A stretch of 64,000 nucleotides of DNA from an uncultured Tenacibaculum sp. (GTDB lineage: Bacteria > Bacteroidota > Bacteroidia > Flavobacteriales > Flavobacteriaceae): NCBI GenBank assembly GCA_947497895.1, contig CANMIL010000014.1, forward strand, positions 27,308-91,307. The letters are read 5' to 3'. Numbering within the stretch: position 1 is the stretch's first letter; the number at the start of each line of letters is the position of its first letter. Shown here in pieces: positions 1 through 64,000 of this stretch. The notes under the pieces are model-generated. The model saw only the letters and a list, made by a program, of their open reading frames with translations. It was not told the DNA's origin and did not search any database. A program made the position numbers and the translations under genes.

Positions 1-281
1 CTGAATCTTCTTAAAGCCTCATCGTGGTTACCAGTAATGTAGTATACTTTTGTGCCCGACGTTATAAATGACATGATTTGCTTTACAACCTTTAAGTGAG
101 CTTTCGGAAAATAACGCTTGTTGAACTGCCAAATGTCAATAATATCACCATTTAATATTAGTGTTTTTGGGTTTATCGTTTTCAGATAATTGTTGAGTTC
201 AGTTGCTCTGCAACCAAAGGTTCCCAAGTGAACATCTGATATTACGGAAATATCAATTTTACGTTTTTTGCTTTTTTTCAT
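1..281 (-). CDS. Calcineurin-like metallophosphoesterase, LpxH-like UDP-2,3-diacylglucosamine diphosphatase (N-terminal part; gene continues past the left edge)
   Basis: My own minus-strand translation from the ATG at 281-279 gives MKKSKKRKIDISVISDVHLGTFGCRATELNNYLKTINPKTLILNGDIIDIWQF...YYITGNHDEALRRF. It carries D-x-H, GD-x-x-D and GNHD/E phosphoesterase motifs. It is absent from the ORF track because it is open-ended. Confidence 0.6.
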   Translation of the reverse strand, partial: MKKSKKRKIDISVISDVHLGTFGCRATELNNYLKTINPKTLILNGDIIDIWQFNKRYFPKAHLKVVKQIMSFITSGTKVYYITGNHDEALRRF

Positions 282-440
282 ATAAAGTAACTAAACAGTT
301 GATCAAGCAGAATTCAAATTGAAACAAATGCTTTGACAACAAACAAAGTTACTTTACGTGTGTTTTGTTAGTGAAAGTAAATTGTAAACTATGAGTAATT
401 ATATGATTATTATAAAGTAAGTGGATTGTTATTAAAAAGT

Positions 441-468
441 AAAAAGCTCGGTGTAAAACCGAGCTTTT
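441..468 (-). terminator. Intrinsic terminator downstream of secA
   Basis: Stem GCTCGG (446-451) pairs with CCGAGC (459-464) around a 7-nt loop. A and T runs flank it, so the minus-strand RNA has a hairpin followed by UUUUU, 8 nt after the secA stop. Confidence 0.6.
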
Positions 469-475
469 CAATATA

Positions 476-3400
476 TTATTTGTTGTAAAGAACCCATGTT
501 CCTTGTTCTAATAAAGGAATGGCTTGTTTAAATTTTACAACTTTTTCCTCGCCACTCATTACATTTTTAATGGTTACACGTTCGTTTCTACCAATTTTAG
601 GCTGCTCTCTTACAACTGTCTCAACAACTTGTTGTTCTTGAGTTTGTTGTTGTCTGGCATTGCTGATTGCCTGTTGCGTTGAGTTTTGAACTTCATCTTT
701 ACGAAGATCTAATTGTTCTCTTACTTCTTCTTTTGCCTCAGAAATTTGAGATTCATCTTGAGTAGGAAGCTTTCCTTTGAATAAGAAAGAAAGTACTTCT
801 TTATTAATCTTGTCTAAGGTTTGCTCAAACACATTGAATGCCTCAAACTTATAGATTAACAATGGATCTTTTTGTTCGATATGAGCAGTACTTTGGATAG
901 AGTGCTTTAATTCATCTAATCTTCTTAGGTGATCCTTCCAGTTTTCATCGATAATCGCAAGAGTAATATTCTTTTCGAAGTCATTAACTAATGACTTCCC
1001 TTCAGATTCATATGCCTCTTTTAAATTAGTAACAACCTGTAATGTTTTTGTTCCATCGGTAAAAGGAACTACGATACGTTCGTAACGATCACCTTCGTTT
1101 TCATAAACATTTTTGATAACAGGGAAAGCTTGAGTAGCATTTCGACTAGTATCTTCTTTATAATGTTCTGAAACTACCTTGTAAAGTTTTGCAACTAAAT
1201 CTTCTTCTGGAGTTGTAATGAATTCACCTTCAGAAAAAGGTGAAGTCATAGAAGAGAATCGTATTAATTCAAATTCGAAGTTTTGATAGTCTTTTGTTGC
1301 TTTATTAATTTTAACAATTGAATCGCAAGTATCATAAATCATGTTTGCAATATCAATTTGTAAACGCTTTCCGTCAAGAGCATGACGACGACGCTTGTAA
1401 ATAAACTCACGTTGAGAGTTCATTACATCATCATATTCTAGTAATCTTTTACGTATTCCGAAGTTGTTTTCTTCAACTTTCTTTTGCGCTCTTTCAATAG
1501 ATTTACTAATCATAGAATGTTGAATTACTTCACCTTCTTGTAATCCCATTCTATCCATCATTTTTGCAATTCTTTCAGAACCGAATAAACGCATTAAGTT
1601 GTCATCAAGAGCAACATAGAATTGAGAAGAACCTACATCTCCTTGACGTCCAGCACGACCTCTTAACTGACGGTCAACACGACGAGAGTCATGACGTTCA
1701 GTACCAATGATAGCTAAACCTCCAGCAGCTTTTACTTCGTCGGATAATTTAATATCGGTACCACGACCAGCCATGTTTGTTGCAATCGTTACTTGCCCTG
1801 GCTTTCCAGCTTCAGCAACTACATCAGCTTCTTTTTTGTGTAATTTCGCATTTAAGATATTGTGAGGAATCTTACGAATCTTAAGCATTCTTCCTAGTAA
1901 CTCTGAAATTTCAACCGAAGTTGTACCTACTAACACAGGTCTTCCTTCTCCAACTAGTTTAACGATATCTTCAATAACAGCGTTATATTTTTCACGAGTT
2001 GTTTTGTAAACTAAATCTTGCTTGTCATCTCTAGCAATAGGTCGGTTTGTTGGAATTTCAACAACATCCAATTTATAAATTTCCCAGAATTCTCCTGCTT
2101 CTGTAATCGCAGTACCCGTCATTCCTGACAACTTGCGGTACATTCTAAAGTAATTCTGTAGTGTAACTGTAGCAAAAGTCTGAGTAGCATCTTCAATCTT
2201 TACATTTTCTTTTGCTTCAATAGCCTGGTGTAATCCATCAGAGTAACGACGACCGTCCATAATACGACCTGTTTGCTCATCAACGATCATTACCTTATTA
2301 TCCATGACAACATACTCAACATCTTTTTCAAAAACAGTATATGCTTTTAAAAGTTGATTCATGGTATGGATACGCTCACTTTTCACACTGAAATCTCTGT
2401 ATAGTTCTTCTTTTAAAGAAGCTTTTTCTTCAGGAGTAGAATCTGCTTTATCAATTTCTCCAATTTTTACACTGATATCAGGTAAAACGAAGAAGTTTTC
2501 TTGTTTTGTAAGATCAGAAAGATAAGCAACACCTTTATCTGTTAAATCAATCTGATTATTCTTTTCTTCAATAGTGAAGTAAAGTTCAGCATCAACTTCA
2601 GGCATTAACTTATTGTTATCTTGCATATAGAAGTTTTCTGTCTTTTGCAGAACTTGTTTAACTCCTTCTTGTGATAAGAACTTAATTAAGGCTTTATTTT
2701 TAGGTAAACCTCTATAAACTCTTAATAATTGGAAGCCTCCTTCTTTAGTATCACCTTCTTTGATTAGTTTTTTAGCTTCAGCTAAAACACCAATTAAATA
2801 TTTACTTTGAAGTGATACTAAGTCCGCTACTAAAGGCTTTAATTCATTAAACTCATGACGATCACCCTGAGGAACAGGTCCAGATATAATTAATGGTGTA
2901 CGAGCATCATCAATTAATACAGAATCTACCTCGTCAATAATAGCATAGTTAGGCGCACGTTGCACTAAGTCTTTCTTAGAGCTTGCCATATTATCACGTA
3001 AATAATCAAAACCGAATTCATTATTGGTTCCGTAAGTAATATCTGCGTTATATGCTTTTCTTCTATTTTCAGAGTTTGGTTGATGAAAATCGATACAATC
3101 GGTACTTAAACCATGAAATTCAAAAACTGGAGCCATCCAAGCACGGTCACGTTTTGCTAAGTAATCATTTACAGTTACTACATGAACTCCATTTCCAGTT
3201 AATGCATTTAAGTAAATAGGAAGGGTAGATACTAATGTTTTTCCTTCACCAGTCATCATTTCCGCAATTTTACCAGTATGTAATACAGAACCACCGATTA
3301 ACTGTACGTCATAATGGATCATGTCCCAAGTAACTGCTTTTCCTGCAGCATCCCATGAGTTTTGCCAAAAAGCTTTGTCGTCTTGTAAAACAACATGCTC

Positions 3401-3829
3401 TCTTGTGGCTGATAACTCCCTATCAAAAGGAGTAGCGGTAACTTCTAACTCTTTATTTTGAGTAAAACGCTTTGCGGTTTCTTTTACAACGGCAAATGCT
3501 TCAGCCATGATATTTTTTAATACTTCTTCTGAAGCTTCATATGCTTCATCTTTAAGTTTGTCAATTTCAGTATAAATATCTTCTTGTCTGTCAATATCGG
3601 CTGTTAAAACTTCTTCTTCTAAAACAATAATTTTATCATTAAAAGGTTGACTAACCTCTGCAATTTTTGCTTTAAATTCAACAGTTTTAGCTCTAAGCTC
3701 ATCATTTGAGATAGTACTTAATGCGTTTTCGAAAGATTTTACATCGTCTACGATAGGCTGTAAAACTTTCAAGTCCTTTTGTTGTTTGTCTCCAACAAAT
3801 ATTTTTATAATCGAATCTAAAATACTCAT
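476..3829 (-). CDS. secA: Preprotein translocase ATPase SecA
   Basis: 1117-aa ORF with DEAD-like motor motifs ([41 protein letters not shown]) and a typical SecA N-terminus ([21 protein letters not shown]). Confidence 0.97.
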
Positions 3830-3911
3830 TTTATAAACTGTTGTTTTCTAGTTAATTAGTTTTTGGTAATTAACGTAATTAAAGTGGTTATACTATATAT
3901 GCTAAAAATAA

Positions 3912-3942
3912 GCAAAAAAAAAGCCTCTTTAATGAGACTTTT
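3912..3942 (-). terminator. Intrinsic terminator downstream of the DUF2795 gene
   Basis: The minus-strand RNA reads AAAGUCUC-AUUAAA-GAGGCUUU, an 8-bp stem with one G-U pair, followed by a run of U. Confidence 0.5.
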
Positions 3943-3955
3943 CTATGTTGTTTTT

Positions 3956-4177
3956 TTAATATTCATCTTCGTTCCAAAGATAATCTTCTTCGGAAGGGTA
4001 ATCTGGCCATATTTCTACAATAGAATCATAAGCTTCACCTTCATCTTCAATATCTTGTAAGTTTTCTACAACTTCTAAAGGCGCTCCAGTACGAATTGCA
4101 TAATCAATTAATTCGTCTTTTGTCGCCGGCCAAGGCGCATCTGCTAAATACGATGCTAATTCAAGTGTCCAATACAT
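3956..4177 (-). CDS. DUF2795-family small acidic protein
   Basis: 73-aa ORF (MYWTLELASYLADAPWPATKDELIDYAIRTGAPLEVVENL...). The sequence pattern matches the conserved DUF2795 family as I recall it. The overlapping plus-strand 65-aa ORF is low-complexity and rejected. Confidence 0.7.
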   Translation of the reverse strand: MYWTLELASYLADAPWPATKDELIDYAIRTGAPLEVVENLQDIEDEGEAYDSIVEIWPDYPSEEDYLWNEDEY

Positions 4178-4275
4178 TTCTTTATCGGTTTTTTTGATTT
4201 CCGCAAAAATAATTTTTTTTTCTAAAAAGTCAAGTTTTTTTTGAAAAATCTGTGGTTATAAATAAAAGAACTTCA

Positions 4276-4848
4276 CTACAGCTTCTCAGGAACCCATTTA
4301 ATTTCCTCAGCTTGTAGATCTTTAGTCAACTTTCGTGCCAACACAAAAAGGTAGTCAGAAAGTCGGTTTAAATACATTAATATGGTGTCATGAATCACCT
4401 CTTCTTCATTTAAAGCTACTGTTAAACGTTCAGATCGTCTGCAAACGCAACGAGCAATATGACAGAATGACACTGTTTGATGACCTCCAGGTAAAATAAA
4501 ATGAGTCATAGGAGGGAGCTCTTCGTTCATTTCATCTATTTTGTTTTCCAGAAACTCAATTGATGATTCATTAATTTTAGGAATGTTTAATCTTTCTTTT
4601 CCATTTTTTAATGTTTCTTTTTCAGGAGGAGTAGCCAGCATAGCTCCAAGTGTAAACAAATCACTTTGAATTTTTACAAGATCTTCTTTAATATTTATGT
4701 CTACTTGTTGATCTTTTATAAGTCCTACATAGGAATTTAATTCGTCAACTGTTCCATAACTTTCTATACGAAGATGATGTTTAGGAACACGAGTTCCTCC
4801 AAACAGTGCTGTCGTACCTTTATCTCCAGTTTTTGTATAAATTTTCAT
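4276..4848 (-). CDS. PduO-type ATP:cob(I)alamin adenosyltransferase
   Basis: 190 aa. N-terminus is MKIYTKTGDKGTTALFGG, the hallmark of the PduO/MMAB family, and the length is typical. Confidence 0.85.
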   Translation of the reverse strand: MKIYTKTGDKGTTALFGGTRVPKHHLRIESYGTVDELNSYVGLIKDQQVDINIKEDLVKIQSDLFTLGAMLATPPEKETLKNGKERLNIPKINESSIEFLENKIDEMNEELPPMTHFILPGGHQTVSFCHIARCVCRRSERLTVALNEEEVIHDTILMYLNRLSDYLFVLARKLTKDLQAEEIKWVPEKL

Positions 4849-4922
4849 TGTTAGCTTGATAATCCATTTTAAATAAAAATAACATTAAGATATGAATATA
4901 TGTTAATATGTTACATCTTTAT

Positions 4923-5354
4923 TTAAGTTAATATTTTTTTTATGAAATTGTTGTTTTTTTTTTCTATTTTGTTTAGAATATGTTCAGGGCAACGAGTAGG
5001 TCGCATTGTTGTTGCATTTACAAATGCTAAGATAGTGCTCCCTGTGCATAAAAGTTCCTTATTTTCATTCATAATTTCATAGTTGAACTCAATCTTAACT
5101 GAAGGAGTTTTTTTCAAGTAAGTATGAATGGTAATTACTTGGTCGTAATACGCTGACTTTTTAAAATTACAGGTTAACGATATTACAGGAAGCATAACAC
5201 CGCTCTCTTCAAGCTGTTTATAACTTGTTCCTAAATCGCGTAGCCATTCTGTTCTTCCTATTTCACAAAAGTGAGCGTAGTTAGCATGATGAACAACTCC
5301 CATTTGATCTGTTTCACTGTATCTTATTCTGATTGATGTTGTATTTTTATACAA
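4923..5354 (-). CDS. Acyl-CoA thioesterase, YbgC/4HBT hot-dog fold
   Basis: 143 aa with IRIRYSETDQMGVVHHANY, the catalytic Asp region typical of YbgC-type thioesterases. Confidence 0.8.
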   Translation of the reverse strand: MYKNTTSIRIRYSETDQMGVVHHANYAHFCEIGRTEWLRDLGTSYKQLEESGVMLPVISLTCNFKKSAYYDQVITIHTYLKKTPSVKIEFNYEIMNENKELLCTGSTILAFVNATTMRPTRCPEHILNKIEKKNNNFIKKILT

Positions 5355-5532
5355 AGTGTTTTATTTTATAAATCTCAGATTAACGATACGCAAAAAAAAA
5401 ATAATAATCAATAGCGATTTGGTTTTTTTTTACTGAAATTTATTCACACTTTTGTTCCTCCGAATATGTGATTTTAGAGTCCCCTATAATCTGAATAATT
5501 TTAACAAAAAATTTAATCCTTTTTTCACCAAT

Positions 5533-6957
5533 ATGACTAAAACAGCTGATTCAGTTTGGATGGAATGCTTGTCTTTTATCAAGGACAATATCAAACCACA
5601 AGCATACAAAACTTGGTTTGAACCGATTAAGCCGGTAAAGTTATCTGGGGAAGCTTTAACTATTCAAGTTCCAAGCAAATTCTTTTACGAGTGGCTGGAA
5701 GAACACTATATTAAATTGTTAAGAGTTGCCTTAGTTAGGCAGCTAGGAAATGAAGCAAAATTGGTATATGATGTTCGCATGGAAAATACTTATAGTAGTA
5801 ACAATCCACAAACTGTAAAAATACCTAGTTCTAACAGGAATCCAATCAAACCTCAAAAGGTAACCGTGCCTATTGAGTCAAAAAGAGAACTTAAAAATCC
5901 ATTTGTAATCCCAGGATTGCAAAAGGTAAAAATAGAATCTCAATTAAATCCAAACTACAACTTTGTAAACTTTGTAGAGGGAGATTCGAACAGGCTAGCT
6001 CGTTCAGCTGGAATGGCAGTAGCTAATAAACCTGGAGGAACATCATTTAATCCATTATTAATATATGGAGGAGTTGGTTTAGGTAAAACTCATTTAGCTC
6101 ACGCTATTGGTGTTGAAATAAAAGATAAATATCCTGATAAAACAGTTTTATACATTTCATCAGAAAAGTTTACACAACAATTTATTGATTCGGTAAAATC
6201 AAATACTAGAAATGATTTTATTCATTTTTATCAAATGATTGATGTTTTAATTATTGATGATGTTCAGTTCTTATCTGGTAAAGCTGGTACGCAGGATGTG
6301 TTTTTCCATATTTTTAACCATTTACACCAAAATGGTAAACAAGTAATTTTAACTTCTGATAAAGCTCCTGTGGATATGCAGGATATTGAACAACGTTTAT
6401 TGTCTCGTTTTAAATGGGGATTATCAGCAGAATTACAATCACCAGATTACGAAACTAGAATTTCAATTCTTCAAAATAAACTTTACAGAGATGGGGTAGA
6501 AATGCCTGAAGAGATTGTAGAGTATATCGCTAAGAATATCAAGTCGAATGTTAGAGAGTTGGAAGGTGTAATTATTTCGATGATAGCTCAGGCATCGTTT
6601 AACAGAAAAGAATTCACTATTGAGCTTGCTAAGCAAATAGTAGATAAGTTTGTTAAGAATACTAAGAAAGAATTGTCGATTGATTATATTCAGAAGGTTG
6701 TTTCGAAGTACTTTGATATGGATGTTGCTACATTACAATCAAAAACTAGAAAAAGGCATATTGTTCAGGCTCGTCAATTAGCAATGTATTTTGCCAAAAG
6801 AATGACAAAGTCTTCTCTGGCTAGTATTGGAAGTCAAATTGGTCAGCGTGATCATGCTACTGTATTGCATGCTTGTAAAACTGTTGATAATTTAACAGAA
6901 ACAGATAAGCAATTCAAAAAATACGTTGAGGATTTAACGAAAAAGTTGACTCTATAG
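5533..6957 (+). CDS. dnaA: Chromosomal replication initiator DnaA
   Basis: AAA+ Walker A GGVGLGKTHL, Walker B LIIDDVQF, and a C-terminal DNA-binding helix (RDHATVLHACK). The track ORF starts at TTG 5452. I prefer ATG 5533 (MTKTADSVWMECL...), which gives a 474-aa protein of normal DnaA length. Confidence 0.95.
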   Translation: MTKTADSVWMECLSFIKDNIKPQAYKTWFEPIKPVKLSGEALTIQVPSKFFYEWLEEHYIKLLRVALVRQLGNEAKLVYDVRMENTYSSNNPQTVKIPSSNRNPIKPQKVTVPIESKRELKNPFVIPGLQKVKIESQLNPNYNFVNFVEGDSNRLARSAGMAVANKPGGTSFNPLLIYGGVGLGKTHLAHAIGVEIKDKYPDKTVLYISSEKFTQQFIDSVKSNTRNDFIHFYQMIDVLIIDDVQFLSGKAGTQDVFFHIFNHLHQNGKQVILTSDKAPVDMQDIEQRLLSRFKWGLSAELQSPDYETRISILQNKLYRDGVEMPEEIVEYIAKNIKSNVRELEGVIISMIAQASFNRKEFTIELAKQIVDKFVKNTKKELSIDYIQKVVSKYFDMDVATLQSKTRKRHIVQARQLAMYFAKRMTKSSLASIGSQIGQRDHATVLHACKTVDNLTETDKQFKKYVEDLTKKLTL

Positions 6958-7034
6958 TTAATCACATTTTCAAAGGATTGAGCTTTACCTAGCTTTTTGG
7001 TCTTCGAGTTTTAAAAACAATAAAAAACGTACAG

Positions 7035-7481
7035 ATGAAAATACTTATGGTTTGTTTGGGGAATATTTGTCGATCTCCTTTGGCTGAAGGTATTTTGAAA
7101 TCGAAAGTATCTCCTGAAGAAGTATATGTTGATTCGGCAGGAACAGCAGGTTATCATGTTGGAGAGTTACCAGATAAGAGGTCTGTTGCTGTGGCTAAGA
7201 AATACGGAATTGATATTACGGATCAGAGATCGAGAAAATTTTCTGTTGCTGATTTTGATAATTTTGACATTATTTATGCAATGGATGAAAGTAATTTTCA
7301 CAATATTGTTTCTCTGGCCCGAAATGATGAGGATGCTGAAAAGGTAAAGTTAATATTGCAAGAAGTGTCAGAAAATGAAACATTAAGTGTTCCTGATCCT
7401 TATTATGGTGGTGATCAGGGTTTCGAAAATGTTTATGCTATGCTGGATGAGGCCTGCGATATCATTGCTTCGAAAATTTAA
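7035..7481 (+). CDS. Low-molecular-weight protein-tyrosine phosphatase
   Basis: 148 aa with the P-loop CLGNICRSP (C-x5-R-S) at the N-terminus and a DPYY motif near the C-terminus. Confidence 0.9.
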   Translation: MKILMVCLGNICRSPLAEGILKSKVSPEEVYVDSAGTAGYHVGELPDKRSVAVAKKYGIDITDQRSRKFSVADFDNFDIIYAMDESNFHNIVSLARNDEDAEKVKLILQEVSENETLSVPDPYYGGDQGFENVYAMLDEACDIIASKI

Positions 7482-7570
7482 ATTCAATAAATTGGCTGTA
7501 GTAAATCTTGTTAAGACCAAGACTATTACAGCCAATAGTCCCTACTTATAAAAACAATAAAACCAAACAG

Positions 7571-8275
7571 ATGAAAGGTAAGTTATATTTAATTCCAACC
7601 ACTCTAGGAGATACAGAACCTTTAGAGGTAATGCCTATATCTGTAAAAAAGGTAATTGAACAATTAGATCACTTCATTGTTGAAAATGAAAAATCAGCAA
7701 GAAGGTTTATTAAAAAAATTACTCCTGCAAAATCTCAAGGTTCATTACAGTTAATGTTATTGGATAAGTATTCAGATGAGATGGAGACACAAAATTATTT
7801 GAATGTTTGTGAAGATGGTGTTTCGGTTGGTTTACTTTCTGAAGCAGGAGTTCCAGCTGTAGCAGATCCTGGAGCAACCATAGCTAAATTGGCTCACGAA
7901 AAAGGCATTCAAGTTGTTCCGTTAGTAGGACCTTCTTCTATATTATTAGCAATAATGGCTTCCGGAATGAATGGACAGAGTTTTGCTTTTAATGGATATT
8001 TACCAATAGATAAATCCGACAGAAAGAGAGCTATAAAAGATTTAGAAAAGATTTCTAAAGATAGAGATCAATCTCAGATTTTTATTGAAACTCCCTACAG
8101 AAATGAGAAAATGCTGGCTGATTTGTGCGCGACTCTTTCTCCTCAAACAAGGTTATGTGTGGCTTGTGATATTACATTACCAACAGAATACATTAAGACG
8201 CTTCCTGTTAAACAGTGGAAAAATGAAAAAGCCGATTTACATAAACGTCCTGCAATATTTATAATTCACAGATAA
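7571..8275 (+). CDS. SAM-dependent methyltransferase, tetrapyrrole-methylase fold (RsmI-like)
   Basis: MKGKLYLIPTTLGD..., SEAGVPAVADPG and PLVGPSS motifs typical of the RsmI family. Start moved from 7508 to ATG 7571. Confidence 0.75.
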   Translation: MKGKLYLIPTTLGDTEPLEVMPISVKKVIEQLDHFIVENEKSARRFIKKITPAKSQGSLQLMLLDKYSDEMETQNYLNVCEDGVSVGLLSEAGVPAVADPGATIAKLAHEKGIQVVPLVGPSSILLAIMASGMNGQSFAFNGYLPIDKSDRKRAIKDLEKISKDRDQSQIFIETPYRNEKMLADLCATLSPQTRLCVACDITLPTEYIKTLPVKQWKNEKADLHKRPAIFIIHR

Positions 8276-8299
8276 CGATTAGCAAATCGACTTATAATT

Positions 8300-8932
8300 T
8301 TATACTGTAGCGTATTTGTCGGCAACAATATTTGAAACGTCGTATCCTTTGAACTTTTTTAAATAATGTTGTATTGAAGTTCCAAAAGCATCATTAAATG
8401 TAAACTTTCCATACGAACGTAAGTATTTTTTTACATTTCCAGCGCCACTTAAATGAGCTGCTGCCAAAATACCAGATTCCGTAATTTGAATACCGTTTAT
8501 TTTTTTACCTACAAAACGTTTTATATCTCTACGTAAAATCCATTTGTTAACCTTACATAGTGCTATAAATGTTTTTTCCTGTAATTCTGGATTTTTAAGG
8601 AAATTTGAAGTGTTGTATATTCTAAATCTTTTTAGTGTAGATTTTCCAAATTGGTATTTCCCTAAATAACCGAGTGTATTTACTACGGTGTACCTTCCTT
8701 GTGATTCTTTAAAGGCTAAAGCTTCTCTAAAGCCAATAAAATCTTTTTGTAAGAATGGAAAGTTAAATTTCCCTTTAAAAACAACCTCTGAAATCGGTGT
8801 TATTGAAGTTGTAATACTTTCCCCTTTTTTCCCCTTTGTTGGATTTTTTGTAAAACTTGTCAGTATAAAAAATCCTAAAAAAACAATTACTAAATGTTTG
8901 ATAATTAAATACTTTCTGTTTAGCGGGGGCAA
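8300..8932 (-). CDS. Membrane-anchored lysozyme-like / transglycosylase-like protein (tentative)
   Basis: 210 aa with a TTG start and an N-terminal hydrophobic anchor. FKESQGRYTVVNTLGYLGKYQFG resembles the E-S catalytic region of SLT/lysozyme-like folds. The assignment is tentative. Confidence 0.45.
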   Translation of the reverse strand: MPPLNRKYLIIKHLVIVFLGFFILTSFTKNPTKGKKGESITTSITPISEVVFKGKFNFPFLQKDFIGFREALAFKESQGRYTVVNTLGYLGKYQFGKSTLKRFRIYNTSNFLKNPELQEKTFIALCKVNKWILRRDIKRFVGKKINGIQITESGILAAAHLSGAGNVKKYLRSYGKFTFNDAFGTSIQHYLKKFKGYDVSNIVADKYATV

Positions 8933-9103
8933 AGATACAATAAAAATGTAATATAACTAATAACCAGCTAATTACGTTTTTTTTAATGATGAGAGATTCT
9001 CAGAATTATCCTACTTTTTTGTCTTTTTTGAGATTTAAGGTTGACTTTATCTTCAGATATTTAATTTAATATCCGTTTTACTGAGAATAAAATATTGTTA
9101 AAA

Positions 9104-10132
9104 TTATCGATTTATTCCTCGTTGACTTATCCATTTTTGATATTTCGCTGCGTTTCTGTTGTGTTGAGCTAAAGAATTTGCAAACTCGTGAAAACCAATC
9201 TTTTCTACACTGGCACACATATAATAATAGTTATGTTTCTTGTAATTTAAGACAGCATCAATTGCAGAAATATCAGGCATTGATATTAGAGTAGGAGGTA
9301 ACCCCGTATTTTTATATGTGTTGTAAGGTGAATCAATAGTGAGATCTTTATTCAATACTCTTTTTACAACAAAGTCTTGTCCGTTAATTTGTTTGAGACA
9401 GTATATGATAGTTGGGTCCGCTTGCAACGGCCAGTTGCTTTTTAAGCGATTTAAATAAAGTCCAGCAACAATTGGACGCTCACTTTTTTGAGCAGTTTCT
9501 TTCTGAACAATTGAAGCCAAAGCAAGAACCTCTGATTTGGATAAATTCAGTTTTTTAGCTTTCCCTATTCTTTTTTCATTCCAAAAACGCTTGTACTCCT
9601 TTAGCATTCTATTTCTGAACCCTTCAGCGGAAGTATTCCAATATACTTCATAGCTATTTGGAATATACATGCCAAGTGCAGATCTTTCATTAAAACCATT
9701 AGATTCTAAAAAGGCTTCGTCGGTCATCACTTTAAATAGTGCTATCGAATCAGCTTCTATTTGTTTAGATACTCTACCAGCAAGTTTTTCAAGTGTATCT
9801 TGATTGTTAAATGAAAGTTTAATTGGTGTTTGTTTTCCACTTCTTAAAAGGTTGATAAGATCATTTAAGCTCATACCTGCTTTTAATTCATAACGCCCTC
9901 CTTTTGGATTGACATAATTTTTCTTTTTAGCAATCCATTCGAAATTGGAAGAATTATCAATGAATTGGGCAAGCTTGGTTTTTACATCAGTCAAATCATC
10001 TGTCGATTTAATAAGTAGAATACCGTTTTTAGTAACTGCGTTTCCAAAAATTTTGTTGTAAAAGCTAAACCCGACAATTACAGCTGTTGTAAAAATAACA
10101 GCTGTAATTCCTAAAAATATTTTTTTATTCAT
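9104..10132 (-). CDS. mltG: Endolytic murein transglycosylase MltG (YceG family)
   Basis: 342 aa with one N-terminal TM helix, an ASIVQKE motif and LYLNRL...LQADPT, all characteristic of YceG/MltG. Confidence 0.9.
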   Translation of the reverse strand: MNKKIFLGITAVIFTTAVIVGFSFYNKIFGNAVTKNGILLIKSTDDLTDVKTKLAQFIDNSSNFEWIAKKKNYVNPKGGRYELKAGMSLNDLINLLRSGKQTPIKLSFNNQDTLEKLAGRVSKQIEADSIALFKVMTDEAFLESNGFNERSALGMYIPNSYEVYWNTSAEGFRNRMLKEYKRFWNEKRIGKAKKLNLSKSEVLALASIVQKETAQKSERPIVAGLYLNRLKSNWPLQADPTIIYCLKQINGQDFVVKRVLNKDLTIDSPYNTYKNTGLPPTLISMPDISAIDAVLNYKKHNYYYMCASVEKIGFHEFANSLAQHNRNAAKYQKWISQRGINR

Positions 10133-10649
10133 TGATTAATTGAAATAAAATTTCGTCTTTAAATTTTCCTTGATAATAAATCCAATCTTTTTTGATACCC
10201 ACTTCTATAAAGTGTTTACCACGAAACAAATGTAAGCTATTTAAATTATCGGAAGTAATATTAGCATAAAGTAAGTGCAAATTTAGATGCTTAAAGCAGT
10301 ACGCAATCAAATGATCTAGAGCTTCATTTGCATAACCATTTTTTTGATAGTTTGGATGAATAAGAATACCAATACCAGCACGTTTATGTTGAGGATTGAA
10401 ATCAAATAGGTCAACCATACCGATAGGTTGTTCACTATTAGCAAGCTCAATTATTAAGCGTAACTGTTTTGCTTCATAAATATCCAAATGAGAATTTTCT
10501 AGATATTGTTTCAAGAGAAAACGTGAAAAAGGAGTTTGTGTATGGCTAATTCCCCAAAATTGCTCATTATTTTCAATCTCGAATAAAAATGATAAATCCT
10601 CAGGCTCTAAAGCTCTTAAATTTATGTGTTTACCTTTTAATGTTTGCAT
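10125..10649 (-). CDS. GNAT-family N-acetyltransferase
   Basis: 174 aa with RAGIGILIHPNYQKNGYANEAL (acetyl-CoA-binding motif A region). It overlaps mltG by 8 nt and dapF by 1 nt, which suggests an operon. Confidence 0.8.
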   Translation of the reverse strand: MQTLKGKHINLRALEPEDLSFLFEIENNEQFWGISHTQTPFSRFLLKQYLENSHLDIYEAKQLRLIIELANSEQPIGMVDLFDFNPQHKRAGIGILIHPNYQKNGYANEALDHLIAYCFKHLNLHLLYANITSDNLNSLHLFRGKHFIEVGIKKDWIYYQGKFKDEILFQLINE

Positions 10650-11425
10650 TAGATTGCTATTTCTCCTTTAAATACAAAGGTAGCAGGTCCAATTAAAAAA
10701 ATGTTAGTATAACGATCATTATTTTTTTCAAAGGAAACAGAGAGTTCACCTCCTTTCACAGGCAATGTTATAGCAGAATTATTTGTTTTTCCAGAAGCAT
10801 GCATTGCAAGAGCAACCGCCGTAACGCCAGTACCACAAGCTAATGTTTCGTCTTCAACGCCTCTTTCGTAAGTTCTTACTTTAAAAGTAGAATCATTCAA
10901 GGGCTCAACAAAATTTACATTACTTCCTTCTTTACCATATATATTATTACGAATGTCTCTTCCTTTGGTAAAAACGTCAAAAGAATCAAGGTCTTCTACC
11001 AACTCTACATGGTGGGGAGACCCCGTATTGGCAAAACAATACGTTTCATTAATAGCAACTTCATCAACATCGATCATTTGTAAAGATACGATACCGTTGT
11101 TGATAGAGGCATGATGCAAGCCATCAATAGCAATAAAGGTTGTTTCCTTTTCAAATAATCCTATTTTATGAGCAAAAGCAACAATACATCGTCCACCATT
11201 TCCACACATAGTACTTTCATTACCGTCAGCATTGTAATATACCATTCTAAAGTCGGTGTCCTTATCGTTTTCTAATAAGATAAGTCCATCTGCACCAATA
11301 CCGAAATAACGATTACACAATGATGAAATAATGTTAGCGTTATCTTTTGGAAAGATATTTGATCTATTATCAATAATTACAAAATCGTTACCTGTACCTT
11401 GGTATTTATAAAATGTCAAATTCAT
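10649..11425 (-). CDS. dapF: Diaminopimelate epimerase
   Basis: 258 aa with YQGTGNDFVIID and both catalytic Cys motifs (MCGNGGRC and ACGTG). Confidence 0.93.
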   Translation of the reverse strand: MNLTFYKYQGTGNDFVIIDNRSNIFPKDNANIISSLCNRYFGIGADGLILLENDKDTDFRMVYYNADGNESTMCGNGGRCIVAFAHKIGLFEKETTFIAIDGLHHASINNGIVSLQMIDVDEVAINETYCFANTGSPHHVELVEDLDSFDVFTKGRDIRNNIYGKEGSNVNFVEPLNDSTFKVRTYERGVEDETLACGTGVTAVALAMHASGKTNNSAITLPVKGGELSVSFEKNNDRYTNIFLIGPATFVFKGEIAI

Positions 11426-11527
11426 AACGGCAAAGATACGTATTTAGGTATTGATTTTTCACTGTTAAACAGGGGTTAAAAATCGTTAAAATGAAGTTAA
11501 ACAGATTTTGTTAAAATGTTAAAATTG

Positions 11528-11535
11528 TATATTTG
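11528..11535 (+). promoter_or_regulatory. Candidate Bacteroidota sigma-A -7 element (TATATTTG)
   Basis: Exact match to TAnnTTTG, 23 nt upstream of the protease ATG. A TTG lies at 11508-11510, in the expected -33 region. This is a motif match only. Confidence 0.35.
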
Positions 11536-11558
11536 AGTAACTAAATTATTGTAAGCAT

Positions 11559-12935
11559 ATGAAGAAAATTTTAGGAATTTTAGTAGTAGCGTTTATAGGG
11601 GGCGCAACGTCGCTTACTGGCTACAAAATGTTTGTGGAGCAGCCTCAAGTGATTGTAGAAGAGGAAACACCAACTTTACAAACGGTAAAAGCGAATTATG
11701 TTGCCCCAACCTTAACAAATTCTTCAGTACCAACAAATTTTACTGAAGCAGCAGAGAGTACTGTGAATGCAGTGGTGCACGTAAAAAATACAGCTATCCG
11801 GACACAGCAAAACCCCTGGGCTGAATATTTATTTGGACGAGGAAAAGGTGGAAGAAAATATGAACAAGTAGGAACAGGAAGTGGAGTGATTATTTCTCCT
11901 GATGGATATATCGTAACTAACAATCATGTTATTGAAGGAGCTTCAGAAATTGAAATAACTCTGAATAATAGTAAGAAATTGAAAGCTGAATTGATAGGAA
12001 CGTCTAAGAGTAATGATATTGCACTTTTAAAAGTTGAAGCTAATGAAGATTTACCATACCTACCGTTTGCAAATTCTGATTTTGTAAAGATTGGTGAATG
12101 GGTATTGGCAGTAGGAAATCCTTACAACCTAACATCTACTGTTACTGCTGGAATTGTTAGTGCAAAAGGCCGTGATTTAGATGGAAATAATAATACGGAA
12201 TCATTCATTCAAACGGATGCTGCTGTAAACCCTGGGAATAGCGGAGGTGCTTTGGTAAATACAAGAGGTGAATTGATTGGTATAAACACAGCAATAACAT
12301 CTAGAACGGGTTCATTTATTGGATATTCATTTGCGGTACCATCTAATATAGCTAAGAAAATCATAGACGATTTACTTGAGTTTGGAACAGTACAAGAAGC
12401 TATCTTAGGGATTTCAATTGATCCAGTAGATAAGGAGATAGATGGTGTTAAAATTGGTACAATAGATGAGAAGAGCGAAGCTTTAAAAGCAGGTTTAAAA
12501 GAGGGGGATGTTATTACCAAGGTGAATAATGTGAAAATATCTAAGTTTTCTGATTTAAAAGGACAATTAACTGCTAAAAGACCTGGTGATCTTGTTGATG
12601 TAACCGTTGATCGTGATGGAGAGAGCTTGACAAAAACTATAAAGTTGAGTAAAAGAACATCTTACATTTCGCAGTATTTAGGGACGCAGTTTAAAGACTT
12701 ATCCAAGGAAGACAAAGAAAAATATGGTTTAAGTGGAGGAGCTAAAATAGAAATTACCCAAAATAGAGCTTTTTTAGAATACAATGTTGGTAAAGGGTAT
12801 ATTTTAACAAAAATAAATGGAAAAAATATAAATTCTGCTTCTGAAGCTGTTGAGATTTTGGATAAGAATCAAAATGCAAGATTTGTACTGGAAATGATTA
12901 ATCCTAATGGTGAAATTGAAAGATTTAGGTACTAA
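11559..12935 (+). CDS. HtrA/DegQ-family periplasmic serine protease with PDZ domains
   Basis: 458 aa with an N-terminal signal/anchor and the catalytic triad context (TNNHV, NDIALLK, GNSGGALVN). The C-terminal half is PDZ-like. Confidence 0.9.
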   Translation: MKKILGILVVAFIGGATSLTGYKMFVEQPQVIVEEETPTLQTVKANYVAPTLTNSSVPTNFTEAAESTVNAVVHVKNTAIRTQQNPWAEYLFGRGKGGRKYEQVGTGSGVIISPDGYIVTNNHVIEGASEIEITLNNSKKLKAELIGTSKSNDIALLKVEANEDLPYLPFANSDFVKIGEWVLAVGNPYNLTSTVTAGIVSAKGRDLDGNNNTESFIQTDAAVNPGNSGGALVNTRGELIGINTAITSRTGSFIGYSFAVPSNIAKKIIDDLLEFGTVQEAILGISIDPVDKEIDGVKIGTIDEKSEALKAGLKEGDVITKVNNVKISKFSDLKGQLTAKRPGDLVDVTVDRDGESLTKTIKLSKRTSYISQYLGTQFKDLSKEDKEKYGLSGGAKIEITQNRAFLEYNVGKGYILTKINGKNINSASEAVEILDKNQNARFVLEMINPNGEIERFRY

Positions 12936-12955
12936 AAAAAGAGCCTATAAAATAG

Positions 12956-12991
12956 AAAAAATCCTGTCCTAAAAAAGACAGGATTTTTTTA
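12956..12991 (+). terminator. Intrinsic terminator after the protease gene
   Basis: ATCCTGTC (12961-68) pairs with GACAGGAT (12977-84) and is followed by T7. Confidence 0.7.
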
Positions 12992-13024
12992 TTTCAAAAA
13001 ATTTACGAAATCGATTGAAATATG

Positions 13025-13032
13025 TACTTTTG
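13025..13032 (+). promoter_or_regulatory. Candidate -7 element (TACTTTTG)
   Basis: Exact TAnnTTTG match 34 nt upstream of the GAPDH ATG. I found no good -33 TTG at canonical spacing. Confidence 0.3.
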
Positions 13033-13066
13033 CACAAATTTTTTTAAAATTAGTTAACACACAACT

Positions 13067-14509
13067 ATGTCAACAATAACAAATTACGAAAGTGAAGTAG
13101 CCAATCAAGCTCAGGTAAGAAGAGCTACTGTTGAATTTATCAATATTGTAAACGATTTATGGTATGATAAATCGATAGAATTGGTTTTATTTCGAAATCC
13201 ATTAGTTGATAAAAGAGCTAGCGAAGTTCTTAACCTAATCAATTACGCAAAAGAGTTCGTTGCTAAACCAATTTCTATAACAGATGCTCTTGAAATAGCT
13301 AGAGCAATACAGTCAATTGAGTTGCCTGCTTCAAAATTAGATATTGGAAAATTAGCGTATGAGTATCATTTAACGGATAATTCAGACTTAGATAAAGTTG
13401 AGTTTGTGAAGAATCAGTTAAAAGATGCTACTGAGGCTGCTCCTTTTCAACCAAAAGATGTTGTTTTATACGGATTTGGACGTATCGGACGTTTATTAGC
13501 TCGTGAGTTAAGCAGTAAGATGGGGAAAGGTTCTCAATTACGTTTGCGTGCTATTGTAACTCGTGGGAAAATTGATCAATCTGTATTAGAGAAAAGAGCT
13601 TCTTTGTTAAGTGTTGACTCTGTTCACGGAGATTTCTTAGGAACTGTTCAAGTTGATGCTGAAAACAACGCATTAATTATTAATGGAACTACAGTTCAAA
13701 TGATTTCTGCAAGTCAGCCAGAAGATATTGACTATACGGAATATGGAATCAATGATGCTTTAGTTATTGATAATACTGGTGCATTTAGAGATAAAGAAGC
13801 GTTAAGTCGTTTGTTAGCTTCAAATGGAGCAAGTAAAGTATTATTAACCGCTCCTGGAAAAGGTATTCCTAATATTGTTCATGGAGTGAACCACTTAGAA
13901 AACAATCCTGATAATATCGATATTTTCTCGGCAGCTTCATGTACAACAAATGCAATTACTCCTGTATTAAAAGTTATTGAAGATAATTTCGGAATTAAAA
14001 AAGGACATTTAGAAACGATTCATGCATATACAAATGACCAAAACTTGGTAGATAATATGCATAGTAAATACAGAAGAGGTAGAGCAGCTGGATTAAACAT
14101 GGTAATCACAGAAACAGGAGCTGGAAAAGCGGTTTCTAAGGCGTTACCAGCTTTAGAAGGTAAGTTAACCTCGAGTGCAATACGTGTACCAGTTCCAAAT
14201 GGTTCATTAGCTATTTTGAACTTACAATTAAACTCTAATGCAACTGTTGATTCAGTAAATGCTATCATGAAACAATATGCTTTAGAAGGTGATTTAGTAG
14301 AGCAAATTCAATATTCATTAAGTAATGAATTAGTTTCTTCTGATATTATTGGAACAACGGCTCCTTCTATTTTCGATAGTAAAGCTACCATTGCAGAAGG
14401 AGATACTATTGTAATTTACGTATGGTATGATAATGAATATGGATACTCTCATCAGGTAATGCGTTTAGCAAAACATATAGCAAAAGTTCGTAGATATACT
14501 TACTATTAA
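13067..14509 (+). CDS. gap: Glyceraldehyde-3-phosphate dehydrogenase, long form with an N-terminal extension of about 129 aa
   Basis: 480 aa. The Rossmann motif GFGRIGR sits at residues 136-142 (my count). The active-site SCTTN motif (SAASCTTNA) and the WYDNEYGYS C-terminal signature are present. Confidence 0.9.
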   Translation: MSTITNYESEVANQAQVRRATVEFINIVNDLWYDKSIELVLFRNPLVDKRASEVLNLINYAKEFVAKPISITDALEIARAIQSIELPASKLDIGKLAYEYHLTDNSDLDKVEFVKNQLKDATEAAPFQPKDVVLYGFGRIGRLLARELSSKMGKGSQLRLRAIVTRGKIDQSVLEKRASLLSVDSVHGDFLGTVQVDAENNALIINGTTVQMISASQPEDIDYTEYGINDALVIDNTGAFRDKEALSRLLASNGASKVLLTAPGKGIPNIVHGVNHLENNPDNIDIFSAASCTTNAITPVLKVIEDNFGIKKGHLETIHAYTNDQNLVDNMHSKYRRGRAAGLNMVITETGAGKAVSKALPALEGKLTSSAIRVPVPNGSLAILNLQLNSNATVDSVNAIMKQYALEGDLVEQIQYSLSNELVSSDIIGTTAPSIFDSKATIAEGDTIVIYVWYDNEYGYSHQVMRLAKHIAKVRRYTYY

Positions 14510-14536
14510 GAGAAGATTAAATCTTGATATAATAAG

Positions 14537-14568
14537 ACCGAAACATGAAAATGTTTCGGTTTTTTTTT
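14537..14568 (+). terminator. Intrinsic terminator after gap
   Basis: ACCGAAACAT-GAAA-ATGTTTCGGT, a perfect 10-bp stem, followed by T8. Confidence 0.8.
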
Positions 14569-14608
14569 ATATTTGATATATTAACCTTATATAAATCCCC
14601 GAAATAAC

Positions 14609-14983
14609 ATGAAAAAAGCTTTGGCATTTTTTGTTCTGGCTATTGGTATTACCATAGCTTCTTATGCTCAGGATAGTTCTGATAAATCATTTCTAACTTC
14701 TGGAAAATGGAAAATCGAATCTCTAAAAATAGGTGAAGAAAAAGAAGATTTTTCAGGCTGTAAAAATAGTTGGTTGGTTTTTCAAAAGAATGGAAGTTAT
14801 AAAATGATGATGAGAAAAAATCAAAAGTTAGGTCAGTGGACTCTGGAGAACAATGAAAAATTATTAAAGTTTGAAAACCAAGGAGCAGTAGATAATTTTA
14901 AAATTTTGAAGTTAACTGAAAAGGAGTTATTGTTTTCAACTACAGATCAGGATATCGTATATACGATGACACTAAAACGATAG
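14609..14983 (+). CDS. Small secreted protein, lipocalin-like (tentative)
   Basis: 124 aa with a signal peptide (MKKALAFFVLAIGITIASYAQ). GKWKIESL...LGQWTL...ILKLTEKELLF resembles lipocalin-like domain proteins. Confidence 0.5.
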   Translation: MKKALAFFVLAIGITIASYAQDSSDKSFLTSGKWKIESLKIGEEKEDFSGCKNSWLVFQKNGSYKMMMRKNQKLGQWTLENNEKLLKFENQGAVDNFKILKLTEKELLFSTTDQDIVYTMTLKR

Positions 14984-15008
14984 AAAATAATTTTTTATAA
15001 ACCATATA

Positions 15009-15034
15009 ACCGAGGTAATTACCTCGGTTTTTTT
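15009..15034 (+). terminator. Intrinsic terminator
   Basis: AACCGAGGTAATTACCTCGGTT is a perfect palindrome followed by a T run. Confidence 0.75.
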
Positions 15035-15152
15035 GTACTTAGTTTTAACTGTTATAATGTAAGAAAGTTTTCATTAACTTAGCCACTATTACTGCACTAA
15101 AACATGTTTTTGCTAGCAGTTCATTTTTAGTATAATAGTTAAATAGATTTAA

Positions 15153-15728
15153 ATGAGAATTGTATTAAGTTTAGTAATGTTATTCGTTATGGGGAAAATA
15201 AACGCACAAGAATTGCCATATTATGAAATTCCGAAAGCTCCTGAAAATTATACAGAAGGAACAGTAGCAGCGAGAATGGTAGATGGTTTAGGTTTTCGTT
15301 ATTATTGGGGAACTGAAGGATTAAGAGAAGAAGATTTAAAATATAAACCGAATGAGGAAGCAAGAACGGTCCGAGAAACTTTAGAACATGTTTTGGGGTT
15401 ATCTATAATGACCCTGAGTGCCGTTGAAGGAAAAGAGGTAGTGTTTAAAAAAAGTGACCATCTTTCATTTGAAGAATTAAGAAAGGAAACTCTAGAGAAC
15501 TTTAAGAAAGCTAGCGATATTTTGAAGGAATCAAAGGATTTGTCAAATTTTGTAATGAAAATCCCTCGTCGCAATGGTGATACAGCTGAGTTTCCATTTT
15601 GGAACCAATTAAACGGACCTATTGCTGACGCTATTTGGCATGTTGGACAAATAGTTTCTTTCAGAAGATCTTCAGGGAATCCTTTTCCAAAAGGGGTTAG
15701 TTTATTAACAGGAACAGTAAAAAAATAG
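15153..15728 (+). CDS. Secreted DinB-superfamily-like protein (tentative)
   Basis: 191 aa with a signal peptide ending INAQ. The His-containing helices (ETLEHVLG, AIWHVGQIVSFRR) resemble the DinB/YfiT four-helix bundle. The antisense 151-aa ORF 15302-15757 is rejected. Confidence 0.45.
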   Translation: MRIVLSLVMLFVMGKINAQELPYYEIPKAPENYTEGTVAARMVDGLGFRYYWGTEGLREEDLKYKPNEEARTVRETLEHVLGLSIMTLSAVEGKEVVFKKSDHLSFEELRKETLENFKKASDILKESKDLSNFVMKIPRRNGDTAEFPFWNQLNGPIADAIWHVGQIVSFRRSSGNPFPKGVSLLTGTVKK

Positions 15729-15750
15729 GTAAAACAGTTATATTTTTTAA

Positions 15751-17748
<1,998 letters not shown>

Positions 17749-17769
17749 TATCGTAAATACAGTCTTATA

Positions 17770-18426
17770 ATGAGTAAGCAAACGAAAATTATAATGTCAC
17801 ATTTACTATTCTTAATAGTAGGTATTATTGACATTTATGCGGTAGTTATGCAAAACAGAAGTCTTGAACTCATCTTTAAACCGTTTTTAATGATTACATT
17901 GTTGATTGTTTATTTTTCGGAAGTAACCAAGCCTGATCAGTTATTCATTGCGAGTTATTTTTTTTCATTTTGGGGAAATGTATTTCTCATTTATGAAAAA
18001 AGTTATCTAATTTATGGTTTAATAGCTTTTCTAATTGTACACCTCATTTACATTAAATTGATTTTAGGTTTTTTGAAAAAGGATTCTGTTTCAAGAGTTA
18101 TTGTATTATCATTACCGTTTTCATTATTGTTTCTTGGGGTAATGTATTTCCTATTTAACAATCTTGATAATATGATGTTCCCAGTGATATTATACGGAGT
18201 GGTAGTGGCTATTTTCGGAGTGGTATCTTTGCTTACTTATTTGCAAAACAGAATTACCGAAAACTTATGGTTATTCATAGGTAGTATTCTATTTATATTT
18301 TCAAACATTTTTGTTGGATTCGATAATTTTTACGAGCCCAATCATTCTTTTAATATTTTACTAATAGCATTGTTTATTGTTGCTCAATATAGTATTTGTA
18401 GAGCCATGATATTAAAAGGGAAATAG
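17770..18426 (+). CDS. YhhN-family (lysoplasmalogenase-like) membrane protein, paralog 1
   Basis: 218 aa, polytopic, with FKPFLMITL and FSFWGNVFL motifs characteristic of YhhN/TMEM86. Confidence 0.75.
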   Translation: MSKQTKIIMSHLLFLIVGIIDIYAVVMQNRSLELIFKPFLMITLLIVYFSEVTKPDQLFIASYFFSFWGNVFLIYEKSYLIYGLIAFLIVHLIYIKLILGFLKKDSVSRVIVLSLPFSLLFLGVMYFLFNNLDNMMFPVILYGVVVAIFGVVSLLTYLQNRITENLWLFIGSILFIFSNIFVGFDNFYEPNHSFNILLIALFIVAQYSICRAMILKGK

Positions 18427-18517
18427 ATATAGTTTAGAAAAGACAAATGATCAACTTATTACTTACAAGAAATTCAAATAAGAATAAATTCTAAAAGGAG
18501 TAAAACTAAATATTAAA

Positions 18518-19198
18518 ATGCCAAAACAAACCAAACTAACCATAGCTACTATTTTATTTCTATTGGTAGCTATTACAGATGTATATGCCGTGATTACTAA
18601 TAATAAAGTGCTTGAAATCATATTCAAACCGTTACTAATGACAACATTGGTAGTTGTATATTTAATAGGTGTTGAAAAACCTAATTTTTGGTTTGTTAGT
18701 GGTCTGTTTTTTTCATTTTGGGGAGATGTTTTTCTATTGGATAAAGAGAGCTACTTTATTTTTGGATTGGCTTCTTTTTTAATGGCTCATATCATATATA
18801 TTAAAATAACAATTGGCTTTTTAGAAAAACACTTAACCACTAAGATAATTTCATCCGCTGTTCCTTTTATTTTGTTATTCATAGGAATAATATATCTCAC
18901 ATATAACAATTTAGGAAATTTGTTAGTCCCTGTAATTGTTTATGGTATAACAATAGCAACTTTTGGAGCGGTAACGCTACTGAATTATAGACAAGAGAAA
19001 CGTACGGAGGATTTATGGTTGCTTTTAGGGGCTATCCTGTTTATTTTATCTGATAGCTTAATTGCCTTGAATAATTTTTATAGCCCTAAGCACTTATTTA
19101 ACATTGCTATTATTGTATTGTATATCGTTGCCCAATATTTTATTTGTAGAGCGATGATTGTTAAAACTTCTTTAGTTCAGGAATCAGCTAACTCATAA
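18518..19198 (+). CDS. YhhN-family (lysoplasmalogenase-like) membrane protein, paralog 2
   Basis: 226 aa and collinear with the upstream paralog (FKPLLMTTL, FSFWGDVFLL, AQYFICRAMI). Confidence 0.75.
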   Translation: MPKQTKLTIATILFLLVAITDVYAVITNNKVLEIIFKPLLMTTLVVVYLIGVEKPNFWFVSGLFFSFWGDVFLLDKESYFIFGLASFLMAHIIYIKITIGFLEKHLTTKIISSAVPFILLFIGIIYLTYNNLGNLLVPVIVYGITIATFGAVTLLNYRQEKRTEDLWLLLGAILFILSDSLIALNNFYSPKHLFNIAIIVLYIVAQYFICRAMIVKTSLVQESANS

Positions 19199-19234
19199 TT
19201 CACTCAGAGAAACTTTACTTAATCGAATGATAAT

Positions 19235-19954
19235 ATGGAAAAGCCTAGAATAGAAAGATTAACACAAATTGTAACACAGCTACAGGCAAAACGTATTGTT
19301 ACGGCAAGGGAGTTAGCAGAAAAATATCAGGTAAGTATAAGAACTATTTATAGAGATATTAGAACTCTTGAGAATTCAGGAGTTCCCATAACTACAGAAG
19401 AAGGGAAAGGATATACTTTGGTTGATGGTTATCAACTGCCTCCGGTAATGTTTTCTGAAGAAGAAGCGAATGCATTAATTACAGCTGAGCAATTGATACT
19501 TAAAAACAAAGACGCTTCTCTTATAGAGAATTATATGCAGGCAATCACTAAGATAAAAGCGGTATTAAAGTATTCTCAAAAGGATAAAGCTAATTTATTA
19601 TCACAAAGAATAGCTTTTAGAGCGAATATGACAGAGGAACGATCGAGTAATTACTTAATTCAAATTCAAAAAGCTATAACTAATTTTAATTTATTGGAAT
19701 TAGAATACAGGTCTCTCGAAAACAAGTTTACTAAAAGGATGGTAGAACCTTTTGCTTTGTATAGTACAAATGAAAATTGGTTATTAATTGCATTTTGTCG
19801 ATTGAGAAAAGAGTTTCGAGCCTTTAGGTTAGATTGTATGGAAAAACTTGTTCATAGTTATGAAACCTTTGATCCTCATGACATGACTATACAGCAATAT
19901 TTTGAAATCTGTAAAGAAAAATATTTAAAAACCCTTGACAAAGGGCTGTCATAG
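19235..19954 (+). CDS. YafY-family transcriptional regulator (HTH + WYL domain)
   Basis: 239 aa. The N-terminal HTH is ARELAEKYQVSIRTIYRDIRTLENSGVPI. The WYL-like region is WLLIAFCRLRKEFRAFRLD. Confidence 0.8.
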   Translation: MEKPRIERLTQIVTQLQAKRIVTARELAEKYQVSIRTIYRDIRTLENSGVPITTEEGKGYTLVDGYQLPPVMFSEEEANALITAEQLILKNKDASLIENYMQAITKIKAVLKYSQKDKANLLSQRIAFRANMTEERSSNYLIQIQKAITNFNLLELEYRSLENKFTKRMVEPFALYSTNENWLLIAFCRLRKEFRAFRLDCMEKLVHSYETFDPHDMTIQQYFEICKEKYLKTLDKGLS

Positions 19955-19991
19955 GTAGGGCATATTTTTGTGTTGAATTAAAAATATAAGT

Positions 19992-20450
19992 ATGGAAACA
20001 ATACAAAAAAACGAGTTTTACGTTGTGGGAATTGCTGTTAGAACTTCCAATGAAAACCAAAAGGCTAAAGAAGATATTCCTATGTTATGGAGACAATTTA
20101 TGTCTATGGATATGAAAGGTCTTATTAAAAATAGAATTGACGATACTATTTGCGCGGTTTATACAAATTATGAATCAGATCATACTAAGCCATATGATAC
20201 AGTTTTGGGATTTAGAGTTGAAAATTTGGATAATATCCCCGATGAAATGGTAGGAATAACCATTAAAAGTTCTGCTTATAAAAAGTTTATTGCAAAAGGA
20301 GATCTAACTAAGGATGTTGTGATCAATAAATGGAATGAAATTTGGCAAATGGATTTAAATAGAAAGTACAGTGCCGACTTTGAGTTGTATGGTGAAAAAG
20401 CGATGGATCCGACTAATGGAGAAGTTGAAATTTTTATCGCAGTTTCTTAA
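19992..20450 (+). CDS. GyrI-like / AraC-effector-binding-domain small-molecule-binding protein
   Basis: 152 aa with FYVVGIAVRTSNEN...IPMLWRQF...FELYGEKA, the typical GyrI-like fold pattern. Confidence 0.7.
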   Translation: METIQKNEFYVVGIAVRTSNENQKAKEDIPMLWRQFMSMDMKGLIKNRIDDTICAVYTNYESDHTKPYDTVLGFRVENLDNIPDEMVGITIKSSAYKKFIAKGDLTKDVVINKWNEIWQMDLNRKYSADFELYGEKAMDPTNGEVEIFIAVS

Positions 20451-20452
20451 AG

Positions 20453-20498
20453 AATAAAAAACCATTGGTTTCTCGTGTTATAAGGAAACCAATGGTTA
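20453..20498. repeat. 46-nt hairpin repeat, copy 1 (bidirectional terminator-like)
   Basis: AATAAAAAACCATTGGTTTCTCGTGTTATAAGGAAACCAATGGTTA. A perfect 13-bp stem pairs 20460-20472 with 20485-20497 around a 12-nt loop. The minus-strand RNA has the hairpin followed by UUUUU. It is 45/46 identical to 27003-27048. Confidence 0.8.
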
Positions 20499-20502
20499 CC
20501 GA

Positions 20503-21957
20503 TTAACGATTGAATAATTCAGACATAATCGTTATTTTGTCTCTCATTACTTTTTCATTTACCGAGGAATAACCAAGCACAAGTCCTTCTTTTTTCTTTT
20601 TAGTAATATAATAGTTACTTAATGGATAGGCTACTACATTTTTAGTTAATAGCTCTTCATGAATCAAATGATCACTTTTATTTATTGTTTTAATTTTTCC
20701 TATTAGGTGTAATCCTTCAAAGGAAGTATCTATGTCTAAAAAACTTCTTGTTAATTTGGAAAATATTTTTTTTCGATTTGTCGATGCAACGATAACATTT
20801 CGAATATGTTTGTTCAAATAATCTTTGCGTATAAATTCATTGAGGTTTTCCTGTAAATGAACCGAAACAAATCTGCTGGATTGCTCATAAATACTTTTAA
20901 TTGGAGTAATCAAATATCTAGGAACTACCATATAACCAATTCTTAAAGAGGGATGTAACAGTTTGTTAAAGGTGCCAGTATAAATTACTCTGCTTTCAGA
21001 ATCTAAACTAAAAAGAGATGAAATTGGATGTTCCCAATTACTGAATTCATGATCGTAATCATCCTCTATAATTAGGGAATTATTTTTTGAAACCCAATCG
21101 AGTAATTCTTTTCTTCTGTCTTTACTCATTTTAATACCCAAAGGATATTGATTGGAAGGCGTGGTATAAATGAATTTAATCTGCTGATGTTTCATGGAAT
21201 CTATATTGATGCCTTTGGAATCTATTCCGCAAGGAATAATATTCGCTTTTAAGCTTTCGAATAGGTAATAAGCTCTGGGGAAAGTTGGATTTTCCATGAT
21301 GATAGTATCTCCTTTATTTAGTAAGCTATTGCCTATTAAATATAAGGAGTGTAAAGAACCTGAAGTGATAATGATTTGTTGATAATCACAATTTATATTT
21401 CTATAAATACGAAGATAATTCATAATACTTACTCTTAATTTATCAAGCCCTTCAGTTGGAGCGTATGATAAATTTGTAGGGGTAGCTTCTCTCCAATATG
21501 TATTTGAAATTTGTTTCCATTGGTGAATAGGGAAAATATCTAATGGAGGTAAACCAGGTCTGAAAGCAACATTGTTCTTAGAGAATGTATCTGTATTTAA
21601 GTATGTGTTTTTTAAAAAGTGATTAGCTCTATTAGATATTGCAGGGTATTTATAAATAGTACTGCGTGCATCTGATAAGTGTTTTTTAGTTTGATTATAA
21701 TTCACAAAAACACCAGCTCCTTTTTTGGATACGATAAATCTTTCAAAGCTCAATAAATCAAAAGCTTTTAGTACTGTGCTTCTCGATATACCTAAATCAT
21801 CAGCTAATACTCTCGTAGGTGGTAGTTGAGTATTATTAGGTATAGCCTTGTTTATGATTAAATATTTAAACGAATTATATATTCTCTTGTAAAGAGGAGT
21901 TTTATGATTGTTCCACTCTTTAGTTTCCTGTAGTAAGTTCTTAACATTAAAATACAA
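20503..21957 (-). CDS. MocR/GabR-type regulator (GntR HTH fused to a PLP-dependent aminotransferase-like domain)
   Basis: 484 aa with a TTG start. The N-terminus (PLYKRIYNSFKYLI...LPPTRVLADDLGISRSTV) is a GntR wHTH. The C-terminal roughly 350 aa are fold-type-I aminotransferase-like. Confidence 0.85.
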   Translation of the reverse strand: MYFNVKNLLQETKEWNNHKTPLYKRIYNSFKYLIINKAIPNNTQLPPTRVLADDLGISRSTVLKAFDLLSFERFIVSKKGAGVFVNYNQTKKHLSDARSTIYKYPAISNRANHFLKNTYLNTDTFSKNNVAFRPGLPPLDIFPIHQWKQISNTYWREATPTNLSYAPTEGLDKLRVSIMNYLRIYRNINCDYQQIIITSGSLHSLYLIGNSLLNKGDTIIMENPTFPRAYYLFESLKANIIPCGIDSKGINIDSMKHQQIKFIYTTPSNQYPLGIKMSKDRRKELLDWVSKNNSLIIEDDYDHEFSNWEHPISSLFSLDSESRVIYTGTFNKLLHPSLRIGYMVVPRYLITPIKSIYEQSSRFVSVHLQENLNEFIRKDYLNKHIRNVIVASTNRKKIFSKLTRSFLDIDTSFEGLHLIGKIKTINKSDHLIHEELLTKNVVAYPLSNYYITKKKKEGLVLGYSSVNEKVMRDKITIMSELFNR

Positions 21958-21988
21958 ATTGGTATTCTTTAAAATAAATAATTGGTAT
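21957..21988. promoter_or_regulatory. Candidate MocR operator: two direct AATTGGTAT repeats
   Basis: AATTGGTAT occurs at 21957-21965 and 21980-21988, 23 bp start to start, in the 84-bp divergent intergenic region. Its reverse complement contains ATACCA. Confidence 0.4.
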
Positions 21989-22041
21989 GTACAATATACG
22001 TGTTTAACTCTATAAATTTATAATAATATAAAAAGTCATAT

Positions 22042-23274
22042 ATGAGAGTCAATTTAACCTTTATAAAACTAGTGGTTCTTTTTTTGTTAATAATAAGTTG
22101 TAATTCAGTTAAAACCGTTCAGTTTAAAACTCCAGTAGATACCACTTCTAAGAAAATTCATAAACAAAGTAAACAGACATATGCTATTGATGCTATTGGA
22201 GTTTATGCGTCTAATAATTTTGATGCTGCACGTTTAAATGGATTTGAAATGGTAAACGATAGTACTGTAAAAGCTATTATTAGGCCAGAGAATACACCTA
22301 TTAATAATAGTGCGTATTATTCCTTTAAAATATGGTCGAAAGACCCAAAATCAGTTTATATACAGTTCGATTACCCTAGGGAGTTTAAACATCGATATTT
22401 TCCAAAGATTAAAGAAAAACATACTAACTGGCATGCTATTGATTCTTCTTATGTTTATAAGAATGGAAAATCGGTTTATGTAAAGTTAAATGTATCAAAA
22501 GATACTACATGGGTGTCTGCACAAGAAGTAGTAACCTCTAAAGACACGGAACGCTGGTATAAAAGTTTAATCAAGAATAAATCATATGTACATTTAAAGA
22601 GTGCAGGTAAAACTACTTTGGGACGTAATTTACCCGTGTTAGATATTTACAAAGGAATAAAATCCAATAAACCTATTGTCGTATTATTAACAAGACAGCA
22701 TCCACCAGAGGTAACAGGTTTTTTTGCTTATCAAGAATTCTTAAAAACACTTTTAAAAGAAAATAAATTAACATCTCAATTTTTTAATACCTATAGAGTC
22801 ATAACTTTTCCAATAGTAAATCCAGATGGAGTAGATTTAGGACATTGGCGTCATAATGCAGGTGGAGTTGATACCAATAGAGATTGGTCAGAATATCACC
22901 AACCAGAAATTAAACAGCTTGTAAAATTTATTACAAATCAAAGTAAAAAAGACAAATCGAAAATTGTGTTAGGAATTGATTTTCACTCTACTTATGAAGA
23001 TGTTTTTTATACTAATAAAATTAGAAAAACTACCGCTTTGCCCAATTTTATAGAAGATTGGTTTACAGCTTTAGGAGCTAATATTCCTAATTATAAGGTA
23101 AATGAAAAAGCAGCAAATAGTACAAAACCAGTTTCTAAAGGGTGGTTTTTATACGGACAAAATGCGGTGGGTATTACTTATGAAATAGGTGACGCTACAC
23201 CAAGAGATAAAATAAAGTTAGTAGGTAAAGTTACCGCCGAAGAAATGATGAAAATTTTAATAAAATCAAACTAG
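22042..23274 (+). CDS. M14-family zinc carboxypeptidase, predicted lipoprotein (paralog 1)
   Basis: 410 aa with the lipobox LLIISC. Motifs RQHPPEVTG, NPDGVDLGHWRHNAGGVDTNRDW and IDFHS are typical of M14 peptidases. Confidence 0.8.
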   Translation: MRVNLTFIKLVVLFLLIISCNSVKTVQFKTPVDTTSKKIHKQSKQTYAIDAIGVYASNNFDAARLNGFEMVNDSTVKAIIRPENTPINNSAYYSFKIWSKDPKSVYIQFDYPREFKHRYFPKIKEKHTNWHAIDSSYVYKNGKSVYVKLNVSKDTTWVSAQEVVTSKDTERWYKSLIKNKSYVHLKSAGKTTLGRNLPVLDIYKGIKSNKPIVVLLTRQHPPEVTGFFAYQEFLKTLLKENKLTSQFFNTYRVITFPIVNPDGVDLGHWRHNAGGVDTNRDWSEYHQPEIKQLVKFITNQSKKDKSKIVLGIDFHSTYEDVFYTNKIRKTTALPNFIEDWFTALGANIPNYKVNEKAANSTKPVSKGWFLYGQNAVGITYEIGDATPRDKIKLVGKVTAEEMMKILIKSN

Positions 23275-23292
23275 TAGTATTTTAAAAGAAAT

Positions 23293-24288
23293 ATGAAAAA
23301 TATTTTACAAATAGGTTTTGGACCTTTAGGAATTCAAATAGGGAAGTATATAGCCCAAAAAAAGACAGTTAAAACTTTAGCAGGTGTTGATATTGCCCCT
23401 TCTTTAAAAGGAAAGTTGTTATCGGAGTTAGATGAAGATTTACCGACTGATGTAACTATTTTTTCTTCTGTAAAAGAAGCTGTTGAAGATTTAAAAGTAA
23501 AGCCTGATGTGGCTATTATTACCACAGTTTCCAGTTTACAGAAATTAATTCCGCAAGTTGAAGAAGTTGCCAAATATGGAATTCCAGTAATTTCTACATG
23601 TGAAGAATTATCATATCCGTGGAAGCTACAACCAGAATTAAGCAAACGTTTGGATGATATTTGCAAGACACACAATATTGCCTGTTTGGGAACTGGAGTA
23701 AATCCAGGTTTTTTAATGGATTATTTACCATCGGTATTTGGTTCTATTTCAAAAGATATTGAGCATATAACAATAGAACGTATTCAAAATGCAAGTCCTA
23801 GAAGAATCCCTTTTCAGCAAAAAATAGGCGCAGGTTTATCTATAGAAAGTTTTAGAAAAAAAGAAGCTACAGGAACTTTAAGGCACGTAGGTTTACAGGA
23901 ATCGGTTTATTTACTGGCAAGTTCTATAGGGATAACATTAGATAAAGTTACAGAAAGTCTTGAGCCTGTGATTGCTAATACAGAAGTCGCTTCTGAAGCA
24001 ATTCAAGTGAAAAAAGGAGAGGCGAGAGGCGTTGAGCAAATAGCTCATGGTTATAAAAATGGAGTGTGTAAAATTAAAATGCATTTTAAAGCTGCTATTG
24101 GTGAACCTCGTTCTTATGATAAGGTAACCATTAAAGGAACACCAAATTTTTCGTCAGAAATAGATGGAGGTATTAATGGAGATATAGCGACTTGTGCTAT
24201 TACCATTAATTGTATCAATAGTATTTTAAAAGCTCCCGCTGGATTACAAACAATGAGGTCTATTACTGTTCCTGGATTTATTAATTAA
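23293..24288 (+). CDS. DapB-N-like NAD(P)-binding oxidoreductase (amine-dehydrogenase / 2,4-diaminopentanoate-dehydrogenase-like family), cytosolic
   Basis: 331 aa with an N-terminal Rossmann motif (LQIGFGPLGIQIG) and no signal peptide. The family call rests on overall resemblance only. Confidence 0.6.
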   Translation: MKNILQIGFGPLGIQIGKYIAQKKTVKTLAGVDIAPSLKGKLLSELDEDLPTDVTIFSSVKEAVEDLKVKPDVAIITTVSSLQKLIPQVEEVAKYGIPVISTCEELSYPWKLQPELSKRLDDICKTHNIACLGTGVNPGFLMDYLPSVFGSISKDIEHITIERIQNASPRRIPFQQKIGAGLSIESFRKKEATGTLRHVGLQESVYLLASSIGITLDKVTESLEPVIANTEVASEAIQVKKGEARGVEQIAHGYKNGVCKIKMHFKAAIGEPRSYDKVTIKGTPNFSSEIDGGINGDIATCAITINCINSILKAPAGLQTMRSITVPGFIN

Positions 24289-24297
24289 TATGGTTTT

Positions 24298-25464
24298 ATG
24301 ATATTGTTTTTAAGAAGAATAGCATTTTTAAGTGGTACTATTCTGTTAATTTATGCTTGTAATGATGTAAATAATAATGTGACATTTGATGCTTCGTTTA
24401 AAGGAGGAAGATTGGACAGTGTCCTTTTTTTAAAGAATAACAGTTATAGGTTATTGATAAACCCAGCTTTTGAACCTGTTAATAAGAGTCCGTACTTTGC
24501 ATTTTCAGTTACTTCCGGTACTCCTGAAACAATTAATGTGGTATTAGATTATGGAAAGTATAAACACCGATATATTCCGAAGTTAAGTACTGATAAAAAA
24601 AACTGGAAAAGAATTGAAACCAAAAATATTTCAATCGATACTATTACAGGAAATGCAAACTTAAAACTACATGTTTCTTCCCAAAAACTATTTGTAGCAG
24701 CTCAGGAAATTGAAGCTTCAGATGATACTTATTTATGGGTAGATAAAATGATAGCAAAGCACCCCAAAATAAAAAAAACTGTAACGGGGAAAACAGTTTT
24801 AAAGAAAGATAATTATTGTTTAGTATTTGAAAATGATAGTGTACAACCCACTTTAGTATTGGTAGCACGACAACACCCGCCAGAAATTCCAGGAGGAACT
24901 TTTAGTTTTAAAGCATTTTTTGAAGAGTTGTTTGCCGATACTCATATAGCAAAAGAATTTAGAAGTAGCTTTAACATATACACATTTCCATTATTGAATC
25001 CTGATGGTGCTGATTTAGGAAATTGGAGACACAATGCTGACGGAATAGATTTAAACAGAGATTGGGTGGATTTTACACAACCAGAAACGCAAATGGTAAA
25101 AAACGTTGTTGAAGAAAAAGTTTCAAACGGAAAGAAAATCCAATTAGCTATAGATTTTCATACTTCTTATAGTGGGCCTTATTTGTTAATTCTTGATTCT
25201 ATTAATGAGATAAAAACTAAAAAGATAATTCCAGATTGGATTAACAATATTGAGAGTAAATCAAAATTTAAGGTAGAAGCTAGAAGACGAAGTCAAGAAT
25301 TACCCTACTGTTATAATTATTTTATAAATGCTTTTGGATGTGAGGCTGTTACTTATGAAGAAGGAGATGAGGTAGACAGACAGTTGATAAAAGAACGAGC
25401 AAAAGCTTACGCACTAAATTTGATGAAAACAATGCTCACTAAATTAAAAAATAATGAACTATAA
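24298..25464 (+). CDS. M14-family zinc carboxypeptidase, predicted lipoprotein (paralog 2)
   Basis: 388 aa with the lipobox LLIYAC and motifs RQHPPEIPG, NPDGADLGNWRHNADGIDLNRDW and IDFHTS. It is collinear with 22042-23274. Confidence 0.8.
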   Translation: MILFLRRIAFLSGTILLIYACNDVNNNVTFDASFKGGRLDSVLFLKNNSYRLLINPAFEPVNKSPYFAFSVTSGTPETINVVLDYGKYKHRYIPKLSTDKKNWKRIETKNISIDTITGNANLKLHVSSQKLFVAAQEIEASDDTYLWVDKMIAKHPKIKKTVTGKTVLKKDNYCLVFENDSVQPTLVLVARQHPPEIPGGTFSFKAFFEELFADTHIAKEFRSSFNIYTFPLLNPDGADLGNWRHNADGIDLNRDWVDFTQPETQMVKNVVEEKVSNGKKIQLAIDFHTSYSGPYLLILDSINEIKTKKIIPDWINNIESKSKFKVEARRRSQELPYCYNYFINAFGCEAVTYEEGDEVDRQLIKERAKAYALNLMKTMLTKLKNNEL

Positions 25465-27007
25465 AATTTATATATCATTACTTGTTATTTTTCAATTTTT
25501 TTCTTCGTGTTCAAAGAAAAAGATTCAAGCCGATATTTTGATAAAAAACGGAACCGTTTACAATGGAATAGATATAAAAGCTAACAATAATTCCATAGCT
25601 ATAAAAGATGATAAAATTGTATTTATAGGGGCTGAAAATTCAGTATATGTTCAAGCAGAAAAAACAATTGATGCTAAAGGATTCATTGTCTCTCCTGGGT
25701 TTATTGATCCGCATACACATGCTGATCGAGACCTTAACATTGCCGATAATTCTCATAATAAACCTTTTTTGTTTCAGGGGATTACCACTGTTATCGTTGG
25801 AAATGATGGTGATAGTTTTTACCCAACTTCAAAATATATCGATTTGTATACTACTCACGGAATTGGAACAAACGCAGTCCCTTTGGTAGGGCATGGTACT
25901 ATTCGAAATCAAGTAATGGGAAAGAGTAACAGAAAAGCCACTGTTGAAGAAATTACTGAAATGCAACAGCTTGTAAAACAAGAAATGGAGGCTGGAGCCT
26001 TTGGGATTTCAACAGGTTTGTTCTACTCTCCAGGTAGTTATTCAAATACAGAAGAAGTCATTGCATTAGCAAAAACTGTAGCACAATATGATGGCATATA
26101 TGACACACATTTACGCGATGAAAGTTCATATACAGTGGGTTTAATTCCTGCTATTGAAGAAGCTATTGAAATTGGTCGTCAGGCAAAACTACCGATCCAT
26201 ATTTCACATATAAAATGTTTGGGAGTAGATGTTTGGTATCAAAGTAAAGATATTATAAAGGCTATTGAAAAAGCACAAAAAGAAGGAATTGATGTTACCG
26301 CGAATCAATATCCTTATGATGCTTCTGCAACAGGGTTGAAATCTGCAGTGGCGCCACGTTGGGCAGAAAGTGGAGGAAAAGACTCGTTAATGATTCGTTA
26401 TAACAATTCTGAGTTAAGAGCGAAAATTTTAATAGATACCAAAAAGAATATCACACGTAGAGGAGGTCCGGAAAAACTACTCATTGTGAAATCAGAAGAA
26501 TCAAATTTTGTAGGAAAAAATTTATTAGAGATTTCTCAAATATTAAATGAAACCCCAGAAGAAGCGGTTTATTCTGTTTTAAAAACAGGGTATGTTCGTG
26601 TAGCGTCTTTTAACATGAATACTGAAGATATTCATCATTTTATGCAGCAAAAATGGGTGGTTACAGGTTCTGATGGAAATACAGGCCACCCTCGGAAATA
26701 TGGTTCTTTTCCTAGGAAATATAACAAATACGTAGTGCAGGATAAAATTGTAGATTTACCAACATTTATTAACAGAAGTACAGCAAAAACGGCAGCTATT
26801 TTTAAAATCAAAAATCGTGGAAGTTTACAGATAGGAAATTTTGCAGATATAATCATTTTCAATCCTGAAACGTTTAAAGACAAAGCAGATTTTACGAATG
26901 CATTTCAGTTATCAGAAGGTTTAGAATACAGTATTATTAATGGAAAGTTAGCTGTAGATAAAGGGCAATTTACCAATTCATTAAATGGAGAAGTCTTAAA
27001 AAAATAA
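25454..27007 (+). CDS. N-acyl-D-amino-acid deacylase (D-aminoacylase) family amidohydrolase, predicted lipoprotein
   Basis: 517 aa with the lipobox FFSSC and motifs GFIDPHTHADRD, THLRDE and HISHIK, characteristic of D-aminoacylases. It overlaps the upstream gene by 11 nt. Confidence 0.85.
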   Translation: MNYKIYISLLVIFQFFSSCSKKKIQADILIKNGTVYNGIDIKANNNSIAIKDDKIVFIGAENSVYVQAEKTIDAKGFIVSPGFIDPHTHADRDLNIADNSHNKPFLFQGITTVIVGNDGDSFYPTSKYIDLYTTHGIGTNAVPLVGHGTIRNQVMGKSNRKATVEEITEMQQLVKQEMEAGAFGISTGLFYSPGSYSNTEEVIALAKTVAQYDGIYDTHLRDESSYTVGLIPAIEEAIEIGRQAKLPIHISHIKCLGVDVWYQSKDIIKAIEKAQKEGIDVTANQYPYDASATGLKSAVAPRWAESGGKDSLMIRYNNSELRAKILIDTKKNITRRGGPEKLLIVKSEESNFVGKNLLEISQILNETPEEAVYSVLKTGYVRVASFNMNTEDIHHFMQQKWVVTGSDGNTGHPRKYGSFPRKYNKYVVQDKIVDLPTFINRSTAKTAAIFKIKNRGSLQIGNFADIIIFNPETFKDKADFTNAFQLSEGLEYSIINGKLAVDKGQFTNSLNGEVLKK

Positions 27008-27048
27008 AAAACCATTGGTTTCTCGTGTTATAAAGAAACCAATGGTTA
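27003..27048. repeat. 46-nt hairpin repeat, copy 2
   Basis: Same sequence as 20453-20498 except one loop base (A instead of G at 27034). It also sits between convergent genes and overlaps the D-aminoacylase stop codon. Confidence 0.8.
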
Positions 27049-27068
27049 GTAATTAAACAAACAATAAT

Positions 27069-27455
27069 TTAAATTTTATTTAGAAAAGGAACATCCTTTT
27101 TATTCATAATTAATAAAACACCTCCAATAGCCAATGTCACTATTGCAGAAATAAATAAAACACCTCCATCGTTATTATGTTCAATTCCTATTTTCGTTAA
27201 ATGACTCATAATAGCGCCTCCCATCAATCCTAGGGTTAAAATTGCACCCATCCAAGTTTTGTTAGGAACAAATAACAAAATCGAAGCTATTAGCTCAATT
27301 ACGCCAGTACCAATTCGCATTAAAGCTTCATTTTCTCCTGCCACTTTTGTAAAAAGATCTACACTTTCTTGGGCTCCTGAGAATTTGAAGAATAACGTTT
27401 GCAACATAATAACGGCAGCAATTATTTTTAACAATAAAGGAATGTATTTTTTCAT
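27069..27455 (-). CDS. DoxX-family membrane protein
   Basis: 128 aa with four hydrophobic helices. FKFSGAQESVDLF...GTGVIELIASILL is typical of DoxX. Confidence 0.75.
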   Translation of the reverse strand: MKKYIPLLLKIIAAVIMLQTLFFKFSGAQESVDLFTKVAGENEALMRIGTGVIELIASILLFVPNKTWMGAILTLGLMGGAIMSHLTKIGIEHNNDGGVLFISAIVTLAIGGVLLIMNKKDVPFLNKI

Positions 27456-27554
27456 GTTTTCTTATTTATGGATTTAGACGCATAAAATTCTAAACCTTAC
27501 ATAGATAAATATTATTTTAGCGATTTAATTGCTAATCGAATTAAATTGGTGGGT

Positions 27555-28628
27555 ATGCAACGTTGGTTTTTCCTAATAATAGGAGTATGTTTCTTTGGCT
27601 GTAAAAAGAATGGTTTACAGATACACTTTCTTGATGAATATGTTTTACAAGATTCTATTAAATTTCAGGAGTTTGTAATCGGTGGTTTGTCAGGAATCGA
27701 TAAACACAATGGATCTTATTACTTTGTGGTTGATGATGCTAAAAAGCCAAGAGTTTTGGAAGGGAATATTGTCGTTGAAGATTCAGAGATAAAAAATATT
27801 GCTTTTAAAAATACGATCGTCTTAAATGATACTTTGAGTGAATTTTATCAAAAGGAGGCGTTAGATTTAGAGTCGGTTTTTATAGATTCTGATGGAAACT
27901 TGAATTTAACTAGCGAAGGATCTATTAATAAACAGAAGAGACCTACTGTTTTTATATCAGATACCTTAGGTAATTTTGTAAAAGAAATATCACTACCTGA
28001 TTATTTAGGTGACATTAACGTAGGAAAACATAGGCACAATGGAGTGTTTGAAGGTTCTAGCAAGTCTATTAGTGGTAATGGTTTTTGGGTTTCATTGGAA
28101 GCACCATTAGAAATAGATGGGGAAGAACCATCATATAGAAAGGAGAAATCACCAGTTCGAATTACTTACTTTGATGGAGATCATAAAGCAACTAAACAAT
28201 ATGCATATAAATTAGAGAATCTCGAAAAGGAAGCAAAAGGTAATGTGAATTTAAATGGAGTCACGGCTATATTAGAGTTTCGTGAAAATGAGTTTATTGT
28301 CGTTGAACGTATTTATCATAGCGGTTATGGAAGCTATGGAAATACCATTAGAATATTCAGAGCGAAAGCAGAAAGTAAAACAACAAATACTTTAGATATA
28401 AAGTCTCTTAAAGAATCAAATTATGTTCCATTAAAGAAGGAGTTGTTGTTCGATTTTGAATCTGTAAAAGATCAATTAACAGATGGAATAATTGATAATA
28501 TTGAAGGAATTTGTTTTGGAGATGTTTTACCTAATGGGAATAAAACATTACTTTTAATCTCAGACGATAACTTTCAACTTTATGGAAAACAACTAAATCA
28601 ATTTATATTGATGGAAATAGTTGAGTAA
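27555..28628 (+). CDS. Phytase-like esterase family protein (secreted or lipoprotein)
   Basis: GGLSGIDKHNGSYYFVVDD and EGICFG...LLLISDDNF motifs with an N-terminal signal sequence (FFGC). Start moved to ATG 27555. Confidence 0.6.
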   Translation: MQRWFFLIIGVCFFGCKKNGLQIHFLDEYVLQDSIKFQEFVIGGLSGIDKHNGSYYFVVDDAKKPRVLEGNIVVEDSEIKNIAFKNTIVLNDTLSEFYQKEALDLESVFIDSDGNLNLTSEGSINKQKRPTVFISDTLGNFVKEISLPDYLGDINVGKHRHNGVFEGSSKSISGNGFWVSLEAPLEIDGEEPSYRKEKSPVRITYFDGDHKATKQYAYKLENLEKEAKGNVNLNGVTAILEFRENEFIVVERIYHSGYGSYGNTIRIFRAKAESKTTNTLDIKSLKESNYVPLKKELLFDFESVKDQLTDGIIDNIEGICFGDVLPNGNKTLLLISDDNFQLYGKQLNQFILMEIVE

Positions 28629-28690
28629 CTTTGTTAAAGTAGAAAAATAAGTACCCCAATTATTAAAATAAGATTACAAATTACAAAGAA

Positions 28691-29203
28691 ATGATAGGTA
28701 ATTTTAAGCAAAAGTCTATTGAGAAACAATATGATAAACTTATAGAAAGAAATGTGACTTCTAATAGCCGAGGAGGAAAGGTGAAATCTGTTGCGGTTAT
28801 CTTAGATAACGCATCTCTCGAGAATGTTATCACATCCAATTTGGCAAGTAAATTAAACTTTGAGAAAAGAAACATAACCTTCTTAGTATACCGTAAATTC
28901 TCTAAAAAAGATGAGATAATACCTAAATTTTTCTCAGAAAAGGAAATTGGTTTTAAAGCAAGTTTGAAATCTGACAATTTGAAAAACTTTGTTAAAAATG
29001 ATTATGATTTGCTCATAAATTATACAAAGGTGTCAAATTTATATACTAATATAATAACTTTGCATTCACAAGCAAAGCTGAAAGCTGGCTTTGCAAATAT
29101 TGATGACAAGCTCTTCGATATAGTAGTTTCAGACCCTACTTTTAATGAAGCAGTTTTAAATCAAGAATTAAAAAAATATTTAACGATTTTAAATAAATTA
29201 TAA
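28691..29203 (+). CDS. Conserved hypothetical protein, translationally coupled to dapA
   Basis: 170-aa ORF whose TAA stop overlaps the dapA ATG (TAATG at 29201-29205). I recognised no motif. The antisense 98-aa ORF is rejected. Confidence 0.5.
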
Positions 29204-30093
29204 TGCAAGAGTTTGTGGGAATGGGAGTTGCTTTAGTAACACCGTTCAAGGAGGATTTGAGTGTAGATTTTGACGCTTTAAGAAAATTAGTTACTTATAA
29301 TATTGATAATGGTACTGACTATTTAGTTATTAATGGAACTACAGCAGAAAGTGCTACTATCACTAAGGAAGAAAAAATCGAAGTGATTAAGGTAATAGTT
29401 GAAGTGAACAATGGACGTTTACCTTTGGTTCTTGGAGTAGGTGGTAACAATACACAGGTTGTAATAGATGAACTTAAATCATTGGACCTATCTAATATTG
29501 ATGCCATTTTATCAGTAGCTCCTTATTATAGTAAACCAACTCAAGAAGGTTTTTACCAACATTTTAAAGCGGTAGCCGAAGCTAGCCCGAAACCAGTTAT
29601 CTTATACAATGTTCCTGGAAGAACTGCTAAAAATATGTTGCCAGAGACTACTTTGAGACTTGCTAAAGACTTTGGTAATGTCATTGGAGTTAAAGAAGCA
29701 GGAAATATCCAACAACAGTACTACGAATTATTAAAAAATAAACCAGAGGATTTCTTAATAATTTCTGGAGATGATGATTTGGCATTAGGAACTGTTTTAG
29801 CTGGTGGAGCGGGAGTGATTTCTGTAATTGGACAAGGTTTTCCAAAAGATTTTTCTGACATGATTCGTTTAGGACTGGAAGGGAAAAATAAAGAAGCTTA
29901 TGCATTACACTACAAGTTAATGGATGTTATCGGTTTAATTTTTGAAGAGAATAATCCAGCAGGAATAAAGAGTGTATTAAAAAAGTTAAATATAACTAGT
30001 GATAGCGTAAGGTTGCCATTGGTACCAGCGAGTGAGGATTTACAAAAAAGAATTAGCTCTTTTGTTGATAGCCTTCAATTGGAAAAAGTATAA
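29203..30093 (+). CDS. dapA: 4-hydroxy-tetrahydrodipicolinate synthase
   Basis: 296 aa with [25 protein letters not shown] and GVKEA (Schiff-base Lys region). Confidence 0.95.
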
Positions 30094-30123
30094 AAAAAAC
30101 TCTAATAAATAGTATTAATGAAG

Positions 30124-30156
30124 AGACCATAATGTTAAATGTTATGGTCTTTTTTT
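30124..30156 (+). terminator. Intrinsic terminator after dapA
   Basis: AGACCATAA (30124-32) pairs with TTATGGTCT (30142-50) and is followed by T6. Confidence 0.75.
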
Positions 30157-30187
30157 GCATCTTTGCAAATTAAAAAAACAGTATTAT

Positions 30188-30700
30188 ATGTTGTCTAAAA
30201 AAATAGAAGAAGCATTAAATAAACAGATAAGAATCGAGGCGGAATCGTCGCAAGTATATTTAGCAATGGCATGTTGGGCAGAAGTTCAAGGATTTGAAGG
30301 AGTAGCACAATTTATGTTTGCTCATTCGGATGAAGAAAGAATGCATATGCTGAAGTTAGTTAAGTTCGTAAATGAAAGAGGTGGTCATGCACAAATCTCA
30401 GATTTAGCAGCTCCTCCTACAGAATTTGGTTCTTTTAAAAATATGTTCGAAACTTTATTCAATCATGAAGTTATGGTTTCGCAATCAATTAACGATTTAG
30501 TTCATATTACACTTGAAGAAAGAGATTATGCAACTCATAACTTTTTACAATGGTATGTTTCTGAACAAATTGAAGAAGAAGCATTGGCAAGAAACATTCT
30601 TGATAAAATTAATTTAATTGGTGACGATAAAGGTGGTTTATATCTTTTCGATAATGATGTAAAACAATTAGTTGCTGCAGGGCCTGACGCTCCACAATAG
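30188..30700 (+). CDS. ftnA: Non-haem ferritin
   Basis: MLSKKIEEALNKQIRIEAESSQVYLAMA...EERMHMLKL, the ferroxidase-centre pattern of bacterial Ftn. Start moved from 30155 to ATG 30188, giving 170 aa. Confidence 0.88.
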   Translation: MLSKKIEEALNKQIRIEAESSQVYLAMACWAEVQGFEGVAQFMFAHSDEERMHMLKLVKFVNERGGHAQISDLAAPPTEFGSFKNMFETLFNHEVMVSQSINDLVHITLEERDYATHNFLQWYVSEQIEEEALARNILDKINLIGDDKGGLYLFDNDVKQLVAAGPDAPQ

Positions 30701-30914
30701 TATTAACATACATTTATGAGTTCTTTACCTTTTTTGTAACAGAATATATGGTTTATTGCACTCAGAAATAGAGGGTTCACTTACAGAAGAGATTGAATTA
30801 GTTTTTTTGCAAGAAAAGATTGAAATTCTTCAACATAATTTCTAAAAAATTGAATCTAAGTAAGTGAGTTAAAATTCATTTTAATAATCCATTAATAATA
30901 CTTAATTTTGCCAG

Positions 30915-31736
30915 ATGCGAAAAAATAAAAATTTAGCTTTATTATTTGTACTTATGTTGATATTAACCTCATGTGGGGAGTATCAAAAGGTATTAAATAA
31001 AGGAACTACAGAAGAGCAGTACAAAATGGCTGTGAAAATGTATGAATCTCAAAAATACAGCAAAGCCTTGCGTTTATTTGAGAAAATTACACCTTCATAT
31101 AGAGCAAAACCACAAATGGAACGTATCCAATTCATGGTTTCTCAAGCTAATTTTAATGTGAAGAACTATAGTTTAGCTGGTTATTATTTTGATCGTTTTG
31201 CTAAGAACTATCCAAAGAGTTCAAAAGCAGAAGAAGCTGAGTTTTTATCAGCATTAAGTTATTATAAGGCGGCTCCTTCATTTAGTCTAGATCCAACTGA
31301 TACGAATAAAGCATTAGACGCTTTTCAAAGATTTATTGATAAATATCCAGAGTCTGGAAAGTTAGTAGAGGCTAATAAGTATTATGGAGAATTACGAGGT
31401 AAACTTGAAAGGAAAGCTTTTGAAATAGCAAAGACTTATTACAGAACAGCTGAATATGATTCAAGAAATTATAGAGCGGCAATTGTGGCCTTTGATAATT
31501 TGTTATCTGATTATTTAGGAACAAGTTTTAAAGAAGAAGCCTTATATTACAGACTGAAAGCGGCTCATGATTTCGCAATGAAGAGCACTTCAAGAAGAAA
31601 GGCTGTAAGAATAGAAGAAGCTGTAAAAGCTTACGATAAGTTAAAAAGAAACTTCCCTGAGTCAAAATTTATGGAAGATTCGAACAAAATGCTAGCTGCA
31701 TTAAATAAAGAACAAGAACAATTAGTTAAAAGTTAA
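30915..31736 (+). CDS. bamD: Outer-membrane protein assembly factor BamD (TPR lipoprotein)
   Basis: 273 aa with the lipobox LILTSC. It has TPR-like repeats, and the position upstream of rpoZ-like and coaBC is typical for Flavobacteriia. Confidence 0.82.
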   Translation: MRKNKNLALLFVLMLILTSCGEYQKVLNKGTTEEQYKMAVKMYESQKYSKALRLFEKITPSYRAKPQMERIQFMVSQANFNVKNYSLAGYYFDRFAKNYPKSSKAEEAEFLSALSYYKAAPSFSLDPTDTNKALDAFQRFIDKYPESGKLVEANKYYGELRGKLERKAFEIAKTYYRTAEYDSRNYRAAIVAFDNLLSDYLGTSFKEEALYYRLKAAHDFAMKSTSRRKAVRIEEAVKAYDKLKRNFPESKFMEDSNKMLAALNKEQEQLVKS

Positions 31737-31739
31737 ATA

Positions 31740-32060
31740 ATGGATTATAAAGAAACGAAAGCACCTGTAAGTACAATTACTTATGATAAAGAAGCTATCG
31801 AGCAACCAACAGAGAATATCTATGAGGCAATTTCTATTATAGCTAAAAGAGCTACTCAAATCAATTCTGATTTGAAAAAGGAATTGGTAGATAAACTTGA
31901 TGAGTTTGCAACTTATAATGATAGTTTAGAAGAAGTTTTTGAAAACAAAGAGCAAATAGAGGTTTCTAAATTCTATGAGCGTTTACCAAAGCCACATGCA
32001 ATTGCAGTAGAAGAGTGGTTGGATGGAGACGTTTACTTCAGATCACCAGACAATAAATAG
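31740..32060 (+). CDS. rpoZ: RNA polymerase omega-subunit-like protein
   Basis: 106 aa. NIYEAISIIAKRATQIN resembles the Rpb6/omega core helix. Confidence 0.65.
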   Translation: MDYKETKAPVSTITYDKEAIEQPTENIYEAISIIAKRATQINSDLKKELVDKLDEFATYNDSLEEVFENKEQIEVSKFYERLPKPHAIAVEEWLDGDVYFRSPDNK

Positions 32061-32061
32061 T

Positions 32062-33270
32062 ATGTCTATACTTAGCGGTAAAAAAGTTTTATTAGCCGTT
32101 AGCGGTGGAATTGCCGCATACAAAACGGCAGGTTTAGTCCGCTTATTCATAAAATCAGGCGCAGAGGTCAAAGTAATAATGACTCCTGCGTCTAAAGATT
32201 TTATTACTCCACTTACTTTATCTACACTTTCTAAAAATCCTGTTCATTCTACATTTTATGATGAAGAAGAAAATGATTTATGGAATAATCACGTTGAATT
32301 AGGTTTGTGGGCAGATGTTATGGTTATAGCACCTGCTACGGCAAATACGCTGTCTAAAATGACAAATGGAGTTTGCGATAATCTAGTGTTAGCTACTTAT
32401 TTGTCTGCTAAATGCCCTATCTATTTTGCACCAGCGATGGATTTAGATATGTACAAACATCCTTCAACAAAAAATAGCTTAGAGAAACTTCAAAGTTTTG
32501 GAAATATTATGATTCCTGCAACTTCAGGTGAGTTAGCTAGTGGTTTAGTAGGAGAGGGAAGAATGGCAGAACCTGAAGATATCGTAGATTTTATAGAGAA
32601 GGATATTGTGTCAAAATTACCTTTAAGAAATAAAAAGGTTTTAATAACGGCAGGTCCAACGTATGAAGCTATTGATCCTGTTCGGTTTATTGGTAACCAT
32701 TCTTCTGGTAAAATGGGATTTGAGTTGGCAAAATCGGCTGCGAACCTTGGTGCAGAAGTTATACTCGTAAGCGGACCGAGTTCTCAAAAAGTAAAGCATT
32801 CTTTTATAAATAGAGTTGATGTGAAGTCGGCTGAAGATATGTATCAGGCTTGCCATATGCATTATGGAGATGCTGATATTGCTATTTTATCTGCGGCGGT
32901 AGCTGATTATAGACCAAAAAATGTTGCCGATAAGAAAATAAAAAAGAAGGATGCAGCGTTAACTATTGAGTTAGAACCAACAAAAGATATTTTAAAATCT
33001 TTAGGTGAAATAAAAAAGAATCAATTATTAGTAGGTTTTGCATTAGAAACCAATAATGAGTTGGAAAATGCAAAAAGTAAAATCACTAGGAAAAACTTAG
33101 ATCTAATTGTATTAAATTCTTTAAGAGATAAGGGAGCTGGATTTGCTACAGATACAAATAAAATTACTATTATTGATAAGGATTTAAATCCTAAAAGGTT
33201 TGACCTGAAACCTAAAAATGAGGTTGCTAACGATATAATTAATGAAATAATATTAAAGTTACATGCGTAA
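32062..33270 (+). CDS. coaBC: Bifunctional phosphopantothenoylcysteine decarboxylase / synthetase
   Basis: Flavoprotein N-domain (KKVLLAVSGGIAAYK, PATANTLSKM) and CoaB domain (ITAGPTYEAIDPVRFIGNHSSGKMG). Start moved to ATG 32062, giving 402 aa. Confidence 0.93.
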   Translation: MSILSGKKVLLAVSGGIAAYKTAGLVRLFIKSGAEVKVIMTPASKDFITPLTLSTLSKNPVHSTFYDEEENDLWNNHVELGLWADVMVIAPATANTLSKMTNGVCDNLVLATYLSAKCPIYFAPAMDLDMYKHPSTKNSLEKLQSFGNIMIPATSGELASGLVGEGRMAEPEDIVDFIEKDIVSKLPLRNKKVLITAGPTYEAIDPVRFIGNHSSGKMGFELAKSAANLGAEVILVSGPSSQKVKHSFINRVDVKSAEDMYQACHMHYGDADIAILSAAVADYRPKNVADKKIKKKDAALTIELEPTKDILKSLGEIKKNQLLVGFALETNNELENAKSKITRKNLDLIVLNSLRDKGAGFATDTNKITIIDKDLNPKRFDLKPKNEVANDIINEIILKLHA

Positions 33271-34153
33271 GTTTTACTTTTTAGCGTTCATATGTTTTGC
33301 ATCTTTTGCTGTGAATTCACAGGAATTAAATGCTTTGGTTACAATTAACACAGAAAAAATTCAAAGTTCGAATAAACAAGTCTATACAACACTTGAAACC
33401 GCGTTAACTGAATTTATTAACCAAAAACAGTGGACCGATAAAAAGTTTAAACTTCAAGAGCGTATTAACTGTGCATTTACAATCATTGTAAATGAGCAAA
33501 ATGGAAATAACTTTTCTGCTAGTTTACAAATACAGGCAACAAGACCAGTATATAACTCTTCTTATGCTAGTCCTATATTAAATATTAACGATACTAATTT
33601 TAATTTCAGGTATAACGAGTTCGATCCATTGATATACAATCCTAATATATACGATTCGAATTTAGTTTCGATGATTGCTTTTTATGCTTATATGATTATT
33701 GGGGTAGATGCAGATACCTTTGCAGAAAAAGGAGGTCAAGAATATTTGAAACAGGCAGAGAATGCAATGTTACAAGCACAATCAAATGGTGAATCTGGTT
33801 GGCAAAACCAAATAGGTGAACAAAATAGATTTGCTTTAATTGATAGCCTGTTGTCAGAGAAATTCGCGCCTTTAAGAACGATCTATTACAATTATCATAG
33901 AAATGGTTTCGATAGTATGACCAACAACTTGGACGAAGCCAAACAAGCAATAGAAAGAAGTGTTATCGATCTTGATAAACTTCATAACATTACTGTAGGT
34001 AATTATATGATTCGAGTTTTTCTTGATGCAAAAGCTGACGAAATAGTGAGTGTTTTTTCAGATGGGAAACCTACAAGAAATCAGCAAAAAATGTTAACAG
34101 TGCTACAAACTATTTCTCCTACTTATGAAAATAAGTGGGAAAAAATAAAATAA
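33263..34153 (+). CDS. DUF4835-family protein (PorD-like, type IX secretion-associated)
   Basis: 296 aa with a signal peptide (AVNSQ). The N-terminal pattern LNALVTINTEKIQSSNKQVYTTLETAL and the coaBC-recN neighbourhood fit the DUF4835 family as I recall it. It overlaps coaBC by 8 nt. Confidence 0.6.
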   Translation: MRKFYFLAFICFASFAVNSQELNALVTINTEKIQSSNKQVYTTLETALTEFINQKQWTDKKFKLQERINCAFTIIVNEQNGNNFSASLQIQATRPVYNSSYASPILNINDTNFNFRYNEFDPLIYNPNIYDSNLVSMIAFYAYMIIGVDADTFAEKGGQEYLKQAENAMLQAQSNGESGWQNQIGEQNRFALIDSLLSEKFAPLRTIYYNYHRNGFDSMTNNLDEAKQAIERSVIDLDKLHNITVGNYMIRVFLDAKADEIVSVFSDGKPTRNQQKMLTVLQTISPTYENKWEKIK

Positions 34154-34226
34154 ACTTTTCCGACTTAATTTACATTTCTTAATTCAGTCAAAATTCTTAC
34201 TTTTATTGCATTCAAAGAGTTAGAAT

Positions 34227-35882
34227 TTGCTTACACATTTATCAATACATAACTATGCTTTAATCAATCAATTATCGATTGATTTTACAAAAGGGTTGTC
34301 TATAATAACAGGAGAAACGGGAGCTGGAAAATCCATTTTATTAGGTGCGTTAGGACTTGTAATGGGAAATAGGGCTGATTTATCATCTTTAAAAAACACA
34401 GAAAAAAAGTGTGTTGTAGAGGCGGAGTTCGCGCTAAATGGCTATGATCTTAATAGTATTTTTGAAGAGTTAGATATAGATTATGAAGATGATACAATCA
34501 TCAGAAGAGAAATTTTACCATCTGGAAAATCTAGGGCTTTTGTAAATGATACTCCTGTACGATTATCAGTTTTGTCAACACTTAAAGCTCGATTAATTGA
34601 TATTCACTCACAGCATCAAACACTTGAGTTGTCAGACGAAGGTTTTCAATATTCTATATTAGATGCTCTTGCTAAAAATAGTGCTAAAATTGCTTCTTAT
34701 AAAAGGGGATTAAGAAAGTACAACTCTTTAAAGAAAGCATTAAAAGAACTTCAAGAAGAAGCACAAAAGTCAACAGAGCAGTACGAGTATAATTTGCACT
34801 TGTTTAATGAATTAGAAGAGGCTAGTCTACAGTTAGGTGAGCAACAAGCGCTTGAAGAAAAATTAGATAAGCTGAACAATATTGAAGATATCAAACTCAA
34901 CTTATCGGAAAGTCTACATATAGTAATTAACGAAGAGTTAGGCCTACAAACACAATTGAACTCCTTAGAAAATAAATTACAAAAAATTAGCGGGTATGCT
35001 AATGAATATGAAGAACTATTTTCAAGAATTGCAAGTGTAAAAATTGAGCTAGACGATGTTGTTACTGAGTTAGAGTCAGAGAATGAAAAAGTAGATTTTA
35101 ATCCAGCGGAGATAGAAGAATTGAATGATAGACTTCAACTAATTTATAGTTTACAAAAAAAGCATTCTGTTGGTACTATTGATGAATTAATAAAAATTCA
35201 TGAAGATTTAGGTGAAAAGGTGGCTCAAGTGGAAGGCGCTAGTGACCTAATTCAGAATAAGGAAAAAGAAATTAGTGAGGTGGCAAGTAAACTTGATGAT
35301 TTAGCAATGGTCATCATGAATAAAAGGAATAAAGCCATTATTCCTTTGAAGAAGGAACTAAAGTATTTATTGACAGAGTTGGGAATGCCGAATGCTGAGT
35401 TTCTTATTGAGGTAAAACCAAGTGAAACTTTTAATAGTTTCGGGAAGGATGAACTAATATTCTTATTTTCAGCGAATAAAGGAGGTAACTTTGGTGAGTT
35501 AAAGAAAGTGGCTTCGGGAGGTGAACTTTCAAGAATAATGCTATCCATAAAAAATATATTATCTAAGAACGTTCAATTACCAACCATTATTTTTGATGAG
35601 ATAGATACGGGGGTTTCTGGAGAGGTTTCAAACAAGATTGCTACCATTATGAATGATATGGCCAATCATATGCAGGTAATTACAATTACCCATTTACCAC
35701 AAATAGCTTCTCAAGGCCAGCAGCATTACAAAGTTTATAAAGGTGAAGAAAATGGAGTAACAACATCTAATTTGAGGTTGTTGAGTTATGACGATAGAGT
35801 TGCCGAGATTGCGGAAATGTTAAGTGGAAAAGATTATTCTGAAAGTGCTTTAACACATGCAAAAGAATTACTCACTAAGTAA
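34227..35882 (+). CDS. recN: DNA repair protein RecN
   Basis: 551 aa with a TTG start (MLTHLSIHNYALI). Walker A is GETGAGKSIL, followed by a long coiled coil, the signature ASGGELSRIML and Walker B IIFDEIDTG. Confidence 0.93.
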   Translation: MLTHLSIHNYALINQLSIDFTKGLSIITGETGAGKSILLGALGLVMGNRADLSSLKNTEKKCVVEAEFALNGYDLNSIFEELDIDYEDDTIIRREILPSGKSRAFVNDTPVRLSVLSTLKARLIDIHSQHQTLELSDEGFQYSILDALAKNSAKIASYKRGLRKYNSLKKALKELQEEAQKSTEQYEYNLHLFNELEEASLQLGEQQALEEKLDKLNNIEDIKLNLSESLHIVINEELGLQTQLNSLENKLQKISGYANEYEELFSRIASVKIELDDVVTELESENEKVDFNPAEIEELNDRLQLIYSLQKKHSVGTIDELIKIHEDLGEKVAQVEGASDLIQNKEKEISEVASKLDDLAMVIMNKRNKAIIPLKKELKYLLTELGMPNAEFLIEVKPSETFNSFGKDELIFLFSANKGGNFGELKKVASGGELSRIMLSIKNILSKNVQLPTIIFDEIDTGVSGEVSNKIATIMNDMANHMQVITITHLPQIASQGQQHYKVYKGEENGVTTSNLRLLSYDDRVAEIAEMLSGKDYSESALTHAKELLTK

Positions 35883-36094
35883 TAGTTAAATGTTTAGACA
35901 TAAATGATGAAAGATTAATGATAGTTTTCTCTGAATATTCGTAGGCTTACTCCGAGGTGATAGACCTCCAAATAAGATTAAAAAATATTTAACTGAAAAC
36001 TATTTAATAGAGTAACTTTGAACAATCAACATAATAGAATGTTGAACATAAATTAAATCGAAAAGAACAAATTAACTTAATTAAGATAAAGGTT

Positions 36095-36102
36095 TATATT
36101 TG
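36095..36102 (+). promoter_or_regulatory. Candidate -7 element (TATATTTG)
   Basis: Exact TAnnTTTG match 35 nt upstream of the fabI ATG. This is a motif match only. Confidence 0.3.
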
Positions 36103-36137
36103 CCTTTACAAATAACTAAAGAAAAGACTACGATATT

Positions 36138-36950
36138 ATGTATAATTTATTAAAAGGAAAGAAAGGAATCATTTTTGGTGCTTTAAACGAGCACTCGATT
36201 GCATGGAAAGTAGCTGAAAGAGCCCACGAAGAGGGAGCGGAGTTTGTATTGACAAACGCACCAATCGCTATGCGTATGGGAGAAATTAATACTTTAGCCG
36301 AAAAAACAGGTTCTCAAGTAATTCCTGCTGATGCAACTTCTGTGGAAGACTTAACAAACTTAGTAGAGAAGTCAATGGAAATTTTAGGAGGTAAAATAGA
36401 TTTCGTTTTACACTCTATCGGAATGTCAGTAAACGTTCGTAAAGGTCGTCACTATACAGATTCTAAGTATGATTTTACTCATAAAGGATTTGACGTTTCG
36501 GCTTTATCTTTCCACAAAACAATGAACGTATTATACAATAAAAAAGCCATGAACGAATGGGGTAGTATTGTTGCTTTAACATATATGGCAGCACAAAGAG
36601 TATTCCCTGATTATAATGATATGGCTGATAATAAAGCGTACTTAGAGTCTATTGCTCGTAGTTTCGGATATTTCTTCGGAAGAGATCATAAAGTACGTGT
36701 AAATACAGTTTCTCAATCGCCTACACCAACTACTGCAGGTAGTGGAGTAAAAGGATTTGATGGATTTATTTCTTATGCAGAAAAGATGTCTCCATTAGGA
36801 AATGCAACAGCATTAGAATGTGCGGACTATACAATATCTTTATTCTCTGATTTAACTAAAAAAGTTACATTACAAAACCTTTTCCATGATGGAGGTTTCT
36901 CAAATATGGGAGTAAGTGACGCAGTAATGGAGAAGTTTACAGAAGAATAG
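36138..36950 (+). CDS. fabI: Enoyl-[acyl-carrier-protein] reductase (NADH), FabI
   Basis: 270 aa with LKGKKGIIFGALNEHSIAW, HSIGMS and a Y-x6-K region (YMAAQRVFPDYNDMADNKA). Confidence 0.9.
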   Translation: MYNLLKGKKGIIFGALNEHSIAWKVAERAHEEGAEFVLTNAPIAMRMGEINTLAEKTGSQVIPADATSVEDLTNLVEKSMEILGGKIDFVLHSIGMSVNVRKGRHYTDSKYDFTHKGFDVSALSFHKTMNVLYNKKAMNEWGSIVALTYMAAQRVFPDYNDMADNKAYLESIARSFGYFFGRDHKVRVNTVSQSPTPTTAGSGVKGFDGFISYAEKMSPLGNATALECADYTISLFSDLTKKVTLQNLFHDGGFSNMGVSDAVMEKFTEE

Positions 36951-36980
36951 AATTTTTACATAAAATTTTAGAATATTAGA

Positions 36981-37008
36981 AAAAGCAAATCGTTAGATTT
37001 GCTTTTTT
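36981..37008 (+). terminator. Intrinsic terminator after fabI
   Basis: GCAAATC-GTTA-GATTTGC followed by T6. Confidence 0.75.
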
Positions 37009-37174
37009 ATTTGAACCTATCTAAATAACAAGAAAGTGTTGCTAAAAAGTTTGGTTTAAGGGTAAGCTTTTTTAGAAAAATTAAATTTGTAATAAATAAG
37101 AGATAGTGTCAAACTGAACTCATTTAAACACAGTATAGTTTAAAGGAATTCATTAAAATAGAGAATACAATAGA

Positions 37175-37963
37175 ATGAGCAAAATTACATTAATAGAGGA
37201 GGAGTTAGCGACGTTAAGAACGCAGTTAAAAGAGCATGAGTTATACAAGTCGTTAAATGATATTGAAGATGTACGTTTATTTATGCAAGAACATGTTTTT
37301 GCTGTTTGGGACTTCATGTCTTTGTTAAAAGCATTGCAGCAAGAATTGACATGTATAAGTCTACCTTGGCTTCCAGTTGTAAACCCTAAAACGGCAAGAT
37401 TTATAAACGAAATTGTCTTAGGAGAAGAAACAGATGTAAATGAACTAGGAGAACCTAAAAGTCATTTTGAAATGTATGTAGACGCTATGCGTCAAACAAA
37501 AGCAAATACTAAGGAAATTGCATCGTTCGTTTCAAAAATAATCGATGGAGAAGATATCGACGAGGTTCTATCATCACTTGATATTACTCAAGAAACCAGA
37601 GATTTTGTTCTTTTCACATTTGAAGTTATTAAAACGAAGCAACCACATATTATAGCCTCTAGCTTTACTTTTGGTAGAGAAGATGTAATTCCAGATATGT
37701 TTTTAGAAATAGTTAAGAATACTGAAGAAAAGGAACAAGTGGACTATGGTAAACTTACCTACTATTTAAACAGACATATTGAATTAGATGGTGACGAACA
37801 TGGTCCTTTATCATTACAAATGATTGAAGAATTATGTGGAGATGATGAACAAAAGTGGAATGACGTATTGTATTATGCTAAAGCATCTTTAGAAAAAAGA
37901 GTTAATCTTTGGAATGGAATAGAAAGAAAATTGTTACAGAATAAAGAAGCCATTTTAAGTTAA
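37175..37963 (+). CDS. DUF3050-family (haem-oxygenase-like fold) protein
   Basis: 262 aa. HELYKSLNDIEDVRLFMQEHVFAVWDFMSLLKALQ matches my recollection of DUF3050. Confidence 0.65.
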   Translation: MSKITLIEEELATLRTQLKEHELYKSLNDIEDVRLFMQEHVFAVWDFMSLLKALQQELTCISLPWLPVVNPKTARFINEIVLGEETDVNELGEPKSHFEMYVDAMRQTKANTKEIASFVSKIIDGEDIDEVLSSLDITQETRDFVLFTFEVIKTKQPHIIASSFTFGREDVIPDMFLEIVKNTEEKEQVDYGKLTYYLNRHIELDGDEHGPLSLQMIEELCGDDEQKWNDVLYYAKASLEKRVNLWNGIERKLLQNKEAILS

Positions 37964-37967
37964 AAAT

Positions 37968-38975
37968 ATGAGTTTATATTTATCTATTGTTGTTCCAGTT
38001 TATAACAGACCTAATGAAATTGATGAATTATTAGAAAGTCTTACAAAGCAGGATTATAATAAAGATTATGAAATTGTGATTGTAGAAGACGGATCGGATG
38101 ATTCCTCAGAACAAGTGGTTAAGAAATACAATGATTTAAATATAAACTATTTATATAAACCTAATTCAGGGCCTGGTGATTCTAGAAACTATGGAATGCG
38201 AAGGGCTTCTGGTAATTATTATATCATTCTCGATTCGGATGTGATATTACCATCTCATTATTTAAGAGCAATTGATGAATTTCTGGAAGATTCCTATGTA
38301 GATTGTTTTGGTGGAGCTGACGCCGCTCATGAGAGTTTTACGATACTCCAAAAAGCAATCAATTATGTGATGACTTCATTTTTGACCACAGGAGGAATAA
38401 GAGGAAGTAAGAATAAGATTCAGAAGTTTGAACCTCGTAGTTTTAATATGGGAATTTCTAAAGAGGCTTTTGAAAAAACAAATGGTTTTGCTAGAATTCA
38501 CCCTGGTGAGGATCCAGATCTATCGAGAAGAATAGAGAAAGCTGGATTTGAAACTACCTTTTTACCGGATGCACACGTTTTTCACAAAAGAAGAATTTCG
38601 TGGGATAAATTTTACACTCAGGTGAAAAAATTTGGAACGGTGAGACCAATTTTATCGAGTTGGCATCCGAAGACAAAGAAAATAACGTTTTGGTTTCCTA
38701 CAATGTTCGTTTTTTTTACATTAGGATCAGTACTATCGGCTCTTGTGTTGAAAAATATTTGGTTTATTGTTCCATTGTTATCTTACTTACTTCTTTTACT
38801 TATTCATTCTACATTTTTAAATAAGAGCCTAAAAGTAGGACTTTGGTCTGTATATGCTGTTTTTATCCAGTTTTTCGGGTATGGTATAGCTTTCTTAAAA
38901 TCTACTTTTTACATACGCTTACTCAAAAGAGATCCAGAACAGCAATTTCCTAATTACTTTTTTAAGAAAAATTAG
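37968..38975 (+). CDS. Family-2 glycosyltransferase with a C-terminal membrane domain
   Basis: 335 aa with LSIVVPVYNR, VIVEDGSDD and ILDSD (D-x-D), plus three or four C-terminal TM helices. Confidence 0.85.
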   Translation: MSLYLSIVVPVYNRPNEIDELLESLTKQDYNKDYEIVIVEDGSDDSSEQVVKKYNDLNINYLYKPNSGPGDSRNYGMRRASGNYYIILDSDVILPSHYLRAIDEFLEDSYVDCFGGADAAHESFTILQKAINYVMTSFLTTGGIRGSKNKIQKFEPRSFNMGISKEAFEKTNGFARIHPGEDPDLSRRIEKAGFETTFLPDAHVFHKRRISWDKFYTQVKKFGTVRPILSSWHPKTKKITFWFPTMFVFFTLGSVLSALVLKNIWFIVPLLSYLLLLLIHSTFLNKSLKVGLWSVYAVFIQFFGYGIAFLKSTFYIRLLKRDPEQQFPNYFFKKN

Positions 38976-38977
38976 TT

Positions 38978-39104
38978 CGATTGTCCGTTATTCGTCTTAT
39001 TTATACTATTACCGTCATTCCGAATTTATTTCGGAATCTCATCATTTTATAAAACAAATATTTATGATGAGCAACTGAAACAAGTTCAGGTTGACTGATA
39101 CGAT
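38978..39104. repeat. Triple-hairpin MITE/REP-like intergenic element, copy A
   Basis: Shares a collinear block of about 125 nt with 43191-43322. The core is GTCATTCCGAATTTATTTCGGAATCTCATCAT...TGATGAG..CTGAAACAAGTTCAGGTT. Three consecutive stems: ATTCCGAA/TTCGGAAT, CTCATCAT/ATGATGAG and CTGAA/TTCAG. Confidence 0.75.
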
Positions 39105-39193
39105 ATATTATTAATTACGGAAAGCCAATATTTAAATCGGGATAATTGATAGATTCCAATGAAGTTCTTATTTTTGGTGAAAATAATTCTACA

Positions 39194-40135
39194 TTGAAAA
39201 AAATATTAGTTACTGGAGGGGCTGGTTTTATTGGTTCTCACCTTTGTGAAAGACTATTAAATGAAGGAAATGAGGTAATATGTTTGGACAACTACTTTAC
39301 AGGAAGTAAGAAAAACATTTTACATTTAATGGATAATCCATTTTTTGAATTAGTTCGCCATGATGTTACAGAACCTTATTATGCGGAAGTTGACGAGATA
39401 TATAATTTAGCTTGTCCAGCGTCACCAATACATTATCAGCATGATCCAATAAAAACCATCAAAACTTCGGTTGTTGGGGCAACTAATATGTTAGGATTAG
39501 CGAAGAGAGTAAATGCTAAAATTTTACAAGCATCTACGAGTGAAGTTTATGGAGATCCAAAGATTCATCCACAACCTGAAAGTTACTGGGGACATGTGAA
39601 TCCAATTGGTTTACGTTCTTGCTATGATGAAGGTAAAAGGTGTGCTGAATCGCTATTTATTAACTATCATAAGCAAAACAATGTTCGTATTAAAATCATA
39701 AGAATTTTTAATACATATGGAACTAGAATGAATACGAATGATGGTAGAGTTATTTCAAATTTCATTGTTCAAGCTTTAAAGGGAGAGGATATTACTATTT
39801 ACGGAGATGGATCTCAAACACGAAGCTTTCAATATGTTGATGATTTAATTGAAGGAATGATTCGAATGATGAATACACCTGAAAATGTTGTTGGACCCGT
39901 GAATATTGGAAACCCGTTAGAATTTTCAATTGGGCAATTAGCGAATGAAATTATTCGATTAACAAATTCATCGTCTAAGATTATTTATAAGCCTTTACCA
40001 GAAGATGATCCAATGCAGCGTAAACCTGATATTACATTGGCAAAAAGTATCTTGAATGATTGGAAACCGGTTGTTGGTTTGGAAGAAGGTTTAAAGAAGG
40101 TAATTACCTATTTTGATAATGTTTTAAAAGAATAA
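39194..40135 (+). CDS. UDP-glucuronate decarboxylase (UDP-xylose synthase), SDR family
   Basis: [24 protein letters not shown] and a YDEGKR (Y-x3-K) motif. The track start is TTG 39146. I prefer TTG 39194 (MKKILVTGG...), giving 313 aa. The start remains uncertain. Confidence 0.86.
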
Positions 40136-40185
40136 AATTAAGTGTTTTAGATGTGATTATGGATTTATTATATTAAAATAAAATC

Positions 40186-40223
40186 AAAAAACCGTCCAAG
40201 GAATATGCCTTGGACGGTTTTTG
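40186..40223. terminator. Bidirectional terminator between convergent genes
   Basis: AACCGTCCAAGG (40190-201) pairs with CCTTGGACGGTT (40208-219), a perfect 12-bp stem. An A run precedes it and a T run follows. Confidence 0.75.
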
Positions 40224-40240
40224 TTTTATATCAGGTCTAT

Positions 40241-43063
40241 CTATTTCTCTGGGTTCAATACTCCAAGTATGTAACCATTTGCTAGATATTTTTTTGCTAC
40301 TTTCTGTAAATCTTTAACAGTTAAAGAATTTACGCGATCTTCAAATGTGAATGGATCTGATTTATCATTATTCATATAATCTATATTTTTCAAGGTTGAT
40401 AACCAAAAACGATTCTTTTTTAAGTCTTCTTTATGATCGTTAATCATTCCTTTTTGTGCTTTCATTAAGTCTTCAGCAGTAGGACCATTTTTTACAACAT
40501 CAGCTACTTGATCAACAGATATTGTTTTTAATTTTTCCACATTTTCAGGAGCACAAGGGAAAGATATTGTCATATTGTATTTCCCATATGGTAATTTAGA
40601 AATGCGTCCACGAGTTCTCGAAGAGTATACACCTCCTTCTTTTTCACGAAGTTTTTCTGTTAATTTAATACCGATGACATCTCCTAACAGTGTAAAAGCT
40701 AGGGCTTCTTTTTCATTATAATCGGTTTCTCCTTGATAGGTAATTCTAACGCTACTCTTAGGGTCTTTTCCTTTTACAAAAGTTTTCGAGTGAGAACCAG
40801 AAATAGGTCTAAAATCATGAACTTTATATTTTTCGTTTGAGTTTTTACCAGGTAAACTAGCTAAATACTTTTCAGAAAATTCTTTGATTTGCTTTTCATC
40901 GACATTCCCTACAAAATAGAAATTGAAATCTCCTGCATCAGCAAAACGCTCATGATATTTCTTATAAGCAAGATTGTAATCTGCTTTTTCATATGCTTCG
41001 GGAGAAGGGAATCCAGAATATCTTGGATTTCCGGCATTCATAAACTCACCCATTTCTTTTTGAAAATAGAAATTTGGACTAGCTAATAAGTTTCCTAAAA
41101 AACTTTTTTGTTTGTTTACGTACGATTTAAAAGCTTTTTCATCTTTGTTTAAAGCAGTAAAGTATAAATGAACCATTTGGAAAAGTTCTTCGGTATATTT
41201 TGGTGCTACCATTCCTCTGAACCCTTCACTTAATCCACTGATGTAAGGACGAACATTTACAATTTTACCGGACATCATTTTAGACAAATCATTTTTAGAA
41301 TAACCGTTGATTCCTGCTTCGAACAGTCCTCCATTTGCAAAAGTAGTGGCCTTTAAATCTTCATTAGAGTATAACGAGGAACCTCCAAAACTAAAAGCTT
41401 CGAATAGAATTTCGTCATTTTTAAAATCGGTCTTTTTGTAAATTACTTTAGCACCATTATTTAGAGTTAATGTTGTTGTTCCCAGTTTATCATTTTTCTC
41501 AGTGTAAACAACAGAACCTGGAGCAATAGGTTTTGTTATTAAGTTAGAAGCTACAACTTTGTCTTCATAGGGCTTTAGATCCTTTGTTTTAACATCATTT
41601 AATGCTTTTGTAACTTGATCTTTAGTAACAACTTTCTCTGGACCTGTAATAACAACAACGCGATTGTCATCATGAAGGTAGTTATTGATTAACTTGTTAA
41701 CTTCATCAATTTTAATAGTTGGTAACAGTCCCATATGAATTTTATATTCCCAGTCAATGCCTGGTATTGGTTCTTGTTCAAGGAAGTTATTTACGTATTC
41801 ACCAACAATTCTTTTAGACTCTCTTTTATCTTTATCCTTGAAAGATTTTTCCATACGAGCCATAATGTTATTCTTCGCTCTTTGAAGTTCCCCTGGTTGA
41901 AACCCATAACGCTTTACTCGTTCACTTTCATCTAATAATGCTACCAGTCCTTTTAATTGTCCATGAGCACTAGTTCCGGCCATTGATTGGTATGCATTTT
42001 TACCACGTGCCCACGTTCCTCCATGAAAACTAAAACCATAAACGAAAGGAGGGTTTTCACTATTTCTCAGTTCATCCAATCGATTGTTTATCATTTGACT
42101 GAATAGAGACTTTATAAGAGAGTTTCTATAATCACCCAAGGTTACCATAGGAGCAGCTTCGTCATAATCTTTATACATTAACTGTACTCGCGAAAAAGGA
42201 GCTTCTTTATCGGCTTCAATTCCAATAAAAGTTTCTTTATGATTTTTCAAAGGAGAAACCATTCTCTTTTTTGGATTTGCTGGTGTAGGTATTTTTCCGA
42301 AATGATCTTTTATTTTTTGCTCTAGAGTGGCAACATCAGCATCACCAACGGCAACAACAGCCATTAAATCTGGACGATACCAATCTTTATAAAAACGTCG
42401 TAGGCTTTCATGTTTGAAGTTTTTAATATTCTCTTCAGTACCAATAGGAAGGCGATCAGCATACTTTGAACCATGCATTACAATAGGTAAATACTTTTCA
42501 AGCATTCTACTATCGGCACCTCTTCGTGAACGATATTCTTCTAAGATAACACCGCGCTCTTCATCGATATCCTTTTCAGTTAAAAGAGCTCCATGAGCCC
42601 AATCTTCAATAATTTGAAACCCTTTTTCTAATTTAGCCTCGTCATCACTTGGAATTGGCAGAATATAAACAGTTTCGTCAAAGCCGGTATAGGCATTTAA
42701 ATGAGCACCAAACTTAACACCTATAGACTGTAGATAATCTATTAAGTCGTTTTTCTTAAAATTTTTGGTGCCATTGAAAGCCATATGCTCCATAAAATGG
42801 GCTAACCCAAGTTGATCTTCATCTTCTAAAATAGATCCCGCGTTCACTACTAAACGAAGTTCAACTTTATTTTCTGGTTTCGAATTTTGTTTGATGTAAT
42901 AGGTGAGTCCATTTGATAACTTACCAATTTTCACATTCGGATCCGTGGGGATCTTCAGTGAGGCAAGTTTATTGTTTACTGAAGCTTTGGATTTTAGTTC
43001 TTGAGCATGAGATGGTAGTACAAGAAAAGCGGCCAAAGAAATGGCGAAAAATAGTTTTTTCAT
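40241..43063 (-). CDS. M16-family (insulinase/pitrilysin-like) zinc metallopeptidase, secreted
   Basis: 940 aa with a signal peptide (SHAQ) and the inverted zinc motif HFMEHMAFNGT (H-x-x-E-H). The two-lobe length is typical. Confidence 0.88.
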   Translation of the reverse strand: MKKLFFAISLAAFLVLPSHAQELKSKASVNNKLASLKIPTDPNVKIGKLSNGLTYYIKQNSKPENKVELRLVVNAGSILEDEDQLGLAHFMEHMAFNGTKNFKKNDLIDYLQSIGVKFGAHLNAYTGFDETVYILPIPSDDEAKLEKGFQIIEDWAHGALLTEKDIDEERGVILEEYRSRRGADSRMLEKYLPIVMHGSKYADRLPIGTEENIKNFKHESLRRFYKDWYRPDLMAVVAVGDADVATLEQKIKDHFGKIPTPANPKKRMVSPLKNHKETFIGIEADKEAPFSRVQLMYKDYDEAAPMVTLGDYRNSLIKSLFSQMINNRLDELRNSENPPFVYGFSFHGGTWARGKNAYQSMAGTSAHGQLKGLVALLDESERVKRYGFQPGELQRAKNNIMARMEKSFKDKDKRESKRIVGEYVNNFLEQEPIPGIDWEYKIHMGLLPTIKIDEVNKLINNYLHDDNRVVVITGPEKVVTKDQVTKALNDVKTKDLKPYEDKVVASNLITKPIAPGSVVYTEKNDKLGTTTLTLNNGAKVIYKKTDFKNDEILFEAFSFGGSSLYSNEDLKATTFANGGLFEAGINGYSKNDLSKMMSGKIVNVRPYISGLSEGFRGMVAPKYTEELFQMVHLYFTALNKDEKAFKSYVNKQKSFLGNLLASPNFYFQKEMGEFMNAGNPRYSGFPSPEAYEKADYNLAYKKYHERFADAGDFNFYFVGNVDEKQIKEFSEKYLASLPGKNSNEKYKVHDFRPISGSHSKTFVKGKDPKSSVRITYQGETDYNEKEALAFTLLGDVIGIKLTEKLREKEGGVYSSRTRGRISKLPYGKYNMTISFPCAPENVEKLKTISVDQVADVVKNGPTAEDLMKAQKGMINDHKEDLKKNRFWLSTLKNIDYMNNDKSDPFTFEDRVNSLTVKDLQKVAKKYLANGYILGVLNPEK

Positions 43064-43190
43064 AGTGTTAAGTATTTGATTTCTAGTACAATTTACAAAT
43101 ACTATTGATATGAACTAATTTTTTAGTTGTAAAATACTGTTAAAAAACAAAGCCCTCAATTATTTGAGAGCTATAAAAAGTAAACATATA

Positions 43191-43322
43191 CGATTTAATT
43201 GTCTGTTATTGGTTATAATCATACTATTGCTGTCATTCCGAATTTATTTCGGAATCTCATCATCTGATAAAATAAAGATTTGTGATGAGAACCTGAAACA
43301 AGTTCAGGTTAACAGTTACGAT
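43191..43322. repeat. Triple-hairpin MITE/REP-like intergenic element, copy B
   Basis: Same orientation and architecture as copy A. The third stem is a perfect 8 bp here (AACCTGAA/TTCAGGTT). The second stem keeps pairing through a U-G wobble. It is bracketed by a perfect 9-nt direct repeat TACGATTTA (43189-43197 and 43317-43325). Confidence 0.75.
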
Positions 43323-43345
43323 TTAGAATCAATAACTGAAGTCAT

Positions 43346-43687
43346 TTATAAAATATCATTTATTACTTCTGGAGGTCTTCCAACTACGGCTTTATTCCCA
43401 TTAATAACGATTGGGCGTTCAATTAATTTAGGATTTTCAACCATCGCAGTTATAATTTCATTGTCTGAAAGCTCCTTACCTTTAAAGTTTTCCTTCCAGA
43501 TTTTCTCGTTTTTTCTTACCAATTCAATAGGAGAGATGTTAAGTAGATTAATAATCTCTGTTAGTTCTTCTACTGAAGGAACATTGTCTAAATATTTAAC
43601 TATTTCGAACTCTTTTCCTGAATTTTCGAGAATGGCAACTCCCGAACGAGATTTGCTACATCGGTTATTGTGATATATTTTTATCAT
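43346..43687 (-). CDS. ArsC/Spx-family arsenate-reductase-like protein
   Basis: 113 aa with MIKIYHNNRCSKSR, the N-terminal redox Cys motif of the ArsC/YffB family. The overlapping plus-strand 169-aa ORF is rejected. Confidence 0.85.
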   Translation of the reverse strand: MIKIYHNNRCSKSRSGVAILENSGKEFEIVKYLDNVPSVEELTEIINLLNISPIELVRKNEKIWKENFKGKELSDNEIITAMVENPKLIERPIVINGNKAVVGRPPEVINDIL

Positions 43688-44314
43688 TTAAAGACCTATT
43701 TTTACATTTAGTTTTTGAAGTTCCTCAATGTATTGAGAAGTACTTTTATAGTGGATGCCATGTAAACCATTTTTTCTCGCTGCAAGTACGTTATTTAAAT
43801 TATCATCTACAAAAACAGCAGTTGCTGGATTTTTAATCTCAAATTTTTCCAACGCAAGTTTATAAATTTCATCAAAGGGTTTTCTAGTGCTTTCTTTTCC
43901 AGAAACAAGCACATTATCAAAATCTTTAAAAAAAGGAAATAAGGAAACGCCTCTATCCCATGTTTCAGCACTCCAATTTGTTAAGGCAACGACTTTGTAG
44001 TTTGTTTGATGAATTAAATATTGCTGAATTTCAACCATTTGTTCAATGCTTCCTGAAAACATTTCTTCCCATCTATCATAAAACATTAAAATTTCAGTTT
44101 TATATTCAGGATATTCTTTTATTTTTTGCGCGTTGGCTTCAGCTATGGTTCTTCCTCCATCTTGTGCTACATTCCAATCAGAAGTACAAACATTTTCTAA
44201 GAACCAAGTTACTTTTTCATCAGTATTAAAAACCTTTTTATAAAGGTATACAGGATTCCAATCTACGAGCACTCCTCCTAAATCGAAAATAATAGTGTCT
44301 ATAGTTTGATTCAT
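43688..44314 (-). CDS. HAD-superfamily hydrolase
   Basis: 208 aa with IIFDLGGVLV (motif I, D-x-G here), LTNW (motif II) and FVDDNLNN (motif IV). Confidence 0.8.
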   Translation of the reverse strand: MNQTIDTIIFDLGGVLVDWNPVYLYKKVFNTDEKVTWFLENVCTSDWNVAQDGGRTIAEANAQKIKEYPEYKTEILMFYDRWEEMFSGSIEQMVEIQQYLIHQTNYKVVALTNWSAETWDRGVSLFPFFKDFDNVLVSGKESTRKPFDEIYKLALEKFEIKNPATAVFVDDNLNNVLAARKNGLHGIHYKSTSQYIEELQKLNVKIGL

Positions 44315-44316
44315 AT

Positions 44317-45414
44317 CTAATCTTTTTCTTTTTGTCCCATAGTCATTAAGTAAGATTTCAAAAACGGATTGATTTCTCCATTCATAACAGCATCGACATT
44401 TCCTGTTTCATGAGCCGTTCTTACATCTTTGACTAATTTATAGGGATGCATTACGTAGTTTCTAATTTGACTTCCCCATTCGTTTTTAAGCTTATTAGCC
44501 TCAATATCTGCACGAGCAGCTAAACGTTTTTGTAGTTCAATTTCATATAACTGGGATTTCAGCATTTGCATGGCCGTTGCCCTGTTATCATGTTGAGAAC
44601 GTGAAATAGAACATTGAATTTGAATTCCAGTTGGTTTGTGATGAAGTTGAACTTTGGTTTCAACCTTATTTACGTTTTGTCCACCGGCACCACTAGATCT
44701 AGCAGTAGTTATTTCAATATCAGCTGGATTAATTTCTATTTCAATAGAATCATCGGCAACTGGATATACATATACTGAAGAGAATGAAGTATGACGCTTA
44801 GCATTACTATCGAATGGTGATATTCTTACCAATCTGTGTACACCATTTTCTCCTTTTAACCAACCAAAAGCATAATCACCTTCTAGTTCAAGAGTAACTG
44901 TTTTAATTCCGGCGACGTCACCTTCTTGGTAGTTTAATGTTTTTATTTTGTAGCCTTGTTTTTCCGACCACATAGTATACATACGCATGAGCATTTCAGT
45001 CCAATCACAACTTTCAGTTCCACCAGCACCAGCTGTAATTTGAATTACAGCGCTCAAATTATCTCCTTCTTCTGAAAGCATATTTTTAAATTCTATGTCT
45101 TCAAGAGTATGTAGTGTCTTTTCATAATGATTAGTCAATTCATCTTCTTCAACATCACCTTCCTTATAAAAGTCATATAATACGTGAAGGTCTTCATTCA
45201 AGGAAACGATGGCATTATAATCCTCTACCCATTTTTTCTTAAAACGAAGAGATTTCATTAGTATTTCAGCTTCCTTTGGTTGATTCCAAAAATTAGGATC
45301 CGCCGTTTTTTCTTCTTCGTTAGAAATTTCAATTAATTTTTTTTCTATATCTAAATAACCTTTGAGCTTTTCAACTCTGTTCGATATATCTTTTAATTGT
45401 TCTTGTGTTATCAT
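44317..45414 (-). CDS. prfB: Peptide chain release factor 2
   Basis: 365 aa with the SPF tripeptide (RISPFDS) and GGQ ([10 protein letters not shown]). It is a single uninterrupted frame: GYLDIEKK is encoded as TAT TTA GAT with no in-frame UGA. Confidence 0.95.
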
Positions 45415-45527
45415 AATTACAACAAAAATAAGTTAAAATTTAAGATTGAAGAATGAAGAGATTAAAATAACTGAGACAATTTTTTAACTTTATCAAATCA
45501 ATTAAATAATTAAAAAGAGGTATAGTT

Positions 45528-46553
45528 TTGAGTAAAATTAATTTAATAAGTGATACAGTTACGAAGCCAACTAAAAAAATGCTTGAGGTTATGATGGCAG
45601 CCGAAGTGGGGGATGATGTGTTTAAATCTGATCCAACAGTAAATAGGCTCCAACAAAAAGCTGCGGAAATGTTCGGAATGGAGGATGCTTTGTTTTTTCC
45701 TTCTGGAACTATGGCAAATCAAGCGGCGATTAAAATTCATACTCAGCCTGGTGATAGAATGTTCTGCGATAAATGGGCTCATGTCTACAATTATGAAGGT
45801 GGAGGAGCGGCTTTTAATTCTGGTGTAACTTCTTGTTTAATTGATGGTGATAGGGGAATGTTTACGGCTGATCAGTTAAAGAGTTTGGTTGCAGGGAGAA
45901 ATGACATTCATACACCGTTTAATAGATTAGTTTGTATTGAGAATACAACGAATAAAGGAGGAGGAGCTTGTTGGGATTTTGATGAATTAAAGAAGATTCA
46001 TAAAGTTGCTAAATCGAATGAATTGGGCTATCACCTAGATGGGGCACGTTTATTTAATGCTTTAGTTGCTAAAAACGAAACTCCTAGACAATATGGTGAG
46101 TTGTTTGATACCATATCCATTTGTTTATCGAAAGGATTAGGAGCACCAGTTGGTTCTATTTTAATAGGAAGCAAGAGAGATATGGAAAAGGCATTACGAG
46201 TGCGAAAGTTATTCGGTGGTGGAATGCGTCAAACGGGATATTTGGCCGCTGCTGGTTTGTATGCTTTGGAGAATAATGTAGATCGATTAGATGAAGACCA
46301 CAAAAGGGCCAAGACAATAGGAGGGGTATTAAATACTTGTTCTTATGTTAAGAAAATAGAAACTATTGAAACAAATATTGTCATTTTTTATGTGGAAGAC
46401 GGAATCGATACGAACGATTTTATAGCCAAGATGGAATCTAAAGGGGTTTTGATGATTTCTATGGGAGAAGGTAAACTAAGAATAGTAACTCATTTAGATT
46501 TTACCGACGATATGCTGGATAAATTAATAAAAGAATTAAAAGAATATGAATAA
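45528..46553 (+). CDS. ltaE: Low-specificity L-threonine aldolase family PLP enzyme
   Basis: 341 aa with a TTG start. SDTVTKPT, FFPSGTMANQ and the SICLSKGLGAP Lys region are typical of threonine aldolase/GntG. Confidence 0.82.
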   Translation: MSKINLISDTVTKPTKKMLEVMMAAEVGDDVFKSDPTVNRLQQKAAEMFGMEDALFFPSGTMANQAAIKIHTQPGDRMFCDKWAHVYNYEGGGAAFNSGVTSCLIDGDRGMFTADQLKSLVAGRNDIHTPFNRLVCIENTTNKGGGACWDFDELKKIHKVAKSNELGYHLDGARLFNALVAKNETPRQYGELFDTISICLSKGLGAPVGSILIGSKRDMEKALRVRKLFGGGMRQTGYLAAAGLYALENNVDRLDEDHKRAKTIGGVLNTCSYVKKIETIETNIVIFYVEDGIDTNDFIAKMESKGVLMISMGEGKLRIVTHLDFTDDMLDKLIKELKEYE

Positions 46554-46595
46554 CATTTTATAGAGGTAATTCCAAATTGTAAATGGTTTAAGCAT

Positions 46596-46628
46596 AAAAA
46601 AAGAGAAGTTTTAACTTCTCTTTTTTTA
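46596..46628. terminator. Bidirectional terminator between convergent genes
   Basis: A7-GAGAAG...CTTCTC-T8, at the boundary of ltaE (plus strand) and the membrane-partner gene (minus strand). Confidence 0.65.
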
Positions 46629-47279
46629 TGTTGCCTCTTCTAGTTTGACGAGTTCTTTATAATTGTTATTTAGTTTATTCAATAATCTACCGTAGATAAG
46701 TTTATAGAAGCCCCAAAGTAACAAGAACATGATTAGTATTGCGATAGAAAAACTTATCATTAAAGAGGTAACAAAAGCATCTTTGTTTAAAGGAACTTCG
46801 ATACCATGCGTATTATAATATTCTAACAATAAATCTACATCATTAAAAAGTAGGGATATGAAAATTATATTAATTGTAATGGCAAATATTAGATTAAAAT
46901 ATACGTAATACTTAACAACTTTTCTAGTGCTCAGTATTTTTTGTATTAGTGTTTTAGTATTGTCGGAAATTGAAATTGATTTATAGTTTTTGTAAAACAA
47001 AATTAAAAAGACAGTAATAACAATATAATGAAGATAAACACTTGAGTAAACAAAAGTTTCAACATGAAGAGTTTCATATAATTCAATATATGAACTTCCT
47101 ACAAAAGAAAGATTTAATCCCGCCCAAAATAACAATTCTAAAATACCAATTATAAAAATCCATTTTACAATTGAAGAAGATTTCGAGCGTGACATTTTAT
47201 AAATATCTGCTTTCGAAACTTTATTAGTCTCTTCAGGTTGCTTATCCCAAGCTTTTTTATATTTATCTAATGCATCCAT
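46626..47279 (-). CDS. Sigma-factor-associated membrane protein (putative anti-sigma), copy 1
   Basis: 217 aa. It starts 7 nt downstream of the ECF sigma gene stop. It has a charged N-terminal segment of about 35 aa and then at least four TM helices. No zinc-finger anti-sigma motif is present. The role is inferred from position. Confidence 0.5.
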   Translation of the reverse strand: MDALDKYKKAWDKQPEETNKVSKADIYKMSRSKSSSIVKWIFIIGILELLFWAGLNLSFVGSSYIELYETLHVETFVYSSVYLHYIVITVFLILFYKNYKSISISDNTKTLIQKILSTRKVVKYYVYFNLIFAITINIIFISLLFNDVDLLLEYYNTHGIEVPLNKDAFVTSLMISFSIAILIMFLLLWGFYKLIYGRLLNKLNNNYKELVKLEEAT

Positions 47280-47837
47280 AGATTTCTTACGGGGTCAATA
47301 TTTTTTTTAATTTATCTTTAGCTCTGTTCATTTTCACTCTAGCATTTACTTCACTAATTCCTAATGTACTAGAAATTTCCTTATAAGGTTTGTCTTCTAA
47401 ATACAAAAAGATAAGAGCTTTATCAATATCATTTAACTTATGAATAGCTTTATATAATTGTTTTAACTGTTGTTCTTCAGTATCGTCATAATCATGAGAT
47501 TGTATTTTAAATGCAATCTCACTAATGTCTTGAGTTTTTACAGCTCTGGTTGATTTTCTATATAAAGAAATGGCTGTATTTAAAGCTACTCTATACATCC
47601 ATGTGCTAAACTTAGCATCACCTCTGAACTTGCTGTAATTTTTCCATAGCTGTATTGTTATTTCTTGAAACAAATCATTGTGAGCGTCAGCGTTTGTAGT
47701 GTAAATTCTACAAACTTTGTGCACAATATTTTGATTGTTTTCAAAATCAGCTAAAAATTTATTTTCAAGTTCCTTCTGCACTAAGTTCGGTTAAGTTTTG
47801 ATGTTTATAGGTAGTCCAAAAATATAAAACGTTACAT
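47135..47837. repeat. Tandem direct duplication, unit 1 (sigma gene, its leader, and the 5' end of the partner gene)
   Basis: Collinear without indels with 48508-49210 at an offset of 1373 bp. In the 495-nt sigma CDS I counted 26 substitutions by manual alignment. Confidence 0.85.
47287..47781 (-). CDS. ECF-subfamily RNA polymerase sigma-70 factor, copy 1
   Basis: 164 aa with a GTG start. Region 2 is DLFQEITIQLWKNYSKFRGDAKFSTWMYRVALNTAISLYR. The region 4 HTH is YKEISSTLGISEVNARVKMNRAK. Confidence 0.9.
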   Translation of the reverse strand: MQKELENKFLADFENNQNIVHKVCRIYTTNADAHNDLFQEITIQLWKNYSKFRGDAKFSTWMYRVALNTAISLYRKSTRAVKTQDISEIAFKIQSHDYDDTEEQQLKQLYKAIHKLNDIDKALIFLYLEDKPYKEISSTLGISEVNARVKMNRAKDKLKKILTP

Positions 47838-48046
47838 CATAACAATGTGTTTTTTTATTTTTTTTGACCATAGCTGTGCGCTATACTTTGATTTAAACAT
47901 CTTTCCGTAAAATAGAAAGACATTTAAAATCTTAATAAAAGTAAATAAGAGATTTTACATAATCTAAAGCCATTCGAATAGTAGAGGGCTTTCTATAAAA
48001 TAGTGAAATAGATTTATTATAAATTTTAGTTATAAAATAACACTAC

Positions 48047-48652
48047 TTATTTTTCTAATTGTTTTAAGTTTCTATAGTTTTTATTAAGCTTTTTTAAGAG
48101 AATTCCATAAAGTAATTGATATATCAACCAAATAATACCAATTAAAAGTGTACAAACAATTATCGAAATAATTATAAAAAACACCAGTTTTGTACCTTCG
48201 AATTCTGGGTGAGATTGTACTGTGGAAATAATAGCAACAAGAAATAATACACAGGCATAACCGAGGTTGGTTAGAATATAGTATTTAACGGTTTTTCTGG
48301 TTTTTAGTATTTTACTCATTAACTCTGATGTCGAGTCGGTAGTTTTAATATTCTTATAATTTTTGTAGAAAAAGAATATAAAAATTAAAAGTATGGGATA
48401 CATGATTATTTGAGAATACATCACAAAGTTTTCCATACCAAATTCTTTGTAACTTTTATAAAGTTGGTCGAAATCCCAAAAAAAGAAAGCACTGAAAGGC
48501 AAGAAAAATTCTAAAATACCAATTATAAAAATCCACTTTACAATTGAAGAAGATTTCGAACGTGACATTTTATAAATATCTTCTTTAGAAACTTTATTCA
48601 CCTCTTCAGGTTGCTTATCCCAAGCTTTTTTATATTTATCTAATCCATCCAT
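48047..48652 (-). CDS. Sigma-factor-associated membrane protein (putative anti-sigma), copy 2
   Basis: 201 aa. The first 49 aa differ from copy 1 at only 3 positions. The rest is much more diverged but still homologous (YKNYK, VKYY and LLxKLNxNY motifs retained). Confidence 0.5.
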   Translation of the reverse strand: MDGLDKYKKAWDKQPEEVNKVSKEDIYKMSRSKSSSIVKWIFIIGILEFFLPFSAFFFWDFDQLYKSYKEFGMENFVMYSQIIMYPILLIFIFFFYKNYKNIKTTDSTSELMSKILKTRKTVKYYILTNLGYACVLFLVAIISTVQSHPEFEGTKLVFFIIISIIVCTLLIGIIWLIYQLLYGILLKKLNKNYRNLKQLEK

Positions 48653-49210
48653 AGATTTCTTACGGGGTCAATATTTTTTTTAATTTATCTTTAGCTCTGT
48701 TCATTTTTACTCTAGCATTTACTTCACTAATTCCTAGAGTACTTGAAATTTCCTTATAGGGTTTATCTTCCAAATACAAAAAGATAAGAGCTTTATCAAT
48801 GTCGTTTAACTTATGAATAGCTTTATACAATTGTTTTAACTGTTGTTCTTCAGTATCATCATAATCGTGAGATTGTATTTTAAAAGCAATCGCACTAATA
48901 TCTTGAGTTTTTACGGCTCTGGTTGATTTTCTATATAATGAAATAGCCGTATTTAAAGCCACTCTATACATCCATGTACTAAACTTAGCATCACCTCTAA
49001 ACTTGCTGTAATTTTTCCATAACTGTATTGTTATTTCTTGAAACAAGTCATTGTGAGCGTCGGCGTTTGTAGTGTAAATTCTACAAACTTTGTGCACAAT
49101 ATTTTGATTGTTTTCAAAATCAGCCAAAAATTTATTTTCAAGTTCCTTCTGCACTAAGTTCGGTTAAGTTTCGATGTTTATAGGTAGTTCAAAAAGGGAA
49201 AACGTTACAC
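48508..49210. repeat. Tandem direct duplication, unit 2
   Basis: See unit 1 (47135-47837). Confidence 0.85.
48660..49154 (-). CDS. ECF-subfamily RNA polymerase sigma-70 factor, copy 2
   Basis: 164 aa with a GTG start. It is identical to copy 1 except one residue (DISAIAF versus DISEIAF). Confidence 0.9.
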   Translation of the reverse strand: MQKELENKFLADFENNQNIVHKVCRIYTTNADAHNDLFQEITIQLWKNYSKFRGDAKFSTWMYRVALNTAISLYRKSTRAVKTQDISAIAFKIQSHDYDDTEEQQLKQLYKAIHKLNDIDKALIFLYLEDKPYKEISSTLGISEVNARVKMNRAKDKLKKILTP

Positions 49211-49244
49211 TTTATTGGTACACTTTTTTCATTTTTCATGATAG

Positions 49245-49277
49245 ATTACAATTCAGCTTTAAAAAATTACAGTTCGG
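49245..49277 (+). promoter_or_regulatory. Candidate LytTR-type operator: two direct repeats with 21-bp periodicity
   Basis: ATTACAATTCAG (49245-56) and ATTACAGTTCGG (49266-77). The 9-mers ACAATTCAG and ACAGTTCGG are separated by a 12-bp spacer. The second matches [TA][AC][CA]GTTN[AG][TG] perfectly and the first has one mismatch. They lie about 70-100 nt upstream of the DUF2141 ATG. A near-consensus -7 box GATATTTG is at 49311-18. Confidence 0.5.
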
Positions 49278-49348
49278 TATCATTTAGTTTAGAAATAAAT
49301 GTTCTGTTCTGATATTTGCCCTGTAATTAATCTTAAATACTATTAAAA

Positions 49349-49762
49349 ATGAAATTTATATTAAACATAACATTGATTTTAAACATGTTAGTTGTTAAAG
49401 TAGCATCTGCTCAAAATCATTCAGTAGAAATTACAGTGGTAAATGCAACAAGTGATAAAGGAACTGTGAATTTCGCATTGTACAATGAAGCAAACTATAT
49501 GAAGAAACCTGTTCAAGGGAAGGTATCAAAAATTGTTAAGGGTATAAGTACTGTTGTTTTTGAAAATGTTTCTCCAGGAGAATATGCTGTGATTTGTTTC
49601 CATGATAAGAATAGTAATGAAAAAATGGATTTTGAATCTAATGGAATGCCTCTAGAAGATTACGGAGCAACAAATAATGTGATGAACTTTGGACCTCCAA
49701 GATATGATGATGCCAAATTTGAAGTGGCTGATAAAAATGTATCTTTAGAAATTAGATTTTAA
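49349..49762 (+). CDS. DUF2141-family secreted protein
   Basis: 137 aa with a signal peptide (VASAQ). VNATSDKGTVNFALYNE...PGEYAVICFHDKNSNEKMDFESNGMPLEDYG is typical of DUF2141. Confidence 0.75.
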   Translation: MKFILNITLILNMLVVKVASAQNHSVEITVVNATSDKGTVNFALYNEANYMKKPVQGKVSKIVKGISTVVFENVSPGEYAVICFHDKNSNEKMDFESNGMPLEDYGATNNVMNFGPPRYDDAKFEVADKNVSLEIRF

Positions 49763-49770
49763 TATATAAT

Positions 49771-51129
49771 ATGGAAGTTAAGAATACTACTTGGAAAGAG
49801 CGTTTAAAAAGTGATTTATGGGTTTGTTTAAAAATGACACTACTGTTTGCAGTTGTTTTTATAGTAATAAATCAAGAGTTTTCTATCAAAGGAATGGGAA
49901 TTGTGTTTTTATTTTCAGGAATGTATTCTTTCATATTAGGAATGGGTAATGGGATTATAAATGATTATTTGTCGCTTCAATGGAGCTGGGTAACGGAAAC
50001 AAATAAGCGAGTAACAGCGGGTATCATAGCTACAATAATTTATACAATAATAGCAGTATTATTTATTCATTACGTCATTTATATACTAATATTCGAGAAC
50101 AGCATTGAAGGGTTTTTTAAAGGGAAATTTATGTGGATTCATTTATTCGCTATTAATATTTCTCTGGGAGTGGCATCTTTTCTACATGCAAGAGGTTTTA
50201 TGAAAGAATGGAAAAAGGAAGCAACAAAAGAAACCACACAACAACAGATTGTAGCGAAAACGGAAACAGCAAAATTTGAAACATTAAAAAATCAAATTGA
50301 TCCCCATTTTCTATTCAATAGTTTAAATGTGTTAACATCATTAATAGGAGAGAATCCTTATCAGGCAGAAAAGTTTACAACGAAGCTTTCAAAGGTTTAT
50401 CGATATGTATTAGAACAACGAAGTAAAGAATTGGTTCCAATTCAAGAAGAATTAAAGTTTGCAAGAACATATATGGAATTATTGCAAATGCGATTTGAAG
50501 ATGCTGTAAAGTTTGATATTCCAACAGAGATAAGCAATGCTGATTTAAAGATAGTACCACTATCATTGCAGTTACTCTTAGAAAATGCAGTAAAGCATAA
50601 TGTAGTTTCCTCGAGGAAGCCCTTAGAAGTAAGAATTTATGAAGAAGATGGTTTTTTACAAATAAGTAATAATATAAATCCAAAAGAAGCTATAGGAAAA
50701 AGTACAAAGGTTGGTTTAAGAAATATAGCCGATCGATATGGTTTAATTACCGATAAAAACGTAAAGATTAGTAATAATAATAAAACATTCACAGTGAGTT
50801 TACCACTGTTAAAAAAGACTGAGAATATGGAAATAAATACCGAAAGTTTAGGAAGCAGTAAATATGTGAAGGCTGTTGAAAGAGTAGAAAAGTTGAAAGA
50901 GTTTTATCAGAACCTTGTATCGTATTGTTTAGTAATTCCATTTTTAATTTTCATAAACTTTAGATTTTCTCCACAGTTCCAATGGTTTTGGTTTCCAATG
51001 CTAGGTTGGGGGATAGGATTATTATTTCACTATTTAGAGGTTAATAACTATAGTTTGTTCCTTGGGAAAAACTGGGAAGAAAGAAAGATTAAGGAGCTGA
51101 TGGATGAAGAAAAAAAGCGTAAGCTTTAA
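49771..51129 (+). CDS. LytS/YehU-type sensor histidine kinase with a fused C-terminal 2TM domain
   Basis: 452 aa. Four N-terminal TM helices, the H-box QIDPHFLFNSLN, the N-box LLENAVKHN, then KYVKAVERVEKLKEFY + 2 TM + LGKNWEERKIKELM. That last module is the same one encoded by the five downstream mini-genes. Confidence 0.85.
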   Translation: MEVKNTTWKERLKSDLWVCLKMTLLFAVVFIVINQEFSIKGMGIVFLFSGMYSFILGMGNGIINDYLSLQWSWVTETNKRVTAGIIATIIYTIIAVLFIHYVIYILIFENSIEGFFKGKFMWIHLFAINISLGVASFLHARGFMKEWKKEATKETTQQQIVAKTETAKFETLKNQIDPHFLFNSLNVLTSLIGENPYQAEKFTTKLSKVYRYVLEQRSKELVPIQEELKFARTYMELLQMRFEDAVKFDIPTEISNADLKIVPLSLQLLLENAVKHNVVSSRKPLEVRIYEEDGFLQISNNINPKEAIGKSTKVGLRNIADRYGLITDKNVKISNNNKTFTVSLPLLKKTENMEINTESLGSSKYVKAVERVEKLKEFYQNLVSYCLVIPFLIFINFRFSPQFQWFWFPMLGWGIGLLFHYLEVNNYSLFLGKNWEERKIKELMDEEKKRKL

Positions 51130-51242
51130 TCGCAGAGTGCTAGTCGAGAGGGAAATTTTCCAAGGCTTGTCTCGAAATATAAAATTATAAATCCAATAGA
51201 TATCCTAGATGCTTACATCAGGGTAGGTTATTTGAAATTATC

Positions 51243-51527
51243 ATGAGAAATACAGAAATAGAAGAATATAAATACTTAAAAGCTAAGAAAAGAGTAGAAA
51301 AGATAAAAGGGTTTTACATACACGCTATCGTAACCGTAATTCTTATTCCAATTTTGACTTTTATCAATTTAAAGTTTGTTCCTCAATACCATTGGTTTTG
51401 GTACCCAATGCTAGGTATGCTATTAGGACTTTTCTTTCACTGGTTTGGTGTATTTGGTACAGAAAAATTTGGATTAGGTAAAGATTGGGAGCAAAGAAAA
51501 ATTAAAGAATATTTAGACGAAAATTAA
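51243..51527 (+). CDS. 2TM-domain mini-protein 1 (short-loop class)
   Basis: 94 aa: YKYLKAKKRVEKIKGFYIH, TM1, QYHWFWYPMLG, TM2 FFHWFGVFG, LGKDWEQRKIKEYL. Confidence 0.8.
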   Translation: MRNTEIEEYKYLKAKKRVEKIKGFYIHAIVTVILIPILTFINLKFVPQYHWFWYPMLGMLLGLFFHWFGVFGTEKFGLGKDWEQRKIKEYLDEN

Positions 51528-51533
51528 GACATT

Positions 51534-51821
51534 ATGGAAAGTAAATATATAAACGAAAAGAAATATTTAGATGCTAAAAAAAGAATTAAACAGATAAAGG
51601 CATTTTATGTGCATGTTGTTGTAAACATTGTTTCTCTAGCAATTATTATTTCTGTAAACCTAATATTTTCTCCTCACTATCATTGGTTTTGGTTTGCAGT
51701 AATAGGAATTGTATTGGCTACTTTCTTTCATTGGCTTGGGGTTTTTGGAGCGGATATAATAGGTTTAGGTAAAGCTTGGGAAGAGCGTAAGATTAAAGAA
51801 TATTTAGAAAAAAATAAGTAA
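51534..51821 (+). CDS. 2TM-domain mini-protein 2 (short-loop class)
   Basis: 95 aa: KKYLDAKKRIKQIKAFYVH ... HYHWFWFAVIG ... FFHWLGVFG ... LGKAWEERKIKEYL. Confidence 0.8.
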   Translation: MESKYINEKKYLDAKKRIKQIKAFYVHVVVNIVSLAIIISVNLIFSPHYHWFWFAVIGIVLATFFHWLGVFGADIIGLGKAWEERKIKEYLEKNK

Positions 51822-51823
51822 TC

Positions 51824-52135
51824 ATGGAAAAAGACTATTCAAAAGAACATAAGTACCTCTTAGCAAAGAAGAGGGTGGAAAAGATAAAAGGTTTTTATTG
51901 GCATGCTGTTTCGTATGTATTGGTGAATATTTTTATTTCAGCAGTAATAATCATTGGGATTACCTCAGATGGAGCTTCATTTAAGGAAGCTATTAATAAT
52001 TTCGGCGTTTATTCAACTTGGATATTTTGGGGAATAGGATTATTCTTTCATTGGTTAAGCGTTTTCGGTTCGAATTTCATTTTCAATAAAAATTGGGAGG
52101 AAAGAAAGATAAAAGAATTCATGAATGATAATTAA
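51824..52135 (+). CDS. 2TM-domain mini-protein 3 (long-loop class)
   Basis: 103 aa: HKYLLAKKRVEKIKGFYWH ... loop TSDGASFKEAINNFGVYSTW ... FFHWLSVFG ... NKNWEERKIKEFM. Confidence 0.8.
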   Translation: MEKDYSKEHKYLLAKKRVEKIKGFYWHAVSYVLVNIFISAVIIIGITSDGASFKEAINNFGVYSTWIFWGIGLFFHWLSVFGSNFIFNKNWEERKIKEFMNDN

Positions 52136-52142
52136 TGGTAGT

Positions 52143-52457
52143 ATGGAGATAGATAATAAAGAAGAACAAGAAAAATATTTAAGAGCCAAAGGAAGGGTTG
52201 ATGAAATAAAAAAATACTATACTCATTTAGTAGTATATATTGTAGTGAATACTTTTATAAGTATTAATAAGATAATGAGAAATATGAGTAATGGTGAAAC
52301 ATTCTCAGAGGCGTTTTTCGACTTTAATACTTTTGCTGTATGGGTGTTTTGGGGAATTGGTATCGCCTTTCATACGTTTAAAGTATTTGGATTTAACCTG
52401 ATATTAGGGAAAAATTGGGAGGAGCGTAAAATTAAGAAATACATGGACGAACAGTAA
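52143..52457 (+). CDS. 2TM-domain mini-protein 4 (long-loop class)
   Basis: 104 aa from ATG 52143. The track start 52125 would overlap the previous gene by 11 nt, and the paralog alignment favours 52143. EKYLRAKGRVDEIKKYYTH ... FHTFKVFG ... LGKNWEERKIKKYM. Confidence 0.78.
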   Translation: MEIDNKEEQEKYLRAKGRVDEIKKYYTHLVVYIVVNTFISINKIMRNMSNGETFSEAFFDFNTFAVWVFWGIGIAFHTFKVFGFNLILGKNWEERKIKKYMDEQ

Positions 52458-52463
52458 CTGGTT

Positions 52464-52781
52464 ATGGTTATAGATAAAATAAAAATTAGGGCTCAAGAAC
52501 GTGTAAAAGAATTGAAGGAATTCTATAAGCATTTGTTCGTGTATATCATCATAAACATTGTTTTCACATTTCTTTCAAACTATTTTAATATTGTTCTTAA
52601 AATTTATGGTGATCTCGAGATTAGTAATAAATTTACCGAAAATGGTTTTGAACATTATTCTTTATGGGGAATATGGGGTGTTTTTTTATTTATAGATGCT
52701 TTTAGAGTGTTTGGAATCAGTAAATTTTTAGGTAAGGACTGGGAGGAAAGAAAAATTAAAGAGTTAATTAACAAAGAATAA
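52464..52781 (+). CDS. 2TM-domain mini-protein 5 (long-loop class, most divergent)
   Basis: 105 aa: IRAQERVKELKEFYKH ... FIDAFRVFG ... LGKDWEERKIKELI. Confidence 0.78.
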   Translation: MVIDKIKIRAQERVKELKEFYKHLFVYIIINIVFTFLSNYFNIVLKIYGDLEISNKFTENGFEHYSLWGIWGVFLFIDAFRVFGISKFLGKDWEERKIKELINKE

Positions 52782-52796
52782 ATAGATAATTCAATA

Positions 52797-53552
52797 ATGA
52801 ATATTGTAGTTATAGAAGACGAAAAACCCGCAGCAAGAAGACTTCAACGTATGTTGGCGCAATTGGATTTGGAGGTCACAAAAATGTTGCACTCAGTGGA
52901 AGAATCTATAAATTGGTTCCAACAAAATACGCATCCAGATTTAATTTTTCTTGATATTCAGCTTTCTGATGGTTTATCTTTTGAAATTTTTGAAGAGGTT
53001 GTCGTGAAGTCTGCTATTATTTTCACAACAGCTTATGATGAATATGCCTTAAAAGCTTTTAAACTTAATTCTATTGATTATTTATTAAAGCCAATTGATG
53101 ATGACGAATTAAAAATTGCTGTAGATAAGTTTAAAGAACAGAATAATAAACAAACCGATATACAGGTAAATATTGATGATATCAGAAAACTATTAATTAA
53201 TCCTATTGATAGAAAATACAAGAAGAGATTTACCATTAAAGTTGGACAGCACATTAAAATTATTCATTCAGATGAAATAGAGTGTTTTTACTCTGAAAAT
53301 AAGGCTACTTATATTCATACTAGTAGTAATAGAAACTATTTAATTGATAATTCTTTAGAACACTGGAATGAACAACTAAATCCAGAACAATTCTATAGAG
53401 TAAATAGAACATATATTGTTCATATAAACTCTATAAAAGATATTATATCCTACACAAATTCTCGTTTGCAATTAAAGCTTCATAATTATAATGAAGCGGA
53501 AATTATTGTAAGCAGGGAGCGTGTTAAAGACTTTAAAAATTGGATTGAGTAA
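52797..53552 (+). CDS. LytTR-family two-component response regulator
   Basis: 251 aa. The receiver domain has IVVIEDE, the phospho-acceptor LIFLDIQLSDG and YLLKP. The C-terminal LytTR domain has FYRVNRTYIVHINSI. Confidence 0.92.
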   Translation: MNIVVIEDEKPAARRLQRMLAQLDLEVTKMLHSVEESINWFQQNTHPDLIFLDIQLSDGLSFEIFEEVVVKSAIIFTTAYDEYALKAFKLNSIDYLLKPIDDDELKIAVDKFKEQNNKQTDIQVNIDDIRKLLINPIDRKYKKRFTIKVGQHIKIIHSDEIECFYSENKATYIHTSSNRNYLIDNSLEHWNEQLNPEQFYRVNRTYIVHINSIKDIISYTNSRLQLKLHNYNEAEIIVSRERVKDFKNWIE

Positions 53553-53554
53553 AA

Positions 53555-54727
53555 TTAAAGTTTAAATAGATCATTGAATCTTACATAAACACCGTAAGAA
53601 TAGTCGAAATTATTCTTTTTACTCTCTTGGGTAACTAAAGTTTCAATGGATTCGTTGAGCTGGTAAAAACCTTCCAATTGAACTCCGATTCGAATATTTT
53701 TAGCTAACGATTTTTCGTAAAAAGCTTTAGTAAATATCAATTCCCTAATTGGTTCTTGAAGATCAACATATCTATTGTCTAACTCTCCATTCCAATAATT
53801 GTTATTTACTTTACGCGAATACGAGTTAAACATGTCATTACCCAATGCTGTAACGAACTTATTACTTTTAAAATAAGAAAGCATAAAGTTAAAACTCTTA
53901 TGTATATATCTTAGTTTAAAATAATTTGCATTTCCATTCGAGAAAGGATGCTCGGTTAATGGTGCATTCGTGGTATGTAAAAGGAAATGATAACTAGTGA
54001 TAAGCTGGTTTTCAGGATTTAGAATGAACTTGTATTCTAAACCAACTGATAAATTATGAATGTCATAAATATCGATAATGTCTAGTTCATCTCTAACCTT
54101 CTTGTTTATTTGACCACCTTTATGTCTGGTGATAAATTGAATAGGAAAGGTTAAGTTTTTGGTAGCAAAAATATTGGAAGAAAGTCCTAGTGTAAATACT
54201 TCCTTGAAGTCATCATTTGGACGAATATAGTTTTCCCAATTTAACCAAGTATCTAATGAGAACTTCGATGATTTGTATTTGTATTGTAAACCCGTTTCAA
54301 CAACGTCATTTCTTAATATCTTTTCACTTGCTAGAATTGGTTCAATAACACCATGATTATTTCCTGCGAAGAAATTACCAATAGTGAATTCATGATTACC
54401 TTTTATATACTGAAAACTAAAAGTGGGGATTACGTGCTCAACTTTGGTTTCTCCGAAATTCTTTTGTATAAAAACTCCAGCTCTAAATCGAGTATTTTCG
54501 GAATTATTGTATTGTATTTGTGGATAAATATGGCTTCCTAAAAGAGTGTAACCGTCGGCAATGAAATTGAAATATTCGTTGTTTTTAATGAAATTAAGGT
54601 TATAAACCTCTAAACTAAACTTGGATGTTTCTCTATTTTCTAATGGGGATTTTAAATAGAATACAGATTCTTGAGAATAGGTACAAATAATTAGAAATAA
54701 AAAGGTTGTAGTTAATAGTTTTTTCAT
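53555..54727 (-). CDS. Hypothetical secreted protein, possible outer-membrane beta-barrel
   Basis: 390 aa with a signal peptide (ICTYSQ). It is aromatic- and Asn-rich with alternating hydrophobicity throughout. I recognised no family. Its stop is only 2 nt from the convergent response-regulator stop. Confidence 0.4.
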   Translation of the reverse strand: MKKLLTTTFLFLIICTYSQESVFYLKSPLENRETSKFSLEVYNLNFIKNNEYFNFIADGYTLLGSHIYPQIQYNNSENTRFRAGVFIQKNFGETKVEHVIPTFSFQYIKGNHEFTIGNFFAGNNHGVIEPILASEKILRNDVVETGLQYKYKSSKFSLDTWLNWENYIRPNDDFKEVFTLGLSSNIFATKNLTFPIQFITRHKGGQINKKVRDELDIIDIYDIHNLSVGLEYKFILNPENQLITSYHFLLHTTNAPLTEHPFSNGNANYFKLRYIHKSFNFMLSYFKSNKFVTALGNDMFNSYSRKVNNNYWNGELDNRYVDLQEPIRELIFTKAFYEKSLAKNIRIGVQLEGFYQLNESIETLVTQESKKNNFDYSYGVYVRFNDLFKL

Positions 54728-54822
54728 AAAAAGATTTAATGAATATTTTCAGAAAGTAAAAGTCGGTAAAAAATAGTCGAAAACTAATATGTATACATAA
54801 GTTTCATTGTATAATTTTTTAT

Positions 54823-54869
54823 AGAACTCGTTTAAATTTTCGTTTGCCACAAAAGTTTAAACGAGTTCT
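54823..54869 (-). terminator. Perfect 14-bp stem-loop downstream of hutG (no U-tract)
   Basis: AGAACTCGTTTAAA (54823-36) pairs with TTTAAACGAGTTCT (54856-69) around a 19-nt loop. It starts 14 nt after the hutG stop. No T run follows on either strand, so terminator function is uncertain. Confidence 0.4.
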
Positions 54870-54882
54870 AAAAAGGAGAGGT

Positions 54883-55896
54883 TTAATTCAAAAAGCTCTT
54901 TGCTTTAATAAAATCAGATATTAAATAGCTAATAAATTTTCCAACCTGAACTGCCGTGGTAGGCTCATTTTTTACGGCAGGAGCTCCTTCACAAATATGT
55001 ATATAAGAAGCTTTGTTGTTTTTAGCGAAATTGTATACAAATTGACGTGTTTGTTGAGGTGTAAAACCACTCGGTGTCATGGCACTACTGGGGAAATATT
55101 GAATACAATCTAAATCTATTTCAATTCCGTAAAAATTATCTTCAATAAAACTAGAGGCACGTTGAAGTTCGTTTTTAAAACTTGTTACTTGGTATACTTC
55201 AAGTTCTTCAAAAGTATTGTACTCTAAATTTATACTATTATGAATCTTCTCAAAAATGTATTGAGGAGTATAATTCTCATGCAATCCAAACATAAAGTAT
55301 TTATTTAAATAACCTTCTTCCAAAGCATATGAAAAACCATTTCCGCTATGGCGTTCTTCCAAACGTCTTAAATCGGTATGTGCATCTAAATTAATAACAT
55401 TTACAGGAGTGTTTTTAGCAATTGAAAGTCCTTTGATGTTTCCAAAAGCATTATTATGACCTCCACCAATAATTATAGGAATTTTGTTATGTCGTATAAT
55501 TAAACCAACAAGTTCAAAAACTTCTTTGTCAATGCCTTTCACTAATAAATCCCCCCTTTCTCGGTCAGTAGGGTCAAAATCCATAACATCATCAAAACAA
55601 TCTAAATATCCAAGAACAAGAATTTCATCACCTTTAATAAACTGATTTTGTTGAGTATTTAAAAAGGCCTTGATTGCAGGAATAAAACTAGTATGTGCAC
55701 CTCCATTACCACCATTCATTTTTACACCGATGTCTTCAGGAACACCGAAGATAACAAAAGTAGCATCAGAGTTTTCTAATCCTTCTTCCAATGATTTTTT
55801 AGAATTAATAACGGAAACACATTCACCTAGTTTAACTTCACCGTTACGAGTATTCGTGAAATCATTTATATGTTTTTGATTAAAAATAGTAAGCAT
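54883..55896 (-). CDS. hutG: Formimidoylglutamase (arginase/ureohydrolase family)
   Basis: 337 aa with the ureohydrolase Mn-binding pattern (IIGGGHNNAFG, NLDAHTDLR, IEIDLDCI). It lies 5 nt downstream of hutI. Confidence 0.78.
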   Translation of the reverse strand: MLTIFNQKHINDFTNTRNGEVKLGECVSVINSKKSLEEGLENSDATFVIFGVPEDIGVKMNGGNGGAHTSFIPAIKAFLNTQQNQFIKGDEILVLGYLDCFDDVMDFDPTDRERGDLLVKGIDKEVFELVGLIIRHNKIPIIIGGGHNNAFGNIKGLSIAKNTPVNVINLDAHTDLRRLEERHSGNGFSYALEEGYLNKYFMFGLHENYTPQYIFEKIHNSINLEYNTFEELEVYQVTSFKNELQRASSFIEDNFYGIEIDLDCIQYFPSSAMTPSGFTPQQTRQFVYNFAKNNKASYIHICEGAPAVKNEPTTAVQVGKFISYLISDFIKAKSFLN

Positions 55897-55901
55897 TGTA
55901 A

Positions 55902-57134
55902 TTATATTTTTTTACCATTTATATAAACTTGGTCAATTAAGTTCGATCCAAAACTATAAGGAATAAAACCGTAAGAAGGAATTTCTTTAGTAACAATAAA
56001 ATTAGCCTTTTTTCCTTTGGTTATACTACCAACCGTGTCGGATAAGTTCATTGCGTAGGCTCCATTAATAGTAGCCGCATTTATAGCCTCTTCTGGTGTC
56101 ATTTTCATTTTTATACAAGCGGTTGCCACAACAAAATTCATATTTCCAGAAGGTGTAGATCCGGGATTAAAATCGGTTGCAAGAGCTAGTGGTAATCCAG
56201 CTTGTATTATTTCTCTAGCTGGAGTATAAGGAATGCTTAAAAAATAGGAACAAGAGGGCAATGCAACAGGCATAGTTTCAGATCCTTTTAAAGCATCAAT
56301 ATCTTCCGAATTCATTACTTCTAAATGATCAACAGACAAAGCTTTATGTTTTACACTAATTTGAACACCTCCAATAGTTGTAAATTGATTTACATGTACT
56401 TTAGGTGTAAGTCCATATGATGTTGCTGCTGTTAAAATTTTGTCTGTATCTTCAACAGAAAAATAACCCGTCTCGCAAAAAGCATCGACGAATTCAGCTA
56501 AGTTTTCTTCGGCAACCTTAGGAAGCATTTTGTTAATAATTAAATCGATATACCCTTCCTTATTATTTTTAAATTCAGTAGGAAAAGCATGAGCCCCTAA
56601 AAATGTAGCTTTTATTGGTAAATTGTAATTCTCTTTAAGCTTTTTTATGACTCTTAACATTTTAAGTTCAGCATCAACCGTGAGCCCATATCCTGATTTT
56701 ATTTCCACGGCACCAGTCCCTAAAGCAATAATCTCTTCCAGTCTTTTCGCCGATTGATTGTATAAATCGTCTTCAGAGGTGCTTTGAAGTTTTTTTGCTG
56801 AGTTTACAATACCACCACCATTGTTTGCAATTTCTTCGTATGTTAAACCGTTAATACGATCTACAAATTCTTGTTCTCTATTACCAGCGTATACAATATG
56901 AGTGTGAGAATCACACCAAGTTGGTAGAATCATTTTACCAGTACAATCAATCCTCTCATCAAAAGATTGAGGCACATCCTCCATTGGACCGTAATCTATA
57001 ATAATATCATTTTCTACAAGCAAATAGGCATTTTTGATAGTTGGTAAGTTTTTCATTTCATTACCAGAAACCTTTTTAACGTCTAGGGGTCTAACTTGAA
57101 TTAATTCTTTTATGTTAACTAGTAAAGTAGTCAT
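55902..57134 (-). CDS. hutI: Imidazolonepropionase
   Basis: 410 aa with CDSHTHIVYAGNR, KSGYGL, VHVNQF, DHLE and LATDFNPGS, all HutI hallmarks. Confidence 0.93.
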   Translation of the reverse strand: MTTLLVNIKELIQVRPLDVKKVSGNEMKNLPTIKNAYLLVENDIIIDYGPMEDVPQSFDERIDCTGKMILPTWCDSHTHIVYAGNREQEFVDRINGLTYEEIANNGGGIVNSAKKLQSTSEDDLYNQSAKRLEEIIALGTGAVEIKSGYGLTVDAELKMLRVIKKLKENYNLPIKATFLGAHAFPTEFKNNKEGYIDLIINKMLPKVAEENLAEFVDAFCETGYFSVEDTDKILTAATSYGLTPKVHVNQFTTIGGVQISVKHKALSVDHLEVMNSEDIDALKGSETMPVALPSCSYFLSIPYTPAREIIQAGLPLALATDFNPGSTPSGNMNFVVATACIKMKMTPEEAINAATINGAYAMNLSDTVGSITKGKKANFIVTKEIPSYGFIPYSFGSNLIDQVYINGKKI

Positions 57135-57776
57135 GTGTTGTCTTGTATTTGTTAAGGCAAACTTACATTAAAAACCAATATAATAAATGTGCAAAACATC
57201 AATAATTAGAAAAAAACAGAGTTATAAACATGACATGTTTTGTGAATTACATAAAAATATATAATTAAAGGGGTTAGTTTTTAGTGAATTAACATTTTAA
57301 CCTTGTTATTTCGACATTCATCGATACTTCCATGTGTTTAAGTACTGTTTTATCGATTTTTTTTTGTTAACAAATGTTAAATATATATCTTGTGTGAAGT
57401 TAAAGTGCTGTTTTATAGTGCTTTTTTTGATGTTGTTAATAAAATATTACCATAACCATTAGAAGATAATTCGTTAAAAATGAAATCAGCCCTATTACAA
57501 AGTATTTAGGGTAGTTACTTAAAGAAGTTTAATTCTAATTACTTTCGAGAACTACTCAAATCCTACAAGAAACTGCTACTACTTCATAATCAAATCAATA
57601 CTCTTTGTAGACTTTTAAGTGTTCTGTTGTAACATGTTGTTCTTATGTCCTTTCTCTTAAAGATATGTTCTTTAGGAGCATAGTGCTTAATATTCAATTT
57701 CTTTCGTATACGATATTGTTCTAATAATCAAATTAAAGTTTAAAAAATCCATAATCCTATTAATAAATTTTTGAAT

Positions 57777-58613
57777 ATGAAAACCATATTTTTTACGCTA
57801 GTGTCGCTGTTTTTGACTTTATCTGTTAGTGCTCAGATTAAAGTAGGTGATAATCCAACAGTTATTGACGATGGGTCGATTCTTGAAGTAGAGAGTACAA
57901 CAGGAGCTTTTATTCCTCCAAGAATGACTACTGTACAAATGAATGCAATAACAACTCCCTTAGACGGAGCATTAGTTTATAACACAGATATGAATTGTCT
58001 TTATTCTTTTATAAACTCGACTTGGACAAGTCTTTGCAATCAGTCCACTACAGGGGAGATAACACATAGTGTTAGGACTGCAGATTTCAACGGGTGGTAT
58101 TTGTTAGATGGAAGAGCTATTTCTTCTTTACCAGCAAATGCTCAAACTGCTGCTACTGCACTAGGGTTATCTGGTAATTTACCAGATGCAAGTGGAAGGT
58201 TTTTAAAAACAAAAAATAATGATAGTGAAACATTGTTGGCAACAGGAGGTCAAAATTCTGCAACTTTAACACAAGCCAATTTACCAAACGTTAATTTCAC
58301 GGGGTCAACATCTTCTGGAGGAAGTCATACGCACTCGGGATCAACAAATACTACTGGTAATCACTCTCATAGTTATACAGATAGAGGACATTCTACATTC
58401 AATACAGATGGAGGGTCAGGAAATCCTTTGGCGGATGATACTTCAGGATCTTATACTACTGGTACTTCTGGAAATCACAGTCATACATTAACAATTAATA
58501 GTGCAGGAAGCCATAGTCATACAGTTACTGTGGCAAGTGGAGGATCTTCTTCGGCAATTAACAATCAACCGAATTATTTAGTGGTAAATACATTTATTTA
58601 TCTAGGTCAATAA
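57777..58613 (+). CDS. Secreted phage-tail-collar-domain protein with G-x-H-x-H repeats
   Basis: 278 aa from ATG 57777 with a signal peptide (SVSAQ). The N-terminal module is ILEVESTTGAFIPPRMTTVQMNAITTPLDGALVYNTD. The tail-collar-like core is FNGWYLLDGRAISSL...LPDASGRFLK...ATLTQANLPN. Four repeats follow: GSHTHS, GNHSHS, GNHSHT and GSHSHT. Confidence 0.7.
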   Translation: MKTIFFTLVSLFLTLSVSAQIKVGDNPTVIDDGSILEVESTTGAFIPPRMTTVQMNAITTPLDGALVYNTDMNCLYSFINSTWTSLCNQSTTGEITHSVRTADFNGWYLLDGRAISSLPANAQTAATALGLSGNLPDASGRFLKTKNNDSETLLATGGQNSATLTQANLPNVNFTGSTSSGGSHTHSGSTNTTGNHSHSYTDRGHSTFNTDGGSGNPLADDTSGSYTTGTSGNHSHTLTINSAGSHSHTVTVASGGSSSAINNQPNYLVVNTFIYLGQ

Positions 58614-58642
58614 AAGGAACTAAATAATTTAATAATAGTAGT

Positions 58643-61600
58643 ATGAGTTTATATCGTTTATGTTGCATAAATAGAATTTTAGTTTTATTTCTTTTTTTTC
58701 CTTGTTTAATATTCGCTCAATCTGGAAACTATGCTTCAGAGGGATATGAACAGGTTACTTTTGATTCAGAGTCTCTGAGTATTAGTAGTTTTTGGAGAAC
58801 TCAAAGATCAAGTAATCCAGGTTATTTTAGTGCTTATGGGACTGCTGTATTTACCGATTCGAGTGATGGTAATAATGTAGATGGGTATGTGAAGCATTAT
58901 ACAACCGCAACAGATCAATCTTTCGATTTCCCAGTAGGAACGGGAAGTGATTTAAGAACATTAAGTACAAGTGGAACCATACCTAATAATTCAATTTTTG
59001 GGACGGCATGGATTTTAGGAGACCCAAGCAGTACTTCAGATCCTACAACCCCAAACTCAGGACTTCATAGTACTAGTTCTTATGGAACTGGAATAGTTGA
59101 GGTGAGTAGTGTTGGGCAATGGGATTGGCAAGATTTAGGAGGTACTGGTTCAGGAGTAACAATAACTGTGAGTATTCCTGATATGAGTGGATTCACAGAT
59201 GCAGATAATTTAAGATTAGTAGGATGGGATGGAACCGAATGGGTTAATTTATCTGGAAGTACAGGTGCTACAGGAAATATTGAAAATAGCTTACTTTCTG
59301 GTATCATGCAATCTAATATTACAGCCCTAGCAATAGGAAGGGCATTTATTTTAGATTATGATAATGATGGTATCGAAGATAGTGCAGATTTGGATAATGA
59401 TAATGATGGTATTTTAGATTCTGTTGAATGTTCTTTAGAACAAGTAGTACTTCCTATCAGTGTTTCGAGTACGGATAGTGATTTTAATTCTCCGAGTAAT
59501 GGAGGTAGCACCGCAGGATCTTTAAATAATACAATTGATGGAAATTTAGGAACTTTTATAGCAGATGTAGCTCCAAGTGGTGGATACACCGATGTATCGT
59601 ACACGTTTCCTGAAACGGATATGAAAAAAATTAGAATCTATAATAATGGAGGAGCCATTTTAGGAGATGCTCAAGCGATAAGTAATATAGGAGAAATTAG
59701 ATTTTATGATGCTTCAAATGCTTTAATAGCTTCTATAACAGGAGGAGCAATCCCCAATGGCGACGCTGGAGGAAATCCATTTGAAATAGATGCCTTATAT
59801 CAAAATGTTACTCGTGTTGAATTCTTAAATTTAACAGGATTGGCTAATGGAATAGCATGGAGAGATATACAACTTATAGCGAATGTTGATTCAGATGGAG
59901 ATGGTACTCCTGATTGTTTTGATGTCGATAGTGATAATGATGGTTGTTATGATGCTTTGGAGGCTGCAGGTTCATATAATTACACGCAATTAACCAATGG
60001 AGCTTTTAATGGAGGTGTTGATGGAAATGGTGTACCTTCTGTTACATCAGGAGGACAAGCAACGACTGCAGCGGTAAATGATAGCTCTGATAGCACTGTT
60101 TGTTGTACCACAACAATTTCTGGTTTTACAGATAGTGATTCTGACGGGTTGGTAGATTCATGTGATTTAGATGATGATAATGATGGGATTGCAGATACTG
60201 CTGAGGTTTGTAAATCAGGTATAGTTCCAAGTTCTTCAATCGGAGGTCAAACAGCAACCGTAACTGAGGTTAATGGAGTTAGTGTTGTTCCTACAACAGT
60301 TACGCTATCTCCTGCATATACAAATTATAGAATAGCATGGCATTTCGGAAATGTAACTGCTGCGATAGGGAATGAAATTTCAATAAATTTTGATCAGCCT
60401 ATATGGTTGGCAGATGACGGAATTGATTGGGCGCTGAGTAGTATGGACAGTCCGAGTAGGTTTGGAAATTTTTTTGTAGTGTATGACGACGGAATGAGGG
60501 TTTCAAATATTGACTTTAATTTATCGGATACAACAAATTTTGTTAAAGGAACCGAATCAGGTGGAGAACATTCTGTATCAACTATTGGTAGTAACCCAAG
60601 TACAGATGTATCTTTTATAGGGCTGGATAGAACAAAAAGAATTGTTTCAATGGGATATACAGTTTATGCATTGAGTTCGAATTCTGGTTTAACCGAAAAT
60701 GTAACACCTAGATTTCATTTAGATTGTGATCCTGATAGGGATGGTATAAGAAATGATTTAGACACAGATAGTGATAACGATGGCTGTTTTGATGCATTGG
60801 AAGCGGCAGGAAGTTACAACCACACACAATTATCTGCTGGAGCGTTTACTGGAGGAGTCGATGGAAATGGAGTTCCTTCTGTAACATCTGGAGGGCAAGC
60901 GTCGTCGCCAGCAGTTTTAGATGCAACTGATAGTTCAGCTTGTTGCGATTCGTCGGTTTCTGGACTTACAGATACAGATTCTGATGGTATCATTGATACA
61001 TGTGATTTGGATGATGATAATGATGGTGTTTTAGATACGGTAGAATGTGCATGGGTAAGAATATCGCCTTCTGATTTAGCCTCTCCTCCAGGAGGAAATG
61101 CTTCAAATTATAGCATAACAAATGAAGATGTAAGTAGTCTGTTTGGTTTACCAAATGGCAGTATTTTTTTAACCATAACTAACGGAGCAACGAATGCAGC
61201 AGGATTGGCTTGGAAAACCAACACAACGGAAGGAAATGCAATTTTTGAATTTTCTGGACCGTATGCCGATTCAGTTTATGTAACTTTTTCTCATGATGGT
61301 TCTTTGGCACAAGGAATTCAAGAAGGTTTTATATCCTTAGAAGGAATTGATTTTAATTTTAATACTTCTTTAGTAGACGATTTTGAGGTAATTAAATCGG
61401 GGAATACTCATTACGTAGAAAACCCTGTAGGTGGTACTGATACCGCTAATGGTGTTCGATTTGAATGGGAATCAAGAGAAGTAGGAGCAAAAAGAATTGA
61501 AGTTTTTGCTTCTGGAGCAACAGGAAATAATCAATATTTTATCGAGTTAAGAATTTGTGATACGGATGGAGATCAGGTTTTTAATCATTTAGATTTAGAT

Positions 61601-64000
61601 AGTGATAATGATGGAATTCCTGATAATATTGAAGCACAAACAACAACAGGTTATACAGCTCCTAATGCAGACAGTGGAGCCACTTATTTGACTAATAATG
61701 GAGTCAACTCTGCATATTTAGGAGGTTTAACTCCAGAAAATACTGATGGAACTGATGATCCCGATTATTTAGATCTAGATTCAGATAATGAAGGAGGGAA
61801 TGATACTGCTGAAGCAGGATTAACATTAAGCGGAACCGTTGGTACAAATGGTCTCGATAATAATTATGATAATGGTGATAATTACGCCGATGTAAATGGT
61901 AGTTTTGATAATACGCAAAATGATAACTTCCCTGATATTGACGGTGATGTATTAACAGAAGATGTTGATTACCGAGATGCCATAACTCCTTTTGGATGTA
62001 CTCCAGGTTTTTACCAAGTTCTTAGTGGAGTGTTGAATATATTGGATCCTGCAACGGGGAATTATAATGTGGTAGGTACACCAAACCCGACAGTAGCGAC
62101 ATTAGGTTATAATTCGACAGACGGATTTCTTTATGGAATTAATGGCTCTACTTTCAACATAGTGAGAATTGGAGCGGGAGCACAAGGAGTTGATTTGGGG
62201 CAAGTAACAAATGGAGGCATACCTTTAAGCTACAGCCCAAATGCATTAGATTTCGATGCTTCGGGAATTATGTGGGCAAGAAGATCAGCGAGTGATTCAG
62301 GTGCTTATCTTAGAATAGACTTATCTTCAATGACGTTCACGAGTATCCCTATTTCTGGAACAAATGAGAACTGGGCAGATTTTACTATAATAAATGATAC
62401 TGCCTACGGGGTTAGAAATAATGTACTTTATATTTCTGATTTAACAGCGAACCCGATTACAGTAACTACAAAAACAATTACAGGATTAAGTGCTACAGCT
62501 GGAGGATTTGGAGCAACCTTTACGGATGTAGCTAAAAATTTATACATCTTTAGCAATAGTACTGGAGAGTTTTTTAAGATTAATGATTATGATCAAGCTA
62601 GTCCTAGCGCTACTCTACTATTAACAGGAACGCCAAATGTAGGTAATGATGGAGCATCATGTCCAGATTCTTGCCCATCTTTTGATTTAGATTGTGATGG
62701 AGTTTTAAATGTTGATGAAGATTTAAATGGTAATTCTGATTTTACAGATGACGATACAGATGGTGATGGAACACCCAATTATCTAGATAAAGATGATGAT
62801 AACGATGGGATTTTAACACTTGATGAAGATGCTGATGGGAACGGTACATCCCATAATGATGATACAGATGGTGATGGGACACCTAATTACTTGGATACAG
62901 ATAGCGATAATGATGGTTGTTACGATGCTCTTGAAGCTGATGAAAATGTGACTTCGGCTCAATTAGATGTAGATGGAAGAATTGATATTGCAAGTAATGG
63001 AGGTGTTACTGATGGAGTACCGAACTTAGTAAATTCAGGGGGAGCAGCGGATGTAGGAACTGATGAAGGACAAGGAAATACTGGTAATGTTATTGAGGCT
63101 ACAATGCTTCAAATTGATGTTCCTATTGCCAACACAGTTTTATGTCTAGGTGAAAATATAACCTTTACGCTTCAGGCTTCATCATTGAGTACAACTACTT
63201 ACACTGGAACGGCTCCAGCGACTTCACCAGATTATAGTTCCAGTACACCAAGTACGGCAGATTTGTTATATGAATGGCAAGAACAGGTAGCGGGAACTGG
63301 TCCGTGGAATATTATTAATAATGGAGGAATTTATAGTGGAGCAACTACAGCGAGTCTAACATTAACGAATCCTCCTTTAACGGCCGATTCAAATAAATAT
63401 AGACTAATTGTTACAAGTACCAAAAATGTATGTGCTAGTTTAACGAGTTCATCGGAAACTTTATTTATCAATGATGTAACAGGCGGAACTGTATCAGCGA
63501 ATCAAACGATTTGTTCAGGAGGTAATCCGGTAGCCTTTACGGAGACGGTGGCTTCAACAGGAAAAGGTACACTGAGTTATCAATGGGAGAGTAGTACGGA
63601 TGGTTCAGTTTTTACTCCAATTGTAGGAGGTACTAGTGAAACGCATAATGTGGGGGTACTTACACAAAATATGTGGTATCGAAGAGAAACGTCGTCATTG
63701 TTTCTTACAAGAACTTGTACTGCATTGAGTAATGTTGTTCAAATCACAGTAGATCCAGTACCAACGATCAGTATCGATGATATCACAGTAACAGAAGGGG
63801 CTACGGCGAATTTTACCGCAACTTTAAGTCAGGCAGTTGCTTGTGATGTTACTTTTGATGTGACTACCAGTGATGGCACTGCCACAGCAGGTGATGATTA
63901 TACGGCTCAAAGTAGTCAGAGTTATACGATTACTGCAGGAAGCACTACAGTTACAATTCCAGTATTAACCACTGATGATAGTACTTATGAGCCAACTGAC
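58643..64000 (+). CDS. Giant cell-surface adhesin-like protein (thrombospondin type-3-like Ca-binding repeats, Ig-like domains, Calx-beta); partial, continues beyond the right edge
   Basis: My own translation. The ATG at 58643 is the first start after an in-frame TAA at 58625. The signal peptide is MSLYRLCCINRILVLFLFFPCLIFAQS. The frame is open for all 1786 codons to 64000; I hand-translated 58643-61560 and the last line. There are many D-x-D-x-D-G-x-x-D motifs (DLDNDNDGILD, DVDSDNDGCYD, DLDSDNDGIPD, DKDDDNDGIL). Near the end is DGTATAGDDY, a Calx-beta signature. It is absent from the ORF track because it has no stop in the window. Confidence 0.88.
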   Translation, partial: MSLYRLCCINRILVLFLFFPCLIFAQSGNYASEGYEQVTFDSESLSISSFWRTQRSSNPGYFSAYGTAVFTDSSDGNNVDGYVKHYTTATDQSFDFPVGTGSDLRTLSTSGTIPNNSIFGTAWILGDPSSTSDPTTPNSGLHSTSSYGTGIVEVSSVGQWDWQDLGGTGSGVTITVSIPDMSGFTDADNLRLVGWDGTEWVNLSGSTGATGNIENSLLSGIMQSNITALAIGRAFILDYDNDGIEDSADLDNDNDGILDSVECSLEQVVLPISVSSTDSDFNSPSNGGSTAGSLNNTIDGNLGTFIADVAPSGGYTDVSYTFPETDMKKIRIYNNGGAILGDAQAISNIGEIRFYDASNALIASITGGAIPNGDAGGNPFEIDALYQNVTRVEFLNLTGLANGIAWRDIQLIANVDSDGDGTPDCFDVDSDNDGCYDALEAAGSYNYTQLTNGAFNGGVDGNGVPSVTSGGQATTAAVNDSSDSTVCCTTTISGFTDSDSDGLVDSCDLDDDNDGIADTAEVCKSGIVPSSSIGGQTATVTEVNGVSVVPTTVTLSPAYTNYRIAWHFGNVTAAIGNEISINFDQPIWLADDGIDWALSSMDSPSRFGNFFVVYDDGMRVSNIDFNLSDTTNFVKGTESGGEHSVSTIGSNPSTDVSFIGLDRTKRIVSMGYTVYALSSNSGLTENVTPRFHLDCDPDRDGIRNDLDTDSDNDGCFDALEAAGSYNHTQLSAGAFTGGVDGNGVPSVTSGGQASSPAVLDATDSSACCDSSVSGLTDTDSDGIIDTCDLDDDNDGVLDTVECAWVRISPSDLASPPGGNASNYSITNEDVSSLFGLPNGSIFLTITNGATNAAGLAWKTNTTEGNAIFEFSGPYADSVYVTFSHDGSLAQGIQEGFISLEGIDFNFNTSLVDDFEVIKSGNTHYVENPVGGTDTANGVRFEWESREVGAKRIEVFASGATGNNQYFIELRICDTDGDQVFNHLDLDSDNDGIPDNIEAQTTTGYTAPNADSGATYLTNNGVNSAYLGGLTPENTDGTDDPDYLDLDSDNEGGNDTAEAGLTLSGTVGTNGLDNNYDNGDNYADVNGSFDNTQNDNFPDIDGDVLTEDVDYRDAITPFGCTPGFYQVLSGVLNILDPATGNYNVVGTPNPTVATLGYNSTDGFLYGINGSTFNIVRIGAGAQGVDLGQVTNGGIPLSYSPNALDFDASGIMWARRSASDSGAYLRIDLSSMTFTSIPISGTNENWADFTIINDTAYGVRNNVLYISDLTANPITVTTKTITGLSATAGGFGATFTDVAKNLYIFSNSTGEFFKINDYDQASPSATLLLTGTPNVGNDGASCPDSCPSFDLDCDGVLNVDEDLNGNSDFTDDDTDGDGTPNYLDKDDDNDGILTLDEDADGNGTSHNDDTDGDGTPNYLDTDSDNDGCYDALEADENVTSAQLDVDGRIDIASNGGVTDGVPNLVNSGGAADVGTDEGQGNTGNVIEATMLQIDVPIANTVLCLGENITFTLQASSLSTTTYTGTAPATSPDYSSSTPSTADLLYEWQEQVAGTGPWNIINNGGIYSGATTASLTLTNPPLTADSNKYRLIVTSTKNVCASLTSSSETLFINDVTGGTVSANQTICSGGNPVAFTETVASTGKGTLSYQWESSTDGSVFTPIVGGTSETHNVGVLTQNMWYRRETSSLFLTRTCTALSNVVQITVDPVPTISIDDITVTEGATANFTATLSQAVACDVTFDVTTSDGTATAGDDYTAQSSQSYTITAGSTTVTIPVLTTDDSTYEPTD

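Follow-up and report, generated by a model that had tools for sequence, protein, structure and literature searches.

A tandem ECF sigma factor operon in Tenacibaculum carries two alternative membrane-partner cassettes downstream of a handle homogenised by gene conversion

In this work we address how two adjacent copies of a signalling module can encode sigma factors that are almost the same protein while the membrane proteins encoded directly behind them have diverged extensively. The locus lies in a window of 64,000 nucleotides (the whole stretch of DNA that was analysed) from an uncultured Tenacibaculum sp., referred to as G000 where it is compared with its sister species Tenacibaculum xiamenense (G290). 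The bodies of the membrane partners are of two kinds, S (about 201-206 aa) and L (about 210-218 aa), and the locus carries one of each. Recomputing the two-unit direct repeat described in the first-pass annotation returned the same offset of 1373, with open reading frames as described there. The units are made up as follows.

48660..49154, minus strand: ECF sigma gene copy B, 164 aa, GTG start, the upstream copy (ORF; Pfam Sigma70_r2 and r4_2; TIGR02937)
48047..48652, minus strand: membrane partner B, 201 aa, S-type cassette, starting 10 nt past the sigma B stop (ORF; S clade of the cassette tree)
47782..48046, minus strand: junction between the sigmaA-L and sigmaB-S units (sequence comparison; folding)
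47287..47781, minus strand: ECF sigma gene copy A, 164 aa, GTG start, the downstream copy (ORF; Pfam)
46626..47279, minus strand: membrane partner A, 217 aa, L-type cassette (ORF; L clade of the cassette tree; AlphaFold2 model)
46596..46627, no strand assigned: strong hairpin 3' of partner A, bordered by runs of A and of U (fold -19.1 kcal/mol, z = -8.2)

A recount of the sigma genes reproduced 26 differences in 495 nucleotides without indels, of which 25 are synonymous and one is nonsynonymous; the latter is the single residue difference already noted between the proteins, E87A, which falls in the linker joining regions 2 and 4. Third codon positions account for 23 of the 26. The figure of about 5% synonymous divergence given earlier has to be corrected, as 5.3% is the share of all nucleotides and the share of synonymous sites is 27% (Nei-Gojobori pS 0.27, dS 0.34, dN 0.0025). 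Strong purifying selection on both sigmas, also proposed earlier, is borne out by the formal calculation, with a dN/dS of about 0.007 and silent changes above the neutral expectation (binomial p = 1.2e-17). The two partners are homologous end to end (45% identity, E = 6e-54), and their lengths and the strong divergence of their remainders are as first reported, with similarity ending at codon 49. Their N-terminal segment does contain three substitutions (A3G, T18V and A24E) but spans residues 1-48 instead of the 49 first counted, because residue 49 is already L/F. Both partner bodies are constrained, with an omega of about 0.05 in the orthologous comparison with T. xiamenense, where the ortholog of partner B is 81% identical; both cassettes are maintained by selection. 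The high-identity stretches take in ~60 nt 5' of each GTG, giving the following division of each unit into a tract and a cassette.

48503..49214, minus strand: homogenised tract copy B, comprising promoter/leader, sigma B and partner codons 1-48 (identity profile; site patterns; AU tests)
47130..47841, minus strand: homogenised tract copy A (identity profile; site patterns; AU tests)
48050..48505, minus strand: S cassette, partner B codons 50-201, comprising the membrane and outer-loop part and the conserved cytoplasmic loop and tail
46629..47132, minus strand: L cassette, partner A codons 50-217, with an additional outer-loop helix of ~13-16 aa

A comparison of paralog phylogeny and synteny in relatives, proposed alongside the first-pass annotation, found the same tandem in T. 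xiamenense in the same order, S upstream and L downstream, and showed that paralogs group by species within the tract. Among the informative sites of the ~710-bp repeat, 27 group the copies by species, against 4 by orthology and 4 in the other arrangement (p = 1.4e-7), whereas in the part of the partner gene that starts at codon 50 orthology is favoured by 119 sites and the two other groupings by 6 and 5, and sequences lying far upstream or close to the junction group by orthology at 24 sites and by species at 1. AU tests reject orthology within the repeat (p = 0.0003 and 0.002), and the tract tree unites the paralogs within each species with support of 95/98 and 97/97. When states are polarised with genome G211 as outgroup, 12 derived states are common to both G000 copies and 12 to both G290 copies, while only 1 and 3 are common by cassette type. 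Four species-specific amino-acid changes in the sigmas and partner N-termini (K8N, A31P, I88V and S95A) are present in both paralogs, and paralog dS is 0.34 and 0.48, as opposed to 0.9-1.8 for flanking genes between G000 and G290. Since the tract groups by species while the partner bodies group by orthology, the repeat must have been homogenised after the species split. On the basis of this pair of tandem-bearing species plus outgroups, we conclude that the repeat has been homogenised by gene conversion since speciation, and that its copies have since drifted apart at silent sites, held by strong purifying selection.

The first-pass annotation had favoured selection over either a very recent duplication or ongoing conversion. 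The part of that argument that stands is that conversion was not very recent: differences are evenly spaced along the tract, and we found no long identical runs of the kind expected from recent exchange, the longest gaps between differences being within chance (p = 0.60 and 0.14). Selection by itself is insufficient. A single old tandem duplication, in which sigma and anchor were frozen and the sensor left free with no conversion at all, would agree with the low dN/dS and with the even spread of differences, but it has to contend with silent and non-coding tract sites that also group by species (the same 27 versus 4 and 4), with the four amino-acid changes common to both paralogs of each species, with a paralog dS of about a third of the species-level value, with the rejection of the orthology topology, and with S and L bodies that long predate the species pair; we therefore consider it very improbable. 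Four tract sites (-41, -17, 351 and 418) group by type, and conversion has therefore been patchy or parallel changes have occurred. Sigma dS between the two species is 0.55-0.76, below that of the flanking genes, to which silent constraint or movement of sigma genes between species may each have contributed, so that the timing of conversion can be given only roughly.

Separate young duplications in each species, or re-duplication of the handle (promoter, sigma gene and partner residues 1-48) in each, would likewise produce sigmas that group by species, and the spacers between units are of unequal length (265 nt here and 157 nt in T. xiamenense). Against such independent origins, both species have the same order of units with orthologous S and L bodies, and the far-upstream and junction-proximal sequence groups by orthology (the 24 sites against 1 given above), with part of the junction seen to be shared. 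Furthermore, the 3' ~81 nt of the junction (47782-47862) duplicate the ancestral sigma-upstream region, and this duplicated leader is the same in both species. Two separate events leading to the same architecture would be unparsimonious, and we give this scenario only a slight chance, preferring conversion within a tandem inherited by both lineages. For the remaining ~184 nt of the junction no match was found, and its equivalent in T. xiamenense is only ~76 nt long. An assembly artefact that wrongly duplicated one unit might be suspected in a draft genome of 130 contigs. The tandem, however, lies mid-contig, the repeat copies differ at 43 of 709 positions and are joined to unrelated cassette bodies, and the independent T. 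xiamenense assembly has the same structure; these differences, together with the recurrence of the tandem in the sister species, make such an error so unlikely that it can practically be disregarded.

The end of nucleotide similarity at about 47135/48508, placed by the first-pass annotation at the end of the N-terminal segment, does not simply mark the end of selective constraint and is the genus-wide edge of a replaceable cassette. In about 240 congeners a single S or L body fills the identical slot, one per genome. Both cassettes are present in only 2 of 244 sigma-bearing genomes of the genus (G000 and G290), and no tandem was found in 300 other genomes of the family. Apparent second partner copies in two genomes (G218 and G221) were fragments at contig ends of fragmented assemblies and represent no tandem, and second sigma matches in two others (G382 and G512) were distant paralogs (50-52% identity) at other loci. 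The cassette tree splits cleanly into 31 S and 26 L sequences (SH-aLRT 98), and other genera attach at the S/L node. Since a single node unites S, L and the outgroup genera, the split is placed in the stem of the genus, and on this tree S and L are ancient alternative cassettes, far older than the pair formed by G000 and T. xiamenense. In the tandem, the ancestral upstream flank is found on copy B and the ancestral downstream flank on copy A; the latter flank directly follows the S gene in S-only genomes too. Conservation between S and L is concentrated in the cytoplasmic segments (35/38, 18/29 and 14/27 residues), in contrast to the membrane and outer parts (8/46 and 13/66 residues). No column of the sigma or of the partner N-terminus tracks cassette type among 55 sequences.

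Cassette type is scattered over the sigma tree, requiring 16 changes on 55 tips against a shuffled mean of 18.4, and L sub-clades are shuffled relative to that tree. In three genome pairs, flanks that are 90-100% identical enclose a partner body of ~450 nt with only 40-60% identity, such that the break at the cassette edge recurs between near-identical genomes carrying different cassettes. Variation is limited to the partner gene itself, and the cassette contains neither an additional ORF nor a co-varying signal gene. Among the matches to S and L, the only named species common to both lists is T. xiamenense, which has the tandem; with one genome searched per species, cassette type looks fixed per named species. 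Such a distribution could have arisen by losses alone, if the tandem was ancestral to the genus, S and L stem from an old duplication, and nearly all species lost one unit with no swapping of cassettes, in contrast to the exchange of cassettes between genomes in our main account; G000 and T. xiamenense would then be the last lineages with both. The joining of S, L and the outgroup genera at one node agrees with this scenario, and recombination between the repeated handles or the conserved tails could cleanly remove either unit. Set against it are the type changes, at least 16 on 55 tips and some of them between genomes with 96-100% identical flanks, for which an ancestral tandem must have lasted nearly to the present in many lineages, as well as the occurrence of the tandem in just 2 of 244 genomes and the shuffling of L sub-clades relative to the sigma tree. 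We consider loss from an ancestral tandem rather unlikely, though it deserves to be kept in mind. A tentative reading, which we regard as less likely than not, is that S and L represent a sensor polymorphism, comparable to pherotype or specificity groups, that has long persisted in a core ECF pathway and is shuffled by recombination. Species would change sensor type by exchanging a ~450-bp cassette flanked by conserved homology arms; the tandem would then be a captured 'heterozygote' kept by selection, with conversion keeping both sensors compatible with the sigma.

As for the products themselves, the sigma consists of regions 2 and 4 only (164 aa; Pfam Sigma70_r2, 1e-15, and r4_2, 2e-10) and scores 92.2 bits against TIGR02937 (cut-off 42.9). 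No equivalog model was above its cut-off, and the sigma was accordingly given no named subfamily. It is a single-copy core gene in Flavobacteriaceae, 69-77% identical family-wide; the exact sequence was not found in public assemblies. The partner ORF follows 5-14 nt downstream of the sigma at 58 of 58 loci in the genus and at 28 of 28 loci in other genera. Partner A is predicted to have four membrane helices and to keep its N-terminus, middle loop and C-tail in the cytoplasm, and its AlphaFold2 model has a pLDDT of 81, with low confidence in the N-terminal 30 residues. The text of the ECF group classification by Casas-Pastor et al. 2021 (PMC7826278) holds no matching description, and a literature search on Tenacibaculum ECF or anti-sigma factors, or on conversion among ECF paralogs, returned nothing relevant.

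From its position and conservation, the partner is probably the anti-sigma factor of the adjoining sigma. The alternative is that it serves as an effector expressed along with the sigma, or as a regulator acting positively, and the tandem would then be no two-input switch. In keeping with that alternative, the partner matches neither Pfam nor NCBIfam and has no recognised anti-sigma domain, its model finds no structural relative in the PDB (Foldseek, best E = 0.48), and its cytoplasmic N-terminus is merely 38 residues long before the first membrane helix, with no Cys/His motif; the class I anti-sigma domain (~80-90 N-terminal aa, often with a zinc-binding HxxxCxxC) was not recognised in its sequence. 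Nevertheless, the partner directly follows the sigma at every genus and family locus examined, and its conserved parts are the cytoplasmic segments. Its topology, in which few cytoplasmic residues precede the first membrane helix, also resembles that of the short class II (CnrY-type) anti-sigma factors, whose N-terminal peptide binds across sigma regions 2 and 4, and the predicted size of the partner is compatible with this class. We thus judge a role other than anti-sigma factor to be unlikely.

Upstream of the sigma, the boxes TGTAAC-N16-C[TG]AC[CT][TA]AT are conserved; the form TGTAAC-N16-CTAC(C/T)TAT is shared genus-wide and precedes both copies.

49180..49209, minus strand: putative ECF-type promoter B, TGTAAC-N16-CTACCTAT, ending 25 nt 5' of the GTG (motif conserved genus-wide)
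47807..47836, minus strand: putative ECF-type promoter A, its two boxes being those of promoter B (motif conserved genus-wide)

The AAC-containing -35 box upstream of the sigma suggests autoregulation. Scanning with a 41-nt matrix returned only the two promoters of the sigma copies themselves, and matches to a simple regular expression were mostly coding-region noise and were set aside. With a two-box matrix, and keeping candidates only where the motif is conserved in orthologous upstream regions, two further G000 genes were retained, the TGTAAC two-box motif being conserved 5' of these genes and of their orthologs; they may belong to the regulon on the strength of this conservation at two loci. 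The products are a 336-aa membrane protein (G000 C2, ~27.3 kb) and an 82-aa protein (C10, ~152.2 kb), and neither received a family assignment. A simple terminator scan found none, and direct folding revealed a strong hairpin only after partner A, likely a bidirectional terminator that also serves the convergent threonine-aldolase-like gene. Folding of the junction gave no terminator-like structure (z-score about 0).

Together these observations lead to the following account. The comparisons demonstrate the layout of the locus, the selection acting on it, its concerted evolution and the occurrence of two cassette types in one slot, while anti-sigma function, sensing, regulon and circuit logic are inferred. 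The locus is a core, normally single-copy Flavobacteriaceae ECF operon, in which a sigma gene is followed by an uncharacterised four-helix inner-membrane partner whose variable slot is bounded by the conserved handle on one side and by a cytoplasmic tail, likewise conserved, on the other. The common ancestor of G000 and T. xiamenense probably gained both bodies as a tandem, [sigmaB-S][sigmaA-L]. After the split, occasional gene conversion has homogenised the ~710-bp handle between copies in each lineage, stopping where S/L divergence prevents pairing, and since the last conversion the copies have moved ~6% apart, almost only at silent sites because of the very strong purifying selection on the sigma. 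Each partner may use its cytoplasmic N-terminus, probably aided by the conserved loop (residues 96-124) and tail, to keep the common sigma at the membrane, with the S and L partners releasing that sigma on different membrane or envelope cues. With identical boxes at both promoters and no terminator between the units, either signal would raise the whole tandem and the common regulon, and the resulting logic would be that of an OR-type circuit with two inputs and cross-buffering. That one sigma is fed by two sensors, as the first-pass annotation had supposed, would be plausible, and the absence of type-tracking residues fits a single sigma specificity that could be wired to either sensor. We regard the account as a whole, from core operon, two ancient partner bodies and ancestral tandem through handle conversion to two-input circuit, as likely.

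ECF sigma/anti-sigma pairs constitute the third major mode of bacterial signalling, and one open question in their evolution is how an existing output acquires new inputs, for which this locus offers an unusually clean natural experiment. One output module, consisting of promoter, sigma and partner anchor, is joined in about 240 species to one or the other of two old sensor bodies, and in the tandem lineage both putative sensors are present while conversion keeps the common module interchangeable. Our analyses also highlight an unstudied sigma/partner pair that is nearly universal, and single copy, in Flavobacteriaceae, whose members include pathogens of fish as well as degraders abundant in the sea, and the conserved promoter motif and two candidate targets make this pair testable.

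Among known systems, the arrangement resembles SigW-RsiW of B. subtilis and CnrH-CnrY of Cupriavidus in having a two-domain sigma and a membrane protein directly downstream with a cytoplasmic N-terminus. It differs from both in that the partner lacks a zinc-binding or recognised anti-sigma domain, has four membrane helices with very small outer loops, belongs to no recognised family and has no relative of known structure. The N-terminus of CnrY-type class II factors is equally short (38 aa here), a likeness of length and predicted topology. Compared with other ECF systems, the sigma is unusually conserved and single copy family-wide. In their discrete, deeply diverged membrane-sensor variants with sharp borders, distributed incongruently with the phylogeny of the flanks, the S and L cassettes recall the staphylococcal agr groups and the Bacillus comQXP pherotypes, although these involve a histidine kinase and a co-varying signal-peptide gene, where the present locus has a sigma/partner pair and no such gene. 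The closeness of paralogs within a genome relative to orthologs, together with orthologous flanks and silent drift under selection, is shared with tufA/tufB of enterobacteria and with rRNA operons. Unlike in those cases, the converted tract here is only part of a signalling module and stops within a gene where the diverged sensor body begins, such that the shared output would be preserved while the two inputs are kept distinct.

The locus comprises two consecutive units on the minus strand, each consisting of an ECF sigma gene and, directly downstream, the gene of a membrane protein (the partner), whose ATG lies 10 nt past the sigma stop in both units. The features are as follows:

48660-49154, minus strand: sigma B ORF, upstream unit
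48047-48652, minus strand: partner B ORF, 201 aa, upstream unit
47782-48046: junction between the units, 265 nt (157 nt at locus L038 of the sister species, Tenacibaculum xiamenense)
47287-47781, minus strand: sigma A ORF, downstream unit
46626-47279, minus strand: partner A ORF, 217 aa, downstream unit
46596-46627: perfect hairpin of 17 bp with A and U runs on either side, after partner A (-19.1 kcal/mol, z = -8.2)

The 1373-bp period reported in the first-pass annotation corresponds to a direct repeat at that offset (~47130-47841 versus 48503-49214), which spans ~60 nt 5' of the GTG start, the entire sigma gene and partner codons 1-48/49. The sigma proteins contain regions 2 and 4 only; they pass the ECF superfamily model and no named subfamily model. 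As previously counted, the two sigma genes differ at 26 of 495 nucleotides without indels; 25 of the changes are synonymous, and the one replacement, E87A, falls in the linker that joins regions 2 and 4. These changes had been described as about 5% synonymous divergence, but they affect 27% of silent sites (pS 0.27, dS 0.34, dN 0.0025). The proposal of strong purifying selection is upheld by a dN/dS of ~0.007 and an excess of silent changes over the neutral expectation (p = 1.2e-17), and the formal estimate recommended at the time yields a single replacement against 25 silent changes in place of the many replacements that would speak against it.

The partners are homologous along their entire length (45% identity), but unevenly so. 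Residues 1-48 are alike save for A3G, T18V and A24E, the three substitutions noted earlier, although the conserved segment is 48 rather than 49 residues long as residue 49 already differs. Identical residues number 35/38 in the cytoplasmic N-terminus, 18/29 in the middle cytoplasmic loop and 14/27 in the C-terminal tail, compared with 8/46 and 13/66 in the first and second membrane/outer-loop blocks, in keeping with the divergent remainder originally described. Searches of both partners against Pfam and NCBIfam returned no family, and the UniRef name "Beta-carotene 15,15'-monooxygenase" carried by several of the partner proteins (P0004, P0012, P0025, P0138, P0174) is without family support and looks like a propagated misannotation.

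Within its own 5.0-Mb draft genome this sigma is present in these two copies only, the next ECF sigma being 41% identical. Across the genus it was found in 244 of 267 genomes, as a single copy in all except the genome under study and T. xiamenense; in a sample of 300 Flavobacteriaceae genomes from 266 genera it was found in 260 genomes and 230 genera, at 69-77% identity and again in single copy (two apparent second copies are distant paralogs elsewhere in the genome). This distribution identifies it as a core ECF sigma of the Flavobacteriaceae, single-copy and nearly universal there, a degree of conservation unusual for an ECF sigma. In the loci examined across genus and family (including L078-L105) a partner homolog always follows the sigma gene, and the usual neighbour in the genus is a convergent threonine-aldolase-like gene. 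The sigma/partner pair seems to be unstudied.

Alignment of 57 genus loci resolves the partner into two forms, S (~201-206 aa) and L (~210-218 aa), the latter extended by an additional outer-loop segment. Phylogenetic analysis of the sequence beyond residue ~50 recovers S (31 members) and L (26 members) as cleanly separated clades (SH-aLRT 98), with partner A in the L clade and partner B in the S clade. Adding 28 partners from other genera yields three clans, S, L and the outgroup, joined at one node, which places the separation of S and L in the genus stem. Searched against the whole genus, the L body matched 243 genomes, roughly 45% L and 55% S as read from the split in score and coverage, and both bodies occur together only in the two tandem-bearing genomes; extra partner matches in G218 and G221 are contig-end fragments. 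Form is distributed almost randomly on the sigma gene tree (16 changes over 55 tips versus a shuffled mean of 18.4). In three genome pairs the flanks are 90-100% identical, yet a stretch of ~450 nt that begins at partner codon ~50 and stops just short of the conserved tail is only 40-60% identical, because one genome carries S and the other L. Moreover, the downstream flank and hairpin of copy A also lie directly 3' of the S gene in S-only genomes, so that S and L are alternative cassettes for one slot. The break in nucleotide similarity earlier placed at 47135/48508 is the left edge of this slot. Several well-supported L sub-clades (loci L011, L018, L037, L057, L014 and others) are shuffled relative to the sigma tree, and the exchangeable variants may number more than two.

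The ancestral flanks are divided between the copies: the upstream one stays with copy B, where 333 nt align to the single-copy relative G211 at 82% identity, and the downstream one with copy A. The junction is 108 nt longer here than in T. xiamenense; its final ~81 nt duplicate the ancestral region 5' of sigma, promoter included, which defines the repeated unit as about -81 to the partner stop, and the rest matches none of the sequences compared. It is possible that a tandem already existed in the genus ancestor and that recombination between its repeated arms resolved it on many occasions, but the tandem is so rare, and changes of cassette type separate such nearly identical genomes, that we favour cassette exchange. 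Homologous recombination between the conserved arms would swap cassettes, and a rare unequal event would add a second cassette to the slot while keeping the resident one.

The tandem of T. xiamenense has its units in the same order, and its partners likewise measure 201 and 217 aa. For these two tandem-bearing species the four units were aligned and informative sites classed by pattern:

Informative sites in the four aligned units
Tract (-60 to +652 from sigma start): by species 27, by orthology 4, third pattern 4
Partner codon 50 to end: by species 6, by orthology 119, third pattern 5
Far upstream: by species 1, by orthology 24, third pattern 2

The pattern in the tract is skewed towards grouping by species (binomial p = 1.4e-7), and at four amino-acid positions that distinguish the species (K8N, A31P, I88V and S95A) both paralogs of a species agree. 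With G211 as outgroup, 12 derived states are common to both copies of the genome under study and 12 to both T. xiamenense copies, with only 1 and 3 common by type. The maximum-likelihood tract tree pairs paralogs within species (support 95/98 and 97/97), pairing by orthology is rejected in AU tests (p = 0.0003 and 0.002), and paralog dS (0.34 here, 0.48 in T. xiamenense) is below that of the flanking genes between species (0.9-1.8; regional identity 81-86%). The tract was therefore homogenised in both lineages after the species split. The synteny check proposed earlier finds the same tandem in a relative, but its sigma copies pair by species rather than by orthology, and the earlier reading of selection in place of gene conversion does not hold: both act on the tract. 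That conversion is neither ongoing nor very recent does stand: differences are evenly spread, no identical run between the copies is unusually long (p = 0.60 and 0.14), and the last exchange is therefore not recent. Selection has left the changes accumulated since that exchange almost purely silent. Each cassette body is conserved across the two species (omega ~0.05), and neither is decaying.

A putative promoter, TGTAAC-N16-CTAC(C/T)TAT, is kept 5' of sigma across the genus, its boxes lying 25 nt ahead of both GTG starts. The two boxes, with variable spacers, are also conserved 5' of two other genes and their orthologs, whose products are, on this motif evidence, candidate regulon members:

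Contig C2, ~27,300 (L070): 336-aa multi-pass membrane protein of no family; boxes TGTAAC-N16-C(T/A)AC..AT ~30 nt upstream, kept in three other species (L074-L076) even where the surroundings no longer align
Contig C10, ~152,190 (L069): 82-aa basic protein, tail-anchored by a C-terminal membrane helix; gene preceded by TGTAAC-N16-CGACTAAT, which two relatives (L071, L072) conserve

Immediately ahead of the gene for the 82-aa protein lies one for a similarly built protein of 90 aa. The hairpin that separates partner A from the convergent threonine-aldolase-like gene, seen by folding and absent from a simple terminator scan, is probably a bidirectional terminator. Folding revealed no comparable hairpin after partner B, and transcripts from the upstream promoter probably run through both units. 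The leader before each GTG also contains a short direct repeat, AACTTA-N4-AACTTA (47782-47800 and 49155-49173); by eye, leaders are similar in genus relatives with a neighbouring DUF2141/LytS-kinase operon and different in those without.

An AlphaFold2 model of partner A (pLDDT 81, pTM 0.73) consists of a short N-terminal helix, a long cytoplasm-to-membrane helix (residues 23-58), three more membrane helices and a long C-terminal helix, together with two short outer helices (63-70 and 148-157), of which the latter lies within the L-specific insert; no solved structure resembling it was found. Model confidence is low for residues 1-30, as would be expected of a segment that folds on a partner. 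Every segment conserved between S and L is cytoplasmic, and no sigma or partner N-terminal column is associated with cassette type, as would suit a membrane anti-sigma factor that holds sigma on its cytoplasmic face and senses through its membrane and outer part. We thus infer an anti-sigma role for the partner.

The locus encodes an ECF sigma with a likely membrane anti-sigma factor, although by sequence the partner belongs to none of the described anti-sigma classes. Paralogous tuf genes and rRNA operons are well-known cases of gene conversion, and sharp-edged sensor polymorphisms are known for agr and comQXP. Within the literature on Tenacibaculum ECF/anti-sigma systems and on conversion of ECF paralogs, we found no description of the combination present here: a core sigma whose partner carries either of two ancient sensor bodies that are interchangeable, a lineage that has captured the two in tandem, and conversion confined to the shared output module.

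Follow-up and report, generated by a model that had tools for sequence, protein, structure and literature searches.

A conserved Tenacibaculum LytS-family/LytTR operon, apparently self-activating, that encodes one kinase-tethered and five free 2TM hairpins

Positions 49349-53552 (+) of the 64-kb stretch of DNA that was analysed (the window), which comes from a Tenacibaculum-type marine flavobacterium, carry a conserved and, as its promoter suggests, autoregulated LytS-family/LytTR operon. Its small two-helix (2TM) membrane hairpins may be accessory subunits of the sensor kinase, assembling with the copy that is tethered to the kinase and feeding back on it, a reading to which we give roughly an even chance. 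Eight co-directional genes encode a DUF2141 protein, the kinase with its fused 2TM hairpin, five free 2TM proteins and a REC-LytTR response regulator. Five ancient hairpin paralogs and the exported DUF2141 protein are predicted to be co-transcribed with kinase and regulator from one box-bearing promoter. The operon is apparently self-activating, and as part of the best explanation its sensor is most likely a multi-subunit membrane complex.

The gaps between the eight open reading frames are, in order, 8, 113, 6, 2, 7, 6 and 15 nt, the 7-nt gap holding only with ATG 52143 as the start of mini-gene 4, as the alternative ATG 52125 overlaps mini-gene 3. The eight-gene layout, coordinates, strand and gaps of a preliminary description were all reproduced. 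Its domain calls (DUF2141, His_kinase, 2TM in six modules, LytTR) proved correct when the Pfam profiles were run, all matches exceeding the gathering thresholds, and the motifs it had cited (QIDPHFLFNSLN, LLENAVKHN, KYVKAVERVEKLKEFY and LGKNWEERKIKELM) were found in the sequence. The regulator contains Asp53, Thr77/78 and Lys98 and is 96% identical to its ortholog in the closest relative, L001; dN/dS for DUF2141 is 0.145. The position of the 113-nt gap spans just 11 nt in L001, which marks the gap as a lineage-specific insertion. Its sequence occurs once in the window, it holds no LytTR-type box (best PWM score -32), and its RNA fold gave a z-score of -0.45, ie no structure beyond chance.

Table 1. 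Features of the operon and its promoter (window positions; dN/dS against the closest relative)
Feature	Position	Strand	Description
LytTR-type box	49246..49279	+	direct repeats TTACAATTCAG(C) and TTACAGTTCGG(TA), 21-nt period; promoter alignment, PWM
Bacteroidota-type -7 element	49311..49318	+	GATATTTG, consensus xA..TTTG; promoter alignment
DUF2141 protein	49349..49762	+	137 aa, signal peptide, predicted exported; first operon gene; PF09912 1.6e-28
Sensor histidine kinase	49771..51129	+	452 aa: 4-TM N-domain, PF06580 His_kinase + ATPase core, C-terminal 2TM hairpin
Kinase-tethered 2TM module	50869..51105	+	aa 367-445, short-loop class; PF13239 1.1e-27
Intergenic gap	51130..51242	+	113 nt, ~100-nt lineage-specific insertion; no conserved regulatory element
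Free 2TM protein 1	51243..51527	+	94 aa, short-loop class; PF13239 1e-24; dN/dS 0.060
Free 2TM protein 2	51534..51821	+	95 aa, short-loop class; PF13239 1.3e-16; dN/dS 0.124
Free 2TM protein 3	51824..52135	+	103 aa, long-loop class; PF13239 5e-23; dN/dS 0.056
Free 2TM protein 4	52143..52457	+	104 aa from ATG 52143, long-loop class; PF13239 1.7e-23; dN/dS 0.142
Free 2TM protein 5	52464..52781	+	105 aa, longest loop, most divergent; PF13239 5.9e-20
Response regulator	52797..53552	+	251 aa, receiver + LytTR DNA-binding domain; PF00072 3e-14, PF04397 1.6e-22

The operon is also present at 71 other genome loci (Tenacibaculum, Polaribacter, Lutibacter and Kordia) and on 37 divergent metagenome contigs. 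The gene order DUF2141 / kinase-2TM / (2TM)n / REC-LytTR is repeated across loci with n = 1-6, and 60 of the 71 genome operons have DUF2141 as the gene immediately before the kinase. Both the linkage of 2TM genes to a LytS-type kinase and a LytTR regulator and the variable number of free copies, on which the preliminary description had relied, were borne out by this survey. Judged from this retention and from dN/dS values of 0.06-0.14 for mini-genes 1-4, the six-module operon is far beyond chance, and the same values indicate that the mini-genes are under purifying selection. The picture of an 'envelope-signalling island' formed with an adjacent ECF sigma pair survived only in part: the pair adjoins Tenacibaculum-type loci but is absent beside the Polaribacter, Lutibacter and Kordia operons, and the adjacency is merely a lineage-specific neighbourhood.

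The LytTR-type box and -7 element at 49246-49318 are a new finding. In 69 aligned orthologous promoters the box is conserved within otherwise unalignable intergenic DNA, with the -7 element at a constant distance behind it; a T-rich stretch that resembles a -33 element is found at about 49286-49292. We take the -7 element to be an instance of the Bacteroidota TAnnTTTG consensus; a sigma-70 scan carries no information for this phylum. The box precedes the operon in every lineage. The PWM matched the operon's own promoter in 66 of 80 genome loci and found the box in all 35 metagenome operons outside its training set, with 0 matches in shuffles in either case. The box has the same geometry, with a 21-nt period, as ComE boxes, which consist of 9-bp repeats and a 12-mer linker (PMC4005675). 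The operon's own regulator presumably binds it, and the conservation of the box at this promoter implies that the operon is probably autoregulated, ie its own target. Within the 64 kb the PWM gave a single match (score 45), and no target besides the operon itself. Elsewhere, an unlinked DUF2141 gene keeps its own box (Kordia jejudonensis, L073), and boxes were found upstream of a TonB-dependent-receptor-like gene in 15 metagenome loci and L044 and, in relatives, of a gene for a TPR-like exported protein. The output, at first described as unknown, is narrowed to this extent: the box marks the operon as its own target and, in relatives, points to TonB-dependent-receptor-like and exported proteins.

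The His_kinase domain (PF06580) occupies aa 167-245 of the kinase (9e-26), and the core matches PDB 6swj, 'Histidine kinase' (2.7e-16). The four N-terminal TM helices of the preliminary description were modelled by AF2 at residues 8-34, 39-70, 77-107 and 119-151 with pLDDT 80-93. Four such helices joined by very short loops show the hallmarks of a predicted intramembrane-sensing kinase, and the C-terminal hairpin, with its predicted N-in/C-in topology, would be its second membrane anchor. In the monomer model the hairpin reached a pLDDT of just 55-70 (pTM 0.39), too low to place its docking. Kinase orthologs are about 70% identical between genera, all with PF06580 and PF13239, and dN/dS against the closest relative is 0.06. 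The tethered copy is always of the short-loop class (envelope 90-95 aa), and its mean identity across 77 loci is 66%, versus 41% for the free copies. A kinase with membrane anchors at both ends is unusual, and the free hairpins might merely aid its insertion, stability or clustering and carry no signal, much as SaeQ shields a SaeS variant from degradation (PMC5083920). However, one to six diverged paralogs under purifying selection exceed the need for a chaperone, and three loci carry the presumed regulator-dependent box right ahead of the free copies, 60-80 nt before the first of them. We consider a purely stabilising role very unlikely.

All six copies of the module, one tethered and five free as had been claimed, match PF13239; their alignment has 12 invariant columns, and identity to the kinase-borne copy is 36-48%. 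Paralogs within the window share 33-53% identity, approximately the distance between orthologs across genera, and the loop-length classes are kept across genera. In the free copies TM2 and the cytoplasmic flanks are the most conserved parts, while TM1 and the periplasmic loop, of about 8-20 residues, are the least conserved. With kinship ignored, in all 72 complete genome operons, the window's included, the tethered copy is short-loop and one or more of the free copies are long-loop; six operons have a single free copy and, kinship again ignored, the long-loop class is kept in 6/6. Alternatively, each free hairpin could be an independent receptor for a distinct membrane-borne or periplasmic cue, detected through its variable TM1 and loop and relayed to the kinase via the shared cytoplasmic motifs; copy number would then reflect the signals integrated and not feedback. 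The weak conservation of TM1 and loop beside flanks common to the copies, the age of the paralogs and the retained loop classes fit such co-sensors, and one-component HTH-2TM proteins suggest that the hairpin itself can serve as an input domain. Yet loops of this length leave little surface for specific ligands, and copy number shifts freely among close relatives, including L001, in which the mini-gene 5 ortholog is broken by a frameshift. Contact with the kinase is required here too, overlapping the best explanation. We regard independent receptors as unlikely.

The 2TM domain was said to have no assigned function, and indeed the PF13239 entry gives none and no paper on the family was found. 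Databases already list both the domain and its fusion to the kinase. In the literature searched, no paper was found that describes the HTH-2TM branch, the conserved box, the loop-length classes, or the array of tethered and free copies and the dynamics of its copy number. NCBI labels PF13239 proteins '2TM domain-containing protein' or 'Pr2TM family membrane protein'. An exhaustive search, extended to Alphaproteobacteria, found only signalling domains or the hairpin itself as fusion partners. Among 149 representative clusters the partners outside the Alphaproteobacterial HTH branch are only a PF06580 kinase, which bears one hairpin in 7 clusters and two in 4, or another 2TM (21 clusters), and in Alphaproteobacteria the partner is an XRE HTH in 119 of 120 matches. 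The hairpin is invariably C-terminal to a cytoplasmic signalling domain in fusions. Since kinases carry one or two hairpins, hairpins are fused to each other, and XRE-HTH-2TM proteins exist, assembly of the free copies with the kinase-borne copy appears, on this indirect evidence, the better supported of the two options first proposed. The tighter constraint on the tethered copy, the conservation profile of the free copies and, kinship ignored, the pairing of loop classes also favour an accessory-subunit role. Such hetero-assembly is not obligatory for the 2TM fold, because orphan 2TM genes are seen in high-GC organisms and no free copies were found near HTH-2TM genes.

The other option first proposed was a holin-like effector output; read more broadly, the two-component system would turn on mini-proteins that are holin-like, permeabilise the membrane or act in toxin immunity. 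In favour of this are their small size, the pair of TM helices, the N-in/C-in topology and the charged C-tail, and their genes lie in a putatively autoregulated transcript that would be induced when the system fires. However, the hairpins gave no PHROG or holin family match and no PADLOC match, and a search of 2.9 million viral contigs found no relative. The window's operon holds no lysis gene, and a lysin or toxin gene is present in none of the 108 further operons. The strongest constraint falls on the cytoplasmic flanks rather than on a pore-like surface, and fusing an effector to a kinase and to an XRE HTH makes little sense. The lrgAB precedent is itself now described as a system for the uptake of pyruvate (PMC6790026, PMC12632267). 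We consider an effector role extremely unlikely, and that option is disfavoured.

The 2TM array always lies directly upstream of the regulator gene, and the cytoplasmic helices of the hairpins could instead bind the LytTR regulator, holding it at the membrane near the kinase or off the DNA, in the manner of the inhibitory membrane proteins found in LytTR regulatory systems (HdrRM, BrsRM). The Alphaproteobacterial hairpin, covalently linked to a DNA-binding domain, amounts to a membrane-tethered transcription factor, and LytTR regulators controlled by a membrane protein are described in PMC6193735. But the dominant architecture joins the hairpin to a kinase, and the regulator here has its own cognate kinase and an ordinary receiver domain. 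Orphan hairpins, moreover, exist with no LytTR gene within 6 kb, and a 2TM-LytTR or 2TM-receiver fusion was found in 0 of the 149 representative clusters. Such docking seems to us improbable.

If the hairpins are accessory subunits of the kinase, the phosphorylated regulator would bind the box and upregulate all genes of the operon. In the membrane the free hairpins would assemble with the tethered one, a tethered short-loop copy and a free long-loop copy being the minimal pair. They would do so through conserved parts, namely the TM2 face (WGIG..FH) and, in the cytoplasm, the N-helix and C-tail. Because assembly would shift the kinase/phosphatase balance and the free copies would be induced, they could form a dosage-dependent feedback or tuning layer, like SaeP/SaeQ on SaeS. 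Differences in TM1 and the periplasmic loops may diversify the responses of individual copies. The physiological output would be envelope or uptake functions, here the exported DUF2141 protein and in relatives also the TPR-like periplasmic protein and the TonB-dependent-receptor-like outer-membrane protein behind the same box.

Among known systems, SaePQRS of Staphylococcus aureus likewise has one operon for an intramembrane-type kinase, its regulator, an exported protein and small membrane protein(s); the lipoprotein SaeP and the membrane protein SaeQ, induced from an autoregulated promoter, join the intramembrane-sensing kinase SaeS in a ternary complex (PMC5083920). A regulator-activated promoter, predicted in our case, would make auxiliary proteins rise with pathway activity in both systems, and the auxiliary membrane protein, thought to act there on the cytoplasmic part of the kinase, is by analogy proposed to do so here. 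There is, however, no sequence relationship: the auxiliary module here is a paralog of the kinase-fused domain and comes in 1-6 diverged copies, a PF06580 kinase and a LytTR regulator stand in place of the HisKA/OmpR-type pair, and the hairpin interaction and its effect are predicted. The PF06580 core with its PHFLFN H-box and the REC-LytTR regulator are shared with BtsS/BtsR, YpdA/YpdB and LytSR, which induce the transport proteins btsT, yhjX and lrgAB (PMC10653868, PMC5552118, PMC6790026); a parallel to these targets is the TonB-dependent-receptor-like gene that follows the box in relatives. As in such systems, the regulator is expected on two direct repeats upstream of its target. Unlike LytS, the 4-TM sensor domain has no LytS 5TM match and no GAF domain, the regulator scores far under the LytR and BtsR equivalog cut-offs, and hairpins, whether C-terminal or as free paralogs, are absent from all three systems. 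CidA/LrgA are also small membrane proteins controlled by a LytS/LytTR-family system, but the hairpins have no homology to them and no phage or lysis context, and LrgAB is for pyruvate uptake (PMC6790026). Within Pfam, all six modules are bona fide members of PF13239, and the kinase fusion is visible in ortholog annotation. The HdrRM and BrsRM regulators are not known to have a kinase or a receiver domain, unlike the complete kinase-receiver pair here, whose kinase carries the membrane module as a fusion. The likeness to these Streptococcus mutans systems is that a LytTR-domain regulator lies beside a small membrane protein, there proposed as its controller, in what PMC6193735 treats as a class apart from phosphosignalling systems.

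All eight ORFs of the operon were recovered, with intergenic gaps of 8, 113, 6, 2, 7, 6 and 15 nt, the 7-nt gap presupposing that mini4, the fourth of the five free 2TM genes, starts at ATG 52143. The array laid out in the preliminary description was borne out in every detail by the ORFs and their Pfam matches. Its suggestion that one domain is common to all six membrane modules, one tethered to the kinase and five free, also held, as each of them matches PF13239, the two-helix membrane domain 2TM, at 60.9-96.4 bits against a gathering score of 24.8 bits. Neither the domain nor its fusion to the kinase is new, because PF13239 is catalogued and the database entries of the orthologs already read '2TM domain-containing protein' or 'histidine kinase'. 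A literature search on PF13239, '2TM domain' and 'Pr2TM' returned nothing relevant, only the unrelated glycine-zipper 2TM/SlyB family and mouse allele names. No publication was found on the tethered-plus-free array, its 1-6 copy dynamics, the loop classes, the conserved box, its extra targets or the HTH-2TM branch, all described below.

An internal promoter or attenuator in the 113-nt gap between the kinase and mini1 was considered and rejected, since the gap comes from a lineage-specific insertion of about 100 nt (11 nt are found there in the closest relative) that is unique within the window and has no LytTR-type box by weight matrix and no significant RNA structure (fold z-score -0.45). DUF2141 has no sequence relative in the PDB, and its single-sequence AF2 model (pLDDT 55.8) gave no Foldseek match at E <= 0.001. 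The sole literature hint on this family is the co-location of DUF2141 genes with the carotenoid hydroxylase gene crtG in Sphingomonadales (PMC5989583), which may hint at a hydrophobic or pigment ligand for DUF2141. The convergent gene next to the operon encodes a protein with a signal peptide; this neighbourhood is confined to the window and its closest relative. Its product matches NCBIfam LpxZ at 6e-43, yet reaches 147 bits against a cut-off of 460, and has no Pfam match.

Features of the window and of loci in relatives (L-numbers). dN/dS values are against the closest relative.
Feature	Position	Strand	Product	Assignment	dN/dS
ECF sigma/anti-sigma pair, tandemly duplicated	window 46626-49154	-		period 1373 nt	
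LytTR-type box	window 49246-49279				
-7 element	window 49311-49318				
Operon, eight ORFs	window 49349-53552	+			
ORF1			DUF2141	Pfam 1.6e-28	0.145
ORF2			kinase, 452 aa	His_kinase PF06580 9.3e-26, aa 167-245; 2TM PF13239 1.1e-27, aa 367-445; short-loop	0.059
Insertion between kinase and mini1	window 51130-51242				
mini1			94 aa	PF13239 1e-24; short-loop	0.060
mini2			95 aa	PF13239 1.3e-16; short-loop	0.124
mini3			103 aa	PF13239 5e-23; long-loop	0.056
mini4			104 aa	PF13239 1.7e-23; long-loop	0.142
mini5			105 aa	PF13239 5.9e-20; long-loop	
Last ORF			regulator	Response_reg PF00072 3.2e-14; LytTR PF04397 1.6e-22	
Convergent gene	window 53555-54727	-	390 aa		
mini5 ortholog	L001, about 9520-9870			split by frameshift	
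Second PF06580-kinase/LytTR pair	L028 10728-12779				
Weaker box-like site	L035 10474-10507			score 24	
Outer-membrane protein with own box, then secreted TPR-like protein, then kinase	L044 3832-6902		TPR-like ~207 aa		
Fuller cluster form, further loci	L091, L107, L113, L122, L125, L128, L129, L132, L136, L142, L150, L154				
Box 60-80 nt upstream of first free 2TM gene	L092 6396-6429; L103 1701-1734; L145 6296-6329				
Orphan hairpin	L095 5689-6267			XRE HTH + C-terminal hairpin	
Orphan 2TM with acidic extension	L081 5597-6366; L083 5989-6384; L084 2096-2479				

The kinase contains an H-box His within DPHFLFNSLN and the N-box LLENAVKHN, and its core matches PDB 6swj ('Histidine kinase') at 2.7e-16; with Asp53 of the regulator, all parts of the phosphorelay are present. 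Its N-terminus has neither the 5TM Lyt domain of LytS nor a GAF domain (Pfam, E <= 0.01). An AlphaFold2 model built on an alignment of 38 sequences (mean pLDDT 70.9, pTM 0.39) has four confident N-terminal helices connected by loops of about 4-11 residues. After the core come a disordered linker (351-362) and helices at 364-398, 407-424 and 435-451, the hairpin region of this monomer model (pLDDT 55-70) being too uncertain for placing the hairpin. Two proteins of relatives were considered as kinases with the hairpin as sole anchor, ie with no N-terminal TM domain, and rejected; P0276 is cut off where its contig ends, and P0350 still has one N-terminal TM helix. The regulator scores 110.6 bits against NCBIfam LytR (cut-off 375) and 95.9 bits against BtsR (cut-off 246), far below both equivalog cut-offs; it is a member of the family without orthology to a studied system. 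Judged by sequence, the kinase/regulator pair is a distinct branch of the LytS/LytTR family and not the ortholog of any characterised system.

A scan of one genome per species gave 80 loci, which were annotated with HMMs made from the window's own proteins. The closest was that of Tenacibaculum sp. MAR_2009_124 (L001), and the best kinase match was in T. xiamenense (95% identity). A kinase-2TM gene, one to six free 2TM domains and the regulator follow one another in 71 of the 80, with one free copy in 5 operons, two in 20, three in 6, four in 23, five in 15 and six in 2; DUF2141 is directly upstream in 60 of the 71. The hosts belong to Tenacibaculum, Polaribacter, Lutibacter, Kordia and relatives. 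Searching metagenomes with a deliberately divergent 2TM alignment of 5 sequences added 37 complete operons, having 1-5 free copies. The kinase-(2TM)n-LytTR linkage on which the preliminary description depended is therefore conserved, and its copy number varies. The frameshift that splits the fifth copy of the closest relative, whether a sequencing error or the mark of a pseudogene, fits an array that turns over at its end.

The ECF sigma/anti-sigma pair is divergent from the operon, a 194-nt promoter region being common to both, and adjoins it only in Tenacibaculum-type loci. The two sigma factors, of 164 aa each, differ by a single residue. The anti-sigma proteins have just 3 substitutions in their first ~48 residues but have diverged in their membrane parts, giving 45% identity overall. 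A second PF06580-kinase/LytTR pair, this one without a 2TM domain, lies just downstream of the operon in the Polaribacter/Tenacibaculum loci L028, L036 and L046.

When the regions upstream of DUF2141 in 69 loci were aligned, one sharply conserved block stood out, with little conservation further upstream. The block reads tTACAaTTCAtCc, ten variable positions (mostly A/T), tACArTTCrGTa and then, 31-33 nt on, xA..TTTG. We take the A..TTTG element to be the Bacteroidota -7 box (TAnnTTTG). The two repeats of the predicted box are 21 nt apart in the window, the same geometry as in ComE-type LytTR promoters, where two 9-bp imperfect direct repeats are separated by a 12-mer linker (PMC4005675). A weight matrix of the 34-nt box has exactly one match in the 64-kb window (score 45.2). 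It finds the box at the operon's own promoter in 66 of the 80 genome loci and, among metagenome loci outside the training set, in all 35 operons with enough upstream sequence; shuffled sequence gave 0 in both cases. Weaker box-like sites occur after the second kinase/LytTR pair in L028 (score about 25) and in L035. The footprint of the box and its repeat geometry make it very probable that the operon is activated by its own regulator. At the level of sequence, the eight genes form a single transcription unit with a conserved LytTR-type box, which offers a reporter promoter and a motif for regulon prediction.

The box also precedes other genes in relatives. In Kordia jejudonensis (L073) DUF2141 lies 4 kb off on the opposite strand, with its own box, and the operon begins with a 208-aa secreted protein having weak TPR matches. 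A TPR-like protein stands directly before the kinase at 29 metagenome and 6 genome loci, sometimes after DUF2141. A conserved outer-membrane protein of ~720 aa (CarboxypepD_reg + Plug) is encoded behind a second box at L044 and 15 metagenome loci, this box lying 3-4 kb upstream of the kinase. A further homolog of the protein is found upstream in L079, a locus that ends short of the box region. The boxes close to the first free 2TM gene in L092, L103 and L145 suggest that in some lineages the free hairpins and the regulator have a promoter of their own that depends on the regulator. A second box and a homolog of the ~720-aa protein are both absent from the window, which by this comparison is a reduced 'DUF2141-only' form of the cluster. 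From the placement of the boxes in relatives, the predicted regulon thus comprises exported or outer-membrane proteins and the signalling genes themselves. Through the box the operon would be connected with a TonB-dependent-receptor-like gene, an indication that it serves the envelope or uptake.

Alignment of the six modules gave 12 invariant columns. Since the tethered hairpin follows the cytoplasmic ATPase domain, the predicted topology of the module must be N-in/C-in, with two TM helices between conserved cytoplasmic segments. The modules of the window are 33-53% identical to one another and are therefore old paralogs; across loci the mean identity is 66% for the tethered copy and 41% for the free copies. 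The latter have three conserved spots, the cytoplasmic N-helix (Y..AK.RV..IK.FY.H), a face of TM2 (WGIG..FH..VFG) and the tail (GK.WEERKIKE), TM1 and the loop being the variable parts. In all 72 complete genome operons, the window included, the tethered copy is of the short-loop class and at least one free copy is of the long-loop class, which is retained in all 6 of those with a single free copy, a suggestive pattern in a count that ignores the relatedness of the genomes. These counts apply to the genome set, because the broader HMM altered the domain envelopes at metagenome loci and made their loop classes not comparable.

A profile search of 1.84 billion representative proteins returned 1,707 clusters at E <= 0.001, the best 149 of which comprise 117 single hairpins, 21 tandem 2TM-2TM proteins, 7 kinases with one hairpin and 4 with two. 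Pfam found no fusion partner besides PF06580 in ten long or N-terminally extended proteins. Natural fusions, either 2TM-2TM proteins of ~190-220 aa or two-hairpin kinases, are present in L002, L015, L016, L025, L028 and L048 and among the proteins P0241-P0256, P0259, P0298 and P0375. A minority of the divergent metagenome matches are orphan hairpin genes. They come from high-GC organisms, neither a kinase nor a LytTR gene lies within 6 kb of them, and their neighbours do not recur; the one in L095 encodes an HTH fusion. In Alphaproteobacteria, 119 of the best 120 matches (P0396-P0514) carry PF01381 and PF13239. This HTH-2TM family of ~156 aa, found in Pyruvatibacter, Hoeflea, Nitratireductor and Phaeobacter, has no conserved gene neighbourhood and no recurrent partner, and looks like a membrane-tethered one-component regulator. 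The orphans of L081, L083 and L084, likewise unlinked to a kinase or LytTR gene, have an acidic C-terminal extension ending in W/Y-D-x-x-D-L/F-V. Domain composition thus ties the hairpin family to signalling domains. Its repeated fusion to itself and C-terminally to cytoplasmic signalling domains marks it as a module for membrane input, anchoring or oligomerisation, and not as an effector.

That pattern bears on the second proposal of the preliminary description, in which the mini-proteins are holin-like effectors. With 94-105 aa, two TM helices and a KNWEERKIKE tail they fit the loose description of a holin, as do many non-holins. Pfam gave only 2TM and weak sub-threshold DUFs for them, with no holin, LrgA or CidA family. 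A holin or phage link was rejected, PHROGs having returned no holin match for the mini-proteins, a scan of IMG/VR viral contigs no relative of the hairpin, and PADLOC no match. Models of the operon components, the only ones used for annotation, placed no lysin-like gene inside the conserved order of 108 operons. LytSR induces lrgAB, now assigned to a pyruvate uptake system (PMC6790026, PMC12632267), so that the holin analogy loses its basis. The negative searches in PHROGs, viral contigs and PADLOC, together with the fusions of the hairpin, thus disfavour a role of the mini-proteins as holin-like or immunity effectors.

Bacteroidota have very large numbers of PF06580/LytTR systems, and to our knowledge a signal or mechanism has been established for almost none of them. 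The present operon is well conserved and occurs widely in marine Flavobacteriia, the fish-pathogen genus Tenacibaculum among them. We read it as a two-component system with auxiliary membrane proteins, unusual in design, the mechanism coming wholly from comparative inference. The regulator would activate the operon, the free hairpins would assemble with the tethered one, and if this assembly shifted kinase activity, the induced free copies would feed back on the sensor. A more specific reading, which we consider rather unlikely, is a combinatorial hetero-oligomer of the tethered hairpin and the free ones. The regulator would set its composition by driving expression of the free paralogs, and that composition would decide whether the doubly anchored kinase is on or off. 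Such a hetero-oligomer would be a 'paralog-titration' feedback device, undescribed for two-component systems. It may also be the inner-membrane end of a trans-envelope relay, running from the TonB-dependent-receptor-like protein through DUF2141 or TPR-like periplasmic proteins to the LytTR regulator. Four rivals remain, namely that the free hairpins are parallel co-sensors, that the hairpins dock the regulator, that the mini-proteins are the holin-like or immunity effectors disfavoured above, and that the free hairpins are purely stabilising, in which case the operon would be an ordinary two-component one with accessory genes. If the free hairpins titrate or remodel the tethered one, feedback and input diversity would arise in a simple and genetically tractable way, from duplication of one of the sensor's own domains. 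A role would also be provided for a catalogued domain of unknown function, found also in alphaproteobacterial membrane-tethered XRE regulators.

In LytTR systems of the HdrRM/BrsRM type the regulator has no receiver domain or kinase, and a membrane inhibitor is its sole control. The present regulator falls outside that definition, since it contains a receiver domain (Asp53) and is paired with a cognate kinase; the HdrRM and BrsRM systems are described in PMC6193735. BtsSR induces btsT, a transport protein (PMC10653868), and such induction by characterised LytS/LytTR systems fits, by analogy, the receptor-like outer-membrane target in relatives. The trans-envelope relay, if it exists, would be a counterpart of ECF-sigma-based cell-surface signalling. 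The closest worked example for the proposed mechanism is saePQRS, whose autoregulated P1 promoter drives induction of a lipoprotein and a membrane protein; these two join SaeS, an intramembrane-sensing kinase, in a ternary complex and turn on the phosphatase activity of SaeS (PMC5083920). The operon is SaePQRS-like in the minimal extracytoplasmic loops of its kinase, its co-operonic exported and membrane proteins, and its box-bearing, presumably autoregulated promoter.
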